Positions 1 to 64,000 of a stretch of DNA of 64,000 bases are shown here, piece by piece. Made by a program: the position numbers and the translations under genes. The notes under the pieces are model-generated. The model was not told the origin of the DNA and did not search any database. It saw nothing but the letters and a program-made list of their open reading frames with translations. The DNA is from Gammaproteobacteria bacterium (GTDB taxonomy: Bacteria > Pseudomonadota > Gammaproteobacteria > JADZEE01). The stretch covers positions 70,341 to 134,340 of the forward strand of contig CBDDBH010000020.1 in NCBI GenBank assembly GCA_965225625.1, in the 5' to 3' direction. Position 1 is the stretch's first letter; every line of letters starts with the position of its first letter.

Positions 1-1527
1 TCCAGTTCGATGCGCAACTCGTCCGGGTTGTTTGCCGTGCGACCGCTGACGCCGAAACTCTCGGCCAGGCGCACGAAGTCGGGATTTTGTAAGCGTGAAC
101 CGATCTCGCGGCCGTTGTAGCGCTGCTGTTGATCGCGTAATACATTGCCGTAGGAACTGTTGTTGAAGATCACGGTAACCAGGTTGATACCGAATTGCGC
201 CGCGGTCGCGAGTTCCTGAACGCCGAACATAAAACCACCATCACCGGCGATAGATACGACTGCGCGATCGGGATTACCGACTTTGACACCCAGCGCGGTC
301 GGGAATCCGAATCCCAAGGTACCTTGATAACCAGCAGTGATATAGGTACGCGGCGCGTAGGTGGGCAAACTACTCCATGCCGCGAAGCCGACCTGTGTTA
401 TCTCCTCGACGTAAATGCCATCGCGCGGCAATACGTCGCGGATCGCGTTGAGGTAACCCATCTGCGGCTGCATTTTCTGTACTTCCTGCGCGGCGGCGGC
501 TTTTGCAGCTGCGAACTCATCGAGCCTGGATGAGCGTTTCGACGAACGCTTACTCACCTCTTCCACCAACGCCGCCGTCACTTTCTTTGCGTCGCCAACG
601 ATGCCGACGGTGGGTTTTAGACGCGTCATTTCAACGGGATCGATGTCAATGCGAACCAGCGGTAGATCGGCCGGCATGTCCGGCCAGCGCATGGTTTGTA
701 GCTCCAGCCGACTGCCTATACCCAGTAACAGATCAGTGTCTTTCCAGAATTTACGCGCGGCCGGAAACAACATACCAAGTTCATGATCGACGCTGACGAT
801 ACCGCGTCCCGAGCGCGATGATGTGATGGGCGCCTGCAGAATCGCAGCCAGCTCTTGTATCTCAGTGCCGGCGTCGATCGCACCGCCACCAATCATGATC
901 ATCGGATTTTTCGCATCCGCCAAAAGCTGCGCCGCGCGCGCGACGATGTCAGGATCCGCTTCGATCACCGGGTAGGGTTCCAACGGCTCGACGAGCGTGA
1001 CCTCACCCTCCATCCCGCACACGTCCCAAGGAGTTTCCACCGCAACAGGTCGCACGCGACCGCTGCGCAGTTGCCGAAAGCCCTCGGCAACCAATGACGG
1101 TGCCTGTGCCGGATGGTCGATTCGCTCCGCCCATTTAGTCAACGAGCGCAACACCCCCAACTGATCGGGCAACTCATGCAATTCGCCGCGGCCGCTGCCG
1201 ATGAATGCCGCCGGCACCTGCCCGGTAACACAGAATACCGGGGTGTTGGTTCCGTAGGCGGTACACAGCGCCGCCGTGGTATTCAACACGCCGGGTCCGG
1301 GGACCACCATATACGTGCCGACGCGGCCGGTGGATTGCGCATAGCCAAAAGCCATATACGCAGCTGCTTGCTCGTGTCGGGTGGTGTACACGGACACGCG
1401 ATCGCCGGCGCGCTTCAGCGCATCGAAATATTCGTAGATCTGCACGCCCGGTAAGCCGAAGACAGTATCGACGCCATGTTGGAGTAGCGATTCGACAACG
1501 GCAGTGCCGGTGGTCATCCGAGTCATG
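1..1527 (-). CDS. Thiamine-pyrophosphate-dependent enzyme (acetolactate synthase large subunit / sulfoacetaldehyde acetyltransferase-like). The start is in the window; the C-terminus runs off the left edge.
   Basis: Reverse-strand translation from the ATG at 1527 gives MTRMTTGTAVVESLLQHGVDTVFGLPGVQ..., a typical TPP-enzyme N-terminus. An AAGGAA Shine-Dalgarno lies 8 nt upstream. There are no minus-strand stop codons down to position 1. Only short antisense ORFs sit on the plus strand. Confidence 0.6.
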
Positions 1528-1616
1528 TTTGTGTTCCTTAGTTTCTATCGAGGAACCGCAATCGCGGCGAACACCTGTAAGGTGCCCGCGGGTACGCTGC
1601 TAGCGATGCGCATCGG

Positions 1617-2804
1617 CTACTTGTCGAAGTAGAGACGGGCGTCCTTCATCCACTTTGGCTGGTCGGCATTCTTCAAGCGTTTTGCTTTACCGAACGCTTC
1701 GCGGGGAAGTTGTTCAGGCCATACCGAGGTTTGCGCAATAACTTCGCGCACGCGCGTGCCTTCCTTATTGACATTGAACACCATGAGATCGTTTGCTAAG
1801 GTCAACGGACCGTCGTAGGTCTGCCGGACCTCGTGTTCAACGTCGATCAGCGTATCGAACTCGTTGAAGAAGTGATAGCCAACGGCATGCCGTGGCTTGG
1901 TCAGGCTGAACATACGCCCCGCTTGTGCGGGCGATGAATGGACGACTGTACCGACCATTTCCGATGTCCGTCTGTCCCAGCCATAGCCGCTCATCAAATG
2001 TTTTACCGGCAAGAAGGTTTCATGGATCAGCAGATCGGCGTTCTGGCCATTGTCAACGAAGAACTGAGTCGGTGTCGTGTCACCAGAGAAAACAAATACG
2101 AGGTCGTTCCACTCCAAGCGGAAACTAACCGGGCCTTCCATGATGTGAAACGCGGGAAAGCTGGATATCTGCACGCCATTGGCGTTGTAAATAACCTGTG
2201 TCTTGCTGTGGTCGAATTCGTGCACTTCGATTTCCGCGCCTGCCGCGGGCAATTTGCCGTGGCGGCTTTCCACGTCCCAGGTCCAGGCTTCGCGCTGGCG
2301 ATCAATAAAATATTGGGTACCCGTCTCCGTCCGTCCGCCGGAAGGCCCCCAGACACGCAACGGCCGATCGAAACGTCCGCCAACCCAACCTCCGATCCAC
2401 AGCGCCGGTAAATCTCCGGCATGATCAGTGTGCAGATGACTCAGAAATACCTTGTCCACCTGCCGGAAAGGCACCTGCATCACGGTAAAATTCATTTGCG
2501 AGCCAGTGCCTAGATCAAATAGAAACTTGTCACCGTTGCCCAGTTCCACCAACCAGGAGCTGGAGGCTTGCGACTTTCGCAATATCGGCATGCCCGTGCC
2601 CAGCGCGATTACCCGCATCTCATCAGGCGCGAGATCTTCGGTGCCCGGATAGTAATAATTCTTGTGGTAGAGCGCCTGCGAAGCCGCCTCAGATTCAGCA
2701 GCGCCTGGATCCTCGTGCGGCCCGAATACAAATATCAGACTTACAACCGCGGCGATTACCAGGGTCTTCGCGGGCGTTAAATACCGCATAAGCTTCACTG
2801 TCAT
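1617..2804 (-). CDS. MBL-fold metallo-hydrolase, secreted (signal peptide).
   Basis: HLHTDHAGD (HxHxDH) metallo-beta-lactamase motif. Start taken at the internal ATG (MTVKLMRYLTPAKTLVIAAVVSL...), which has a GGAGA RBS; the longer ORF-track start lacks an RBS. Confidence 0.65.
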   Translation of the reverse strand: MTVKLMRYLTPAKTLVIAAVVSLIFVFGPHEDPGAAESEAASQALYHKNYYYPGTEDLAPDEMRVIALGTGMPILRKSQASSSWLVELGNGDKFLFDLGTGSQMNFTVMQVPFRQVDKVFLSHLHTDHAGDLPALWIGGWVGGRFDRPLRVWGPSGGRTETGTQYFIDRQREAWTWDVESRHGKLPAAGAEIEVHEFDHSKTQVIYNANGVQISSFPAFHIMEGPVSFRLEWNDLVFVFSGDTTPTQFFVDNGQNADLLIHETFLPVKHLMSGYGWDRRTSEMVGTVVHSSPAQAGRMFSLTKPRHAVGYHFFNEFDTLIDVEHEVRQTYDGPLTLANDLMVFNVNKEGTRVREVIAQTSVWPEQLPREAFGKAKRLKNADQPKWMKDARLYFDK

Positions 2805-2975
2805 GTTTATTCTCCGCAAACAGGTATTCGGGATGCTGCTGCCATCCGCCGGACGCACTATACCGCCCGTCGCAGGCGGATACGAATCGACCCTGCATGA
2901 CGGCGACGTACTTCCTCCAGCAGAGTATGATCCCGCCTGCCCAAATTGCGTACGCAACTATCTAAGGAGAATGAG

Positions 2976-3746
2976 ATGCACAAGAACGCCAATCCGGTGA
3001 CTGAAATCTGCTATTCGGACGTCGACAAGATTTTGATACGGGGCAAGAACCTGTGTGACGAACTGATGGGTAAAATGACGTTCACCGAAATGACGTTGTT
3101 CCATTTATTGAAAGTGCCGCCAACACCGATGCAGACCACGATCGTGGATGCGGTCCTGGTGACCATTATGGAACACGGCTTGACGCCGTCCGCGATCGCG
3201 GCTCGGCAGACATTTTTCGGCGCTCCCGAAGCCTTACAGGGTGCCGTGGCGTCCGGGATCCTTGGCGTGGGCAGCAGGTTTGCCGGAACATCGGGTGATT
3301 GTGCGCTGTTGCTGAAAGAGATTGTCGAAGCACCAGAGGGCGAGCGTGAACAGGTGGCCACCGCCATTGCAAAACGCTTTCGCGAAGCGCGCAAGCCGTT
3401 GCCGGGCTATGGTCATCCGATCCACAAAAACGGCGATCCACGCGTGACCCGTCTAGTGGAGATTGCTAAAGAGGCCGGGGCAAAAGGTGACTATATAGAC
3501 GCCATGTTCTTATTGGGCGATGCCATCAATGCTGAGCTTGGCAAAAACCTGGTCATTAATGCCAGCGCCGGCATGGGTGCGGCGATGGCAGAGGCGGGAC
3601 TACCGCCGGAGATCATGCGCGGCATGATTCTTATTTCGCGCTGTGCCGGCGTGGTTGGTCATCTGCTCGAAGAGATGACAGAGCCTGCCTCTAATTTCAT
3701 GTGGGAATTGATCGAGGAGAAGGTGCCGTACGTGGGTCCGAAGTAA
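2976..3746 (+). CDS. Citrate synthase family protein, short form (citryl-CoA lyase-like).
   Basis: GYGHPIHKNGDPR matches the citrate-synthase active-site loop (GxGHxVxKxxDPR). About 256 aa, which is the short lyase-type length. ATG at 2976 follows a GGAGA RBS. Confidence 0.55.
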   Translation: MHKNANPVTEICYSDVDKILIRGKNLCDELMGKMTFTEMTLFHLLKVPPTPMQTTIVDAVLVTIMEHGLTPSAIAARQTFFGAPEALQGAVASGILGVGSRFAGTSGDCALLLKEIVEAPEGEREQVATAIAKRFREARKPLPGYGHPIHKNGDPRVTRLVEIAKEAGAKGDYIDAMFLLGDAINAELGKNLVINASAGMGAAMAEAGLPPEIMRGMILISRCAGVVGHLLEEMTEPASNFMWELIEEKVPYVGPK

Positions 3747-3887
3747 TAACAGGTACGAGGATCGCGGGGCATGGCGTCCTCGTATGCTTCCAACTGGTCA
3801 TCATTTGGTACCCCTCATCCGACCGCCATAAATGGCGGTCGGGTGAGGGGTAATATCGCGGCTACGCTCGGGGCTTACACGTTGCTC

Positions 3888-4961
3888 TTACGCTGTAGCT
3901 TTGACCGGTTGCTCTGACTGATACACCGGCAAGATCTCTTTACCCAGGAACTCCATCGATGCCATGACTTTGTCGTGCGAAATGCCGGGCATATTCGGCA
4001 TCAATGCGATCTCAGTAATACCAGCGGCGGCGATTTCCTTGACCCGTTCATGAAACTTCTCGGGCGGTCCGTACAGCGTGCGCTCGTTGTACATCATCTC
4101 GTAGTCCATTAGGGCTTCGACTTTCTTCACCAGGCCCTCATAGCCTTTGTAGTCTTTGGACCATCGGTCGCCGGTAACAGCGTCGCGAACGTATCCCAGG
4201 TAGTTAATCATGGGATCACGCGGAACTTCCTTCGCAATGGCTGCGTCCGGATGCGAGTAATAGAAGAACTGAGACATGATGTTGAAGTCACCAGGATCGT
4301 GCCCCGCTTCCTGCAACGCGTTTCGGTAGACGTCGAGCAATCCCTTGACGACGTCAAATGGCATCAAATATGGGACGACCATGAGATCGAGACCTTCATG
4401 GCCCGCATATTCGAAAGACTCCTTGGTCATGATTGTACCCAGCGTCATACGCGGCCGCCGCTGGATAGGACGAGGACGTAATTGTACGTCGTCCAATTTA
4501 GTGAATTTCCCGTCATAGGAGAAGCGTTCGTTCTCGAACAAGCCACGGATCACCTCATAGCCTTCCGTGAAGCGCTCGCGGCTCTCGCCCATGTCGGTGT
4601 TATAAGCAGCGTATTCATATTCCAGAAACGCGCGCACCATTCCGATCTCAAGGCGCCCGCCGGAAAGCACGTCCACCATCGCGAGTTGCTCGGCAAGCTC
4701 CAGTGGCCGGTGCAGCGGCAATGCAACGCCACCGGTGGCGAGTTTAATGCGCGTGGTGCGTTGCGCGATGATACCCAGCAGCATCAGCGGAGACGGCACA
4801 TCACCGCCGTAGTCGGTCATGTGATGTTCGGCTATCCAGACTTTTTCCAGACCGATCTGCTCACCGAGTTCGACCTCCTCGAAGATCTGCTGGTACATGG
4901 TGGCAGCGTCCGTGTGGGTCGGCTCGTGAAATGCCGTTAAGTAAAAAAGACTGAATTTCAT
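3888..4961 (-). CDS. LLM-class (luciferase-like) flavin-dependent oxidoreductase.
   Basis: Luciferase-like monooxygenase architecture across the sequence (MKFSLFY...HHMTDYGG...). GGGAGAG RBS before the ATG. Confidence 0.65.
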   Translation of the reverse strand: MKFSLFYLTAFHEPTHTDAATMYQQIFEEVELGEQIGLEKVWIAEHHMTDYGGDVPSPLMLLGIIAQRTTRIKLATGGVALPLHRPLELAEQLAMVDVLSGGRLEIGMVRAFLEYEYAAYNTDMGESRERFTEGYEVIRGLFENERFSYDGKFTKLDDVQLRPRPIQRRPRMTLGTIMTKESFEYAGHEGLDLMVVPYLMPFDVVKGLLDVYRNALQEAGHDPGDFNIMSQFFYYSHPDAAIAKEVPRDPMINYLGYVRDAVTGDRWSKDYKGYEGLVKKVEALMDYEMMYNERTLYGPPEKFHERVKEIAAAGITEIALMPNMPGISHDKVMASMEFLGKEILPVYQSEQPVKATA

Positions 4962-5033
4962 CGCTTCTCTCCCAATACACCTTCCCCCGCAACGGGAGAA
5001 GGGACCCTTGTCTATGCTGACGTAATCAGAAAA

Positions 5034-6368
5034 CTACTCACGCGCATTCGAAAAATCGACGAGTTTCGACTTATATTCCTCGCGTGGCAGACTCGCGTAG
5101 GGAACCAGATCAATGCGCGTGCTGACCATCAGATTTGTTCGGATGGTTTTCTTGATTCGCTCTGCAAGCCCGTCGGGTACCTGGGCAACGCCTTCGCCGA
5201 GTTCAACCTCGATGGGCAGCGGCGGCTCTTGAGCCACGGCTTTTTTTGTCGGCTTAATGCGAAAGGTTTCGCCCACTTCCGGTCGAAACGAGTTCAACAG
5301 TTCACGAACGGCGGTCGGAAACAGATTCACACCACGCACGATCAACATGTCGTCGGTGCGACCGATGCAGCGCACGCGCAGACTGGTACGCCCGCAGGCG
5401 CACGGTTGCATGTTGACGACAATGTGATCGCGGCTGCGCAGGCGCAGCAACGGCATCGCTTCTCGATCCAGAGAGGTGTAAATCAATTCACCCTCGGCAC
5501 CGTCTTCCCATGGGATCGTCTCGCCGGTGTCAGGCGCGATGAGTTCCACATAGGTATTGTCCCGACCGGAAAAATGCATACCACCTTCGTGTTCGCATTC
5601 GCCCCAAATCGACGTCGATATATCGCCGATACCCATTGCCTCTCGCAAGATGCACGCGAACGTAGATTGCACCCGCTCTCGGATCGCAGGGTCACCGCCA
5701 CCGGGCTCGCCTGCGGTAGCGATGTTGCGGATCCCCAACGACTTGGGATCGATATTCCGCTCCAGACACCAGTCAATCAGGTACAGAGCATACGAGGGTG
5801 TGCAGGAGATCCCGGCACTGCTCATGCCCAGAATTTGCAGACCTTTGACCAGACGCTCGGTATTGCCGGTGCCCACCGGCACCACCGAAGCGCCGAGCTT
5901 ATCAAAGCCATAATACGCGGCGCCCGCCGCGAACGGCCCAGCGTTGAACGTCACCAACAGACGTTGTCCAGGCCTGAATCCAGCCGCGAAATACGAGCGC
6001 GCGGTATTCGTCGCCCAGACATTGCAGTCGCTTTTGGTAAGGCCGATGTAACACGGCGTACCGGTCGTGCCGCTGGTCGAGAAGATCCGCTGCAGCAGGC
6101 CGCCGTCTGCGCACACGTGAGCCCCGAGCGGTGGGTCCTCTGCCTGGGTTTTACGGATCTCATCCTTGACGGTGAACGGCAGTACGCCGATAGCGTCTAC
6201 ACCACCGATACTCTCGGCGTCGTCGAAACCCGCTTCTTTCAGCTTGCGTTGATAAAAATCCGAGCGTTCGAACAGATATGTGATCTGTTTGCGATAAAGC
6301 GCATCGTCGCGCTTATGCTGCTCATCAAGCGTGCGTGTTTCGACCTCCCGATCAAACATCTCTGCCAT
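5034..6368 (-). CDS. Phenylacetate-CoA ligase family (PaaK-like adenylate-forming enzyme).
   Basis: STSGTTGTP AMP-binding motif. PaaK-like N-terminus and length (444 aa). Confidence 0.7.
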   Translation of the reverse strand: MAEMFDREVETRTLDEQHKRDDALYRKQITYLFERSDFYQRKLKEAGFDDAESIGGVDAIGVLPFTVKDEIRKTQAEDPPLGAHVCADGGLLQRIFSTSGTTGTPCYIGLTKSDCNVWATNTARSYFAAGFRPGQRLLVTFNAGPFAAGAAYYGFDKLGASVVPVGTGNTERLVKGLQILGMSSAGISCTPSYALYLIDWCLERNIDPKSLGIRNIATAGEPGGGDPAIRERVQSTFACILREAMGIGDISTSIWGECEHEGGMHFSGRDNTYVELIAPDTGETIPWEDGAEGELIYTSLDREAMPLLRLRSRDHIVVNMQPCACGRTSLRVRCIGRTDDMLIVRGVNLFPTAVRELLNSFRPEVGETFRIKPTKKAVAQEPPLPIEVELGEGVAQVPDGLAERIKKTIRTNLMVSTRIDLVPYASLPREEYKSKLVDFSNARE

Positions 6369-6384
6369 CGGTTTGAGCTTCAGC

Positions 6385-7062
6385 TTAGGCGGGAAATGTC
6401 ATGCCATCGACCAGGCACGCCTTAAAAAAGCCTTCGTAGATCTCGTCGGGCACACTGAAGACGTTCTCGGCCAGGATCGGGTTGGCGCGCAACCGATCGG
6501 CGTAGGCCTGTACATTGCTGTAACTGGCCCACTTTTTGTTGTCGGTGAGGTTCGCCCAGATCGGTATGTTGTTAATCGTTGGCGCCAACATACAGTCGAC
6601 CAGCGACAGATCCGGACCGAGGAACAAACCATCGTTGCCGGCGAGTTCCTTGTCCAGCATCGCCAGAACGTCGAACAGATCGGCGCAGAGCTTTTGCTTG
6701 CGGTCGAGCTCTCGTTCCCCATGGACAAACCCCACATCACGATCCATCAGTTCACGATCCGTGTATTGCAACCACTGCCGAGCGTAGGCTCGCCGCTTGG
6801 GCTCCGAAGGCATCATCGGCGGTTCCGGCCACACCTCGTCGATATATTGCATGATGTTGCACGACTCTAAAATGACGTCGCCGTCATGCACCAGCACCGG
6901 CACCTTGCCGAATGGAGAAATTTTGTTGAATTCCTCAGGCCGCTCGCGCTGACTGATGTCGATATCGACGCGGTCGTACTCCACCCCTTTTGCAGCAAAG
7001 GTGGAAAACACCCGCTGACATGAAGGCGAAATGGGCAGTTCGTATAATTGTGGTTTCGCCAT
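6385..7062 (-). CDS. Glutathione S-transferase.
   Basis: GST N-terminal thioredoxin-like motif (LYELPISPSCQRV...GKVPVL). Confidence 0.65.
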   Translation of the reverse strand: MAKPQLYELPISPSCQRVFSTFAAKGVEYDRVDIDISQRERPEEFNKISPFGKVPVLVHDGDVILESCNIMQYIDEVWPEPPMMPSEPKRRAYARQWLQYTDRELMDRDVGFVHGERELDRKQKLCADLFDVLAMLDKELAGNDGLFLGPDLSLVDCMLAPTINNIPIWANLTDNKKWASYSNVQAYADRLRANPILAENVFSVPDEIYEGFFKACLVDGMTFPA

Positions 7063-7098
7063 TTAAATGGCCTCCCTTTAATTAGTTTGATTAACGGT

Positions 7099-7626
7099 TT
7101 ATGCGGATTGCGCTATCGGTTCGTGCTTGGTCTTTTGCCATTTGTCGAGCACATCGTGCGCAATGGTAATTTCCTCATCCATGGTCACATCGTAGTTATT
7201 GTCTTTGGTCGTAAGCTCGAATACGTAGCCATTCGGATCGCGGAAATAAATGGAATGGCAAAAGCCGTGATCGGCAGGACCACGGACATTGATCCCCGCG
7301 TCTAATCCCTTTTGCTTGTATTCCAACAACGTGTCCATCCCGTCGACTTCGCAGGCGATGTGCAAGTCAAAATCCGACTTGTCCTCGAACATGCTCTCGT
7401 CTTGGTCCCCGGGTACTTCGAAAAAGGCGATGAACGAGTGGTCGTTCATCTCATAGAAACTGTGCAGCGCCTTAATCGGTCGGCCCGTCTTTGTGGCCGT
7501 CAATTCGAAGGCCGTGGTCAGGCGCATGCCTAATACCCCTTCGTAGAATTGCCGCGTTTCTTCCGAATCACGGCAACGCCAAACATTGTGATGCAAACCT
7601 TTAATATCATGCGTGTAAGTACTCAT
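7099..7626 (-). CDS. VOC (glyoxalase/bleomycin-resistance/extradiol dioxygenase) family protein.
   Basis: Paired beta-alpha-beta-beta-beta VOC-like sequence. Transcribed divergently from the LysR regulator. Confidence 0.55.
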   Translation of the reverse strand: MSTYTHDIKGLHHNVWRCRDSEETRQFYEGVLGMRLTTAFELTATKTGRPIKALHSFYEMNDHSFIAFFEVPGDQDESMFEDKSDFDLHIACEVDGMDTLLEYKQKGLDAGINVRGPADHGFCHSIYFRDPNGYVFELTTKDNNYDVTMDEEITIAHDVLDKWQKTKHEPIAQSA

Positions 7627-7774
7627 ATCAGACCTCCGACAAAATGCAAACGGACTGGAAAATTAGTCGGCACCTGGCACCTCGGTGACCGTCGTTGCTG
7701 CAATTATAGATTGCCCCAAGAATGAAAAAAGGGCTAATATTCACATTACTTGTGCCTTTTTGGAACAAATAGCC

Positions 7775-8701
7775 ATGGCCCAACTTGAGGAGATGCAAGC
7801 CTTCGTCAAGGCTGTTGAAACACAGAGTTTGTCGGAGGCTGCGCGCGAACTCAATGTCTCACCATCAGCCATCAGCAAGCAGCTGCGCAATTTGGAGAAT
7901 CGCCTGGAATCGCGGCTTTTGCACCGCACCACCCGTTCCCTGGCCCTGACTGAGCCCGGGCGTGGATTCTACGAACGTTGTAAATCAATTCTAGCGGAGG
8001 TGGAACGAGCGGAAGTCAGCGTTCACGAGCTTCAGGACGAGCCACAGGGAACGCTGCGGGTCACCGCGTCAGGCGATTTTTCGCGGTTGCATTTGGGTGA
8101 GTTGCTTGGGGATTTCGCGGTTCGCTATCCAAATTTGCGCCTGGAGCTGACATTTACCGACCGTACCGTGGACATTCTCAGCGAAGGCTATGATGTTGCG
8201 ATCCGCATCGCCTCGCTTGCGGATTCCAGCCTGGTTGCACGCAAGCTCGCGCCATGTCGACGGGTGTTATCTGCGACTCCTGCCTATCTCGCCGCAAACG
8301 GCACGCCCGGCACACCCGACGACCTGAAAAACCACGAATGCATCGGCTACGAATATATGGGGACGTCGCCGGGCTGGCGCTTTCGCGTCAACGGCGATAC
8401 ACAGACCGTGCCTGTCAAAGGGCGATTACGTGCCAATGCCGGCTGGATGATCCGCGAACTCACCTTGGCAGGTTTGGGGATCGGCTTTCTGCCGACTTTC
8501 CTCATCGGTGACGATCTGCGTACCGGTAATCTTGTTACGTTTTTGGACGACTGTCTGGACGCCGATACAGACATCTATGTCGTCTATCCAAGCCGATCGC
8601 ACTTGTCTACAAAAGTCCGCGTGTTCGTCGACTTTCTGGTGGAATGCGTAGGTCCGGCGCCCATCTGGGACGCCGGCTTGCACCAGCAGTCTGTCGGGTG
8701 A
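7775..8701 (+). CDS. LysR-family transcriptional regulator.
   Basis: N-terminal HTH (LSEAARELNVSPSAISKQLRNLE) followed by a substrate-binding domain. Start taken at MAQLEEM (ATG 7775), divergent from the VOC gene. Confidence 0.8.
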   Translation: MAQLEEMQAFVKAVETQSLSEAARELNVSPSAISKQLRNLENRLESRLLHRTTRSLALTEPGRGFYERCKSILAEVERAEVSVHELQDEPQGTLRVTASGDFSRLHLGELLGDFAVRYPNLRLELTFTDRTVDILSEGYDVAIRIASLADSSLVARKLAPCRRVLSATPAYLAANGTPGTPDDLKNHECIGYEYMGTSPGWRFRVNGDTQTVPVKGRLRANAGWMIRELTLAGLGIGFLPTFLIGDDLRTGNLVTFLDDCLDADTDIYVVYPSRSHLSTKVRVFVDFLVECVGPAPIWDAGLHQQSVG

Positions 8702-8704
8702 AAG

Positions 8705-9496
8705 CTACGCGGCTTGCAGGTGAACCTTGATCTTCTCCCAAGCCGGCTGGCCTTTGTCCCGCAGGCTCTGCAGCGCATCGTCGGGAAAATCCGCGGTCAC
8801 CGCGCTTTGGTAAGAATCGCGAGACCGGCAGCGCGCATACCAATCGGCAACGCGCGGATGTGTTTCGTACATAGCCGTCCATCCGAATTGATATAGCGTC
8901 TGAAAGTACGGTGACATGGCGGCATCGGCTAGTGAAAATGTATCACCGGCAAGCCACGACTGCTCCGCCAGCGTTGCGTCCATGTCCGCAACCGTTTTTT
9001 GATAAGTGGCAACGGCGTCTTTTACGTCAGGAGCGTCCAGACCCATTTTGATGAGGCGCATTTGACGCTCGCGTCGAGGTTTCTCCACCACTTTCGCGAC
9101 CAGTGCATCGCGTTCGGCTTGCGTCAATTCCATTAACCGCGGTCGCATTAATAACGGCCACTGCAAAGCACCGCAGGACGGATGTAGCTTGTTGTCTATA
9201 TGCTTCATCCAAAAACGCATCTGCGAGATTTTGTGCGGACCGCCGGGACGCAAGCCCGGGTCGGGGTATTTGTCGTCGAGAAATTCGCAGATGATCGACG
9301 ACTCGATTACCGGTTTACCGTCGTCCACCAAAGTCGGCACAACACCGAGCGGGTTAAGTTTCAAATACTCGGGGCGCAGATTTTCCTTATCGGGAAGGCT
9401 GACATGGTGCTTTTCCCATTCAAGCGATTTCTCGGCCAGAACAATGCGGACCTTCTGGGCACAAGGCGATTGCGGGTGGGTATAAAGTTCGATCAT
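8705..9496 (-). CDS. Glutathione S-transferase family protein.
   Basis: MIELYTHPQSPCAQKVRIVLAEK...LNPLGVVPTL, a GST fold. Confidence 0.65.
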   Translation of the reverse strand: MIELYTHPQSPCAQKVRIVLAEKSLEWEKHHVSLPDKENLRPEYLKLNPLGVVPTLVDDGKPVIESSIICEFLDDKYPDPGLRPGGPHKISQMRFWMKHIDNKLHPSCGALQWPLLMRPRLMELTQAERDALVAKVVEKPRRERQMRLIKMGLDAPDVKDAVATYQKTVADMDATLAEQSWLAGDTFSLADAAMSPYFQTLYQFGWTAMYETHPRVADWYARCRSRDSYQSAVTADFPDDALQSLRDKGQPAWEKIKVHLQAA

Positions 9497-9617
9497 AGCG
9501 ACAGACCGTCCATTTTTGTTCGAATCGAGGCGCCCATTATAGCTTGGTCGTCAAACTGTATTCCCTGATCTCGATTCGGTATCCTCGCTCACTTCTTCCA
9601 CAGCAGCGGCGGCGATC

Positions 9618-10358
9618 ATGGCAAAAAGAATAAAAATTATATTTCCAGTCCCAATGAACGAGCACACTCGCGAAATGGTTGAATCGCAGATCCCGCCGGA
9701 GTTTATCCGCCCCGGCTTTGAGGTCGAGTTCGCCGGCTCCAAACGTTTGATGACGCTTGCCAGCAGTTACTACGACATGGCTATTATGGAAATGATCGTA
9801 TTGGAAGCTGGATTGAAGGCCGAAGAGGAAGGCTTCGACGCGGTGTGCATCAATACCGTAAGCGATTCGTCGCTGTACTCGTTGCGATCGCGTCTTAGCA
9901 TCCCCGTCATTTCTCCCGGGCAAAGTGCGTTTCATGTCGCCTGTATGCTTGGCCACAAGTTTTCGGTCATCACAATGTGGGACGAATGGTATCCGCTTTA
10001 TAAGAAAACTCTCACCGATTACGGACTTATGTCGCGGGTCGCATCAATACGCTCCATCGACACCCGACCTGACGTACAGGAACTGTTGGAAGGCAAAGAG
10101 GAGATCGTCTTCGGTAAACTCGAAGCACAGGCACGCGCGGCGATGGAAGAAGACGGTGCGGACGTTATTGTTCTGGGTTCGACGACGATGCACCAATCAC
10201 ATCAACACTTGAAAAAGACGCTGCCGATACCAGTTATTAATCCGGGGGTGATCGCCTACAAGTTGTGTGAAGTGTTCTTAGAGTTGGATTTGTGTCATTC
10301 GAAGTCGGCGTTTCCGACGCCTGAGAATATTCAGGACGAGAATTTGTTTCCGATTTAG
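9618..10358 (+). CDS. Asp/Glu/hydantoin racemase superfamily protein (maleate isomerase / arylmalonate decarboxylase-like).
   Basis: Two-lobed racemase-like sequence carrying the INTVSDS and VLGSTTM motifs. Confidence 0.55.
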   Translation: MAKRIKIIFPVPMNEHTREMVESQIPPEFIRPGFEVEFAGSKRLMTLASSYYDMAIMEMIVLEAGLKAEEEGFDAVCINTVSDSSLYSLRSRLSIPVISPGQSAFHVACMLGHKFSVITMWDEWYPLYKKTLTDYGLMSRVASIRSIDTRPDVQELLEGKEEIVFGKLEAQARAAMEEDGADVIVLGSTTMHQSHQHLKKTLPIPVINPGVIAYKLCEVFLELDLCHSKSAFPTPENIQDENLFPI

Positions 10359-10395
10359 CGGTGCACCTCCGTATCCATCAATAGATGAGGGAAAA

Positions 10396-10821
10396 TAAAT
10401 TGGGGTCAATAAATTGGGGTCAATAAATTGGGGTCAATAAATTGGGGTCAATAAATTGGGGTCAATAAATTGGGGTCAATAAATTGGGGTCAATAAATTG
10501 GGGTCAATAAATTGGGGTCAATAAATTGGGGTCAATAAATTGGGGTCAATAAATTGGGGTCAATAAATTGGGGTCAATAAATTGGGGTCAATAAATTGGG
10601 GTCAATAAATTGGGGTCAATAAATTGGGGTCAATAAATTGGGGTCAATAAATTGGGGTCAATAAATTGGGGTCAATAAATTGGGGTCAATAAATTGGGGT
10701 CAATAAATTGGGGTCAATAAATTGGGGTCAATAAATTGGGGTCAATAAATTGGGGTCAATAAATTGGGGTCAATAAATTGGGGTCAATAAATTGGGGTCA
10801 ATAAATTGGGGTCAATAAATT
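10396..10821. repeat. Perfect 14-bp tandem repeat (GGGGTCAATAAATT), 30 full copies plus a diverged 31st copy that runs into a hairpin.
   Basis: GGGG occurs at 10402 + 14k for k = 0..29 with no mismatch. The array is intergenic, between the convergent racemase-family gene and the DMT transporter gene. It is AT-rich against a high-GC background. The period is not a multiple of 3. Confidence 0.95.
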
Positions 10822-10865
10822 GGGGTCAGATACACATTTCTGTTCGGAAATATGTATCTGACCCC
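10822..10865. terminator. Long hairpin (19-bp stem, 6-nt loop) immediately after the tandem array; candidate bidirectional terminator.
   Basis: ggggtcagatacacatttc-tgttcg-gaaatatgtatctgacccc, with 1 mismatch in the stem. The left arm is itself a partial repeat unit. Sits between convergent 3' ends. Confidence 0.45.
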
Positions 10866-10896
10866 AATTTATTTATGGGGGGGACGCGCCCCAAAG

Positions 10897-11832
10897 TCAT
10901 GTAGGTTGTTCCACCGGCGGGCTGCTGCTGCGGGATTCCAGAATAATGATGCCGAAAATGATCAGGCCGGCGCCGCCTAATTGCGGGAGCGTCATGGTCT
11001 CGCCCAGTATCCACCAAGCTATGAGGATTGTTGACGGTGGTCCGACCGTACCCAGGATTGCTCCTCTTTGCGCACCGATACGCTTCACCCCTTCCGTGAT
11101 CATCAACATGGGCGTCACAGTGACGAATGCGACCATGAACAGAAGTAGCACCCATCCGTCTCGACCCAGACTAAACGCCTGCCAATCGACGGATATGCTG
11201 ATGTGGAGGAACAGGCCAAACGCTGCCGCTGTCATAGCGTAAAGGGTAAACGCGATGCTGCCCACCCGGCGCCCCACGCGCTCACTGAACATCATGAACA
11301 TACCGGTCGTGCAGGCGGAAATGAAGATCACGCTGGCTCCGCGCGCGTTGGCCGACATCAATTCAAGATCGAGCCCGCCCACTGCCAATACAACGCCGAT
11401 ATAGGTCACGACAGTCGCGGCTATTACGCGTCGCTGGGGCCAACGTCTTGTCAAACAAGCGTCGACTATCACGACCATTGTCGGAAAGGTGTACAAAATC
11501 ACACGCTCCAGACTCGCATCGATCAGCGTGAGGCCATAGAAATTAATCATTGCCCCCGCGTAATACCCGATCACACCCGCAAACATTGCCCAAGCAATCG
11601 CAGCCCGATCCACCGATAGCAAAGGCCGCCAACCCATTCGATAAATACCCCACAGCCAAAACAGCGGTAATGCCACGATGGCACGTATTCCGGTAAGCGC
11701 ATCGAAAGTCAGTCCGTGGGCGTACAACAATTTCGCCATAATCCCTTTCGCAGACAGCAACAGCGAACCGACAATAATGAGGCCGGTCCCGACGAGCGCA
11801 ATTTTGCCGGTGCTGTTTTGATTGGACGACAT
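10897..11832 (-). CDS. DMT-superfamily (EamA-like) transporter.
   Basis: About 10 TM helices with two EamA-like halves. Confidence 0.65.
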   Translation of the reverse strand: MSSNQNSTGKIALVGTGLIIVGSLLLSAKGIMAKLLYAHGLTFDALTGIRAIVALPLFWLWGIYRMGWRPLLSVDRAAIAWAMFAGVIGYYAGAMINFYGLTLIDASLERVILYTFPTMVVIVDACLTRRWPQRRVIAATVVTYIGVVLAVGGLDLELMSANARGASVIFISACTTGMFMMFSERVGRRVGSIAFTLYAMTAAAFGLFLHISISVDWQAFSLGRDGWVLLLFMVAFVTVTPMLMITEGVKRIGAQRGAILGTVGPPSTILIAWWILGETMTLPQLGGAGLIIFGIIILESRSSSPPVEQPT

Positions 11833-11878
11833 CGGGGGATTGGATAACTAATTAATTTGTTGTGAGCGAGGCAGCGGC

Positions 11879-12793
11879 TTACGCTGCCTGCTTAGGGAAC
11901 AAACCGGCCTTGGTGACCATCCCAGGAACACTTGCTTCCAGCGGGCCTTCCAGCCAACGGGCTGTTTCCATTACCTGCTCGATTGAGATACCGGTGTGCA
12001 ATCCCATGCGATTGAGCATGTACAAAACATCTTCGGTCGCAACGTTACCTGTCGCGCCCGGCGCAAAGGGGCAACCGCCCACACCGCCGCAACTTGCATC
12101 GATGATGCGCACGCCAGCCTGCACAGCCGCGTAAACATTAGCGACGCCGGTGTTGCGGGTATTGTGAAAGTGACATCGTAACGGCGTATCTCCACTCACG
12201 CTCGACACCGCCTCGATCAAACGCGTTACCTCGGAGGGAACGCCGACACCGATGGTATCCGCCAACGCCAACTCATCAATGCCCATGGCGATGACGCGTT
12301 CAGCAACGCTAACGACTTTCTCAACCGGCACCTCGCCCTCGAAAGGGCAACCGAACGCTGCTGCGACGGTTACGCTGAAGCGTCTGCCGGCCTCACGAGC
12401 CTGCGCCGAAATGCGTTCAACCGTCTGCAACATCTGTTCGGTAGTTGCACCCTGATTGCGTTGGTTGAATGTATCCGTCACACACAGCGCACAGCCTATC
12501 TCATCAATGTCGGTGGCCATGGCGCGTTCAAAACCGCGCTCGTTGAGCACCAATCCGATGTACGTCACGTCGTCGCGCTTTGGCAGGGCAGCGACCACCG
12601 CTTCGCAATCAGCCATTTGCGGTACCCGCTTTGGATTCACGAAACTCGCGACCTCTAGTCGCGGGACACCTGCATCAACCAGGCGGGTGATAAATTCGAT
12701 TTTGCTTTCGGTATCGAGGAGCTTGGGCTGACTTTGCAAACCGTCGCGTGGTCCGACATCGACGATCTCAATTTCTCTCGCTGGCGTGCTCAT
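11879..12793 (-). CDS. Hydroxymethylglutaryl-CoA lyase family protein.
   Basis: DRE-TIM fold motifs: VGPRDGLQ and HFHNTRNTGVANVYAAVQAG. Start taken at the ATG of MSTPAREIEI; the TTG 54 nt upstream is an alternative. Confidence 0.7.
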   Translation of the reverse strand: MSTPAREIEIVDVGPRDGLQSQPKLLDTESKIEFITRLVDAGVPRLEVASFVNPKRVPQMADCEAVVAALPKRDDVTYIGLVLNERGFERAMATDIDEIGCALCVTDTFNQRNQGATTEQMLQTVERISAQAREAGRRFSVTVAAAFGCPFEGEVPVEKVVSVAERVIAMGIDELALADTIGVGVPSEVTRLIEAVSSVSGDTPLRCHFHNTRNTGVANVYAAVQAGVRIIDASCGGVGGCPFAPGATGNVATEDVLYMLNRMGLHTGISIEQVMETARWLEGPLEASVPGMVTKAGLFPKQAA

Positions 12794-12880
12794 GGATCTG
12801 CTCGTGTCATATCGATCCGGTGGATTGTATACCAGGGACTTTGACAATACAGTTGCGCCTCAACCGAGGTGACCCAACAT

Positions 12881-14092
12881 ATGAGCTACCAACCCGAATC
12901 TGACGGCCCGCTTTCTAATATTCGCGTTATAGAAATGGGACAACTGTTGGCCGGACCGTTCTGCGGCCAGCTATTGGCCGACTTCGGCGCCGAGGTGATC
13001 AAGATCGAACATCCCAACGGCGGCGATCCGATGCGCGTCTGGGGCCAGGAAAAACCACACGGAAAATCGCTATGGTGGCCGATCGTCTCGCGTAACAAGA
13101 AATCGATCACGCTGAACGCGAGCAAGCCTGAAGGACAAGCATTGGTTAAACGGCTGGTCAGCGAATCAGACATGCTGCTGGAGAACTTTCGCCCTGGCAC
13201 GCTGGAGAAGTGGGGACTGGGTTATGAGGAACTTGCGAAATTGAATCCGGGACTCATCATGATCCGGGTGACCGGATTCGGCCAGAGCGGACCGTATTCA
13301 CCACGACCGGGCTACGCGTCAATTTGCGAGGCAATGGCGGGGTTGCGTCACGTCACCGGTTATGCGGACCGGCCATCGTGTCGTACCGGCATCAGCCTGG
13401 GAGACAGCCTCGCGGGAACCTTCGGCGCGCTCGGTGCCTTGATGGCGCTGCACGTGCGTCAATCCACCGGCCGCGGCCAGGTAGTAGACGCGGCAATTTA
13501 TGAGTCGATGTTCGCGTTCATGGAATCGCTGATCAGCGAGTACGCCGAAACCGGCTATGTGCGCGAGCGCAGCGGACCAGTCCTGCCGAATGTTGCTCCT
13601 TCCAACGCCTATCCCACGCGCGACGGCGCTGAGCACATGATCGCGGCAAACCAGGATACCGTTTTCAGCCGATTAGCCCAGGCCGTCGGCCAACCGGAAC
13701 TTGCCCAAGACGCGCGCTATGCAACCCACCAAAGCCGCGGCCAAAATCAGCATGAACTCGATCAAATCATCAGTGCATGGACCGTAACGCTAACGGCCGA
13801 CGAGTTGCATACGGTGTTGAATGACAACGCGGTTCCAAATGGCAAGATTTACACGGCGGCGGATATCATGAACGACCCACATTACGCCGCGCGCGAAGCC
13901 ATCATCAGCATGCCGCATCCCGCATTCAAAAACCTGAAAATGCAGAACACTTTCCCGCGTTTATCAGCCACGCCCGGCAAGGTGAAATGGGTAGGTCCCG
14001 AAGCGGGCGCACACAATGGAGAGATCTACGGCGATTTGCTCGGCGTGAATGCCGAAACAATGGACGAGTTGCAGCAGCAAGGCGTGGTTTAA
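12881..14092 (+). CDS. CoA transferase family III (CaiB/BaiF).
   Basis: IRVIEMGQLLAGPFCGQLLADFGAEVIKIE is the hallmark N-terminus. GAGGTGA RBS. Confidence 0.75.
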   Translation: MSYQPESDGPLSNIRVIEMGQLLAGPFCGQLLADFGAEVIKIEHPNGGDPMRVWGQEKPHGKSLWWPIVSRNKKSITLNASKPEGQALVKRLVSESDMLLENFRPGTLEKWGLGYEELAKLNPGLIMIRVTGFGQSGPYSPRPGYASICEAMAGLRHVTGYADRPSCRTGISLGDSLAGTFGALGALMALHVRQSTGRGQVVDAAIYESMFAFMESLISEYAETGYVRERSGPVLPNVAPSNAYPTRDGAEHMIAANQDTVFSRLAQAVGQPELAQDARYATHQSRGQNQHELDQIISAWTVTLTADELHTVLNDNAVPNGKIYTAADIMNDPHYAAREAIISMPHPAFKNLKMQNTFPRLSATPGKVKWVGPEAGAHNGEIYGDLLGVNAETMDELQQQGVV

Positions 14093-14331
14093 CGGAAGAA
14101 GAGACTTGGCCCTTTTTTTAGTGGACATGCGACGCGATGCGATTCAAAGCAGGGCACCGAGGCATGCGTGGATTGCGTAACACGTCCCCTCTGTACGGGG
14201 GCTTCGCCCGTCGCGCTCCGCGCGTCGTTCTCGCAATGACGTAGAATCGTATTCGGCGACGTTGCCGATCTAGACGCGCGCTCACGGCTAGCGAGAGCGC
14301 GGCATTGATCGTGCTTGAGAGAAACCCCGCT

Positions 14332-15252
14332 TTATGTCGCTGCTACGCGTGGCCAGCGCTTGACCGGTGGTCCCGGGTTGTGGCCCCACAAGCGCGGAGC
14401 GTCGTACATCTTCGGTTCCCAATCGTTATCATCGACAACGACTCCACCGTAACCGTATTCCATCATCCAGCCCGACGGTGTAACCATGTAGAAAGACGTT
14501 GTCTGATCGTTTGTGTGGCGACCCATAGTCAATGCAACCGGGAACCCGCGTTCCTGGACGATGTCGTAAGCGCGCCCGACATCGTCCAGCGAGTTGGCTT
14601 CCAGCATCAAATGATTGAACTGCCCGGGCTCGGCACCGAAGCATGGATTCATGATGGCGAGCGTGTGGTGGCGAGGATTACAGTGTAGGAACGTCCCCTC
14701 GGCCGTTATGCCCGTGTTGTCCGGCCAATATATGTAGTCGCTGAGGGTGAAGCCAAGAACCCGCTGATAAAAGTCGATCGATACTAATTTATCCTTGCAG
14801 TGAATGACGATGTGGCCAAGACCCATGGCGCCGGTATTAAATCCAGACATGCCGCGTGCGGGACGAAACGGCGTGTTATCCCGAACCCCGGTGAAATACA
14901 CCTCAGATTTAAAACCGTCCGGATCATCAAAGCAAATTAGGTCCATGACCGCCCGCTCTTTGGTCTGCACTTTAGTGCCGTGCTTAACCTTGATACCGTA
15001 TTCTTTCAGACGATCCGTGATCTCTTCCAGATCCTCGCGGCTATCCACCTCCCAGCCAATGAAGCGCACTCCCTCTTTCTTGGCCTGGTAAAGCGACAAT
15101 CGATGGTGGCGATCATCGAGCCGGTATTGCAGCGCGTTACGAGGACTGTCGGCGCGCAACTCCAAACCGTATACAGATTGCAAGAAGTCGTCCCAAGCTT
15201 TTAGATTTTTGACGTCCCAACCGATAGTACCCAGTCCGCTTACACCTGCCAT
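14332..15252 (-). CDS. Class I extradiol ring-cleavage dioxygenase (BphC/HsaC-like).
   Basis: Two VOC domains, about 300 aa, with a typical catechol 2,3-dioxygenase-like N-terminus. Confidence 0.7.
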   Translation of the reverse strand: MAGVSGLGTIGWDVKNLKAWDDFLQSVYGLELRADSPRNALQYRLDDRHHRLSLYQAKKEGVRFIGWEVDSREDLEEITDRLKEYGIKVKHGTKVQTKERAVMDLICFDDPDGFKSEVYFTGVRDNTPFRPARGMSGFNTGAMGLGHIVIHCKDKLVSIDFYQRVLGFTLSDYIYWPDNTGITAEGTFLHCNPRHHTLAIMNPCFGAEPGQFNHLMLEANSLDDVGRAYDIVQERGFPVALTMGRHTNDQTTSFYMVTPSGWMMEYGYGGVVVDDNDWEPKMYDAPRLWGHNPGPPVKRWPRVAAT

Positions 15253-15286
15253 CGTCTTTCTCCTCGATTCGAGTTCCTTTCATCCA

Positions 15287-16144
15287 CTACGACTGAATGA
15301 ACTTCATCACAACCTCATCGTGCTCTTCCGGTCGCTCCCATTGCGGCCAATGGGCTGCGCCCTTGATTACGTATAGCTCCGATCCCTTAATCAGGTTTTG
15401 GATGCGCTTCGCCTCGTCGACGCCGGCGATGGGATTTTTTTCCGTCCACAGCAACAGCGTCGGCGCGGTTATCTTGGCCAATTCCTCATCGGTAAACAAA
15501 TAATTGTCGCACTCAGGAGAAAACAGCTTTTCGTAATATTCCTGCAACGCCGCGCGGGTCTGCTCCCGCGACCAAAGATTGCGTCGCAACTCGACCAACT
15601 CCTCGGTCACGCCACCCAGCGGCATCAACCACTCCAGCCGCGCGCGGATTAATTCCTCCGACGGATTGTTCAAAGCATTGAGCGAAGTTTCACGTAGCCC
15701 GGCTAAATCGGCGACGCTGCCTTCATCAGCCGGTTGTTTCTGGCCCCAGGCGGTGTTGAGGATGAGCTTCTCGACGCGCTCGGGATGATTGATGCCGACG
15801 TCCATCGCGATCCAACCGCCGAGTGATTCACCTTCGAAGATCGCCTTCTCCGCACCGATTTCATCCAACAGTTCCAGTATCTGCTCGGTAAACTGTTTCA
15901 GCCAATTGCCTTCACGATAAGGCGGCGCAGACGACAAGCCATGCCAGCTGAAGTCCGGCGCCATCGGCCGGCCGACGGTGGCGAGGCGGTTCATGTTGCG
16001 GGAGTAGGTCTCCGCATGACCGCCACCACCGTGCATCAGGATCAGGGGAATGCCCTCTCCCGCCTCGATCACCCGCGTGCGGAAATTCTTCGTTTGGTAG
16101 TAGCGGGTCTCGGTACCGAGAAGGTCAATGTGAATGCTGGACAT
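15287..16144 (-). CDS. Alpha/beta hydrolase, meta-cleavage-product (C-C bond) hydrolase (BphD/HsaD/MhpC-like).
   Basis: GESLGG nucleophile elbow. Adjacent to the extradiol dioxygenase. Confidence 0.7.
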   Translation of the reverse strand: MSSIHIDLLGTETRYYQTKNFRTRVIEAGEGIPLILMHGGGGHAETYSRNMNRLATVGRPMAPDFSWHGLSSAPPYREGNWLKQFTEQILELLDEIGAEKAIFEGESLGGWIAMDVGINHPERVEKLILNTAWGQKQPADEGSVADLAGLRETSLNALNNPSEELIRARLEWLMPLGGVTEELVELRRNLWSREQTRAALQEYYEKLFSPECDNYLFTDEELAKITAPTLLLWTEKNPIAGVDEAKRIQNLIKGSELYVIKGAAHWPQWERPEEHDEVVMKFIQS

Positions 16145-16287
16145 AGGGCAAATCCTCAGTTGTTATTCTTATCCGGACGTAGTTTGTAGCATCATCGCGA
16201 ATTCACTGTCAAAACTAGCCGCACGCTAGCAACCCTCAGAGGCGGCGCTGGGGGGAACATCCCCAGACGTGGCGTGGCCTGCCAGGT

Positions 16288-17625
16288 CTACAGCCCGACC
16301 TCGTCGCGTGTGCGGGTACAACAGTCAATAATCGAATAAATAATCGATTGGCACGGTCCAATCAGATCCGGAATCTTGATGACGCCCATGCCGCCGAGGC
16401 CTTCGGTGAACTCTTCCGGAAAATCAACGTCGTCACCGACCCATGGATAGCCGGTACGCACCAGCGGTATTCCGAGCTGACAGATGGTGGCGGCATCCGT
16501 CTGTCCGGCCATTTTGGGAGCGTCAGAATAGGGCTTGCCGTGGCGCTCTTCCCAACCACGAATTGCCGATTGCACAATCCAGTGGTCGGGACTGGTACGC
16601 GAGGCGCGGCAAGACACATACATTTCCCATTCCGCTTCGACGTCGTCATGGCGGGCAACGATCTCTTTCATCACCGCACTAAACTCAGCTTCGATATCGG
16701 CGTTGGTTTGATCAGGCGTCGTGCGTACGTCGAGATAGATCTCCGTTGCCGCAGAGGGAAACGCAGGTTTTTCCGGCCATCCCGAGCGAACTGCGGAGAT
16801 CCAACCCTCCCCTCGGATTTGAGCAGATTCGTGGGTGTTCGGATATTCGCTCAGCCACTGTTCCAGATCCAAAATCACTTTGGCCGCCGGCACGATTGAG
16901 CTTCTAAACCCGGGTACGCCGCGTGGGATCCCGGCGTAGCCCATCGTGCCCCAGGTGGTTACTTTGAACCAGGCCATACCGGGATGCTCGTAATACACCT
17001 CGTCCCATGGTTTGAAAATGATACCCATATCCGGCGCCACACCGTGAGAGAGCATATGCATGACGCCGCTGCTGATCCCGTAATTGTCTCGTTCGGGCAC
17101 AAACCACGGCATCCCGCCGCCGCAGCCGGCCACGATGAGATCGCCTTTCAACTCCAGGCCGGCGTCAACCACGCACGTCGCCGCTTCGGTCAGCGTGCAT
17201 AACATCGATTTCGGGTTGGACGCACCGAGTCCGAACACCGTATCACCCTCGCTGTAGGATTCCGGCAACATATCGGCCCGCAGTTCGGGGCCAACCCAGG
17301 GAATATCGACATCAGGATCGGCTTCAATGTGTGTATCGATAGGCGCGTAAAGCATTAACGTGGGGCCTTCGCCGCTACCCTTTACGTAGCCGACACAGTT
17401 GCCGGACATCTCGTTCACGGGCTGATAAAAGGCATCGATACCAACACCGTTCATATAGTGGACCATATGCTCACTGGCTTCCCTCTCGGCACCGGTGGGG
17501 CTGTGGATCCCGGTCAAATCGAGAACCGACTGCTGCAGCCGTTGCGGATTAATCTTTGCGCACGCGGCCTCGTAGCACTGGCGTTGCTCGGCAGACAGTT
17601 CATGTGTATCAGTTTTTTTATCCAT
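16288..17625 (-). CDS. M20-family metallopeptidase / deacylase (ArgE/DapE-like).
   Basis: M20 dimerisation and catalytic motifs. Start taken at MDKKTDTHEL, which has a GAGG RBS. Overlaps or abuts the amidase gene. Confidence 0.6.
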   Translation of the reverse strand: MDKKTDTHELSAEQRQCYEAACAKINPQRLQQSVLDLTGIHSPTGAEREASEHMVHYMNGVGIDAFYQPVNEMSGNCVGYVKGSGEGPTLMLYAPIDTHIEADPDVDIPWVGPELRADMLPESYSEGDTVFGLGASNPKSMLCTLTEAATCVVDAGLELKGDLIVAGCGGGMPWFVPERDNYGISSGVMHMLSHGVAPDMGIIFKPWDEVYYEHPGMAWFKVTTWGTMGYAGIPRGVPGFRSSIVPAAKVILDLEQWLSEYPNTHESAQIRGEGWISAVRSGWPEKPAFPSAATEIYLDVRTTPDQTNADIEAEFSAVMKEIVARHDDVEAEWEMYVSCRASRTSPDHWIVQSAIRGWEERHGKPYSDAPKMAGQTDAATICQLGIPLVRTGYPWVGDDVDFPEEFTEGLGGMGVIKIPDLIGPCQSIIYSIIDCCTRTRDEVGL

Positions 17626-17656
17626 TGTTCGACCTCGCGACCGTGTTGTCACCACT

Positions 17657-18955
17657 TCAAGGCGGTGTGATTTCGTATTGTGCAGTGCGCACTACCCATC
17701 GTGCCGTGTCCAACAGTTGCTCGTCACCGCCGAAACTGCCGACCAATTGTGCGGCCAGGGGTAACCCTTCGGGACCCACACCGATGGGCATGCATACACA
17801 TGGCAATCCGAGGAAGGTCCAAATCCGGTTAAAGATGGGATCGCCGGTAGACTCCAGCCCTCGCGGTGCTTCACCGATTGCGGCAGGCGTCAGAATGGCA
17901 TCGTATTGCTGGTAGAGTTCATCGAAACGACTGCGCCATTGCGCGTGCAGGCGCGGAACATCCGTCAGCTCGCGATCCGCGAGTGCGCGACCCTGTGCGA
18001 ACAATTCTCGTGTCTGTTCGGACAGGCGATCGCCGAATTTCTCGACATGGGGCCTTAGTGCGGCTGAGGCCTCGACCAGCATCATTGCATTTTGCACGTC
18101 AACGAGGTCCGCAAATTCCGGCGCAAGTTCGACATCCGTTAGCACAGCGCCCGCGGCACGCAGCGCAACAGCCCAGGATTCCAACGCAGTGCGCGTCGCG
18201 CTATCAGCGCGCGACCATAATGGCGTACGCGCAAAAGCGATGCGGGGTGGACCGGCTGCCTCGCTGCCAGGTCGCGTGTCGTGACCGCCAAGCACCTGAT
18301 GCAGCAACTGCAGATCCGTAACGTTTCGCGCGAAACCGCCGAGCGTGTCCAGCGACGGCGCGAGCTGACAGATCCCCTCGAAAGGATAGTCACCGAAGCT
18401 TGGTTTGTAGCCGAGTACGCCGTTGAAAGCGGCCGGACGAATAATCGAACCGGCGGTTTGCGTACCCAAGGCCAAGGGCACATGGAAATCGGCCACAGCG
18501 GCGGCAGAGCCGCTAGAGGAACCGCCCGGCGTGTGCTCCGGGTTGTGCGCATTGCTGGTTTTGCCGGGCGCGTAGTTTGCGAACTCCGTACTTACCGTTT
18601 TTCCCATCATTACGGCACCCGCGGCAAGTAGCCTGCGTACACATTGCGCATCTGCTGCAGGTCGATGGTCCAAATAAACCTGCGTACCGTAGCTCGTGGG
18701 CATGTCGCGTGTATCAATGATGTCCTTTAGACCGATCGGGACGCCGTGCAGGGGGCCTTTCGCACTGCTCGCGTCACACGCTTTTGCGGCGGCCAGCGCC
18801 TTCTGCGGATCCAAATAGGTCCACGCATTGACCGCCGACTCGCGCGCCTGTATGCGATGCAAACACGCACCTACGAGTTCCTCGGAAGTGAAATCCCCCT
18901 GGGCGATGCCGGCGGCAGCCTCTACGGCGCCGAGTTGTTCCAGTTCAGTGCGCAT
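17657..18955 (-). CDS. Amidase (amidase-signature family).
   Basis: GGSSSGSAAAVA amidase-signature motif and the GVPIGLKD motif. Confidence 0.75.
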   Translation of the reverse strand: MRTELEQLGAVEAAAGIAQGDFTSEELVGACLHRIQARESAVNAWTYLDPQKALAAAKACDASSAKGPLHGVPIGLKDIIDTRDMPTSYGTQVYLDHRPAADAQCVRRLLAAGAVMMGKTVSTEFANYAPGKTSNAHNPEHTPGGSSSGSAAAVADFHVPLALGTQTAGSIIRPAAFNGVLGYKPSFGDYPFEGICQLAPSLDTLGGFARNVTDLQLLHQVLGGHDTRPGSEAAGPPRIAFARTPLWSRADSATRTALESWAVALRAAGAVLTDVELAPEFADLVDVQNAMMLVEASAALRPHVEKFGDRLSEQTRELFAQGRALADRELTDVPRLHAQWRSRFDELYQQYDAILTPAAIGEAPRGLESTGDPIFNRIWTFLGLPCVCMPIGVGPEGLPLAAQLVGSFGGDEQLLDTARWVVRTAQYEITPP

Positions 18956-19008
18956 TAGCTCATTGACCGTAGACCCTAATTATTCAATTCAGGTCCGGCG
19001 ATGCATTG

Positions 19009-19755
19009 TTAACCGCCACCGTCCATCACAAAGCCGGCGCCTGCTACATACGACGCCTCGTCGGATGCGAGCCACAAAACTGCCTTCGCGACTTCATCGG
19101 GTTGCGCGATCCGTCCTATCGCCAGCGGTTCACCGAAACTGTGTTTTAGTTCCTCGTTACCACCCGCCATGCGAGTCAGTAGCGCGGTATCGACCGGACC
19201 CGGGCACACGGCGTTAATGCGAATGCTATCGCGGGCGTACTCCTTGGCTGCGGCCTTGGTCAATCCCATTACGCCATGCGCGGCGGCGCAATATGACGCG
19301 TAAGCCGGGAAACCCACTAAGCCAAAGTTGCCGACCATGTTGATGATGGCGCCGCCCCCACGCGCGAGCATTTGCTTGAGTTCCAGTTTCATACACCGCC
19401 AGGTGCCATTGAGCTTGATATCGATCATCCGATGCCAGTCGGCTTCCTCGATTTGCGCGGTGTTCACCGCCGTGCCTTCCCAACCGGCGTTGTTGAAAGC
19501 GCAGTCGAGGCCACCAAGTTCAGCAGCGATCTCGTTCATGAGTGCATCAACACTGGCACCATCGCGAACATCCGCGGCAATAAATCGACACTTGCCATTG
19601 TCCACCGATTCCACCGCCGCTGCGCCCGCCTCGGCGTCGCGTCCGGCTATGACGACGTGAGCCCCCTCGCGGGCAAAATGCTGCGCCGTTACGAGACCGA
19701 TCCCGGTAGTTCCGCCGACGATTAAGACTACTTTATCGGTGAATCTCCGCATCAT
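19009..19755 (-). CDS. SDR-family oxidoreductase.
   Basis: TGGTTGIG Rossmann motif and a YxxxK catalytic motif. Start uncertain (19755 or 19779). Confidence 0.7.
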   Translation of the reverse strand: MMRRFTDKVVLIVGGTTGIGLVTAQHFAREGAHVVIAGRDAEAGAAAVESVDNGKCRFIAADVRDGASVDALMNEIAAELGGLDCAFNNAGWEGTAVNTAQIEEADWHRMIDIKLNGTWRCMKLELKQMLARGGGAIINMVGNFGLVGFPAYASYCAAAHGVMGLTKAAAKEYARDSIRINAVCPGPVDTALLTRMAGGNEELKHSFGEPLAIGRIAQPDEVAKAVLWLASDEASYVAGAGFVMDGGG

Positions 19756-19958
19756 TGCTTTTGCCGTATTTACCTGCACTCCTGCGCGAATTGTAGCAGA
19801 GGCCTTGCCAACATATTGTAGGAGGCGCGTCCCCGCGCCGATAGCAGATCCTCATCGCGACGAGGACGTCGCTCCTACGAGCACGGGCACCCGACACACT
19901 ATCTCTCAGGGTGCACTAGGCTAGACAGCATCGGGACGCTGCGACTATCTTTGGTGTT

Positions 19959-20180
19959 ATGAAGCAAATACTCCTAGCACTGATCCGGGCCTACCAGTAT
20001 TTGCTCAGCCCGTTTTTCGGCCAGCACTGCCGCTTCGAACCATCATGTTCGGCGTACGCGAGTGAGGCTATTGAATTACACGGAGCGTTGCGGGGAAGCT
20101 GGATAGCGCTACGCCGGATTTTGCGTTGCCATCCGTGGCATCCGGGCGGCTATGACCCGGTGCCGGAACACACCGAATAG
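19959..20180 (+). CDS. yidD: Membrane protein insertion efficiency factor YidD.
   Basis: 73 aa with the conserved [27 protein letters not shown]...[29 protein letters not shown] motif. Confidence 0.8.
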
Positions 20181-20184
20181 CTGA

Positions 20185-23394
<3,210 letters not shown>

Positions 23395-23426
23395 GCCGAA
23401 CTCGCGCCCGGCAGTGCGAGTGCCCT

Positions 23427-24281
23427 TTAGTTGGTTTTTGCCGGCATCGGACCGACCAGAAAAGCCGGATCGACGCGAACACCGAAGAGGTTCATCCGCC
23501 AATCCAGATGTGGTCCGGTCGCGCGCCCGGTGGCGCCGAGTTTAGCAACAACATCGCCTTGCTTAACGATGGCGCCCTGGTCTATCAGTATCTCGCTCAA
23601 GTGAAGAAACGCTGAGCTCAGACCGTGTCCATGATCGATGATGATGGTGCCACCCGTGTAATACATATCATTGTGAACCAGAGCGATGACGCCATCGGCC
23701 GGCGCCCGCACGGGCGTGCCTTCTGGCGCCGCGATATCAACACCATAGTGCGGCCGGCGCGGCTTACCATTGAGAATGCGTTGGCTGCCATAAACGCCGG
23801 AGATGATGCCCATCGCCGGCCATGCAAACCCGGACGCGAAATACGGTGTCTCAGTATCCAGGCGACGGGTCGCGTTGATGAGAACCTGATCAGCTTTGAT
23901 TCGCGCAAGATCCGCCTGGCTGGGTGTCACCATTTTATCCGGTAGGCCGTCTATTCGCTGAGTCGGGTATTCGCGGCTGCGTAGTTGCAATTGGCGGCTA
24001 TCGATCTCGCCGTTAGGCAACCTCACCTCCAGCACCGCGGTGGATTTCGCTTCCCTGCCGAAACCCAACAAAAACTGTCCATCCGCGCTGACTCGCACTG
24101 CGCGGCCATCAAGTAATACGCGCCCACCCGGATCGGTGTACCCCCGAATGAGTCCGCCCTGGGCAAATTCACCGTCGAGTACAAGATCTGACCCCGCTAC
24201 CTCGGCGCAAATCAGGCAAAGGCACAGCCATACAAATCGAGTCGCGCTGGCGGCGGACCCGGACTTAGTCAGTTTTCTCAT
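23427..24281 (-). CDS. M23-family peptidase (peptidoglycan metalloendopeptidase), secreted.
   Basis: Signal peptide plus the HYGVDIAAPEGTPV and DHGHG LytM motifs. Confidence 0.75.
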   Translation of the reverse strand: MRKLTKSGSAASATRFVWLCLCLICAEVAGSDLVLDGEFAQGGLIRGYTDPGGRVLLDGRAVRVSADGQFLLGFGREAKSTAVLEVRLPNGEIDSRQLQLRSREYPTQRIDGLPDKMVTPSQADLARIKADQVLINATRRLDTETPYFASGFAWPAMGIISGVYGSQRILNGKPRRPHYGVDIAAPEGTPVRAPADGVIALVHNDMYYTGGTIIIDHGHGLSSAFLHLSEILIDQGAIVKQGDVVAKLGATGRATGPHLDWRMNLFGVRVDPAFLVGPMPAKTN

Positions 24282-24765
24282 CCAGTAATCCCAGGCGCTT
24301 ATGCCAATCCGCGATCGACTCCTCAGGGTAACGCTGGAACTCCTGATCCTGCGGGCCCTTTTCGACCGGCACCCAATCGGGTTTGAATTCGAGCATGATG
24401 TGGTTTTGTTCAGGGGCCTTGGGCAACGGCGTGTCTATGGCCGAGGCGAACGGATGGACCATTTCCGGCCAGCGGGGATCCCAAACCCATAACGCACTGC
24501 CGCATTCCATGCAGAAATGCCGTTGCGCTGAGCTGAGCTGAACGTCTTTGTCTTCGGGATTTTTTATCCAGGCTTGATATATCCGGATATGCTCTTTTCC
24601 GGTTACCTCGAGCGTGTCGTAGTCGCCTTTCAAATTGATGACATAGCCACCACCACCTCCGGTCTTGCGGCAGATTTTGCAATAGCAGCGCATGTAAGGA
24701 TACGGCTCACGCGATTCGACGCTGAGGTGAATCGCACCACAATCACAGGATCCTTCGAGTCGCAT
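24265..24765 (-). CDS. GFA-family protein (glutathione-dependent formaldehyde-activating enzyme / CENP-V-like zinc protein).
   Basis: The CDCGAIH...CYCKICRK...CMECGSALW cysteine pattern. Confidence 0.6.
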   Translation of the reverse strand: MRLEGSCDCGAIHLSVESREPYPYMRCYCKICRKTGGGGGYVINLKGDYDTLEVTGKEHIRIYQAWIKNPEDKDVQLSSAQRHFCMECGSALWVWDPRWPEMVHPFASAIDTPLPKAPEQNHIMLEFKPDWVPVEKGPQDQEFQRYPEESIADWHKRLGLLDEKTD

Positions 24766-24922
24766 TTGAGTTTGCCCTTAGTTGTCGTCAGCGAATCACG
24801 ATAGCCGAAACCGCGCCGTTTCCCAAGCCAGCCCACAGTGCTTGTCGTTGCTCGAGAGAATGGGCTATCGTCTCGTGCTCTGATGCGCACTGCCCCACCC
24901 CTGTAGTGAAACCACCCCAACA

Positions 24923-25852
24923 ATGAGCATGGTTACCGGTGTGGTCCTACCCGTCTTCGGCGTGGTGCTCATCGGTTATCTGGTCGCCCGTACCGGTGTG
25001 CTCAACGCCGCGGCCAATGATGGCCTGGCGCGTTTCGTATTCAACATCGCAGTCCCCTGCCTGCTGTTTCGCGCCATGGCCACAGCTGAGTTGCCAGCGG
25101 TCACGCCGTGGCCATTCCTTGCTTCTTATTACATCGGTGCGCTCGCGATTTACGGCATCGGTATGCTGGCATCGCGCCGACTATTTCAACGCAGCCCAGC
25201 CGAGCAGGCAATCAGTGGTATGACAAGCTGCTACTCCAATGCCGTGCTGTTGGGCATTCCGTTGGTACTAGCCGCTTATGGCGAGGCCAGCGCCGTGCCG
25301 CTGTTTCTCATGGTCGCGTGTCAGGGACCTTTGCTGTTTGCGATTGGAACGCTGTTGGTGGAATCAGCGCTGGGTCACAGCGGCGAGGTGCGACGCCTGC
25401 CACGAAAAGTATTCGACGTGTTGGTGAAAAATCCGGTGATCATCAGCATCGTCGCAGGCCTGCTATTCAATGTGTCGGGCTTCGAATTTATCGACAGCGT
25501 AGATGCCATCATAGCCATGGTTGCCGCAGCGGTACCCGCATGTGCGCTCGTCTCGCTCGGCGCTTCGCTAAGTCAATATCGATTGACCGGCGATCTGCGT
25601 GAACCATTACTGCTGGTCGCGCTGAAAAATGTTGCGCAACCTCTGCTCGTGTGGATCCTGGCGACGTTGGTGTTCTCGTTGCCCCCGCTGTGGGTAAAGG
25701 TGGCGGTAATACTAGCCGCGCTGCCCAGCGGGGTCATGGCGCACGTTTTCGCACGTAATTACCAACTGAACGAGCCGGTAGTCAGTCAAACAATTACCCT
25801 GTCAACTGCCGTATCTCTGGTGACGCTGTCGTTGCTGTTGTCGGTTTTGTAG
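24923..25852 (+). CDS. AEC-family (auxin efflux carrier-like) transporter.
   Basis: Ten hydrophobic segments with typical AEC layout. Confidence 0.65.
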   Translation: MSMVTGVVLPVFGVVLIGYLVARTGVLNAAANDGLARFVFNIAVPCLLFRAMATAELPAVTPWPFLASYYIGALAIYGIGMLASRRLFQRSPAEQAISGMTSCYSNAVLLGIPLVLAAYGEASAVPLFLMVACQGPLLFAIGTLLVESALGHSGEVRRLPRKVFDVLVKNPVIISIVAGLLFNVSGFEFIDSVDAIIAMVAAAVPACALVSLGASLSQYRLTGDLREPLLLVALKNVAQPLLVWILATLVFSLPPLWVKVAVILAALPSGVMAHVFARNYQLNEPVVSQTITLSTAVSLVTLSLLLSVL

Positions 25853-25912
25853 ACAACGATGTGATCGATGCGACACCGGCGCATTGCCATTGCCGCCTGT
25901 TCCGACAGCCTG

Positions 25913-27700
25913 CTAGGCCGCGCTTACCTTTACGTAGGCGCCTGGCGCGTCTTCGATCACATCCAGAGCGCCGTCCCCGGGCTGGCGTGCCGGAACCTCT
26001 TCGGCGGCGTACTGACGTAACCAACCATCCCAATGCGGCCACCAGGATCCCGCATGCTCCTGCGCCTGTGCGAGCCACTGCTGTGCCTGCGCTGGCATCT
26101 CTTCGCTCACCCAATAGCCGTATTTTTCCGCAGCCGGCGGATTGACTATACCGGCAATGTGCCCAGACATCCCCAGTAAAAAAGTAACTGGACCGGCGAA
26201 CAGTTGAGCACCGGCGTAAGTCGATTTCCAGGGCGCAATATGATCTTCGCGGGTAGACACGAAAATGCTTGGCACTTTTATCGCGCCGACATCGATTGGC
26301 ACGCCGTCCACCGTGATCCCGCCTTTTTCCTTAAACACATTCTCCAAATACATTTTGCGCAAATAAAAACTATGCATTGCCGCCGGCAAGCGCGTGCTAT
26401 CGGAGTTCCAGTAAAGCAAGTCAAACGGGAACGGTTCCTTACCCAACAAATAGTTGTTGATGACAAACCACCAGATGAGGTCGTTGGATCGCAGCATGTT
26501 GAATGTATTCGCCATGCTCTTGCCCTCCAGATAACCGCGCTCGGCCATCACCGCTTCCAACTGGCTCACTCGCTTCTCGTCGATAAACACGCCCAGATCG
26601 CCGGGCTCGGCGAAATCAATCATGCTGACGAAAAAGGTCGCACTGGTAATTCGCTTGTCTTTTTTGGCCTTCATGTAGGCGAGCGTCGCCGCCAGCAAGG
26701 TGCCGCCCAGGCAGTAACCAATCGCATTGACTTCGCGTTCACCGGTCGCGGCCTCGATAGCTTGCAGTGCCGCGAGCGGACCTTCGAACAGGTAATCGTC
26801 GAAGCCCTTGTGCGCCAGTTTCTCGTCGGGATTGACCCAGGAAATCACGAACACGGTGTGACCTTGCTCGACAGCCCAGCGGATGAAGGAGTTCTTGGGT
26901 CGCAAGTCTAGAATGTAGTATTTGTTGATCCAGGGCGGCACGATGAGCAGCGGTCTGCGATGCACTTGCGTGGTCGTTGGCTCGTATTGCAGCAGCTGCA
27001 TGAGCGCGTTCTGGAACACAACTTTAGCTGGCGTTAGTGCTATGTTCTTGCCAAGTTCGAAGGCATCCGGATCGGTCATCTTGATGCGTAATTCGCCTTG
27101 GCCGCGTTCCAGATCGCTGAGCAAATTGCTAAGACCGTCGAGTAGATTCTGCCCGCCGCTCGCGCGTGTTTCTGCCAGTACCTGTGGATTGGTCAGCGCG
27201 AAGTTGCCGGGCGCCATCGCATTGACAAATTCATTGGTATAAAAAGCGACTTTCTGCGCACTCTTTTCATCAACGCCTTGCGTATCCACGACGGTTTCAT
27301 TAATCGTGTTCGCGGCAATCAAATAAGATTGTTTGATGAAATCGAAGAGCGGATCTTTCGTCCACGCTTCGTCAATGAACCGCCGATCATCAGCCCGTGG
27401 CTCGACCACGGCGTCGGCATCCATACCGAGCATCCGCCGGCCTGAGCTCTGCCACAGCTCAGCGTAGCTCTGCCAGGCCTGCAATTGCGCTTGCATCAGG
27501 CGTCCGGGATCGGCAAGCATTTGCGCGGCAAGTGTCTGGAACGCCTGCGACACACCCATGGGATCAAGATCAATTTGATGGCCGCCCGCCTGCTGGCGGC
27601 GTAAGAAATCCTCGACCAGCCGGCCACTGCGTTGGGCCAGGTCGGCCAATTGCTCGCTCGTTCCGGCAAGGTCGTTCAAGGGGTTGCTGGGATTGGTCAC
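25913..27700 (-). CDS. phaC: Class I poly(R)-hydroxyalkanoate synthase.
   Basis: GYCLGG lipase box. Length 595 aa with a PhaC N-terminal domain. Confidence 0.85.
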   Translation of the reverse strand: MTNPSNPLNDLAGTSEQLADLAQRSGRLVEDFLRRQQAGGHQIDLDPMGVSQAFQTLAAQMLADPGRLMQAQLQAWQSYAELWQSSGRRMLGMDADAVVEPRADDRRFIDEAWTKDPLFDFIKQSYLIAANTINETVVDTQGVDEKSAQKVAFYTNEFVNAMAPGNFALTNPQVLAETRASGGQNLLDGLSNLLSDLERGQGELRIKMTDPDAFELGKNIALTPAKVVFQNALMQLLQYEPTTTQVHRRPLLIVPPWINKYYILDLRPKNSFIRWAVEQGHTVFVISWVNPDEKLAHKGFDDYLFEGPLAALQAIEAATGEREVNAIGYCLGGTLLAATLAYMKAKKDKRITSATFFVSMIDFAEPGDLGVFIDEKRVSQLEAVMAERGYLEGKSMANTFNMLRSNDLIWWFVINNYLLGKEPFPFDLLYWNSDSTRLPAAMHSFYLRKMYLENVFKEKGGITVDGVPIDVGAIKVPSIFVSTREDHIAPWKSTYAGAQLFAGPVTFLLGMSGHIAGIVNPPAAEKYGYWVSEEMPAQAQQWLAQAQEHAGSWWPHWDGWLRQYAAEEVPARQPGDGALDVIEDAPGAYVKVSAA

Positions 27701-27802
27701 GGGTTTAGATTCTCTATTAAAGACAGGCAGATAGGGTGGGGTAAGATTATATGTTGCAGTGCAACAATACGCACCGCCGCTGCGCGTGTCAACGCGTCAC
27801 GA

Positions 27803-28768
27803 TTAACGAATAACGCCGGCGGCCTGTTCGTCAGCGTGATAGGACGAGCGGACCATGGGTCCACTGGCAACGTGGGTAAAACCGAGTTCGTAACCAACCA
27901 CCGCGAGTCGATCGAACTCATCGGGATGCACGAAACGGTGCACCGCCAGGTGATGTGGGCTCGGCTGTAGATACTGGCCCAGGGTAAGCATATCGCAGTC
28001 GTGGGCGCGCAAATCGCGCATCACATCTTCGACTTCCGCCATCGTTTCTCCCAGTCCCAACATCAATCCAGACTTCGTTGGTACGCCGTGATGGCGTGCT
28101 TTGAATTCTTTAATGAGTTTAAGCGACCAGGGATAGTCAGCGCCCGGTCGAGCCTGTCGATACAGCCGCGGTACGGTTTCCAGATTGTGGTTGAAAACAT
28201 CGGGCGGCGCCTTCACCAGCACTTCTAAAGCACGCTCCATCCTGCCGCGAAAATCAGGAACGAGGATCTCGATTTTCAGCATCGGATTCGCTGCGCGCAC
28301 GGCTTGGATGCAAGCCACAAAATGGCCGGCGCCGCCGTCTTTCAGATCGTCGCGATCCACCGAGGTAATCACAACATAGCGCAGGCCCATAGCTTTTATG
28401 GTGCTCGCCAAATGACGCGGTTCGTCGTTGTCTAGCGGCAGCGGACGGCCGTGCGCAACATCGCAGAACGGGCAGCGCCGCGTACAGATATCGCCCATGA
28501 TCATGAAGGTCGCAGTGCCTTTGCCGAAGCACTCCGGCAGATTCGGACAGGCGGCCTCCTCGCAAACCGTGTGCAGATGGTTGTCACGCAGCAGCGATTT
28601 CAGCCGTTGCACCACACCATCGGCGGGTATGCGCACGCGGATCCAAGGTGGTTTGGGAATACGTTTTGCTTCGACCTTCACCGGGATGGCGCGGATCTTG
28701 TCGGCGCCGCGAAGCTTTTTGCCCGGCGTTTTTTTTGTGCGGCTGACAGCGTCGGCGTTTATCGTCAT
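27803..28768 (-). CDS. lipA: Lipoyl synthase.
   Basis: Radical-SAM motifs CEEAACPN and CTRRCPFC. Confidence 0.9.
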
Positions 28769-28852
28769 CGAATTAAACTATTGGCTCGCCGTCCCTATTA
28801 CAGGATCGCGAAACTACCCTGACAAAGATAGTAGCGGATCGGTATCCGGCTA

Positions 28853-30559
28853 TCATCTCTTTGGGATGTAAAGATCGGTAATAGTCCCGGCGTAAGCCTC
28901 CGCGGCAAAGGCAACGGTTTCCGACAAAGTCGGATGCGGATGGATAGTGAGGCCAATATCCTCAGCGTCACACCCCATCTCGATGGCCAACGCCGCCTCG
29001 GCGATGAGATCGCCCGCATTCGGACCGACGATCCCTGCACCCAGCAGCCGCCCGCTAGCCGGATCAAACAGCAATTTGGTCAAGCCCTCGCTACGACCAA
29101 GACTCAACGCGCGGCCGCTTGCCGCCCACGGAAAACTGCTTTTGGCGAAGTCGATGCCGCGCGATTTCGCGTCGGTTTCGCTCAGCCCGACCCAGGCGAC
29201 TTCTGGATCGGTATACGCGACCGAGGGGATCACCGAGGCTTCTAATGTACTTTTCTCGCCAGCGGCTACCTCGGCCGCGACCTTACCTTCGTGCGTTGCC
29301 TTGTGCGCAAGCATCGGCTGTCCAACGATATCGCCTATCGCAAAAATATGCGGGACGTTGGTTCGTTGCTGTTTGTCGACCGGTATAAAACCGCGAGCAT
29401 CTATCTGCACGCCCGCCGCCTCGGCGCCGATATTACGGCCGTTGGGTGTACGGCCCACTGCTACCAATACCCGATCAAAGCGCTCACTGACGGGCGCGTC
29501 GGGCCCTTGGAAGGTGACGTGCAGACCGTCTGCGCGCGCGTCAACGTCGACAAGCTTGGTGCCAAGATAAATGTTTTCGTATTGACCGGCGATACGTTGT
29601 TGCAGCGGTTTAACGATGTCGCCATCGGCACCGAACATCAATTCATCAAGCAACTCTACGACCGTAACGCGCGCGCCGATTTCATGGTAAACGGTTGCCA
29701 TTTCAAGGCCGATGATGCCGCCGCCAACAACCAGTAATCGCCGCGGAATGTCCGTTAATTGCAATGCACCCGTGGAATCGATGACCCGCGGATCATCGGG
29801 TAGATCCGGCAAACGCGCCGATTCAGATCCGGTGGCAATAATGGCCTGATCAAAACTTACGATACGCTGTTCGCCGGCATGCTCGACTTGCAGGCTATTC
29901 GCGCTGACAAAGGTCCCGCGTCCCTGGACAATTTCGACTGCACGCTTTTTCGCCAGCCCACGCAGGCCACCGGTGAGCTGACCGACTACTTTATCCTTCC
30001 ACGCACGCAGTTTATCCGGGTCGATTCGGGGTACGTCGAATTCGACCCCGAACTCTCGCATTTCCTTCGCATCGCTGATTACCTTAGCGGCATGCAACAG
30101 CGCTTTAGACGGAATGCAACCAACGTTGAGGCAAACACCGCCAAGCGCCGCATAACGCTCGACCATTACGACCCGCTTGCCCAAGTCGGCGGCGCGGAAC
30201 GCGGCGGTATAACCGCCGGGACCAGAACCAAGCACTAACACTTCGGCGTGCAGATCAAACTCGCCCGCGGGTTCAGCGGGCGCGACAATTGGCTCAGCAA
30301 CTGGAGCCGGTGTTTCCGACGCCACGTCCAACGTCAATATCAAACTGCCTTGAGCGATCTGATCGCCGACGTTAACCGCCACGCTTGTGACCGTACCCGC
30401 CGTCGGCGCCGGGATATCCATCGTCGCCTTGTCACTTTCCAAGGTGATAAGCGACGCTTCTTTGGTCACCGTATCGCCGGGCTTGACCAATACCTCGATC
30501 ACCTCGACGGCATCAAAGTCGCCGATGTCAGGTACCGTTACCTGGCGTTGTTCGCTCAT
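28853..30559 (-). CDS. lpdA: Dihydrolipoyl dehydrogenase (E3) with an N-terminal lipoyl-attachment domain.
   Basis: Lipoyl motif ESDKATMDIPAP, FAD motif GSGPGGY, redox-active disulfide GGVCLNVGCIPSK. Confidence 0.85.
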   Translation of the reverse strand: MSEQRQVTVPDIGDFDAVEVIEVLVKPGDTVTKEASLITLESDKATMDIPAPTAGTVTSVAVNVGDQIAQGSLILTLDVASETPAPVAEPIVAPAEPAGEFDLHAEVLVLGSGPGGYTAAFRAADLGKRVVMVERYAALGGVCLNVGCIPSKALLHAAKVISDAKEMREFGVEFDVPRIDPDKLRAWKDKVVGQLTGGLRGLAKKRAVEIVQGRGTFVSANSLQVEHAGEQRIVSFDQAIIATGSESARLPDLPDDPRVIDSTGALQLTDIPRRLLVVGGGIIGLEMATVYHEIGARVTVVELLDELMFGADGDIVKPLQQRIAGQYENIYLGTKLVDVDARADGLHVTFQGPDAPVSERFDRVLVAVGRTPNGRNIGAEAAGVQIDARGFIPVDKQQRTNVPHIFAIGDIVGQPMLAHKATHEGKVAAEVAAGEKSTLEASVIPSVAYTDPEVAWVGLSETDAKSRGIDFAKSSFPWAASGRALSLGRSEGLTKLLFDPASGRLLGAGIVGPNAGDLIAEAALAIEMGCDAEDIGLTIHPHPTLSETVAFAAEAYAGTITDLYIPKR

Positions 30560-30763
30560 ATCTCCTCCTGGGCGATTGCTCGCTGCGAGCCATTTTACCC
30601 GAAGCCGTCATTTGGCACGGCAACACCGCGAAAACGCGCTGATCCCGTGCATTCGACAAAAACATGAAAAAAACCACCATATCGGGCAAAGTACGGTCGT
30701 GGTCACGCGCGAGCGAGGCCGATGCCCAGGAGTAACGGTACACAACCATAAGGAGCCGAACCC

Positions 30764-30925
30764 GTGACGCTAAAAATAATGATGGGGATCGTCACGGTGG
30801 CATTGTTGTGCGGCTGCGCACCGGAAGTCGGCAGCGATGCGTGGTGCGAAAAGATGAAAGAGAAGCCAAAAGGCGAATGGACGGCCGATGCCACCGGCAA
30901 TTTTGCCAAGCACTGCCTGTTTTAG
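30764..30925 (+). CDS. Small lipoprotein, DUF3012-like (53 aa).
   Basis: GTG start 7 nt after an AGGAG RBS. Lipobox LCGC. The GSDAWCEKMKEKPKGEWT motif is recalled from DUF3012. Below the ORF-track size cutoff. Confidence 0.4.
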   Translation: MTLKIMMGIVTVALLCGCAPEVGSDAWCEKMKEKPKGEWTADATGNFAKHCLF

Positions 30926-31007
30926 GCGCAACCCGAACTCTTAATTGCATTACCAAATACCCGACCGATCGCACACCTGCGAGTAGTCGGTTTCTGGAGA
31001 TCTAACA

Positions 31008-31850
31008 ATGTCCAACAAAAAAGCAAAAAAAGACAAGCCCGATTCCAAGGAAAAGACCGAGAAATCCAAGCGCAAGAAAATAAAAAATAAACTCTATGAG
31101 TCCGAACTTTCCAAATTGCAGATCGAACTGGTCAAGATGCAGGAATGGATCAAGCACAAAGGAATGAGGGTCGTGGTGCTGTTCGAAGGACGCGATGCGG
31201 CCGGCAAGGGCGGTAGCATTAAGCGCATAACCCAAAGCCTCAGCCCGCGGGTCTGTCGCGTGGTCGCATTGCCCGCGCCGACCGAACGCGAGAAAACACA
31301 GTGGTATTTTCAACGCTACATTCAACATCTGCCGGCAGCCGGCGAGATGATGATTTTCGATCGCAGTTGGTATAACCGCGGCGGCGTCGAACGCGTCATG
31401 GGGTTTTGCACAGAAGAAGAATACCGAGAATTTCTGCGTTCCAGTCCGGAATTCGAACGCATGCTGGTGCGCTCCGGCATTATGTTGATCAAGTATTGGT
31501 TTTCGGTCAGCGATGACGAACAGGAACGTCGTTTTCAGGGACGCATTCACCACCCCACCAAACATTGGAAGCTCAGTCCCATGGATCTGCAATCACGTTC
31601 CAAGTGGGTGGAATACTCCAAGGCCAAAGACGAGATGTTTTCTCATACCGACATCAAACAGGCGCCGTGGTATGTCGTGGACGGCGACAACAAAAAGCGC
31701 GCCAGGCTCAATGTCATCACGCATTTGTTAAGCCTGATCGACTATGAAGATCTGTCTCCGGAGCCGGTCGAGTTGCCTAAGCGGCAGAAAGAACGCGGCT
31801 ACGTACGGCCGCCGATGACGGATCAGAATTTCGTTCCGGAAGCCTACTGA
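31008..31850 (+). CDS. ppk2: Polyphosphate kinase 2 (PPK2).
   Basis: Walker A GRDAAGKGG, the PPK2 lid motifs, and a Lys-rich N-terminus. Confidence 0.85.
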   Translation: MSNKKAKKDKPDSKEKTEKSKRKKIKNKLYESELSKLQIELVKMQEWIKHKGMRVVVLFEGRDAAGKGGSIKRITQSLSPRVCRVVALPAPTEREKTQWYFQRYIQHLPAAGEMMIFDRSWYNRGGVERVMGFCTEEEYREFLRSSPEFERMLVRSGIMLIKYWFSVSDDEQERRFQGRIHHPTKHWKLSPMDLQSRSKWVEYSKAKDEMFSHTDIKQAPWYVVDGDNKKRARLNVITHLLSLIDYEDLSPEPVELPKRQKERGYVRPPMTDQNFVPEAY

Positions 31851-31956
31851 CAAAGGCGGTCGCGACATCGGCGGCGGCGCCTTGTGGGTGGTTCTGTGTT
31901 AGCCCGGTGATCTTCGCCGTCCTTGTGCCGGCGGCGTTATCGTAATTTGGATCAGC

Positions 31957-33327
31957 ATGCCTGAAGTTCATCCATTGATGATCCTCGCGATCGGCATCGC
32001 GACCATCGTGACGATGATCGTCGTGCTCAGGATCAACGCATTTTTTGCGTTGATAACGGCCGCCTTGATAGTGAGTTTCCTGGCACCGGGCGATACCGCC
32101 GACAAAGTCACGCGGGTCGCCGTCGCCTTTGGCAATACCGCGGGCAGCATCGGCATTGTGATTGCGATGGCGGCGGTGATCGGCGTGTGCATGCTCGGTA
32201 GCGGCGCAGCCGATCGTGTCGTGCGCTGGTGTCTTTCATTGCTCGGAGAACAGCGCGCGGCAGCGGCTCTCGCTTCGAGCGGATTCGTGCTGGCGGTACC
32301 TGTCTTTTTCGACACCGTTTTTTATTTACTGGTACCCCTTGCCAGATCCATGTACCGGCGAACACAGCGCAATTACGTCAAGTACCTGGTCGCGATCGCG
32401 GCCGGCGCGGTAGCTACGCACGCATTGGTACCGCCAACCCCCGGCCCGTTGATCATCGCGCAAACCCTTGGCATCGATCTGGGCACTATGATTATCGTGG
32501 GTGCAGTTGTTGCTTTACCGTCCGCGTTCATGGGGCTTGTGTTTGCAGGATGGGTTGACCGTCGCATGACGATTGCAATGCGGCCTATCACCGATTCGGA
32601 CGAACCCGAACCCATTCCAGATGATCGGCTACCCGGCTTATTCGTGTCACTGTTACCGATACTGCTGCCAGTCGTGCTCATCTCGATGAACACGGTCACG
32701 CAAACGCTAAGCAGGGATGCAGGACCCGCATGGAAGCAAATGGCGGATTGGACCGCGGTAATCGGCAATCCGAATCTGGCGCTGCTGCTCGCCGCGGCGG
32801 TTGCGCTGCGGGTATACATTGGCCAGCGATTGCCGACCCGCGAAGGCGTCGCGCAACTCGTCGAGGGCGCACTCATGAGCGGTGGCATGATTATTCTGAT
32901 TACCGCCGGTGGCGGGGCCTTCGGCGCCATGCTCAAGGCCGCCCGCATTGGACCGGCGATAGAATCGTTGTTTGCGTCGGGTCAGGCAACCGGGTTCGCG
33001 TTATTACTACTGGGTTTTTTCGTTGCGGCCTTGCTTAAATTCGCACAGGGCTCGAGCACCGTGGCGATGATTACCGCCTCGGCCATGTTGGCCACCATGA
33101 TTTCCGGAGAATCACTGCCAATGCATCCGGTTTACCTGGCAACGGCGATTGGCAGCGGTTCGCTTGTGGGATCGTGGATGAACGACAGCGGCTTTTGGAT
33201 TTTTGCAAAAATGGGCGGTCTGACCGAAATCGAAACTTTGAAGTCGTGGACGCCGCTGTTGGTGGTGGTCGGCATTACCGGCATGCTTATGTCTTTATTG
33301 TTAGCGTCGGTCCTGCCGTTGACCTAG
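31957..33327 (+). CDS. GntP-family permease.
   Basis: About 12-14 TM segments with GntP-like N- and C-terminal motifs. Confidence 0.7.
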
Positions 33328-33809
33328 CCCAGTGGCCTCGTTGCGGTGCTCACAGCGTGCGAGACTCCGTGCCGACCCGCACCGACAAAATCTACGATTT
33401 GTGCGGCGTCACCCCCCTATCGGGTGCCTTCCAGGCCGCAAAATGCCAACCTATACGCATAAGTTCCTACACTGACTGTCTGTAAGTGCGAACTTCTACA
33501 CATAAAGTCCAGAATCCATCAACTAGACTTTTTGTCTATACGGAATCTAGCCGCCGCATAGGCACCAGGCAGCGGCGAACATAAGTAGCGGAGTTGCCAA
33601 ACAACACGGCGCCCCAGGGATGGGCCACGGCCCTTTGAAGGCAAGACGTATCGTTAACTGTGGATCCACCGGATGTTTATGGCACACAAATGAACATGTT
33701 ACAGTCATTTCAACGCGTCAGAGGTTGATTTTATTGAAGAATTACCGGATTTTTACCCATTTTATTGGTATTGTTTACCAGATAGTCCGGCAAACGGTAA
33801 TTTAACGCT

Positions 33810-34409
33810 ATGACACTGTCCGAATCACAGCCTAGACCAAACCGATCACAGTCAGGGTTTACGATGATCGAACTCATGATCACCCTGTCAATTGTAGCGA
33901 TAATGGCTACCGTCGGTGTCCCGGCAATCGGCGATATTATTCAAAAAAACCGGTTGCGGTCGCAAAGTGGTCTGATCATCGATTCCATCTCAGTGACGCG
34001 CAGTGAGGCCGTCAAGCGCCGTCAGGCTGTGGTCATGTGCCGGACGGGTAACCCTACGTCAGCAACACCAAGCTGTGGTGATGGTAGCGCTGCCAACACC
34101 TGGACTACAGGTTGGCTGGTATTTGTCGACAGTAACGGCAACAGCACCTACCAGGCCCCGGACATACTGCTCAATGCAGTGAATCCCTCGGCAAGCGGCA
34201 ATGTCACCATCATGACCAGTGGCAACGCCGACAATAATCTCTCTTACAATTCGGATGGCACTCTGAATGAAGCCGGCACCGCCAGATTCGCGGTGTGTGA
34301 TGCTCGCGGTATCAACTACGGCCGTGGCATCAGTGTCGCCCTAGTGGGCCGCGCTTCTATCTTCCAGGGCACACCAACCAGCCCCCTGACCAGTTGCACC
34401 GCGCCCTAA
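33810..34409 (+). CDS. Type IV pilus minor pilin, GspH/FimT(FimU)-family.
   Basis: Prepilin leader ...QSG/FTMIELMITLSIV and the QKNRL-SQS GspH/FimT motif. First gene of the minor-pilin operon. Confidence 0.7.
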   Translation: MTLSESQPRPNRSQSGFTMIELMITLSIVAIMATVGVPAIGDIIQKNRLRSQSGLIIDSISVTRSEAVKRRQAVVMCRTGNPTSATPSCGDGSAANTWTTGWLVFVDSNGNSTYQAPDILLNAVNPSASGNVTIMTSGNADNNLSYNSDGTLNEAGTARFAVCDARGINYGRGISVALVGRASIFQGTPTSPLTSCTAP

Positions 34410-34420
34410 CGAGAAATTTG

Positions 34421-35041
34421 ATGCCTGAAAACGCTATAAGCTCAGCTTCACTGCTGTTCAAACGCGTAACAAGACTGCGCCGTCAAACGGGATTTTCCCT
34501 GCTCGAGATCATGGTCGCTGTGTTTGTTTTGTCCATTGGGCTCCTCGGCGTTTCCGGTCTGCAGCACACCTCCAAGCGTTCTAATTATGAGGCGGTGCAG
34601 CGAGCAACGGCGACCATGCTCGCGGAGGATATCGTTGAGCGCATCCGTTCCAATGTGGCTCAAATGACGGTCTACACCAACGCCGGCGCAGGGCGCACGC
34701 TGACCGGCACGACCACCGCTGCGACGAATTGTGCGACGGCGGTTTGCACGACCGTGACCCTGGCTACCTACGACATGTACGAATTCGAGCAGGCACTTAT
34801 CGGCGCGACTGAAGTATCGGGCACAACCAATACCGGCGGGCTCGCGTCGCCGACCGTCTGTCTTACCGGACCCGCCCTGGCGCCGGGGACCGTTGTCGTA
34901 GCCATCGCGTGGCGGGGCATGACCAGTATCGCCGACCCGACAATCAATGCCTGTGGCTCCGCGACCGGACTCTACGATGACGGCGCCAACTTGAACGTGT
35001 TTCGGCGAGTGTTGGTACTAACTACCTTTTTCGATGATTGA
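34421..35041 (+). CDS. pilV: Type IV pilus modification protein PilV.
   Basis: RQTG/FSLLEIMVAVFVLSIGLLG matches the PilV N-terminus. ATG at 34421. Confidence 0.7.
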   Translation: MPENAISSASLLFKRVTRLRRQTGFSLLEIMVAVFVLSIGLLGVSGLQHTSKRSNYEAVQRATATMLAEDIVERIRSNVAQMTVYTNAGAGRTLTGTTTAATNCATAVCTTVTLATYDMYEFEQALIGATEVSGTTNTGGLASPTVCLTGPALAPGTVVVAIAWRGMTSIADPTINACGSATGLYDDGANLNVFRRVLVLTTFFDD

Positions 35042-35052
35042 TACAAACTGAT

Positions 35053-35997
35053 ATGCCGATCTACAAACAAGCGCGCCCACAACAAGGCATCACCTTAGTT
35101 GAACTCATGGTCGCCATGAGTCTGGGACTCGTGATCACTGCCGGCGTCATTTCGATTTACGTCCAGGGCGGTCGAGCCGCCTTCCAGGACGACACTTACG
35201 CACGCCTGCAGGAAAACGGCCGCTTCGCCATGCTGGAGATGGCGGAAGACTTGAAGATGACGGATTTCTGGGGCGAGATGATCGATCCCGCCGGCATTAT
35301 CACTGCGCTCGCGGCCGGAGAGGACTGTGACATTAACCTGTTGGATGGAGCCACTGCCATTCAATACAACAACAGCAGCTCGACTACCACGAGTTCAAAT
35401 TTCGATGAGACTGCGGACGGCTGTCCTGCGCTTATGGGTGCGATCCGCGCCAACACCGATATTCTCGCCATTAAACGTGTATCCGGCGCAACGACTGCAA
35501 CGCCGGTCGATAACGTCCTCTATTTGCGGTCCAACGGCGTAATCGGCAGCTTAGTTAATGACGCCGCGACGACAGCTCCCACGGTCGGTTTCCAGGATTG
35601 GTTGTATCTTCCACGCATTTACTACATCCGCAACGATGCAGTGCCGGCGCTGTGCCGCATGAACATTACCAACCTGGCCTTTACCGCGGTGCCAGCCGAT
35701 GGCTGCATTGCCGAAGGCATTGAGCAATTCCACATACAATTCGGAATCGATACCGATATCGACGGGGTCGCCAATCAATATATCGCGAACCCGACCGCAG
35801 CACAGATCGACACGGCGGTCTCGGCACGCCTTTATGTATTGGCTCGAAGTGCAGTCGGAGATCGCACCTACAACAATACCAAAACCTACAACCTCGGCGA
35901 TGTTGTAGTCGGTCCCGTTAACGATAATTTTTATCGGCGTGTGTACAGCACCACGGTAACACTACGCAATCCGGCAAACCTGATTTTCTTCAACTAG
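35053..35997 (+). CDS. pilW: Type IV pilus assembly protein PilW.
   Basis: QQG/ITLVELMVAMSLGLVITAG matches the PilW N-terminus. Gene order pilV-pilW-pilX. Confidence 0.7.
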   Translation: MPIYKQARPQQGITLVELMVAMSLGLVITAGVISIYVQGGRAAFQDDTYARLQENGRFAMLEMAEDLKMTDFWGEMIDPAGIITALAAGEDCDINLLDGATAIQYNNSSSTTTSSNFDETADGCPALMGAIRANTDILAIKRVSGATTATPVDNVLYLRSNGVIGSLVNDAATTAPTVGFQDWLYLPRIYYIRNDAVPALCRMNITNLAFTAVPADGCIAEGIEQFHIQFGIDTDIDGVANQYIANPTAAQIDTAVSARLYVLARSAVGDRTYNNTKTYNLGDVVVGPVNDNFYRRVYSTTVTLRNPANLIFFN

Positions 35998-36006
35998 GCA
36001 GATCCG

Positions 36007-36486
36007 ATGACCAGGCAGACTTACCCTCCGACGATGAGCGCGCAGCGCGGCACGGTGCTGTTGTTCTCGTTTATTATCCTGATATCGCTGACCTTCATTG
36101 CCATTTCCAGTGTGCGTACCAGCGTCATGGAATTGCGCATTGCCCGCAACGTCGAAGAGAACATGAACGCCTTTCAAACGGCACAGGCAGCCGTTGATTT
36201 CGTGAAATCTAATAATGCAAACCTGCCGTTTGTCGGCCCGCTGAATACCCCGACCGCGGTCGCACTGACAGGCAACTCGTTCACGCTTGCGACCGGTGAG
36301 ACCCTCGTCGCAACCGCGGAACGCACGATCGACTGCGGCCCGCCACCGCGTATGCGCAACGGCAGCAGTTTGTTGGCGTTTTCGTCATTTTCTTACCGTA
36401 TTAATGCCGACCTCGATAAAACAGCGAACGGCCGCGGCCAATCCGAAATCAACCAGGGGATACTGCTGCTCGGCCCGAAGTGTTGA
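36007..36486 (+). CDS. pilX: Type IV pilus minor pilin PilX.
   Basis: RG/TVLLFSFIILISLTFIAISSVRTS matches the PilX N-terminal domain. Position in the operon. Confidence 0.6.
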   Translation: MTRQTYPPTMSAQRGTVLLFSFIILISLTFIAISSVRTSVMELRIARNVEENMNAFQTAQAAVDFVKSNNANLPFVGPLNTPTAVALTGNSFTLATGETLVATAERTIDCGPPPRMRNGSSLLAFSSFSYRINADLDKTANGRGQSEINQGILLLGPKC

Positions 36487-36515
36487 GGGTAGAGTGAGCC
36501 ATCAGGAGTTTAATT

Positions 36516-39500
36516 ATGCATCGCAAACTTAAAAACGCATCCTTTGCCGCCCTGCTGACCTTCACGCTCGGTCTTCTACCCAGCTCTCAGGCTGATGACA
36601 CGGATATCTACTTGAAACCGAACGTGCCAACAGGTGCTGAGCCATTGGTGATGTTCATTCTAGATTGGCGTCCCAATCTCGGAGCCAGCGTGTCCTGCCC
36701 GGACGATAACGGCGGTTGCGACAAATTGCTCGAAGGGGGTTACATCCGTGATGTGAACAATAACGTCAAGGCACGTACTGACGTTGTGTTTTTCGACATA
36801 ATCCGCGGCGCCTTCATGCGCGTGCTGGATCCCCTGGGCGGCGTGAAGATCGGTTTCATGCTGAATCACGATCACACAAACAACTGTGAGGGACCTCCAG
36901 AGGGAACTAATCCAGCGCAAGAATGCAGCAACGGTGCCTATGTGCTGCAGGGTTTTGTTTCGATGGAACAAGGCACCGACGATGACAATATCTTTGACCG
37001 TAGCGGTGAAGATCCCGATAAGCTCACGCTATTCGACAAGCTCATCAAAATTCCGACACCCTCCGGTAATCTTTCCCATCCCTTCCAGGGCAAGGAACTC
37101 TATTTCGAGTTTTTCCGCTATTTGACCGGACAGGGTGTCTACAATGGTCACAACGGTTTTGTCGACTTCGGCGACTCCCCTAACGACAGTACCAATTTGA
37201 TTGATGAAACCACTGCCAAGGGCGGCGATTCTGCCTGGGATCTCAACGCCGAAAAACCACTCGTCGCCAACACGCTCCCTGAATATATAAGCCCCTTCAT
37301 CGGCGCGACGCAGTGCACCAAGACTTTTGCCGTCAATCTGCTGTTCCAGGTTTCACAGCAGGAAGACGATTCCGACGACGCCATCTTGGTGCAAAACGCT
37401 GACGGCATGGACGGGATCAATCTCTCGGGCAACAACAATAGTTTCGATACCGTCCTTCGCTACATGAAAGACGTCGATTTGGCGGACGGCACCGTCGGTG
37501 ACGCACCCGATATCGCCGGCACACAAAATGTCATATCGTATTTCGTTGCCCGCGACCAGGCCCTGCAAGGGACGACCGTGCCCGGATACGCGATCTCCGG
37601 CGGCACCCCTGCGGTGATTCCCCTGAGTGAAGACCCGGATGAATTGATAGCGGCGCTCGACAACATTCTGAACAATATCTTGAGCGTCAGTACGACGTTC
37701 GTGGCGCCCTCGGTGCCAGTCAACGTCTTCAACCGAGCACAGACTTTGAATGAAATTTTCCTGGCCCTGTTCGAGGCGGAGGAAAACGGCTTGCCGACGT
37801 GGCCAGGCAACCTCAAGAAAGTGGTCATCGGCACAAACGCGATCGACCCCGACCTTCTCGAATTGCAGGATGCGCTGAACCAGCCGGCCATCGACACCAG
37901 CGGACGCCTGGCCCTCAACGCACTCACTTTTTACACAGATGCCGGTGACCTGCTGCCGCCGGTGGACAACGAATCGGCCGTCGGCGCCGACGGGCCTGCT
38001 GTCACCCGTGGCGGTGTCGGCCAGCGCATTCCCGGCTACGTGGCCGCCCGCGATGGCGTTACAGATCTACCCTTGGTCAATACCGGCACCAACGCCCGAC
38101 AACTCTTTTACGAAAATTCAGCGGACGCGACCGATGGCCTGACGCCACTCAATGCCGATGTCACGACCGCCACCGCGCTGTGGACCGAGTTGACCGCGAA
38201 ATGGCTCACCTCCCCCTCAGCAACGACCTACGCTGGCGCCGTAGCCAACGCGGAACGGGAACAGGCGCAACTGGATCTGCGCTGGGCACGCGGTCTCCAG
38301 GCCACCAGTTTCGCGGACACTTCGACCATTCGGCCCTGGCTTGTCGGCGATCCTCTGCACTCGCGACCACGCCCCATCAACTATGGTGCCCGCAGCCCCT
38401 ATACCACGGCGAACCCCGACATTCGTATATTGTTCGGCACCAATGACGGCTTCATGCATTTGATCCGCAACACAACGTCGGCGGGTGTCCAGTCCGGCGT
38501 AGAGGATTGGGCCATCATCACTCGGGAAGCGCTCCCGCTTCTGGACCGTTTACGATTGAATACTTCGGGGATAGACCCGACCCACCCGCTCACCATCGAC
38601 GGCTCGCCCTCGGTGCTGCAGAAAGATCTCCTTTTTGACGGCACCATCGATGGTTCCGACACGGTACATGCCGTGTTCGGCCTGCGCCGTGGCGGCAAGT
38701 GCTATAACGGTATCGAGTTAACCGACCCGAATGCACCGAAATTTCTCTGGAAGAAGTGCAAGACCGACGCCGGTTTCGGTGAACTCGGGCAAACCTGGTC
38801 TCAGCCGGTGTTCGGCAAGGTGGCCATCGCCGACGTCAACGGAGATAGCGTCATCAACGTTCTGGACGCAATCGATGTCGCGATCTTCGGCGCCGGCTAC
38901 AACGGTGACGACGAGGGTGACAATACGGGTGACCTCGGCAAAGACGCGGCGAATCGCAATGGCTCAACTGGCACCGATGACGACGAAGGTCGCGGGGTCT
39001 TTATCGTCAATGCCCTTACCGGCGACCTGGTGTGGAAGGCGGTCAACGGTGCATCGACCGCGTTTGTCTCCGCGGATAAAGCGTACACCCACATTGATAT
39101 GGACGATAGTATTCCCTCCGGTGTGGGGGCTGCCGATACCGATGGCAATGGCTTGACTGATAGACTTTATGTCGGTGATACGGGTGGCGTACTCTGGCGC
39201 ATGGACATTGAGGGCAGCACGATTGCCAACTGGACCGCGACACCGGTCGTTAGTGTCGGCCGGCACTTTAGCGGCAGTGCTGTAGACGATCGGCGGTTCT
39301 TCAACCGGCCCGATATCGTGCAAACCCGCGATGACAGTTCTCCTGCTAACTTCGACGCCGTATTGATCGGCACGGGGGATCGCGAAAATCCGTTGGGACG
39401 AGCGTCGAAAACTACTTTTACCTCTTTAAGGATCGCAATATCTCCAGTGGAACACCGCCGGTTACGATGAAGGATCATGACGACTTTGCCGATCTATCAG

Positions 39501-39940
39501 CGGACTGCGTAACGGCTGGGAACTGCGACGCAAGCACAGTCGCAGCATTAGCGACGACCGGCTGGACGTTCGCACTTGGCCCGAACAATGGCGGCGATAA
39601 AAATCTAGCTCCAGCGATCACCATTGGCGGCATCGTGTTTTTTACGACCTTTGCACCGGGATCAATTGCTAATGTTTGCGATTTGAATGAAGGCACGGGT
39701 AGAGTTTTCGCGGTCAACCTGCAGGACGCAACGCCCGTCTTCAACTACCTGACAAGCAATGACGACAACGGAGTAACTCTGGAGCGCTCCGACAAACTGG
39801 AGAGCGGCGGTATACCGGTAGAGGTGGTCCCGCTCGGCGATGACCTAGTATTGATTCAAGGACAGGCTGGCGGCTCCAATATTCAGGCGGCTGGCGTCAA
39901 TACCGACTGGGATACGTTCTGGTACAACGAAGGCGATTAA
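36516..39940 (+). pseudogene. pilY1: Type IV pilus tip adhesin PilY1 (PilC-like), split by an apparent 1-bp frameshift near 39395-39400.
   Basis: Signal peptide and about 1140 aa in total. ORF 36516-39470 ends 10 aa after GTGDRENPLG. The conserved PilY1 motif NYFYLFKD and the rest of the C-terminal propeller continue in another frame (ORF 39467-39940). The junction lies at 'ttggga' next to a GGGGG run. Confidence 0.7.
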
Positions 39941-40033
39941 CGACACTACAATGCACAACAGTCGACACGCGCGCGGCAATGTGCCGCGCGCGTATGTAGG
40001 CTACTAGAAAAAACTGATCGAAGAGGATAGACA

Positions 40034-40489
40034 ATGGCACATTGCAGCGCGAGCAAAAATAAAACCGCTTACTGCCCTGGCCGAAACTCGCGCGGATCGC
40101 AGCAATCGGGCATCACCCTCATCGAGTTGATGATCGTCGTGGTCATTGTCGGTATTCTCGCCGCGATCGCCTATCCATCCTTTACCAGCTACCGCCTGCG
40201 CACCAACCGCACAGCCGCGAAAGCAGCCCTGATGGAAGCGGCCACACGCATGGAGCAGTTTTACCTGAACAACAAGACCTACGTGACCACGATTGCAGGA
40301 CTCGGTATGGCAACAACGACAGAGGGCGGCGCTTATGCCTTGACGGTAACCGCGTCAAGCGCGACCACCTACGCGATGACCGCGACCCCACAGGGCGCGC
40401 AAACCGACGATACCAAATGCATGAATATGACGATCGATTCTAGCAGTACCCGTGGCGCATCGGGTCCCGACGGCGCCGCTTGTTGGTAG
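40034..40489 (+). CDS. pilE: Type IV pilin PilE-like minor pilin.
   Basis: Mature N-terminus ITLIELMIVVVIVGILAAIAYPSF with a C-terminal Cys pair (TKCMNM...AACW). AAGAGGA RBS before ATG 40034, which gives an unusually long 26-aa leader. Confidence 0.7.
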   Translation: MAHCSASKNKTAYCPGRNSRGSQQSGITLIELMIVVVIVGILAAIAYPSFTSYRLRTNRTAAKAALMEAATRMEQFYLNNKTYVTTIAGLGMATTTEGGAYALTVTASSATTYAMTATPQGAQTDDTKCMNMTIDSSSTRGASGPDGAACW

Positions 40490-40747
40490 ACGTCACCAGT
40501 CGTTAAGAGCGACCGGCCGTCGCTCGATCTGAATACTACGGGTCGGCGCTGAGGTATCCCCACGGAATCATCGTAACCCTTGCAAGCGCCATCGCTATAA
40601 CAATTCGGGGACGTTGCTAAGAAGCCCCGCCATTACGAGGAGAGCGGGCGAAGCCCGCTGGACGAAGTCCCCCACCTGTCAGCAGGCAAAGTGACGAGTC
40701 TTCAAGAAGTGTGGCCTAACAGTTCCGCTCCGCCATGAGCTGTTACG

Positions 40748-41201
40748 TTACTTACACCAAGTACCAATGTCCGTCTGAGCGTCTGCAATACGCTGTTGGC
40801 GCACATCCTCACCCAACTTGACGCGATTACCTTGCTCATCGGTTCCATAGACCCGCGGATTCGCGCTGACACGTGCCAGCTTGTCGCGAGCAAGTTCGCA
40901 ATTGCGCTTTTTGACACCTTGCTCTTGCGCTAACAAGGTTTGCTGTTGGGCTTTTTGCGTGCGCGATTCCCTGGCCTTATCAAGTCGCTTCTGCAACGCG
41001 GTCAGGTCATTCTGCGCGCCTGCCTGATCGATCTTAGGCGGTGGTTTGATAACCTCCTTGACCTCGCAGGCGTCGGCCCTGTCAGTGTAGATGGTCGAGC
41101 CATCCTTCTGGATGCACTTAATAACCTCAGCCGCCGTAGAAAAACTGACGAGGCAAAATAAAATGCCAACAATTCCAAATCCAAAGGCTCGCTGATTCAT
41201 C
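40748..41201 (-). CDS. DUF4124-domain protein (periplasmic, coiled-coil).
   Basis: Signal peptide then a VIKCIQKDGSTIYTD motif (DUF4124). Q-rich coiled-coil region. Start taken at MNQRAFG, which has a GGAG RBS. Confidence 0.5.
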
Positions 41202-41669
41202 GCTTTGCTCCCTGCTCCTTTAATAGCGCGTTGAGCGGATTTAACGACAGCGCCTGCTCCGCGGTTGCCCATTTGCTGGTAGAGCCGCCCAGTCGATCGT
41301 GGGCTCTTTAAATAAGTTAGACCGCTAGTGCTGGTGGAATTCCCCACTTGCGACCAATTCCTGAATAAAATTTTAGCGTAATCAGGAACATTCGGCGACT
41401 TTTCAGAAAACCTGACAATGTCGGCCTGGCTTATTCATCGGCTTGGGGACACCGCACTACGCATACGCAATCCAGGCGGAGCCGGACTGGGTCAAATTTG
41501 TCCACTCCGACACTTCGAAATTTAACCTTCTCTTAACATCCGCCTAACGAACTGCGAATCAACGCTTCATTAGAATCGACGCCTATCAAGAGATGGAGTG
41601 CGATATACACGGAGCGTTCCAGGCTAGTTGAATTGATAAATGCTCGATGAAAAACGTAAGGAGAAATGT

Positions 41670-42521
41670 ATGAACATCAATCCACATAGTAAATGGTTGC
41701 TCATGGCAACACTGTTGGCGGCCATGGCCAGCAGCGCCGTACTGGCGGGTGGGCTGGTTGAACTGCCTGGCGATTTCGAATCTGATGATCCGGACTACCA
41801 TTCGAACGAGATCACGAACCTGTATTGGCCACTCATAGCCGGTTCGAGGCTAGTCTACATCGAAGAAGCGGACGATGAATGCATCGTTGGCGTGTTGGAT
41901 ATTATAACCACCGTCAACCAATCCCGGACTACGGTCAACGGCGTCGATGTTCGTGAGGTCTGGGACCGCGAGTTCATTGACAACGTGGGCGATTGCGATG
42001 CCGACACCGCCGATATCGGTACCTGGGAATTACTGGAAACCACCTACGACTGGTATGCGCAGGATGAGGGGGGAAACATCTGGTATTTCGGGGAATTCAC
42101 AGTGGCGTTTGACCACGATGAGTGTGAGCACGACATAACCGCCAGCGAGGGACCGTTCTTCGAGGATGGATGCCTAGACGGTTCCTGGGAAGCCGGTTAT
42201 GACATCTGGGAAGACGCAGCGGACGACGAGATCCTACCCGGCATCATCATGCTGACCGAGCCAGAAAAGGGCCAGTTCTACTTCCAGGAATTCTGGGAAG
42301 ACGAAGCTACCGACATGGGTAAAATCCTCAACTTCAAGGATATAGACACTGCCCTGTACGACGAGGTAGAGGATTGCGTGATGATCAAGGAATGGGTGCC
42401 GCTGGACCCCGGCAACGTCGAGCACAAATACTACTGCTATGACAAGGGCCTGGTGCTGGTAGAAGGCAACGCGGGGGGCAAGACCGTGTATACCGACCTG
42501 GTTGAGGTGATTGATCCTTGA
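41670..42521 (+). CDS. Secreted, highly acidic protein of unknown function.
   Basis: AAGGAG RBS. Signal peptide MNINPHSKWLLMATLLAAMASSAVLA. D/E- and W-rich (WED repeats). Followed by a strong terminator. No family recognised. Confidence 0.5.
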   Translation: MNINPHSKWLLMATLLAAMASSAVLAGGLVELPGDFESDDPDYHSNEITNLYWPLIAGSRLVYIEEADDECIVGVLDIITTVNQSRTTVNGVDVREVWDREFIDNVGDCDADTADIGTWELLETTYDWYAQDEGGNIWYFGEFTVAFDHDECEHDITASEGPFFEDGCLDGSWEAGYDIWEDAADDEILPGIIMLTEPEKGQFYFQEFWEDEATDMGKILNFKDIDTALYDEVEDCVMIKEWVPLDPGNVEHKYYCYDKGLVLVEGNAGGKTVYTDLVEVIDP

Positions 42522-42565
42522 TTGACTGCAACATCACGCTCAACGAGCGATAACAATAAATAATT

Positions 42566-42596
42566 GAAGACCCCGCGTAGGCGGGGTCTTTTTTTG
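42566..42596 (+). terminator. Rho-independent terminator.
   Basis: gaccccgc-gtag-gcggggtc followed by T7. Confidence 0.65.
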
Positions 42597-42780
42597 CTCA
42601 ATCACTTAAAAATTATCCCGAACGGGATCAAAATGCGCGGTTGAACGGATACGGGACACCTCGAAATCTGGAATCTACTGATCGCGAGTCGAGAGATAAG
42701 TTTTATTTAACTTATTGATTAGAAAAAGCTTTAAGATATATATTGGACCGCTTGATAGCGCTTTTTTACCAATTCCAAAG

Positions 42781-43275
42781 CTAATCCTGAAGCAAGGCGT
42801 GATCCGGGATAATTCCCAGCGCTACGTTCCGCAACTTTGCCCGAAGTGAATTATCCTCGTCGAGATTTCCGTGTAGTTCCTCAAACAGAACAGTAAACGC
42901 CTCCCGGTCTCCCGACCAGCCATAAATCTCGGCAAGTTTGACCTGAAATTCGCGCTCATCCGGAGCGGCATCTATGGCGTGATGAGACCATTTAATCGCA
43001 TCGTCCCAAAGTCCCTCGGTAACACAGCGGTCAATCTCCTCTTGTATAGACAGCGAACCGGAATGGGAAAGCTCGGCCCGAAGTTCTTCGCTCAGTTCGG
43101 TCTCGAGGGTAATAGGTACAGCCGTTTTTTCGGCGACCCGCCTCCGCACCGCCTGTTCGCGTTCGATGGAGGCCTGCGTTTGACGGCGATCGTGATAATC
43201 CTGATAGGCGAGACGCGCCACGACGGCCAGCAAGGCCAGGACAATGACGCTAAGTATGATGACGAGAGTTTGCAT
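42781..43275 (-). CDS. Membrane-anchored protein with a FimV C-terminal-like (TPR-like) domain.
   Basis: N-terminal TM helix. C-terminal EFQVKLAEIYGWSGDREAFTVLFEEL resembles the conserved FimV C-terminal motif. Transcribed divergently from fimV. Confidence 0.45.
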   Translation of the reverse strand: MQTLVIILSVIVLALLAVVARLAYQDYHDRRQTQASIEREQAVRRRVAEKTAVPITLETELSEELRAELSHSGSLSIQEEIDRCVTEGLWDDAIKWSHHAIDAAPDEREFQVKLAEIYGWSGDREAFTVLFEELHGNLDEDNSLRAKLRNVALGIIPDHALLQD

Positions 43276-43455
43276 ATACGACTAGGTAATCGCCCATTTT
43301 AGGGGGGGCAAGCATAACAACAGAGGGGCAGGAAAGAAACGCGACGGATCATGCAGGCTGGCGATAGTTTGAAGTGCAATGGCTCTTGGTAGTTGGATCA
43401 ACCAAGCTCGGCTATACTCCTTATATATAAAGAGACTTGAACCTGGGAATTGAGT

Positions 43456-45403
43456 ATGCGCAGTGCCCACCGGACGCTGGGCGTTGTCGGCCTTATCTGG
43501 TCGGCGGCGGCACCTGTCCAAGCTTTTTATCTAACCGAAATCCATGGCGAGTCCGCGCTCGGCGAACCGCTTGTCGCCTGGGTAGAGGTGTTTGATGCGC
43601 CTACCGAGAATCTTGAAGAAGCTCGAATCGAAATTCTGCCGGCGTTGGAGTACGCAAACAATCCGGAAATGATGGGTCTAATAGCCGATCTAGGCACGAA
43701 TCTAGTCTTATCTGATAGCGGACGTTCATACATCGAAATAAAAGGTAGCCGCGACGTCGGCGAACCTATTATTGCCCTTTCGCCTCAAAGTTAGTCTCGG
43801 AAACTTTACCAGAACGCGAAGTTACACGTTGTTACTTGATCCCCCGAGGAGGAGTAGTCGGTCAGCGACTTCGGCGCGCGCTCAACCGGCGACTGCATCA
43901 TCCAGTTTGAGATTGAGCAAAGCTGCGTGGCAGGGTGGATCCTACGGCCCAGTGCAACCGGGCGATGCCTTGTGGGAGATTGCCAGAGACATAAAGTCGG
44001 AGGATGTTTCGGTTCAGTCGACACTGACGACGCTACATCGGGCGAACCCGGATGCCTTCATCGACGAGAACATTAATCGTCTAAAAGTTGGCGCGATGTT
44101 AGCTGTCCCCGACTTTATTGACGCGGACATCGAGCGGGCACCAAGGGCGGCTGCGGCAATGGCTCAAGGCGGAACGTACGGTCCGGTAGCACCGGGAGAC
44201 ACGCTTTGGTGGATCGCAAAGGCAGTACAGGCCGACGGTGTTTCATTTCAATCAACGCTCACCGCGCTGCATAGCGCCAACCCCCACGCCTTCATCAACA
44301 ACAACATCGACCGACTTAAAACCGATGTTATTCTGACTGTTCCCAATCTACTGGCCGGGCAGGTCGAGGCTGTTCGTACGACCTTGCCGAGTGAACCTGG
44401 GTCAGATGAGGTGTTCGAAGCTCAGATCCTGCCCAAGCCGGATGAAACTTACATCGCACCGATTTACGTAACGCCAGCGACGAGTACTGAACTTGTAACT
44501 GCCCTGCCTGACTCGGCTCCCGAAATTGAGGCGGACTCCAGTATCGCGACGATCGAAGAAACTGAAAGTCCCGCGCAAGCGCATCAGGTTGTCGCTGAGC
44601 TCGCTCCCAGCGTATTTCCACCGCAGCGTGGGCAAGAGAATCTATCTGCGGTCGTGGAGCCGCAGATTGAGGTTCCGGTTTCAGTCGAACGCGAAAGCAG
44701 CGCACCACCACCGACCAAAGCAGCATCGCCGACGTCGACCACTGCACCAGAACTCGCAAGTGTCGATCCTTCGAGTAAGCCGAAATCGACATTTAATCCC
44801 GTCGTCGTAATCGAACTTGGCGCGATTATTCTGTTGCTGGTCACGATCGCATTGCTCTTTGCGCTGCGCACCCGCAGGGAAGTTCGTGTGGAAAGAATAC
44901 GGCACGAAGACCGCCGGAACGAAGAAGCCCGGAGAAAGCAGTTAGTCATCGAGAAGGCAGAGCAGCGAGTCGCGCTCGAAGCTGAACGTAGCGCTTCGAA
45001 ACAACCGGTGGAAACAACGAACACACCAGCGGAAGCGCCGGCCGCACAAGATGAGCAGTCTTCAGTCAATGCTAAATCGGTAGCCCCCGGGGAATCGGCT
45101 ATTGGAGAAATAGAGCGACACATCGCCAGTGGGCAATACAATCTGGCCGAACAAGTCGCGCTGGATATTATCGATGACACTCCCCGCAATCATCATGCAA
45201 AACTGAAGCTCGCGGAACTCTATTTTATGATTGAGCGCGTGAATGACTTCGTTCGCATTGCCGATGACCTGCACAACAATCACCGCGCATTTATTAGCGG
45301 CGAAGATTGGGATCGGCTAATACACATGGGTAAGCAGATCGGCGCAGATCACCCTCTATTTACCGGTCCTCAACAGGTTGACTTCGATATCACCAAGCCC
45401 TAG
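43456..45403 (+). pseudogene. fimV: FimV/HubP-family pilus assembly protein, with an apparent 1-bp frameshift near 43770.
   Basis: Signal peptide plus LGEPLVAWVEV..., then SYTLLLDPP (the FimV hallmark) in the next frame. Two LysM-like repeats (YGPVxPGDxLWxIA), a TM segment, an acidic region, and the FimV C-terminal domain (AKLKLAELYFMIERVNDF). The frames switch at 'ccctttcg'. Confidence 0.7.
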
Positions 45404-45469
45404 CGCTGAAAGTCTCTTGCCGGAAACCCGGTAAACGTTGCCAGTTTGTTAATTTATAGGATGCCGGAG

Positions 45470-45505
45470 AGAGCATTCGAACCTCCGCCCTGCTGACAGG
45501 CGTTT
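45470..45505 (-). other. Degenerate tRNA-Thr-like 3' fragment (pseudo-att site).
   Basis: tgccggagagagcattcgaacctccgccctgctgac is about 70% identical to the 51-bp tRNA-Thr 3' repeats at 51.0 and 51.9 kb. The T-arm no longer pairs. Confidence 0.3.
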
Positions 45506-45741
45506 TTGCAGCCTGTCTTTACCCGCCATGTGTACACCTTCTTAGATATTGGTATGTTTAATCGGATGGGTCACAGTTACTCGGCGAGGGAATGAGTCGC
45601 CGGATCACGGCGAACTAGAACCACAGGCCAACTATTAGGAGTAGCACAATGACGGGAATACGGCATGTTGTCTATACTTAGGGTATGAGGGGCAGTGACG
45701 CAGCCATGACGGCGATAGAGGTACAACTTGTGAAGCGTATG

Positions 45742-46209
45742 CAGGCAATTGTCGCTACAATTCTCCTTTTCGCTTGCACCGTAATCGCGGAAGAAAACGA
45801 CAGTTCAAGAGCAGTGTATCTACGATTCGTTGGTCCACCGGATCAGTCATTTATTGCTCCAAAGCCACCACGAACCCAACGAGTCGTCTTTATCCGTGAA
45901 CGCGTTATCGAGGGTCGTCCTCAGCGGCAGCGGAATCCCCAGGTAACACCGGAGCACCTGCTCGTGATCGCATTAGACGACAGTGAGTCTGAACTAGTAC
46001 GAGAAATCATCCCAGATCCCCGGATGGTTCGAGCAGAATTTGTGGACAGCCGAGGGCGGTTCAGATCAAACAGGTGGTACAACAGCAGTGTCGAATTTTC
46101 GGTTTTGCTGCCAAACAATTCAGCTATTGTCGAGCTGGAACTCTATCATCCCGAGTGGACCGGGGAGACATACGACATGCAGTTGGTCGGCAGAACTCAA
46201 CTTCGCTAA
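45742..46209 (+). CDS. Hypothetical secreted protein.
   Basis: Signal peptide MQAIVATILLFACTVIA from the internal ATG. No recognisable family. Immediately upstream of the M64 peptidase gene. Confidence 0.35.
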   Translation, partial: QAIVATILLFACTVIAEENDSSRAVYLRFVGPPDQSFIAPKPPRTQRVVFIRERVIEGRPQRQRNPQVTPEHLLVIALDDSESELVREIIPDPRMVRAEFVDSRGRFRSNRWYNSSVEFSVLLPNNSAIVELELYHPEWTGETYDMQLVGRTQLR

Positions 46210-46239
46210 AGCAGTAGAAAAATTAGCTTTTCAACACGA

Positions 46240-48843
46240 ATGCGAACACGAACGCTCAGATGTTGCCGTGAGTTACTTATACTAGCTCTTGCATGCGCTA
46301 TACAGTCGGCATACAGCGAACCCGTCACCAAAATTCTCAACAACGGAGATGCGAAGAATCGTATTGATATTGTGGTAATGGGCGATGGATTTACGACAGC
46401 CGAATTAAGTGCTTTTGCGACCGCTGTGCAGACCTTGTTCAACGGTTTCTTCGATGAAGAACCGTTTAAAGAATATAAGTCCTATTTCAATGTACACAGA
46501 ATTGACGTTGTAAGTACTGATTCAGGAATAGATCACCCTGAAAACAACGTGTTCAAGGAGACGGCACTAGGCGGGCACTTCAATTGTACCGGTATACAGC
46601 GACTTATTTGCGTAGACGCCAGCAAGGTTAATGTTGTCTTGGATAACAGCGTGGCAGCAGACGAACGAGATATTATACTTGTCATCGTAAATGACCCGCA
46701 GAGCGCAGGCACCGCTCAGAGCGGCATCGGAATTGTCACGACTCACGCCGACTATATAGACATCACCCTACATGAGCTCGGACACAGTTTTGGACTTCTC
46801 GGCGACGAATTCGAGACCAATCCCCCGCCGTGCATCAACAACATTGAGCCATTTCAAGTAAATGTTACCAAGGAGACCGACCGCAATCTCATCAAGTGGA
46901 ACACTGAAGGTGGCCCGCCTACCGGTTGGATAGATAGCAATACCTTAGTGCCGACGACTAGCACAACCGATGGAGTGCCCGGGTTATATGAAGGCGCTAA
47001 ATTTTGTTCTTCAGGCCTATACCGGCCAACGCATGAGTCGAAAATGCGTGTTTCAAGCAAGCCTTTTGAGCAAATCAATGAAGAACAGCTCATAAAACGC
47101 ATTTACAACTTTGTGTCGCCAATTGAAACAATCGATCCGGTCAATCTTGACGTAATACTCGAACAAGGAGCGAGTACAACATTCCGGATAACGACAATGT
47201 CTCCTCCGACACAAAGTCTTTCGATTGCGTGGTCATTGAATGGTGCGGCGCAAGGAGCGGGGCTCGAGTTCACATTGAACACGACTGGCCTGACCCCGGG
47301 CATTTATAACGTGAAAGTCGTGGTAAAGGACCAAAACCCTAAGGTGCGTAACGACCCTGATGGCGAAATACCTGAAACTCTCGAATGGAGGGTAGCGGTT
47401 CAGGACAACGATGGAGTATCTGAGGCGCCGCTAGCTGATCAAGACCAGCCGAATGTTTCGACCACTGGTGCGGGAACCGCCATCGGTCTGACGACTAACA
47501 ATTCGCCGCAAAAGGTCGCGCAAACTGTCACCGCTGGCCGCGCCGGATTTCTTGCAGAAATCCGACTCCTGGTTGCATGCACATCGGGAGATTTGGACGT
47601 CGAAATACAGCGCGTAACAGCTGGCAATCCGGACGGCACAGTACTCGCTTCAGAAACTGTTCCTGGTTCCGCAATACCGTTTCCTCGGATCTTCAGGAGG
47701 GTCATCTTCTCGAATCCTGCATTTTTCCCGGTAGGGGGCCAGTTCGCGATAGTTTTGAAATCAGCAGGAAGCTGCGGCATCGACCGCGGTCTCGCCAAAA
47801 CAGAAAGCCAAACACATGCCGAAGCAGATTATTACACATCAGGAACTGCGTTTTTTGCGAATGCCGCTATCCCCGAGTGGTCTTCGCTTAACAATAGTAC
47901 CGCCGGAAAGGACTATCCTTTTCAGACGCTGGTCCCGTTGGACAATTGTCCATTTGTCGCGAACCCGACCCAAGCTGACTTTGACAATGACGGTGCCGGT
48001 GATGCCTGCGACGACAGCGATAGTGATGGAGTCGTCGACGCTGACGATGCCTTCCCTGGCGATCCGAATGAAACAGTTGATACCGATAATGACGGCACCG
48101 GAAATAATGCCGACACTGACGACGATAACGACCAGGTACTGGACACCCAGGACGCGTTCCCACTCGATGCCAACGAATCGGTAGATACCGATAGTGACGG
48201 CACCGGCAATAATGCCGACACTGACGACGATAACGACGGAGTGCTGGACACCCAGGACGCTTTCCCACTCGATGCCAACGAATCTGTGGATACCGATAGT
48301 GACGGCACCGGGAATAATGCCGACACGGATGATGACAACGACGGGGTGCTGGACACCCAGGACGCTTTCCCACTCGATGCCAACGAATCGGTAGACACCG
48401 ATAATGACGGCACCGGCAATAATGCGGACACCGACGACGATAACGACGGGGTGCTCGACACCCAGGACGCGTTCCCACTCAATGCTAACGAATCGGTGGA
48501 TACCGATAGTGACGGCACCGGCAATAACGCCGACACCGACGACGACAACGACGGTGTGCTGGACACGACGGATGCGTTTCCGCTTGATCCCGCCGAATCG
48601 GTGGATACCGATAGTGATGGCGTCGGCAATAATGCCGACACGGACGATGACAATGACGGGATGCCGGACAGCTTTGAGACGGCAAATAATTTTGATCCCT
48701 TGAATGCCGCAGATGGGAGCCAGGACGCAGATGGCGACGGCTTTACGAATGAACGGGAATTTCGCGCAGGCACAGATCCACACGACGCCAACTCGATACC
48801 CAAGGGCTCACTGTTCTGGCTTCCGCTGATATTGGACGAATGA
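46240..48843 (+). CDS. M64-family (IgA-peptidase-like) zinc metallopeptidase fused to 6-7 thrombospondin type-3-like Ca-binding repeats.
   Basis: DIVVMGDGFT and HELGHSFGLLGDEF (HExxH) are the M64 motifs. The C-terminal half is repeats of DTDxDGxGNNADTDDDNDGVLD, a TSP3 DxDxDGxxDxxD pattern. Confidence 0.7.
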   Translation: MRTRTLRCCRELLILALACAIQSAYSEPVTKILNNGDAKNRIDIVVMGDGFTTAELSAFATAVQTLFNGFFDEEPFKEYKSYFNVHRIDVVSTDSGIDHPENNVFKETALGGHFNCTGIQRLICVDASKVNVVLDNSVAADERDIILVIVNDPQSAGTAQSGIGIVTTHADYIDITLHELGHSFGLLGDEFETNPPPCINNIEPFQVNVTKETDRNLIKWNTEGGPPTGWIDSNTLVPTTSTTDGVPGLYEGAKFCSSGLYRPTHESKMRVSSKPFEQINEEQLIKRIYNFVSPIETIDPVNLDVILEQGASTTFRITTMSPPTQSLSIAWSLNGAAQGAGLEFTLNTTGLTPGIYNVKVVVKDQNPKVRNDPDGEIPETLEWRVAVQDNDGVSEAPLADQDQPNVSTTGAGTAIGLTTNNSPQKVAQTVTAGRAGFLAEIRLLVACTSGDLDVEIQRVTAGNPDGTVLASETVPGSAIPFPRIFRRVIFSNPAFFPVGGQFAIVLKSAGSCGIDRGLAKTESQTHAEADYYTSGTAFFANAAIPEWSSLNNSTAGKDYPFQTLVPLDNCPFVANPTQADFDNDGAGDACDDSDSDGVVDADDAFPGDPNETVDTDNDGTGNNADTDDDNDQVLDTQDAFPLDANESVDTDSDGTGNNADTDDDNDGVLDTQDAFPLDANESVDTDSDGTGNNADTDDDNDGVLDTQDAFPLDANESVDTDNDGTGNNADTDDDNDGVLDTQDAFPLNANESVDTDSDGTGNNADTDDDNDGVLDTTDAFPLDPAESVDTDSDGVGNNADTDDDNDGMPDSFETANNFDPLNAADGSQDADGDGFTNEREFRAGTDPHDANSIPKGSLFWLPLILDE
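48060..48680 (+). repeat. Intragenic near-identical 120-bp tandem repeats (about 6 copies) that encode the TSP3-like units.
   Basis: gacaccgatagtgacggcaccggcaataatgccgacac... recurs with only a few substitutions per copy. It also generates long spurious antisense ORFs. Confidence 0.7.
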
Positions 48844-48891
48844 ACGCAAAATGGGCAAACGAAACGTGCGGGTTTTGGGGGACACCGTTCG

Positions 48892-49064
48892 CGGGTTTTG
48901 GGGGACACCGTTAACTTATTAACTTAATTTTCGGTTTTTGAGAGCCCATCGATGTCCAGGGTTGCATCCAACACAATTCGAACGCCCCCGCTTATCCGTG
49001 TCATCCAAAAAGATCGTCCGTCGCTTTAAGTTAATAAGTTAACGGTGTCCCCCAATTTCCCGTT
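48892..49064. repeat. MITE-like element: imperfect ~36-bp terminal inverted repeats around a 98-bp core, with a 23-bp tandem duplication at the left end.
   Basis: Left arm 48898-48927 ttgggggacaccgttaacttattaacttaa equals the reverse complement of right arm 49026-49055. 48868-48889 and 48891-48912 are direct repeats. The element is intergenic, between the M64 peptidase and the amidohydrolase. Confidence 0.5.
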
Positions 49065-49177
49065 CGTAGTTAGCTCTGGTTAGCCGGACCCGCCACGCCC
49101 GCGCACTAGCCCAATAGGATTTGGAGCACCGCTCCGGCACACGAAAAATACCGCCGTCCGGTGCATAATCACGCTCT

Positions 49178-50968
49178 ATGCGTCGCACGGATAGATGTAG
49201 GGCTTCGGTACGTCCGCCCGGTACGTGGCAGGCCCTGCGCCTCCTGCACATGCTGTACCTGCTCTGGTACGGCATGGCTCTACAGGCGCAGTGTCCGCCG
49301 GCCGAGCAACGCGGCGCGCCCGCGGACCGGTTGTACGTCCACGGCACCGTGCTGAGCATGGACGAGGCCATAGGCACTGCGACGGCCGTGGCTGTGCGGG
49401 ACGGCAGGATCGCAGCCGTCGGTGACGACGATGCTGTTTCGTGTCTGCAGGGGCCCTCCACGCAGGTGACCGATCTGGTGGGGCGTACGCTGCTCCCCGG
49501 GTTCATAGACTCCCACTCGCATCTGGCCTATGTCGGTATCTACAACGAACACGCTGCGCCACTGTACGGTCCGCCCATCGGCACGGTCGACTCGATGGAA
49601 GGACTGTTGGCGGCGCTGCGCGACCGGGCAGCTGCAACCCCGGCTGGTGAATGGGTCTATGGGGTAGGCTACGACGACACGACGGTGCGCGAACGACGCC
49701 ACCCTACGCGCCATGATCTGGACCGCGTCTCCACGCGCCACCCCATATGGCTTTATCACATGTCGTTTCACTATGCGGCAGTCAACACGCTCGGACTGAC
49801 GCGACTGGGCATTACCGCGGACACGAAGGATCCGGCGGGCGGAACGGTACACCGGGATCCGGGCACACGAGTGCCAAACGGTTTGCTTGAGGAAGGTCCG
49901 GCCCTGCAACTCGGGTTCGGTTACGATCTGCCCATCACGGATGAGGAGGCCATCCAGGCTATCCGAGGCGCTGCCGACCTATACGCGAGCCGCGGATTTA
50001 CAACGGCGCAGTCGGGGCAAGCGAGCGTCCGCCAGTTTCAATTGATGCAACGCGCCTACACCGAAGATGCGTCCCCCTCGGTGCGCTTGATGGTGTATAC
50101 GGACCGTCCCGCCACAGCGGAACTGCTGGCGGGCCGTCTGCAGCCAGATCCCGCCGTCCATCCGGATATGATGCGCATTGCGGCGGCGAAGCTTTTCGCC
50201 GACGGCGCGATCCAAGGCTATACGGCCTATCTGCGCGAACCCTACTTCCGGCCGCCCGGGGACAAAGCGGATTTCCGGGGATATCCGCAGCAGACCATAG
50301 AGGAACTCACGGACACTCTGTCCACGTACTGCCAGCAAAGTCTGCGCGTGGCGGTGCACGCAAATGGCGATGCGGCAATCGATCAGGTTCTCGATGCCTG
50401 GGACAATGCGCGCCGCGCCGTCGGCCGCTGCGACGATCGCCTGGTCATCATCCACGCGCAAATGGCCCGTCGAGAGCAACTCCAGCGCATGAAGGTGCTC
50501 GGCGCCATCCCATCCTTCTTCATCCTGCACACGTATTACTACGGCGACGCGCATATTGCCCAGTTCCTCGGCCGCGAACGCGCTTTCGAGATCTCCCCGG
50601 CGCGCTGGGCGCGCGACCTCGACATCCCCTACACCATTCACATGGACTCACCGGTGGTACCCGTAAACGCTCTGGATCTGCTGTGGGCGGCCGTCCGCCG
50701 CAACACACGCTCGGGCGTGGTACTCGGACCAAAACAGCGTGTCGATGTCCTCGATGCGCTGAAAGCAATGACCATCAATGCTGCCTGGCAGTACCGCCAG
50801 GAAGACGTTAAGGGATCCGTAACGCCGGGAAAGTTCGTAGACCTCGTTGTGCTCTCGGCGAATCCGCTCGTCGACCCTGGGGGGATCCGCGACATCCGCA
50901 TCGAGGAGACCGTGCTCGGCGGGCGCGTCGTCTATCGGCGGAATCAGGCCCGAGACGCCGGCGAATAA
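49178..50968 (+). CDS. Amidohydrolase-family (Amidohydro_3-like) metal-dependent hydrolase.
   Basis: LPGFIDSHSHL metal-binding motif and the VAVRDGRIAAVGDD N-terminal domain. Start uncertain (49178, 49250 or 49274). Confidence 0.7.
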   Translation: MRRTDRCRASVRPPGTWQALRLLHMLYLLWYGMALQAQCPPAEQRGAPADRLYVHGTVLSMDEAIGTATAVAVRDGRIAAVGDDDAVSCLQGPSTQVTDLVGRTLLPGFIDSHSHLAYVGIYNEHAAPLYGPPIGTVDSMEGLLAALRDRAAATPAGEWVYGVGYDDTTVRERRHPTRHDLDRVSTRHPIWLYHMSFHYAAVNTLGLTRLGITADTKDPAGGTVHRDPGTRVPNGLLEEGPALQLGFGYDLPITDEEAIQAIRGAADLYASRGFTTAQSGQASVRQFQLMQRAYTEDASPSVRLMVYTDRPATAELLAGRLQPDPAVHPDMMRIAAAKLFADGAIQGYTAYLREPYFRPPGDKADFRGYPQQTIEELTDTLSTYCQQSLRVAVHANGDAAIDQVLDAWDNARRAVGRCDDRLVIIHAQMARREQLQRMKVLGAIPSFFILHTYYYGDAHIAQFLGRERAFEISPARWARDLDIPYTIHMDSPVVPVNALDLLWAAVRRNTRSGVVLGPKQRVDVLDALKAMTINAAWQYRQEDVKGSVTPGKFVDLVVLSANPLVDPGGIRDIRIEETVLGGRVVYRRNQARDAGE

Positions 50969-51018
50969 GCGGTCCACGATGAGGGGTTGTCTTTGCCGCT
51001 AGGAAAGGACGCCGCTTG

Positions 51019-51069
51019 AATGGTGCCGGAGAGGTGACTCGAACACCCGACCTACTGATTACGAATCAG
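51019..51069 (-). repeat. tRNA-Thr(CGU) 3' fragment (anticodon stem through CCA); direct repeat copy 1, an att-type site.
   Basis: The minus-strand read cctgattcgtaatcagg-taggtc-gggtgttcgagtcacct-ctccggc-a-cca folds as anticodon arm (anticodon CGT), T-arm, acceptor 3' strand and CCA. No D-arm or 5' acceptor follows. Confidence 0.7.
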
Positions 51070-51239
51070 GGGCCCGAGTATCATCTAACCCTTTGACAAA
51101 ATTGAATATTCTTCTCATTTGATTGTCCCTTGTTTGCGTCAATTTGCCTCCTAAAACCCCTGCTTGTCGAGTTTGCTCAGCTCCCGCCGATGACGTTACG
51201 CAAGTCCGTCAGTAAGCTAGCTTTTGTCTGGACACGATT

Positions 51240-51542
51240 TCACGCAGCCCGAGCACGTACTTCGTTTTTCAAGCGGTCGCCGAGCTGAATGCGGGCTTCC
51301 TCCAGGTCGTAATCGGCCTGAAGGCCCATCCACAAGGTCTCCGAAGTACCGAAATAGCGTGCCAGTCGAAGTGCCGTGTCGGCAGTTACGGCTCGCTTCC
51401 CGTGCACGATCTCATTGATGCGGCGTGGAGCCACACCGATCTCGCGTGCGAGCCGGTTTTGGCTGATCCCCATGGGGATCAGAAACTCGTCCAATAGCAC
51501 TTCTCCGGGATGAATGTTTTGCAGCCGCACCATGAGCTTCAC
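51240..51542 (-). CDS. higA: HigA antitoxin (XRE-family HTH).
   Basis: The LSQNRLAREIGVAPRRINEIVHGKRAVTADTALRLARYFGTS helix-turn-helix. Immediately downstream of higB with a 3-bp gap. Confidence 0.8.
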   Translation of the reverse strand: MKLMVRLQNIHPGEVLLDEFLIPMGISQNRLAREIGVAPRRINEIVHGKRAVTADTALRLARYFGTSETLWMGLQADYDLEEARIQLGDRLKNEVRARAA

Positions 51543-51545
51543 CTT

Positions 51546-51827
51546 TCAGTGATAATCTACAATCTCTACATTGCGAGCGTTGCCCCGCTGCCAGACGAAG
51601 CAGATCCGCCACTGTTCATTAACGCGGATACTGTACTGTCCCGCTCGACCACCTTTCAGGCGTTCGAGCCGGTTGGCTGGCGGAATGCGCAGGTCATCCA
51701 GGGAACGCGCGTTGTTCAGCATACGTAGCTTGCGGCGCGCTATTTGTTGAATGTCCTGAGGTAGCCGCCGCGAACGCTGCCCTTGCCAGATCTTCTCAGT
51801 TTCCCTTCCCTGGAAGCTTTCGATCAT
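51546..51827 (-). CDS. higB: HigB toxin (RelE/ParE superfamily, 'plasmid maintenance system killer').
   Basis: 93 aa with LKGGRAGQYSIRVNEQWRICF...VEIVDYH, a HigB-type sequence. Toxin-first gene order. Confidence 0.8.
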   Translation of the reverse strand: MIESFQGRETEKIWQGQRSRRLPQDIQQIARRKLRMLNNARSLDDLRIPPANRLERLKGGRAGQYSIRVNEQWRICFVWQRGNARNVEIVDYH

Positions 51828-51834
51828 TGGCGAA

Positions 51835-51872
51835 CTATAACGCGTTGCGTTATATAACGCAACGCGTTATAG
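51835..51872. promoter_or_regulatory. Perfect 38-bp palindrome 8 bp upstream of the higB start; candidate HigA operator / promoter.
   Basis: ctataacgcgttgcgttat|ataacgcaacgcgttatag was checked base by base and is perfectly symmetric. It contains two AACGCGTT sub-palindromes. Confidence 0.6.
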
Positions 51873-51904
51873 CCCTAAGTAAGAGATTTCGTTAACGCCT
51901 TGTA

Positions 51905-51955
51905 AATGGTGCCGGAGAGGTGACTCGAACACCCGACCTACTGATTACGAATCAG
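51905..51955 (-). repeat. tRNA-Thr(CGU) 3' fragment; direct repeat copy 2 (identical 51 bp).
   Basis: Base-for-base identical to 51019-51069. The flanks differ on both sides. Confidence 0.7.
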
Positions 51956-52137
51956 TTATATAACTATTCTCCGTTATCGATCTCAGTCCATCCGGTTCAA
52001 TAACTGGTTAATTATCCGATGGATTAAATCTATTTACATCCACTTGCATCAAGGGCGTGCGACGGGTATCTTGGCGTTGGGGTGACATAATGGTGACGCA
52101 GATGGACGGTGCCTCATCCCTCAACCAGGAGCACGCC

Positions 52138-53301
52138 ATGCTGACCGAACGCATCATCCGGGACGCCCAACCCGAGCCGAAAACCCGCATCCTGTGGGAC
52201 CAGGAGGTGAAGGGCCTGGGTGTCCGCATCACGCCGAAGGGTACGAAAGCCTATGTGCTCGACTACCGAATGCACGGCCGCCGCCATCGTGTGGTGCTGG
52301 CCCGAACGGCCGAGATCTCCTTGGAGGAAGTCCGCAAGCGCGCCGGTGCCGAGCGGGTGCGGATCCGCGCCGGCGAGGGCGATCTGCTGACGCGGCGGCG
52401 CGAGGCGCGTGCGTCACCCACGGTGACCGAGGGATTGGAGCGGTTCTTCGCCGAATATGTGCCGACGCGGCTGGCAGCGGGCCGCATGGCTCAGGGTACG
52501 GTCGATAGCTATCGCCAACAAGCTGCCCGATACCTGCGGCCTGCCCTTGGCCGGCGGCAGATCGCCGACATCACGCGCCACGACATCGAGCGCATGGTGG
52601 CGCCGCTCGCGACGGTCGCACCGGTGCAGCGTAACCGCGTGCTGGCGTTCACGAGCCGGCTGTTCCGGTTGTTCGAAGATTGGGAGCTGCGCCCGCAGCA
52701 CACGAACCCTACGCGGGGTATCGAGCGGGCGCGTGAGGAAGCGCGTGACCGGGTGCTCACGCCGTCGGAGATGACGGCACTCGGTGCGGCGCTGGCACGC
52801 GCGGAGAAGGACAAGCCCGCGGCCGTAGCGGCGATCCGGGTGGCGGCCCTGACGGGTCTGCGCATTGGCGAGGTGCTGGCGATGCGCTGGGAGCACTTAG
52901 ACACTGAGCACAAAGCCGTGGTGCTGCCCCACACGAAGACCGGGCGGCGCGTGCACGGCCTGCCCGCGGCGGCGCTCGAGCTGCTCGCGGGCCTGCCGCG
53001 CATCAACGGCTACGTGTTCACCACCGGACGCGACGCGGCCATTACGTATCAAACGGCCCACGCGGCCTTCGCAACCCTGGCGCGCGAAGCCGGCCTGTCG
53101 GACGTGCGCCTGCACGACCTGCGCCGCACGGTCATGACGAGCGCGGCGCGCGCGGGGGTCGGCACCCATGTACTACGCGACCTGCTCGGGCACAAGACCA
53201 CGGCGATGGCCGACCGCTACATCCGGCATGCCGGCGCGGCGGTTCACGAGGCCCAGGAGCACATCGGCGCGGCCATCGACGCGCAGCTGCGGGGCTTATG
53301 A
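52138..53301 (+). CDS. int: Tyrosine-type site-specific integrase (P4-like, with a DUF4102 arm-binding N-domain).
   Basis: ILWDQEVKGLGVRITPKGTKAYVLDYR (DUF4102-like) followed by the catalytic R...HDLRRT...Y region. Start taken at ATG 52138, which has an AGGAG RBS. Lies beside the att repeat. Confidence 0.85.
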   Translation: MLTERIIRDAQPEPKTRILWDQEVKGLGVRITPKGTKAYVLDYRMHGRRHRVVLARTAEISLEEVRKRAGAERVRIRAGEGDLLTRRREARASPTVTEGLERFFAEYVPTRLAAGRMAQGTVDSYRQQAARYLRPALGRRQIADITRHDIERMVAPLATVAPVQRNRVLAFTSRLFRLFEDWELRPQHTNPTRGIERAREEARDRVLTPSEMTALGAALARAEKDKPAAVAAIRVAALTGLRIGEVLAMRWEHLDTEHKAVVLPHTKTGRRVHGLPAAALELLAGLPRINGYVFTTGRDAAITYQTAHAAFATLAREAGLSDVRLHDLRRTVMTSAARAGVGTHVLRDLLGHKTTAMADRYIRHAGAAVHEAQEHIGAAIDAQLRGL

Positions 53302-53332
53302 TGGCGCCCGATACACGACGGAGGTTGGTTCG

Positions 53333-54133
53333 ATGAGCGGAACGGAGACCCCTCCTGAGCCGATCGAATGGTGCCCGCAGTGCGGTTCGCCGGTGATGAC
53401 GCCGGCGAACGTGCCCATGAGCGTGGACGCCGGTATGTGCCCAACGTGTGGGCAGAGCCCGATGGCGGCGGTTGTTCAGGACCTCTACGGCCCGGACACG
53501 AATCTGGGCGAACATCGAAGAAAGCTTATCGAGTACTTATCGGAGCTGACTAGGCTCCAGGAGCGCCGGAAAGAGGAGGATCTGCCCCCGTCCTATCAAG
53601 AGGCCGTGGACCTCGTGAAGCGGTATCCCTGGCCCGACCCTGAAGACCCCGAGGCTTGGGCCACCTTTGGGCTCATTTTACACTGTGTGATCTGGGTGGA
53701 TGGACAAGGGATGCTGATAGAAGAGCGCATCCGGGAGTTGCTTGAAGTCTGGCGAGACGAAAGCGAGCGGAAGTGGGATCGATTTTGGGTGCAGGAAGCG
53801 CTCGAAAAAATCGCAGCTCAGGCGCAGAAGGATCATCCACTCGCCGTTGAGATCTTCCAACGGCTGGCGAGCGGACGCCTCAACCGTCCGAGAGGTCGGT
53901 GCGATCCGCGGACAGATGAGGTTCGCAATACGAGTGTCGTCACGGTGATCGGGCATTTGCAGAGCCTGGGCATGAATCCGACGCGAAATGAAGTGAGCCC
54001 GGAACATTCCGCGTGCGATGCGGTCGCGGAAGCGACCGACTTGGAGTTGCCGACGGTCGAGACGATTTGGAAGCGGCGGACGGGCACGCAAGCAAACCGA
54101 CACAGGACCAGGGGGCAGTACGATGGGGCATGA
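53333..54133 (+). CDS. Hypothetical protein with an N-terminal zinc-ribbon (CPQCG...CPTCG).
   Basis: GGAGG RBS. Two CxxC pairs 25 aa apart. The C-terminal ~200 aa is acidic and helical with no known family. Overlaps the next gene by 11 bp. Confidence 0.45.
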   Translation: MSGTETPPEPIEWCPQCGSPVMTPANVPMSVDAGMCPTCGQSPMAAVVQDLYGPDTNLGEHRRKLIEYLSELTRLQERRKEEDLPPSYQEAVDLVKRYPWPDPEDPEAWATFGLILHCVIWVDGQGMLIEERIRELLEVWRDESERKWDRFWVQEALEKIAAQAQKDHPLAVEIFQRLASGRLNRPRGRCDPRTDEVRNTSVVTVIGHLQSLGMNPTRNEVSPEHSACDAVAEATDLELPTVETIWKRRTGTQANRHRTRGQYDGA

Positions 54134-55109
54134 CCTTTTCCAGGGCAGCATGGCGTTCGTGGGCGAGACACCGTGGCACCGCCTCGGCACGGCGGTTGAA
54201 TCACACATAACAGCGGAGCAGATGATGTGCGCGGCCAATTTGGATTGGCAGGTTCAAAAAGAGCCCGCCCCCGGCGCTCGGCTGCTCGATGCAGGCAGGA
54301 AAGTCTACGACCGGTACATCGTGCTGCGTGACCCGGTGGGTGACGAGACCGAGGCGGTCGCGCTCGCCATCGTCGGCAAGGATTACGAGTCGCTCCAGAA
54401 CAAGGATGCGTTCACGTTCTTCGAGCCCTTCATTGACAATGGCTGGGCCGAGTTCCACACAGCGGGCGCGTTGGGCAACGGCGAGCGGGTTTGGGCGCTG
54501 GCGCGGCTGTCGGAACAAATGGTCATCCATGGGGACGACCCTGTCGATCGCTTCCTGCTGCTCTCCAACTCCCATGACGGGTCGAGCGCCGTCACTGTGC
54601 GGTTCACGCCGGTCCGAGTCGTCTGCCAAAATACGCTGAGCCTCGCACAGGCGGGCGGGACGGGGGTCGTGTCCGTCCGTCATACCCGAAATATTCGCCA
54701 CAATCTGAAAAAAACCCAGGCGCAAGCATTGAAGCGTCTCTCCGATGCGGTATTTGCTGAGGCCGGATCCCTGTTCGCTTGCATGGCAGAGTGCAGTGTG
54801 GCGCCCGCAGCGGTAGACGGTTATCTAGAGACGCTGTTTCCGAGGACTCGCCGGCAGAAGACCCAAGGTCTGGAACCTGAGCGGTGGGGCCGCGTGAAGC
54901 AGATCCTTGGCGACGACACCGTCACGCCGTCCGCGACACGCGAGACGCTGTGGGCGCTCTACAACGCGGTCGTTCGGGATGAAGACTACCGCCGTACCCG
55001 CGAAGTGACCCGGGATGCACGATTGGAACGCGTGTGGTTCGGGCGCGGCTATGACTTGAAACGCAAGGCGCTTGAAACGGCCCGAGCTCAGTTGGCGAGC
55101 GCCGCCTGA
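54123..55109 (+). CDS. DUF932-domain protein (a mobile-element-associated family).
   Basis: The LLLSNSHDGSSAVTVRFTPVRVVCQNTL block is recalled from DUF932. About 328 aa from MGHDLFQG. Confidence 0.6.
   Translation: MGHDLFQGSMAFVGETPWHRLGTAVESHITAEQMMCAANLDWQVQKEPAPGARLLDAGRKVYDRYIVLRDPVGDETEAVALAIVGKDYESLQNKDAFTFFEPFIDNGWAEFHTAGALGNGERVWALARLSEQMVIHGDDPVDRFLLLSNSHDGSSAVTVRFTPVRVVCQNTLSLAQAGGTGVVSVRHTRNIRHNLKKTQAQALKRLSDAVFAEAGSLFACMAECSVAPAAVDGYLETLFPRTRRQKTQGLEPERWGRVKQILGDDTVTPSATRETLWALYNAVVRDEDYRRTREVTRDARLERVWFGRGYDLKRKALETARAQLASAA

Positions 55110-64000: not shown

Follow-up and report, generated by a model that had tools for sequence, protein, structure and literature searches.

A minisatellite lying inside a bacterial MITE has been described in Porphyromonas gingivalis, where the BrickBuilt elements contain 1–22.8 copies of a 23-nt unit (PMC4596501). 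The repeats of BrickBuilt are imperfect and internal, being located between a leader and a tail; the element is species-restricted, occurs at 19 loci per genome, varies from one to about 23 copies between loci and strains, and has no known autonomous partner (PMC4596501). REPINs are small elements in which inverted doublets represent the mobile unit, and singlets are regarded as remnants (PMC3116915). In Acinetobacter plasmids, dif modules are found together with pdif sites, which are 28 bp long (11-6-11) and are bound by XerC and XerD (PMC6449649, PMC13141974).

The window analysed in this study, a stretch of 64,000 nucleotides from a gammaproteobacterial contig, contains a perfect and copy-number-variable array at the edge of a palindromic element, whose core of 24 nt is also present in other beta- and gamma-proteobacteria, where it borders DNA that varies between strains. 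Like BrickBuilt, it combines a spacer-less array with a small intergenic, non-autonomous element possessing inverted-repeat ends. Unlike in BrickBuilt, the unit comprises 14 nt, is perfect and is composed of the outer edge of the element plus local flank, and the element is low-copy, with a core common to several genera. With REPINs it shares hairpin doublets which are apparently mobile, the additional occurrence of singlets, an extragenic position that is often between convergent genes, and tandem higher-order arrangements (PMC3116915). However, the core is not self-complementary and lacks a GTAG-type tetranucleotide, it occurs at most about once per 64 kb, it is identical in beta- and gamma-proteobacteria, and no RAYT was present in the examined loci. 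In common with pdif sites, a short conserved site with inverted arms and a 6-bp centre brackets discrete accessory modules, including toxin-antitoxin genes, by which relatives differ from one another, and the enzyme would act in trans. In contrast to pdif sites, the arms are 19–27 nt long and of unrelated sequence, many copies are half-sites, and at two of the related loci (L016 and L051) the modules lie between direct copies.

Two further groups of elements are similar in their architecture. Foldback transposons, which are eukaryotic and kilobase-sized, likewise have arms built partly of short tandem sub-repeats in variable number, with almost no loop. Correia/NEMIS-type MITEs are small palindromic terminators between genes, with 26-bp TIRs, a TA duplication and hundreds of copies. 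To our knowledge, neither foldback nor Correia elements share sequence with the core described here.

The array and the palindromic element

The following features of the window are relevant for the analysis:

9618–10358, + strand: Asp/Glu/hydantoin racemase-family gene (Asp_Glu_race, PF01177)
10394–10828, + strand: perfect tandem array, AATAAATTGGGGTC x 31.07, 435 bp, 35.6% GC
10814–10840, + strand: left arm of the palindrome, AATAAATTGGGGTCAGATACACATTTC; its outer 15 nt are the last array unit
10822–10840, + strand: conserved 19-mer core GGGGTCAGATACACATTTC, exact, preceded by AATT
10841–10846, no strand: centre of the palindrome, TGTTCG, 6 nt (TGATCA in the new copy of L001)
10847–10873, − strand: right arm, AATAAATTGGGGTCAGATACATATTTC in − strand reading; the sole arm mismatch is the A at 10852
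10876–10893, + strand: small G/C hairpin (GGGGG.ACGCG.CCCC; second MFE stem) separating the palindrome from the stop codon of EamA
10897–11832, − strand: EamA/DMT transporter gene (PF00892)
11852–11857, no strand: unoccupied insertion site TTAATT within CTAATTAATT followed by TGTTG, in the EamA-HMGL spacer

TRF reported a single array (10394–10828; period 14; 31.1 copies; 100% matches; 0 indels; unit AATAAATTGGGGTC), in which all 31 units are identical. The original prediction had counted thirty perfect copies, and in the phase used there the unit GGGGTCAATAAATT was indeed found 30 times with 0 mismatches, versus a chance expectation of 0.3. It was likewise right in calling the array non-coding, as no frame on either strand stays open beyond 13 codons, and in distinguishing it from a CRISPR array, as the units abut without spacers. 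Spacer-less head-to-tail units of 10–100 bp characterize bacterial VNTRs or minisatellites, and the array with 14 bp x 31.1 belongs to this class. The GC content of the genome, in contrast, had been put too high at about 60%; it amounts to about 56% here and to about 55–58% in the 1-kb windows around the array, with 35.6% in the array itself.

The array had been thought to end in an inverted 31st unit, forming a hairpin with a 19-bp stem. This structure is really an inverted repeat with 27-nt arms, which are 96% complementary and enclose a 6-nt centre. Unit sequence is confined to the outer 15 nt of each arm and does not include the inner 12 nt (AGATACACATTTC). The supposed terminal copy is a separate palindromic element of 60 bp (10814–10873), and the array is an expansion of the outer edge of this element. 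The array unit corresponds to the outer 14 nt of the left arm and consists of 8 nt flanking the palindromic element plus the first 6 nt of its core, repeated head to tail. Terminal inverted repeats, as they are characteristic of MITEs, are present both here (27-nt arms) and in a second copy detected in the near-identical strain represented by L001 (43-bp stem). At position 10852, the window has an A, and L001 has a G and a perfect hairpin. Folding of 10794–10910 as RNA gave −48.5 kcal/mol, corresponding to z = −5.8 against shuffles.

In Rfam, the best matches at E ≤ 1 reached 20–28 bits, far under the gathering thresholds of 76–100. The core sites of integron attC, R''/R' RYYYAAC ... GTTRRRY, are located at the ends of an imperfect palindrome; the palindrome of the window ends in AATAAATT...AATTTATT, and GTTRRRY is absent. 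The consensus of dif is …CATAA / TTATG…; a 6-nt centre is present in the element, but the arms read …ACATTTC / GAAATGT… and are unlike this consensus.

The setting between two convergent genes was correctly described before: the array begins 35 nt past the stop codon of the racemase gene, and the right arm is located 23 nt from the stop codon of EamA. A transcript of EamA reaches the hairpin 23 nt past its stop codon, ahead of the array, and a racemase transcript would traverse the entire array before the hairpin. On the − strand, a terminator-like pattern was found (20 counted pairs, 8 of them GC; tail ATTTATTG). The + strand possesses the tail ATTTATTTAT, and its stem has a C-A mismatch in the allele of the window and is perfect in L001. 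It is plausible that the hairpin together with its T-rich tail is a candidate terminator, by its pattern for the − strand and by symmetry in the perfect-stem allele for the + strand. The palindromic element thus placed in the spacer of convergent genes probably acts as a bidirectional terminator. The 27-bp-stem hairpin with its T-rich tails would then be the bidirectional intrinsic terminator at this locus, and the array might form a 3' UTR of variable length on the racemase transcript alone. Intrinsic bidirectional terminators have in common with it the stable stem, T-rich stretches on both sides, and the position between convergent genes whose stop codons are 23–35 nt away (array excluded). 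They differ in that the stem is far longer here (27 bp) and is a member of a dispersed family, and in that a 435-bp repeat separates the hairpin from the gene on one side.

The core motif in other bacteria

The core of about 24 nt has the consensus AAT[T/C]GGGGTCAGATACACATTTCC. Exact matches to the 19-mer were obtained in Marinobacter, Acidovorax, Polaromonas, two LacPavin Gammaproteobacteria and metagenome contigs. In an alignment of 21 copies, GGGGTCAGATACACATTTCC showed no internal dyad and was preceded by AAT[T/C]; outside the search pattern, AA was present at −4/−3 in ≥90% of the copies and C at +20 in the majority. The copies occur as singletons, as inverted pairs and as direct repeats bracketing low-GC modules. 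Singletons consistently follow a gene, with their inner end pointing towards the stop codon, and had no recognisable inverted partner. The density is low, with one element in the 64-kb window, 0 in 20.7 kb of the sister lineage and 0 copies in a further 21 kb of the contig of L001.

The exact 19-mer had 0 matches in 72,556 plasmids, 50,697 phage records and 2.9 M viral contigs. One 17-mer in the phage collection was taken as a chance match. Tn6283 and the strand-biased circularizing elements were considered and rejected: the sole PLSDB matches comprise 19 nt in the intB coding sequence of Vibrio pSEA1, with E = 6; they covered the window-specific flank and not the core and were judged to be chance. 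About seven matches from two collection scans were also regarded as chance, lying in coding regions of unrelated phyla or lacking the AAT[T/C] flank. The core matches set aside as chance were L007, L008, L010, L014, L018/L020, L023/L028 and L026, and by our own estimate about nine chance matches are expected in the genome-contig collection. A string search of the literature yielded no paper containing the core 13-mer, and the 10-mer only in unrelated primers. Possible similarities to the mosaic end of Tn5 (8 nt), to the DnaA box, to the outer repeats of N15 telRL and to the GGGG ends of the Tn3 family were discounted as weak. Among the catalogued repeats, RNA families, plasmids, phages and published sequences that were searched, the core is without match.

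A partner protein common to the motif loci was not detected, as an all-against-all BLAST of the ORFs gave only the orthology of L012 and L016. Among the examined loci, no transposase, RAYT or recombinase was consistently located near the core copies, and the flanking ORFs contained no transposase domains. An autonomous IS with the same ends was found neither among the flanking ORFs of the motif loci nor in the searched plasmid, phage and viral collections. At the Polaromonas locus L013, the gene for a tyrosine recombinase of 499 aa has its stop codon about 30 bp from the core. This integrase belongs to a family with >2,800 relatives, which is found in a conserved porin-int-DUF6641 island. It was rejected as a general partner, since a core within 4 mismatches was present at 0 of the 14 family loci that were fetched.

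Short tandem duplications span the core edges in 7 of the 22 independent copies (background 3.4%; binomial P = 5.6e-6), and both core edges are hot spots for such duplications. In the outer duplication, 8 nt of local flank are typically combined with the first 5–9 nt of the core, and the resulting units comprise 13, 14, 16, 17 or 19 bp at different loci. The duplications involve microhomology of 0–1 nt, and their usual starting point is −8. The 8-nt flanks duplicated at related loci (AATTAAAT, AAATAACC and CATCAATC) are each locus-specific. Recurrent duplications which are poor in microhomology and occur at both core edges point to a protein that cuts DNA or stalls replication forks there.

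Downstream of an SDR gene, three alleles of one locus differ by modules between direct motif copies. In L012, two motif copies lie 36 bp apart with nothing between them. L016 is a single locus with the order site-ORF312-site-ORF184-site, all in direct orientation and with no adjacent integrase; its two modules have a GC content of 49% and 59%, and the flanks of 66.5%. L051 contains a module of 1.49 kb between the copies of a 30-bp exact direct repeat that includes the motif, as well as a pseudogenised 144-bp duplicate of the 3' end of the host gene. Furthermore, two direct core copies in Marinobacter are separated by about 17 kb, and a PIN-toxin module is enclosed there by inverted ones. A comparison of the module ORFs with Pfam, NCBIfam and PADLOC yielded matches only to PIN, to an Rhs fragment and to an AlgH-like protein. 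At three loci, the motif copies around foreign DNA are direct repeats and not inverted ones, and this direct-repeat bracketing fits a recombination site better than the ends of a transposon.

It is conceivable, if on the whole unlikely, that the 24-nt core is a site-specific recombination site of the att, dif or attC kind, at which a recombinase acting in trans inserts or shuffles modules. The palindrome of the window would then represent the full site, a 6-bp crossover region with an inverted binding arm on either side. The array would have started as a scar at the outer edge of this site, left either by repeated rounds of staggered cleavage and fill-in or by strand exchange between misaligned copies, and would have been amplified later. 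The alleles of the SDR-gene locus (L012, L016 and L051) agree with this explanation, as do the Marinobacter copies, whether the direct ones about 17 kb apart or the inverted ones around the PIN-toxin module, and the singletons downstream of genes with the inner end facing the stop codon. Also the 0–1 nt microhomology and the usual start at −8 are what a fill-in of staggered nicks would give, and a 6-nt centre is the core geometry of tyrosine recombinases, e.g. the 11-6-11 of dif (PMC6449649). On the other hand, no recombinase generally adjoins the core, the lone integrase family of L013 lacking the motif at 14 other sampled loci, and singletons without an inverted partner would be incomplete core sites. 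Moreover, the sequence does not resemble dif, the 93-bp insertion found in L001 is too short for a double-stranded circle, and the module model draws on one multi-allele locus only.

A more far-reaching assumption, which we regard as doubtful, is that AAT[T/C]GGGGTCAGATACACATTTCC is recognised by an undescribed system for recombination or transposition, which acts in trans and has a broad host range, and that the array is a runaway product of staggered cleavage. Such a system would insert or exchange single-gene modules downstream of chromosomal genes of beta- and gamma-proteobacteria, in the manner of dif modules or integron cassettes, though with a site unrelated to theirs. Staggered cuts at about −8 and at +5 to +9, followed by fill-in, would in this case lead to spacer-less tandem duplications.

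Mobility of the element and origin of the array

The site TTAATT at 11852–11857 is cleanly empty in the window and in L002, and it is filled in L001. There, a related palindromic element of 93 bp has TTAATT on both sides and is located about 1 kb from the array element. These flanks are AT-rich and near-palindromic, so that the length of the target-site duplication is ambiguous. The 93-bp copy is a near-perfect palindrome with a 43-bp stem, and it is not a local duplicate, because its centre and flank units differ from those of the first copy. Elements of this family are gained and lost among near-clonal strains. For the ancestral empty site of the element in the window, the spacer of the sister lineage (94%-identical ortholog) was unalignable. 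This spacer of the sister lineage holds a different palindrome, which is of the GTAG type and REP-like.

We consider it probable that the locus harbours a non-autonomous, palindromic foldback element of MITE- or REPIN-like type, an edge duplication of which was amplified into the array, and which may serve as a terminator. Two inverted cores of about 24 nt around a 6-nt centre would form a small element that is lodged in the spacer of the convergent genes. An enzyme provided in trans, either a transposase or a recombinase, may bind or nick the core, and we infer that the mobility of the element is driven by such an enzyme. Repair or fork stalling at the core edge could have generated the first two to three copies of the unit. 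Replication slippage or unequal sister exchange might subsequently have led to 31–34 perfect units, and the other strain would have kept two. The low copy number speaks against this explanation, as only one copy was present in the 64-kb window and none in about 20 kb of the sister lineage.

It is improbable that the element is a REP/REPIN proper, whose hairpin doublets are moved as single strands by a single-copy RAYT (Y1 HUH) and whose singlets are remnants. Doublet (hairpin) and singlet forms are both present, the most recent copy forms a perfect hairpin that is as large as a REPIN, the location is extragenic and between convergent genes, and tandem arrangements of REPs are known (PMC3116915). 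However, a single core is not palindromic and possesses no GTAG-type 5' tetranucleotide, and in the sampled stretches about one copy per 64 kb was found, not hundreds per genome. In addition, no Y1 transposase was detected in any locus examined. REP sequences are generally lineage-specific and are inherited vertically with their RAYT, whereas the same 19-mer is identical across genera.

That the array is a selected device, for example a phase-variable insulator or 3'-UTR switch, an IHF- or iteron-like binding array or a G-quadruplex array, seems highly unlikely to us. The unit junction TCAATAAATTG fits TCAANNNNTTR, a part of the IHF consensus, the + strand of the array carries 32 GGGG tracts 10 nt apart, and the array length differs between strains. 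Yet loops of 10 nt are long for stable G4s, and a strain whose array has only 2 units shows no other difference. Related loci duplicate other 8-nt flanks; as the duplicated unit is locus-specific, its sequence is not a conserved binding site. The earlier suggestion of an iteron-like array titrating DNA-binding proteins is not supported for the same reason, the duplicated unit being different at every related locus, and also because no replication or partition gene is located near the array, the neighbours of which are metabolic and transport genes. Most likely, the array is a neutral by-product and not a selected device.

Copy-number alleles in near-identical strains

The locus had been predicted to be a hypervariable VNTR, and the comparison of near-identical strains bears this out. 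The array comprises 2.1 perfect units in L001, 31.1 in the window and 34.1 in L002, with identical flanking proteins; the counts of 31 and 34 are derived from assemblies and not from reads, and L002 is an error-prone long-read assembly (ONT-type indels elsewhere, 7 gap openings in 4.2 kb). Over about 6.7 kb, 2 real SNPs distinguish L001 from the window and 0 distinguish L002, and in a further 20.9 kb compared with the window 3 SNPs and no indels were found. Two short-read contigs, which are 99.96–100% identical to the window, stop inside the array after 2 units, and both carry the hairpin allele of the window. The allele with 2 units goes together with another hairpin SNP and therefore represents a distinct haplotype. 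A gene-conversion tract between the two elements of L001, suggested by six mismatches, was dismissed, as 5 of these are an alignment artefact at the array boundary.

It is scarcely credible that the long array is an assembly artefact, i.e. a collapsed or expanded graph loop at a true locus of about 2 units: the array is perfect and exceeds the typical length of short reads, and the assembly of L002 contains many errors, but long arrays occur in two independent assemblies (31 and 34 units), two independent short-read contigs stop within the repeat, which is expected only if the repeat is longer than the k-mer, and the haplotype with 2 units is set apart by its linked SNP.

At face value, the locus is a very fast-evolving strain marker, since the changes in copy number (2, 31 and 34) and the nearby 93-bp insertion stand against only about 5 SNPs in about 28 kb. 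Due to this fast change, it is useful for tracking strains in metagenomes. At the same time, the array is a trap for short-read assemblers, whose contigs break there. The locus illustrates how the edge of a mobile palindrome can give rise to a perfect minisatellite. In distant proteobacteria, foreign gene modules that lack annotation are bordered by the core, which may be the visible footprint of a mobile-DNA system.

The array and its adjoining palindrome

A single array was detected by TRF between two convergent genes (period 14, 31.1 copies, 100% matches, no indels, unit AATAAATTGGGGTC).

Features around the array (window positions)
9618-10358, + strand, Asp_Glu_race gene
10394-10828, perfect 14-bp array
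10814-10840 and 10847-10873, arms of the palindrome
10897-11832, - strand, EamA gene

The perfect repeat and both flanking genes had been read from the sequence in the original prediction and were recovered here; in the phase used there (GGGGTCAATAAATT), 30 exact matches of the unit were found versus 0.3 expected in shuffles. All units are identical (31/31), the GC content of the array is 35.6% (~55-58% in 1-kb windows around it), and all frames on both strands are closed within 13 codons. The array starts 35 nt after the racemase stop codon, and the right arm of the palindrome ends 23 nt from the EamA stop codon.

The inverted repeat after the array has 27-nt arms with 96% complementarity and a 6-nt centre (TGTTCG), and as RNA it folds at -48.5 kcal/mol (z = -5.8 vs shuffles). 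A hairpin with a 19-bp stem had been described at this position; the hairpin exists, but it is larger, and only the outer 15 nt of the arms correspond to the unit, while the inner 12 nt (AGATACACATTTC) are absent from the array. Therefore, the array is best described as a repetition of the 14 nt at the outer end of the left arm in a 60-bp palindrome. With its T-rich tails, the hairpin received a terminator-like call on the - strand, and in L001, the contig of a near-identical strain, the stem is perfect in both directions. EamA transcripts would end ahead of the array, and in racemase transcripts the array would form a 3' UTR. Additionally, the array contains a putative IHF-like match (TCAANNNNTTG) and regular GGGG tracts.

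Variation between strains

The same locus was located in other assemblies by exact-protein look-ups. A comparison of copy numbers across strains, as proposed in the original prediction, revealed different lengths among near-identical contigs, namely 2.1 units in L001 (ENA ERZ21829562, 672-kb contig), 31.1 in the window and 34.1 perfect units in L002 (ERZ28763709, 418-kb contig), which confirms the predicted hypervariable VNTR. The exact counts of 31 and 34 derive from assemblies, and 34 should be taken with some caution, since the GST and LysR genes of L002 (2086-2878 and 1300-2082) are split or truncated by single-base gaps in comparison to the window and L001, most likely due to long-read homopolymer errors. 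L002 showed no SNPs against the window; its differences are all small and of the gap type, as is typical of noisy long reads. Outside the repeats, two real SNPs separate L001 from the window in ~6.7 kb, one at 12310 and one within the hairpin (10852 A/G); five more apparent mismatches were an alignment artefact at the array border. A further 20.9 kb of L001 contained 3 SNPs and no indel. Two short-read contigs (Logan ERR14231557/8; 99.96-100% identity to the window) carry the hairpin allele of the window, and both end inside the array after two units, as expected for a repeat longer than the k-mer of the assembler. Together with the 34.1 units of L002, this shows that the long array is not an artefact of any one assembly. 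The allele with 2 units, in which the hairpin is perfect, represents a haplotype of its own.

The EamA-HMGL spacer of L001 holds a second, related palindrome, where the window and L002 possess a clean empty site (CTAATTAATT directly followed by TGTTG). This insertion of 93 bp has TTAATT on both sides, and its 43-bp stem, when folded, is essentially perfect. It shares an identical core with the first element (GGGGTCAGATACACATTTC ... GAAATGTGTATCTGACCCC) but differs from it in the centre (TGATCA) and in the flanking sub-repeats (two or three copies of AATTAAATGGGGT in each arm), and therefore it is not a local copy of that element. Apart from the array length and this insertion, these strains showed no structural differences over the ~28 kb compared. 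Because the 2-unit strain is otherwise identical, the array is regarded as a by-product and not as a device.

In a sister lineage (94% aa, ~81% nt), an unrelated, G+C-rich REP-like palindrome (…GGAGCGGCGTCCTCGCCGCGATTC…GAATCGCGGCGAGGACGCCGCTCC TACA…; L044 10739-10828, L046 6771-6860) replaces the GGGGTCAG element in the same racemase-EamA spacer. A hairpin between these convergent genes is therefore either needed or at least tolerated, and the spacer has been colonised by different palindromic repeats.

A second, potentially length-variable repeat of the window lies at 48079-48670 inside the ORF 46240-48843. It is an in-frame tandem repeat (105 bp x 5.6, 87% identity) encoding thrombospondin type-3-like D-rich repeats of a Peptidase_M64 protein.

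A dispersed core family with duplicated edges

The hairpin belongs to a family of dispersed, polymorphic elements. The pattern GGGGTCAGATACAYATTTC was scanned in one genome per species (GTDB) and in JGI metagenomes, with 11 loci found in each set. About seven hits were rejected as family members; they lie within coding regions of unrelated phyla, look like chance, and their number is close to expectation. The remaining hits are all beta- or gamma-proteobacterial.

Core loci by source
Marinobacter: L009, L015
Acidovorax: L011
Polaromonas: L013 (= L019)
Two Lac Pavin Gammaproteobacteria: L012, L016, L017 (= L022)
Metagenome contigs: L021, L024, L025, L027

Positions outside the search pattern are also conserved in an alignment of 21 copies: position -1 is T/C, most copies have C at +20, and at least 90% have AA at -4/-3. 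The resulting core is AAT[T/C]GGGGTCAGATACACATTTCC, outside of which nothing is conserved. Inverted doublets occur in the window, L001, L011 and L021, and singletons were also found. The Marinobacter MAG locus L009 (896-2050, 4169-4546 and 4545-4750) contains eight occurrences of GGGGTCAGA in 8 kb and a second array of locus-specific units (CACAACCAAGGGGTCGAG x3-4) ahead of one core variant.

Many core copies show a tandem duplication across the outer edge, which comprises ~8 nt of locus-specific flank and the first 5-9 nt of the core.

Tandem duplications at core copies
Edge, 14 bp, x2, x31 or x34: window locus
Edge, 13 bp, x2-3, both arms: L001 insertion
Edge, 16 bp, x2: Marinobacter
Edge, 17 bp, x2: L025
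Edge, 19 bp, x2: L012
Whole core, 36 bp, x2: L012
Inner-edge repeats of CACATTTCC, 9-10 bp: L016 and L051

When only independent sites are counted, a tandem repeat touches 7 of 22 copies, compared to a background of 3.4% in the same loci (binomial P = 5.6e-6). Edge duplications are a family trait, of which the array of 31-34 units is the extreme. As read from the sequences, microhomology at the junctions is limited to 0-1 nt, and in 4/5 cases the left boundary lies at -8. The duplicated flank differs at every locus, and therefore the array unit is not a conserved binding site. The first duplicates may have arisen by fill-in of staggered nicks or by restart of a fork blocked at the border of a site occupied by protein. 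It is well established that slippage or unequal exchange can amplify perfect copies once two or three are present, and this would also have produced the long array here. As a whole, we consider the proposed mechanism reasonably probable.

Among described systems, the closest likeness to the array-bearing element is BrickBuilt, where a MITE of P. gingivalis contains a minisatellite of 1-22.8 copies (PMC4596501). The doublet/singlet pattern of the core resembles that of REPINs (PMC3116915), and its bracketing of modules resembles dif modules (PMC6449649). Membership in REP/RAYT, integron attC, dif, iteron or CRISPR systems was rejected on the defining features tested for each, in the case of CRISPR in agreement with the original prediction.

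Core copies at borders of variable DNA

One locus, with an SDR gene upstream and flgG downstream, was seen in three alleles. The first (L012) has two core copies, 36 bp apart. In the second (L016), the flanks have 66.5% GC, and between them three direct core copies separate two segments with 49% and 59% GC, both of which carry a single unannotated ORF followed by a core copy. In the third (L051), one of these segments is present in a diverged form (65% aa identity) within 30-bp exact direct repeats containing the core. Beyond this inserted module sits a 144-bp direct duplicate of the SDR 3' end (651-794 vs 2373-2516, 93% identity), pseudogenised by an in-frame stop, and 4 nt past its stop codon a 23-bp perfect palindrome of two core tips only (AAATTGGGGTCAGACCCCAATTT, 2519-2545). 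This palindrome may have lost its centre, or it may represent an ancestral or target version of the site. In Marinobacter, two exact core copies lie in direct orientation ~17 kb apart, a PIN-toxin module is enclosed by inverted core copies, and an orphan Rhs fragment begins right after a variant core copy. Furthermore, singleton cores adjoin gene 3' ends (AcrB, DUF2891, SDR, an integrase) with the inner end facing the stop codon. From these contexts, the core marks borders of strain-variable DNA.

In L009, the core variants GGGGTCAGATCCACA… and GGGGTCAGATCGATT… lie at the borders of a PIN toxin gene and of an orphan Rhs/YD fragment. In L013, L024, L025 and L012/L016/L051, the ATTTCC end of the core faces the stop of a gene ending within ~150 nt. 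The GGGG tip of singletons and any duplicated units point away from the gene. This orientation bias comprises ~5 independent cases, too few for significance.

No protein was common to the core-bearing loci compared, and the ORFs neighbouring core copies contained no transposase or recombinase domains. The core sequence gave no match in Rfam, PLSDB, phage records or viral contigs, nor in full-text literature searches. The integrase of L013, the only one adjoining a core copy, was rejected as a partner, as 14 loci of its relatives are without the core. This ~450-aa tyrosine-recombinase-like family (L013 3570-5069 and L030-L043; >2,800 hits, almost unannotated) occurs mostly on 2-5-kb contigs of Burkholderiales-like genomes in the conserved order porin / int / DUF6641 / small integrase, and appears to be itself a small integrative island of wide distribution. 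The integrase of the window belongs to a separate high-GC island without a core copy.

Genes in the high-GC block (window 49000-61000)
52057-53301, P4-type tyrosine integrase
54018-55109, DUF932
56022-56975, Toprim/DUF7146
59202-60947, PrimPol/D5_N primase-polymerase

Due to its GC content (63-71%; rest of the window ~56%) and these genes, the block looks like an integrated island or satellite. There are no tRNA genes anywhere in the window, and therefore its attachment site would not be a tRNA within view. A 177-bp x 2 tandem duplication (59126-59478, 80% identity) lies within the primase gene of the island.

The array is classed as a genuine, hypervariable VNTR, namely a minisatellite that originated from a small mobile element with palindromic structure. 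Second in rank is the explanation that the core is a recombination site. It fits the border data somewhat better than transposon ends do, although the bracketing of strain-variable segments by core copies is compatible with both. An undescribed recombination system that shuffles modules and uses the core as its site is considered rather unlikely; if real, it would make the finding considerably more interesting.

Follow-up and report, generated by a model that had tools for sequence, protein, structure and literature searches.

A higBA pair between two tRNA-derived direct repeats

The window analyzed here, a 64,000-nt stretch of a gammaproteobacterial contig, contains an 886-bp unit (the islet) in which two identical direct repeats, F1 and F2, enclose an interval of 835 bp (51070-51904). 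As the initial annotation had stated, nothing lies in this interval beyond higB, higA, and a perfect palindrome of 38 bp: ORF and domain searches agree on this content, the one other ORF of 70 aa or more is an overlapping antisense frame, and the same searches found no recombinase or transfer genes in the islet. To its right lies an integrative element (element A). The features of the locus and its surroundings are:

45462-45496, minus strand: F0, possible older, decayed tRNA-Thr-like 3' fragment, directly downstream of fimV
51019-51069, minus strand: F1, left 51-bp 3' part of tRNA-Thr(CGU), anticodon stem to CCA plus TT, exact repeat
51070-51239: spacer of 170 bp from F1 to the higA stop codon, no ORF
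51240-51533, minus strand: higA, antitoxin of 97 aa with ATG at 51533, XRE/HTH_3
51546-51827, minus strand: higB, toxin of 93 aa, PF05015
51834-51862, minus strand: predicted higB promoter, -35 TTGCGT at 51862-51857 and -10 TATAGT at 51839-51834
51837-51870: two adjacent 17-bp operators, ATAACGC-N3-GCGTTAT, proximal 51837-51853 and distal 51854-51870
51873-51904: spacer of 32 bp from the operator region to F2, no homologue
51905-51955, minus strand: F2, right 51-bp 3' part of tRNA-Thr(CGU), exact repeat, junction with element A
51956-61671, plus strand: element A, integrative, G+C 0.63-0.71, assigned from Pfam, PHROGs, and composition
61978-62010, minus strand: F3, 33-mer resembling the T-arm and acceptor of a different tRNA, GCCGG TTCGAAT CCGGC CCCCCGCA, from a T-arm scan, 5/5 stem pairs

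Between the repeats, the order is 32 bp, a conserved 633-bp module (operator-higB-higA), and 170 bp. The 170-bp spacer holds no ORF, terminator, or structure (folding z-score 0.62), has no nucleotide match in ~100 related loci, and shares no significant k-mers with element A; the 32-bp spacer is likewise without a homologue among ~100 related loci. Three independent metagenome assemblies from different samples (L001-L003) share this arrangement, with F1 identical in all of them, and the islet occurs once per genome seen, always at this locus. In four assemblies both genes are complete and uninterrupted, the sole change being I26V in HigA of L002.

The repeats are 3' fragments of a tRNA-Thr gene

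F1 and F2 are 51 bp long and 100% identical. The proposal that they comprise the part of tRNA-Thr(CGU) from anticodon stem to CCA is borne out by a tRNA-Thr(cgt) that ARAGORN calls in a MAG of Pseudomonadota (L004, 2357-2432): the repeat corresponds to it base for base over positions 28-76 plus two trailer bases. F2 matches this tRNA from position 26, with tRNA identity extending to 51957. A 49-mer core occurs in two exact copies in the window (51021-51069 and 51907-51955) and gave 0 matches across 100 shuffles. Identity stops sharply on both sides: the 10 nt beyond the repeats on the CCA side match only partially (61 nt at 93%), and on the anticodon side the flanks of F1 and F2 show no similarity. 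F2 scores 28.3 against the Rfam tRNA model, below the threshold of 29, and is not called by ARAGORN. A sub-threshold Rfam tRNA match at 51912-51973 was rejected as fragment F2 plus chance pairing.

Both fragments lie on the minus strand, the correct orientation for a displaced island-end fragment. For tRNA-targeting integrases, a displaced 3' tDNA fragment marks the end of the island, and the anticodon stem is the commonest crossover sublocation of tRNA-targeting tyrosine integrases (Islander, PMC4383910). Because identity begins exactly at the anticodon stem and strain divergence switches inside F2 (see below), the initial view of the repeats as integrase-type cores is supported, and F1 and F2 behave as att-type junctions, F1 being the core on the side opposite element A. 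They are not parts of a larger duplicated segment, the possibility raised as a check on that view.

A toxin-first HigBA pair

The toxin gene comes first: higB (51827-51546) is followed on the same strand, after a 12-nt gap, by higA (51533-51240). HigB matches PF05015 over profile positions 2-91 of 91 (73.5 bits, cut-off 27, 2e-20), phrog_3066 ('toxin of TA system'), GraT (6F8S_B, 4e-26), and Proteus HigB (2e-06). Its C-terminus (...EIVDYH) can be aligned to those of GraT and Proteus HigB, and DYH is the catalytic motif of the latter. By these matches, HigB is a member of the RelE-fold ribosome-dependent endoribonuclease family. HigA matches Pfam HTH_3 (6.8e-12), PaHigA (7CSV/6JPI, ~3e-20), GraA (6F8S_A, 2e-16), and Proteus HigA (1e-12); at the positions of the PaHigA base-specificity residues T40 and D43, counted on the alignment, islet HigA has R and E. 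An alternative higA start (GTG at 51542) would give 100 aa; the gene is called as 97 aa in L001-L003. The PF05015, HTH_3, GraT/GraA, and PaHigA matches agree with the initial identification and support a bona fide toxin-first HigBA pair of the GraTA/PaHigBA type.

Two putative operators overlap the predicted higB promoter

The palindrome spans 51835-51872 and is perfect, with arms of 19+19 nt, no loop, and 0 mismatches; it ends 7 nt before the higB ATG at 51827, not 8 bp as first reported. The chance expectation for such palindromes in 64 kb is ~2e-7 by our own arithmetic (4^-19 per position). An Rfam match to 'MIR6217' at 51832-51875 is an artefact produced by the palindrome. The initial annotation had parsed the sequence as AACGCGTT half-sites around TTATATAA; comparison with ~90 homologous loci revealed instead two adjacent 17-bp ATAACGC-N3-GCGTTAT repeats, which together with flanking CT/AG make up the 38 bp. 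This pattern has only two matches in the window, the two operators themselves, both with 0 mismatches; the pattern scan found no further HigA operators elsewhere in the window, for example before the integrase gene. Homology to all higBA relatives begins at 51872-51870, and the half-sites are kept in register with the start codon as the spacers vary (L032-L037, L035, L058).

The predicted higB promoter has a -35 to -10 spacing of 17 nt. A generic promoter scan missed it because the -35 box matches the consensus at only 3/6 positions; the relatives' own consensus there is TTG.c, and a -10-like hexamer (at least 5/6 to TATAAT) lies 5-7 nt before the start codon in 51 of 91 unique relatives. Since the ATG is only 6 nt beyond the -10 box, the higB transcript is probably leaderless or near-leaderless. 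The operators cover both the -35 and -10 boxes of this predicted promoter. Conservation of the promoter-overlapping half-sites across relatives thus supports the earlier suggestion of a candidate HigA operator, in the form of a conserved operator region with predicted autoregulation. For a widespread HigBA branch, the comparison thereby supplies a binding-site model (two copies of ATAACGC-N3-GCGTTAT) and predicts a leaderless transcript.

Element A is bounded by the right-hand core

Element A is ~9.6 kb long, with its right end somewhere in 61672-62210. A 182-bp arm is followed by a P4-type integrase gene (52138-53301), DUF932, a Toprim/DUF7146 primase-like gene, unknown genes, and a PrimPol-D5_N primase-helicase gene (to 61513). 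The integrase has a P4-type Arm-DNA-bind_3 N-terminus (PF13356) and matches phrog_1; the element has no conjugation genes. When L002 is compared with the window, the 8-kb left flank and the islet together differ by ~5 SNPs (~0.06%), whereas 39 SNPs per 500 bp are found rightwards from 51947 and ~4-8% divergence over element A. The switch at 51947 falls in the anticodon loop of F2. Element A is therefore a separately exchangeable unit, and the comparison places its boundary in the tRNA core; the low divergence across the islet indicates that the islet belongs with the chromosome. Homopolymer indels distinguish the window from related contigs, suggesting long-read sequencing errors.

The int-proximal junction lies at the same place in four integrase loci of 77-95% identity (L002, L112, L030, L031), all of which keep a junction motif, TGA-N7-AATCA, that resembles the anticodon stem-loop. 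A search for element-A-like loci beside an intact tRNA-Thr led only to three of these (L030, L031, L112; 77-82% integrase identity), which occupy non-tRNA sites, so we infer the Thr-core specificity of the integrase of element A from the present locus alone.

Element A has a Thr core at one end only. For its right junction, core searches with mismatches, a CTGA-N7-TCAG pattern, and arm-shared k-mers gave nothing significant; a candidate match at 61403-61415 was rejected as inverted and inside the primase gene. Homology of the F1-side spacer to the int-upstream arm of element A was not convincing.

Search for the target tRNA and for empty sites

ARAGORN and Rfam found no intact tRNA in the window. 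The adjoining 10 kb to its right, reached via L005 and L006, contain no intact tRNA-Thr, and neither a second Thr core nor a tRNA 5' half was found to the right of element A in the window or those 10 kb. These results speak against the simple tandem array at this tRNA locus envisaged initially, as does the single Thr core of element A. A scan for the exact core in 185,579 species genomes returned one match, in another organism, and a scan of viral contigs returned none. Neither relatives of the amidohydrolase nor exact-protein look-ups turned up a strain lacking the islet or element A; the look-ups for the integrase, DUF1329, the amidohydrolase, P0001, P0002, and P0003 gave no matches. The amidohydrolase is without close relatives (next best 52%), and a 78% partial match in L113 is not syntenic.

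Two further tRNA-like fragments lie nearby. F0, which was also picked up by the T-arm scan, is 71-74% identical to F1/F2 and has a Smith-Waterman score of 30 against tRNA positions 39-73 (best unrelated match, 25), a weak hint of a decayed tRNA-Thr core. Were F0 such a core, 45497-51018, with an M64 peptidase and the amidohydrolase, would be a further island in the array. F3 lies at or near the right end of element A; its G-run length varies between assemblies, and neither ARAGORN nor Rfam, even at a lax threshold, recognizes it as a tRNA.

Surroundings of related higBA loci

The closest relative (L032, 88% HigB identity) starts 11 nt after the end of an apparent tyrosine-integrase gene, in L070 higBA follows, on the same strand, an integrase C-terminus confirmed by Pfam, and a tRNA lies within 400 bp in five other higBA loci. 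The HigBA family thus does ride on integrative elements, at their att-proximal ends. In 9 of 61 relatives, higBA lies between exact direct repeats of 30 bp or longer, a situation seen in 1 of 232 shifted controls and in none of 419 window controls. The bracketing repeats are heterogeneous, comprising attC, REP, and paralogous genes. The higBA pairs of L090 and L102 belong to true integron cassettes, set in attC arrays that show R''/R' ends. L023 carries a 647-bp insert with only higBA and a 30-bp repeat of a gene start, and L038 likewise has a small target duplication with only higBA; the flanks in L023, L038, and L068 are duplicated pieces of ordinary genes with no att sign. HigBA relatives also occur on plasmids (534 records).

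Origin of the islet

We favor, with a probability of roughly 0.55, the reading that the islet is a CIME-like unit without an integrase: the remnant of an element that targeted tRNA-Thr, of which only the addiction module is left and to which a second element is joined in tandem. The islet has cores at both ends and no integrase or transfer genes, as in the published definition of CIMEs and of CIME-IME accretion (PMC5704250); with no recombinase or transfer gene and att-type cores on both sides, it fits this class. The data show how the locus is built, that the cores derive from a tRNA, to which families HigB and HigA belong, that the operators are conserved, and that element A ends in the core; from there we infer the following course. 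An ancestral genomic island would have been integrated by a tyrosine integrase at an anticodon-loop site of a tRNA-Thr(CGU) gene and would then have shrunk to the autoregulated higBA addiction module and two att-type cores. Element A, using the same core, may later have integrated at the tRNA-proximal core, a tandem accretion yielding the order F1 - higBA - F2 - int. HigA dimers would bind the two operators over the -35 and -10 boxes and repress the operon. If F1 x F2 recombination or a more extensive deletion removed the islet, stable HigB would be released from labile HigA, which would favor retention of higBA as the rest of the ancestral element decayed. The relatives L032 and L070, with higBA directly behind an integrase gene, lend indirect support to an origin by decay.

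Several observations fit this reading less well. Since a tRNA-Thr or second core is missing to the right of element A, the accretion model must assume an extra rearrangement, and the 32-bp and 170-bp flanks, lacking homology to element A or any other element, preserve nothing that points directly to a larger ancestor. Two deletions ending near the cores, with both cores left perfect, are also not the most parsimonious course. The non-tRNA sites of the integrases of 77-82% identity weigh against the reading too, as does the failure to find a strain lacking the islet or element A. Of the initial reading, the att junctions, HigBA, and the conserved operator region stand, the half-site parse is replaced, and the evidence speaks against the simple tandem array; reduction from a larger element and stabilization of the array, both proposed there too, are hypotheses.

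A doubtful alternative is that the higBA unit is a minimal mobile cassette, an 886-bp circle with one tRNA-Thr core that a tyrosine integrase already present, for instance that of element A, inserts and excises in trans; int-F2-higBA-F1 would then be an integron-like platform on tRNA-derived att sites, parallel to attC-bounded TA cassettes. The compactness of the unit (32 bp, 633-bp module, 170 bp) fits this idea, and so does the topology, as the integrase reads away from the adjoining core, beyond which lie core-separated units. Real integron cassettes among the relatives (L090, L102), the higBA-only target duplications in L023 and L038, and the excess of long direct repeats around relatives (9/61 vs 1/232 and 0/419) point the same way. 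Yet a single copy per genome was seen, always at this locus, and the islet is conserved at chromosome level while element A turns over. P4-type integrases with an arm-binding domain normally require arm sites in attP, and the islet contains no similarity to the arm of element A, whose integrase is of this type (PF13356). The repeats around relatives are moreover too heterogeneous (attC, REP, paralogous genes) to be evidence for a single mechanism. That the HigBA subfamily, as a 633-bp module, is a specialized hitch-hiker of attC, tRNA att-core, and target-duplication arrays, with the locus an integron-like platform and the higBA unit a movable cassette, is very improbable; if true, it would explain the long exact direct repeats around ~15% of relatives.

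RecA could have inserted circular or plasmid DNA bearing higBA beside a 3' piece of tRNA-Thr (an attP region, say, or a fragment that had been excised) into a resident tRNA-Thr copy by one Campbell-type crossover through the 51 bp, with no integrase involved. A single crossover would duplicate precisely the shared segment and leave perfectly identical repeats, as seen here; HigBA relatives are frequent on plasmids, and L023, L038, and L068 are flanked by ordinary-gene duplicates without att signs. Against this stands the start of the shared block exactly at the anticodon stem, like the identity blocks of integrase att sites, so that the donor segment would itself need an att origin. Efficient RecA recombination has a minimum homology close to 51 bp, which puts the repeats near the limit, and an integrase element bounded by the same core adjoins the islet; we judge this route improbable. 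As for a misassembly where tRNA sequence is repeated, or a tandem duplication that arose locally without site-specific recombination, homopolymer indels relative to related contigs are the one point in favor. Both cores are present in three independent assemblies from different samples, nothing within the 835 bp is duplicated except the cores, and the core is unmatched in 100 shuffles; an artefact or coincidence is effectively refuted.

Comparison with known systems

The remnant reading places the islet beside the CIMEs related to ICESt1/ICESt3 of Streptococcus thermophilus, which likewise lack integrase and transfer genes and occur in tandem accretion with ICEs or IMEs (PMC5704250, citing Pavlovic 2004 and Bellanger 2011); the islet, too, adjoins an element, element A, whose integrase would act at the shared core. 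The islet is far smaller (886 bp) and carries a TA pair as sole cargo; its partner lacks conjugation genes, and there is no regenerated target tRNA at the locus.

TA 'islets' standing alone in chromosomes are frequent, and the route by which they arrive is debated; 'islets' without mobile-element signs and a model of MGE acquisition followed by streamlining have already been described (PMC13617665, citing Hayes & Van Melderen 2011). The present locus shares with them a solitary type II TA pair in a high-turnover region, where the pair persists as its neighbors change. In contrast to those 'islets', it keeps two att scars in perfect form, a sign of integrase-mediated entry. With both scars and a neighbor on the same core, it offers a testable intermediate for entry on an integrative element and subsequent streamlining. 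Addiction modules also ride on site-specifically integrated elements in mosAT of SXT (PMC2654960) and HipAB of CGI48 in Shewanella (PMC8978831); those protect a large functional element, whereas here nothing is left but the TA pair itself.

Islander tRNA islands resemble the islet in that the ends of units carry 3' tDNA fragments that all point the same way; the anticodon-centered class is the commonest (PMC4383910). Unlike these islands, the islet has no integrase, is shorter than 2 kb, and lacks an intact tDNA closing the array; element A does have an integrase. Islander accepts an island only if it encodes an integrase and is 2 kb or longer (PMC4383910), so standard pipelines would not report the islet. 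This is a blind spot: finders of this type drop intervals that are integrase-less or below 2 kb (PMC4383910), and such units go uncounted.

The integron TA cassettes of L090 and L102 share with the islet a compact, promoter-bearing TA unit bounded by recombination sites in an array beside a tyrosine recombinase gene. The Vibrio superintegron carries higBA and other TA pairs as gene cassettes, and the role proposed for such cassettes is protection of the array against deletion. The islet differs in having tRNA-derived cores rather than attC hairpins (no R''...R' site) and a neighboring P4-type integrase with an arm-binding domain rather than IntI with attI; no cassette shuffling was seen at the locus.

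GraTA of Pseudomonas putida (PDB 6F8S) and PaHigBA of P. aeruginosa (PDB 6JPI/7CSV) likewise have the toxin gene first, a RelE-fold HigB with C-terminal DYH, and an XRE-HTH HigA; a predicted leaderless mRNA sets the islet apart. The operators of PaHigA and GraA bind two dimers at TAAC/GTTA half-sites (PMC6987408). The islet operator resembles them in length (~30-38 bp), TAAC/GTTA-type half-sites, promoter overlap, and room for two dimers (PMC6987408), and differs in its ATAACGC half-sites, arranged in two 17-bp inverted repeats rather than around a central TTAAC-GTTAA. The islet is thus a neat case of a known phenomenon rather than a new type of system, and it leaves current concepts unchanged.

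The islet and its tRNA-derived borders

The initial annotation had described identical direct repeats of the 3' end of tRNA-Thr(CGU), and these are borne out base for base. Two exact 51-bp copies, F1 (left) and F2 (right), occur in the window and bound the islet, an 886-bp unit carrying higBA; a 49-nt query located exactly these two sites and had 0 matches in 100 shuffles.

Features of the islet
51019-51069 and 51905-51955, minus-strand sense: F1 and F2, the 51-bp repeat, reading CTGATTCGTAATCAG...CTCTCCGGCACCATT
51240-51533, minus strand: higA, 97 aa, XRE-type
51546-51827, minus strand: higB, 93 aa (PF05015, 73.5 bits, whole profile covered)
51837-51853 and 51854-51870: two candidate operators, the sole matches to their pattern in 64 kb
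51862-51857, higB strand: predicted -35 box TTGCGT, inside the operators
51839-51834, higB strand: predicted -10 box TATAGT, after a 17-nt spacer, inside the operators

Each repeat runs from the anticodon stem-loop, with anticodon CGT, through the variable region, T-arm and 3' acceptor strand to CCA plus two trailer bases. An exact scan with one genome per species returned a single match, in a Pseudomonadota MAG: a tRNA-Thr(cgt) called by ARAGORN, to which identity extends from position 28 (26 for F2) to two bases beyond CCA. Identity is lost abruptly on the anticodon side and drops to ~60% within 10 nt on the CCA side. With identity confined in this way, the repeats do not mark the ends of a longer duplicated segment, the alternative that the initial annotation had considered. 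The same arrangement is present in three independent metagenome assemblies at an identity of at least 99%.

The 835 bp between F1 and F2 had been proposed to hold only higB (toxin first), higA and a palindrome, and ORF and profile analyses agree. The nearest solved structures are GraT/GraA of Pseudomonas putida (6F8S; 4e-26 for the toxin) and P. aeruginosa HigA (6JPI/7CSV; ~3e-20); Proteus HigB/HigA is more remote than either, and the HigB C-terminus, ...EIVDYH, aligns with both GraT and Proteus HigB. More than 30 unrelated loci share nucleotide homology that begins at 51872-51870 and ends at the higA stop codon (51240), limits that delineate a 633-bp evolutionary module in which higB and higA follow the operator. 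The rest of the islet, 32 bp at 51873-51904 and 170 bp at 51070-51239, yielded no relatives, ORF, terminator or unusual folding.

Operator and promoter

The 38-bp palindrome at 51835-51872 is perfect, as first noted; the initial parse of its half-sites does not hold, because AACGCGTT is not what relatives conserve as a unit. When the 70-nt regions preceding higB were compared across 91 distinct relatives, the closer ones (L032-L037, L035, L058; 69-88% HigB identity) showed two adjacent inverted repeats, ATAACGC-N3-GCGTTAT, kept in register with the start codon. The half-sites are conserved and the 3-nt spacers vary (GTT/ATT/TTG/CTT and AAC/TGT/ACA/GCA/ATC/GGT), the pattern expected for protein-binding sites. 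PaHigA and GraA bind as two cooperating dimers to a 28-bp operator with TAAC/GTTA-type half-sites (PMC6987408), and the four-half-site, 34-38-bp operator predicted to bind HigA here would fit this two-dimer mode. The perfect 38-bp palindrome is found in the window only; in relatives the two 17-bp operators carry unrelated spacers, so that the overall symmetry is imperfect. A sub-threshold Rfam match to MIR6217 at 51832-51875 is spurious and corresponds to the operator palindrome.

The higB ATG lies 6 nt past the predicted -10 box, and 51 of the 91 relatives have a TATAAT-like hexamer (at least 5/6) ending 5-7 nt ahead of the start codon; a leaderless or nearly leaderless higB mRNA thus looks like a family trait. 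A generic promoter scan did not call the higB promoter because its -35 box matches at only 3/6 positions.

Element A and its boundary

To the right of F2 lies element A, a 9.6-kb integrase/primase element (51956 to at least 61671) with a G+C content of 0.63-0.71 vs ~0.56 in the rest of the window and with neither capsid nor conjugation genes.

Features of element A
right of F2: 182-bp arm, before the integrase
52138-53301: P4-type integrase (Arm-DNA-bind_3 + Phage_integrase)
after the integrase: DUF932, a Toprim/DUF7146 primase-like gene, unknown genes and a PrimPol-D5_N primase-helicase ending at 61513

One of the three assemblies, L002, carries a diverged allele of this element. Over 43947-51946, an interval that takes in the left flank and F1 as well as the entire islet, L002 differs from the window by ~5 SNPs and one IS insertion; the islet itself has one SNP (HigA I26V). 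From 51947, in the anticodon loop of F2, divergence rises to 39 differences per 500 bp and remains 4-8% as far as 61671, the position of an IS in L002. The other two assemblies, L001 and L003, differ from the window by SNP clusters restricted to element A. The jump at 51947 indicates that element A is exchanged as an independent unit with the tRNA core as its left boundary, and that the islet belongs with the chromosome.

The integrase-proximal junction falls at the same position in four other integrase loci (L002, L112, L030, L031; 77-95% identity), where an invariant TGA-N7-AATCA mimics the anticodon stem-loop. This shared junction supports the core as the site of element A's integrase. No tRNA gene adjoins the integrase relatives inspected. 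Several integrase paralogues of 92-95% identity lie on one 4.59-Mb contig (P0001-P0003), and L006, a locus extending further to the right, has a second, truncated copy (16020-17258, 86%) 6 kb to the right, its upstream end cut by a group II intron fragment. Between-strain SNPs are concentrated inside the integrase gene (52138-53301) and at 55.5-57 kb, a distribution suggestive of recombination among the copies.

Against L005 and L006, 52108-63769 shows 10-14 single-base indels, many of a single G, and in the window alone these indels split the primase-helicase (60817) and a DUF1329 gene (62621, 63163) into several ORFs; they are probably sequencing errors in one assembly, not pseudogenes. A sub-threshold BjrC68-like Rfam match at 61204-61307 is spurious, lying within primase-helicase coding sequence.

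Flanks of the array

Element A ends somewhere in 61672-62210. Accretion would place an intact tRNA-Thr or a second core there; neither was found right of element A, whether in the window or over a further 10 kb, and a scan of the whole window detected no intact tRNA. The sole tRNA-like feature of 61672-62210 is a 33-mer at 61978-62010 (minus strand; GCCGG TTCGAAT CCGGC CCCCCGCA) that resembles a T-arm plus acceptor, is unlike Thr in sequence and is called by neither ARAGORN nor Rfam; its G-run varies in length between assemblies. Further right, IS elements, group II intron fragments and another truncated A-like integrase make a secondary rearrangement plausible, though unproven.

Genes left of F1
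M64 peptidase: neighbour gene
amidohydrolase: G+C-rich, without close relatives

On the left, a 35-nt stretch directly after fimV (45462-45496, minus strand) is 71-74% identical to the Thr core and may be an older, decayed scar; if so, 45497-51018, with the peptidase and amidohydrolase, would be another island in the same array. The peptidase gene contains six tandem 105-bp repeats (47920-48744; 66-86% identity), which are thrombospondin type 3 repeats. Between peptidase and amidohydrolase (48868-49055), a 22-nt tandem repeat (48868-48912) extends into one arm of a perfect inverted repeat of 30 nt (48898-48927/49026-49055). Near these repeats, at ~49194-49202, L003 carries an IS66 insertion; in L002, one lies within the peptidase gene.

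Genomic settings of related HigBA pairs

The survey covered loci with 45-88% HigB identity, 80 from metagenomes and 22 viral. At five, an intact tRNA gene (Phe, Asn, Gln or tRNA-Thr(CGU)) lies within 400 bp of higBA (L050 2968-3042; L058 5634-5708; L035 905-980; L097 305-380; L103 4754-4827). The L050 and L058 loci are nearly identical to each other and come from another organism; there, tRNA-Thr(CGU) is convergent, with 33 nt separating it from the end of higA, and the far side of higBA showed no partial tRNA copy. In the closest relative (L032, 88%), higBA starts 11 nt past the end of an apparent tyrosine-integrase gene (L032 1-88; ...RRYTHLRAEDL...*), and in L070 a Pfam-confirmed integrase C-terminus (3-362) precedes higBA by 176 nt and has the same orientation. 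Thus, the int-higBA arrangement recurs.

Exact direct repeats of 30-106 bp flank the pair in 9 of the 61 loci with enough flank, compared with 1/232 shifted positions in the same loci and 0/419 in the window and other loci. They include genuine integron attC arrays (L090, L102), REP-like sequences (L061, L105), paralogous flanking genes (L095, L096) and duplicated target-gene pieces around little more than higBA (L023, L038, L068), among them, in L023, an insert of 647 bp flanked by a 30-bp repeat of a gene start. By this survey, the HigBA branch is a habitual stand-alone passenger of recombination-site arrays.

Origin of the islet

The best-supported reading, with a probability of about 0.55, is that the islet is a CIME-like (cis-mobilizable element) remnant of a tRNA-Thr(CGU) island, later joined by a second element that shares its core. 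The island would have entered tRNA-Thr(CGU) by recombination in the anticodon loop and shed all but the addiction module and two cores, and a second element using the same core would then have joined. Searches among available relatives turned up neither a strain lacking the islet nor one lacking element A.

That a resident integrase moved a TA-only cassette in trans is unlikely: the unit is compact and direct repeats flank related pairs, but the islet is one fixed copy and arm-like sequences are absent. We consider it improbable that a RecA-mediated single crossover through the 51-bp homology produced the layout. An integron-like platform built on tRNA-derived cores, with the HigBA branch as a specialised array hitch-hiker, is a distant prospect. 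The same layout in three independent assemblies excludes an assembly artefact for practical purposes.

HigBA, its operator logic, tRNA-att scars, CIMEs, TA islets and integron TA cassettes are already known; the locus unites these parts unusually cleanly and minimally, in 886 bp that carry a TA pair alone and keep both att cores perfect. Such units are dropped by design in standard island finders, through an integrase filter and a 2-kb filter (PMC4383910), and this type of islet escapes them. The remnant reading matches the published definition of CIMEs and CIME-IME accretion (PMC5704250) and, among chromosomal TA islets, the model of acquisition on a mobile element followed by streamlining (PMC13617665).
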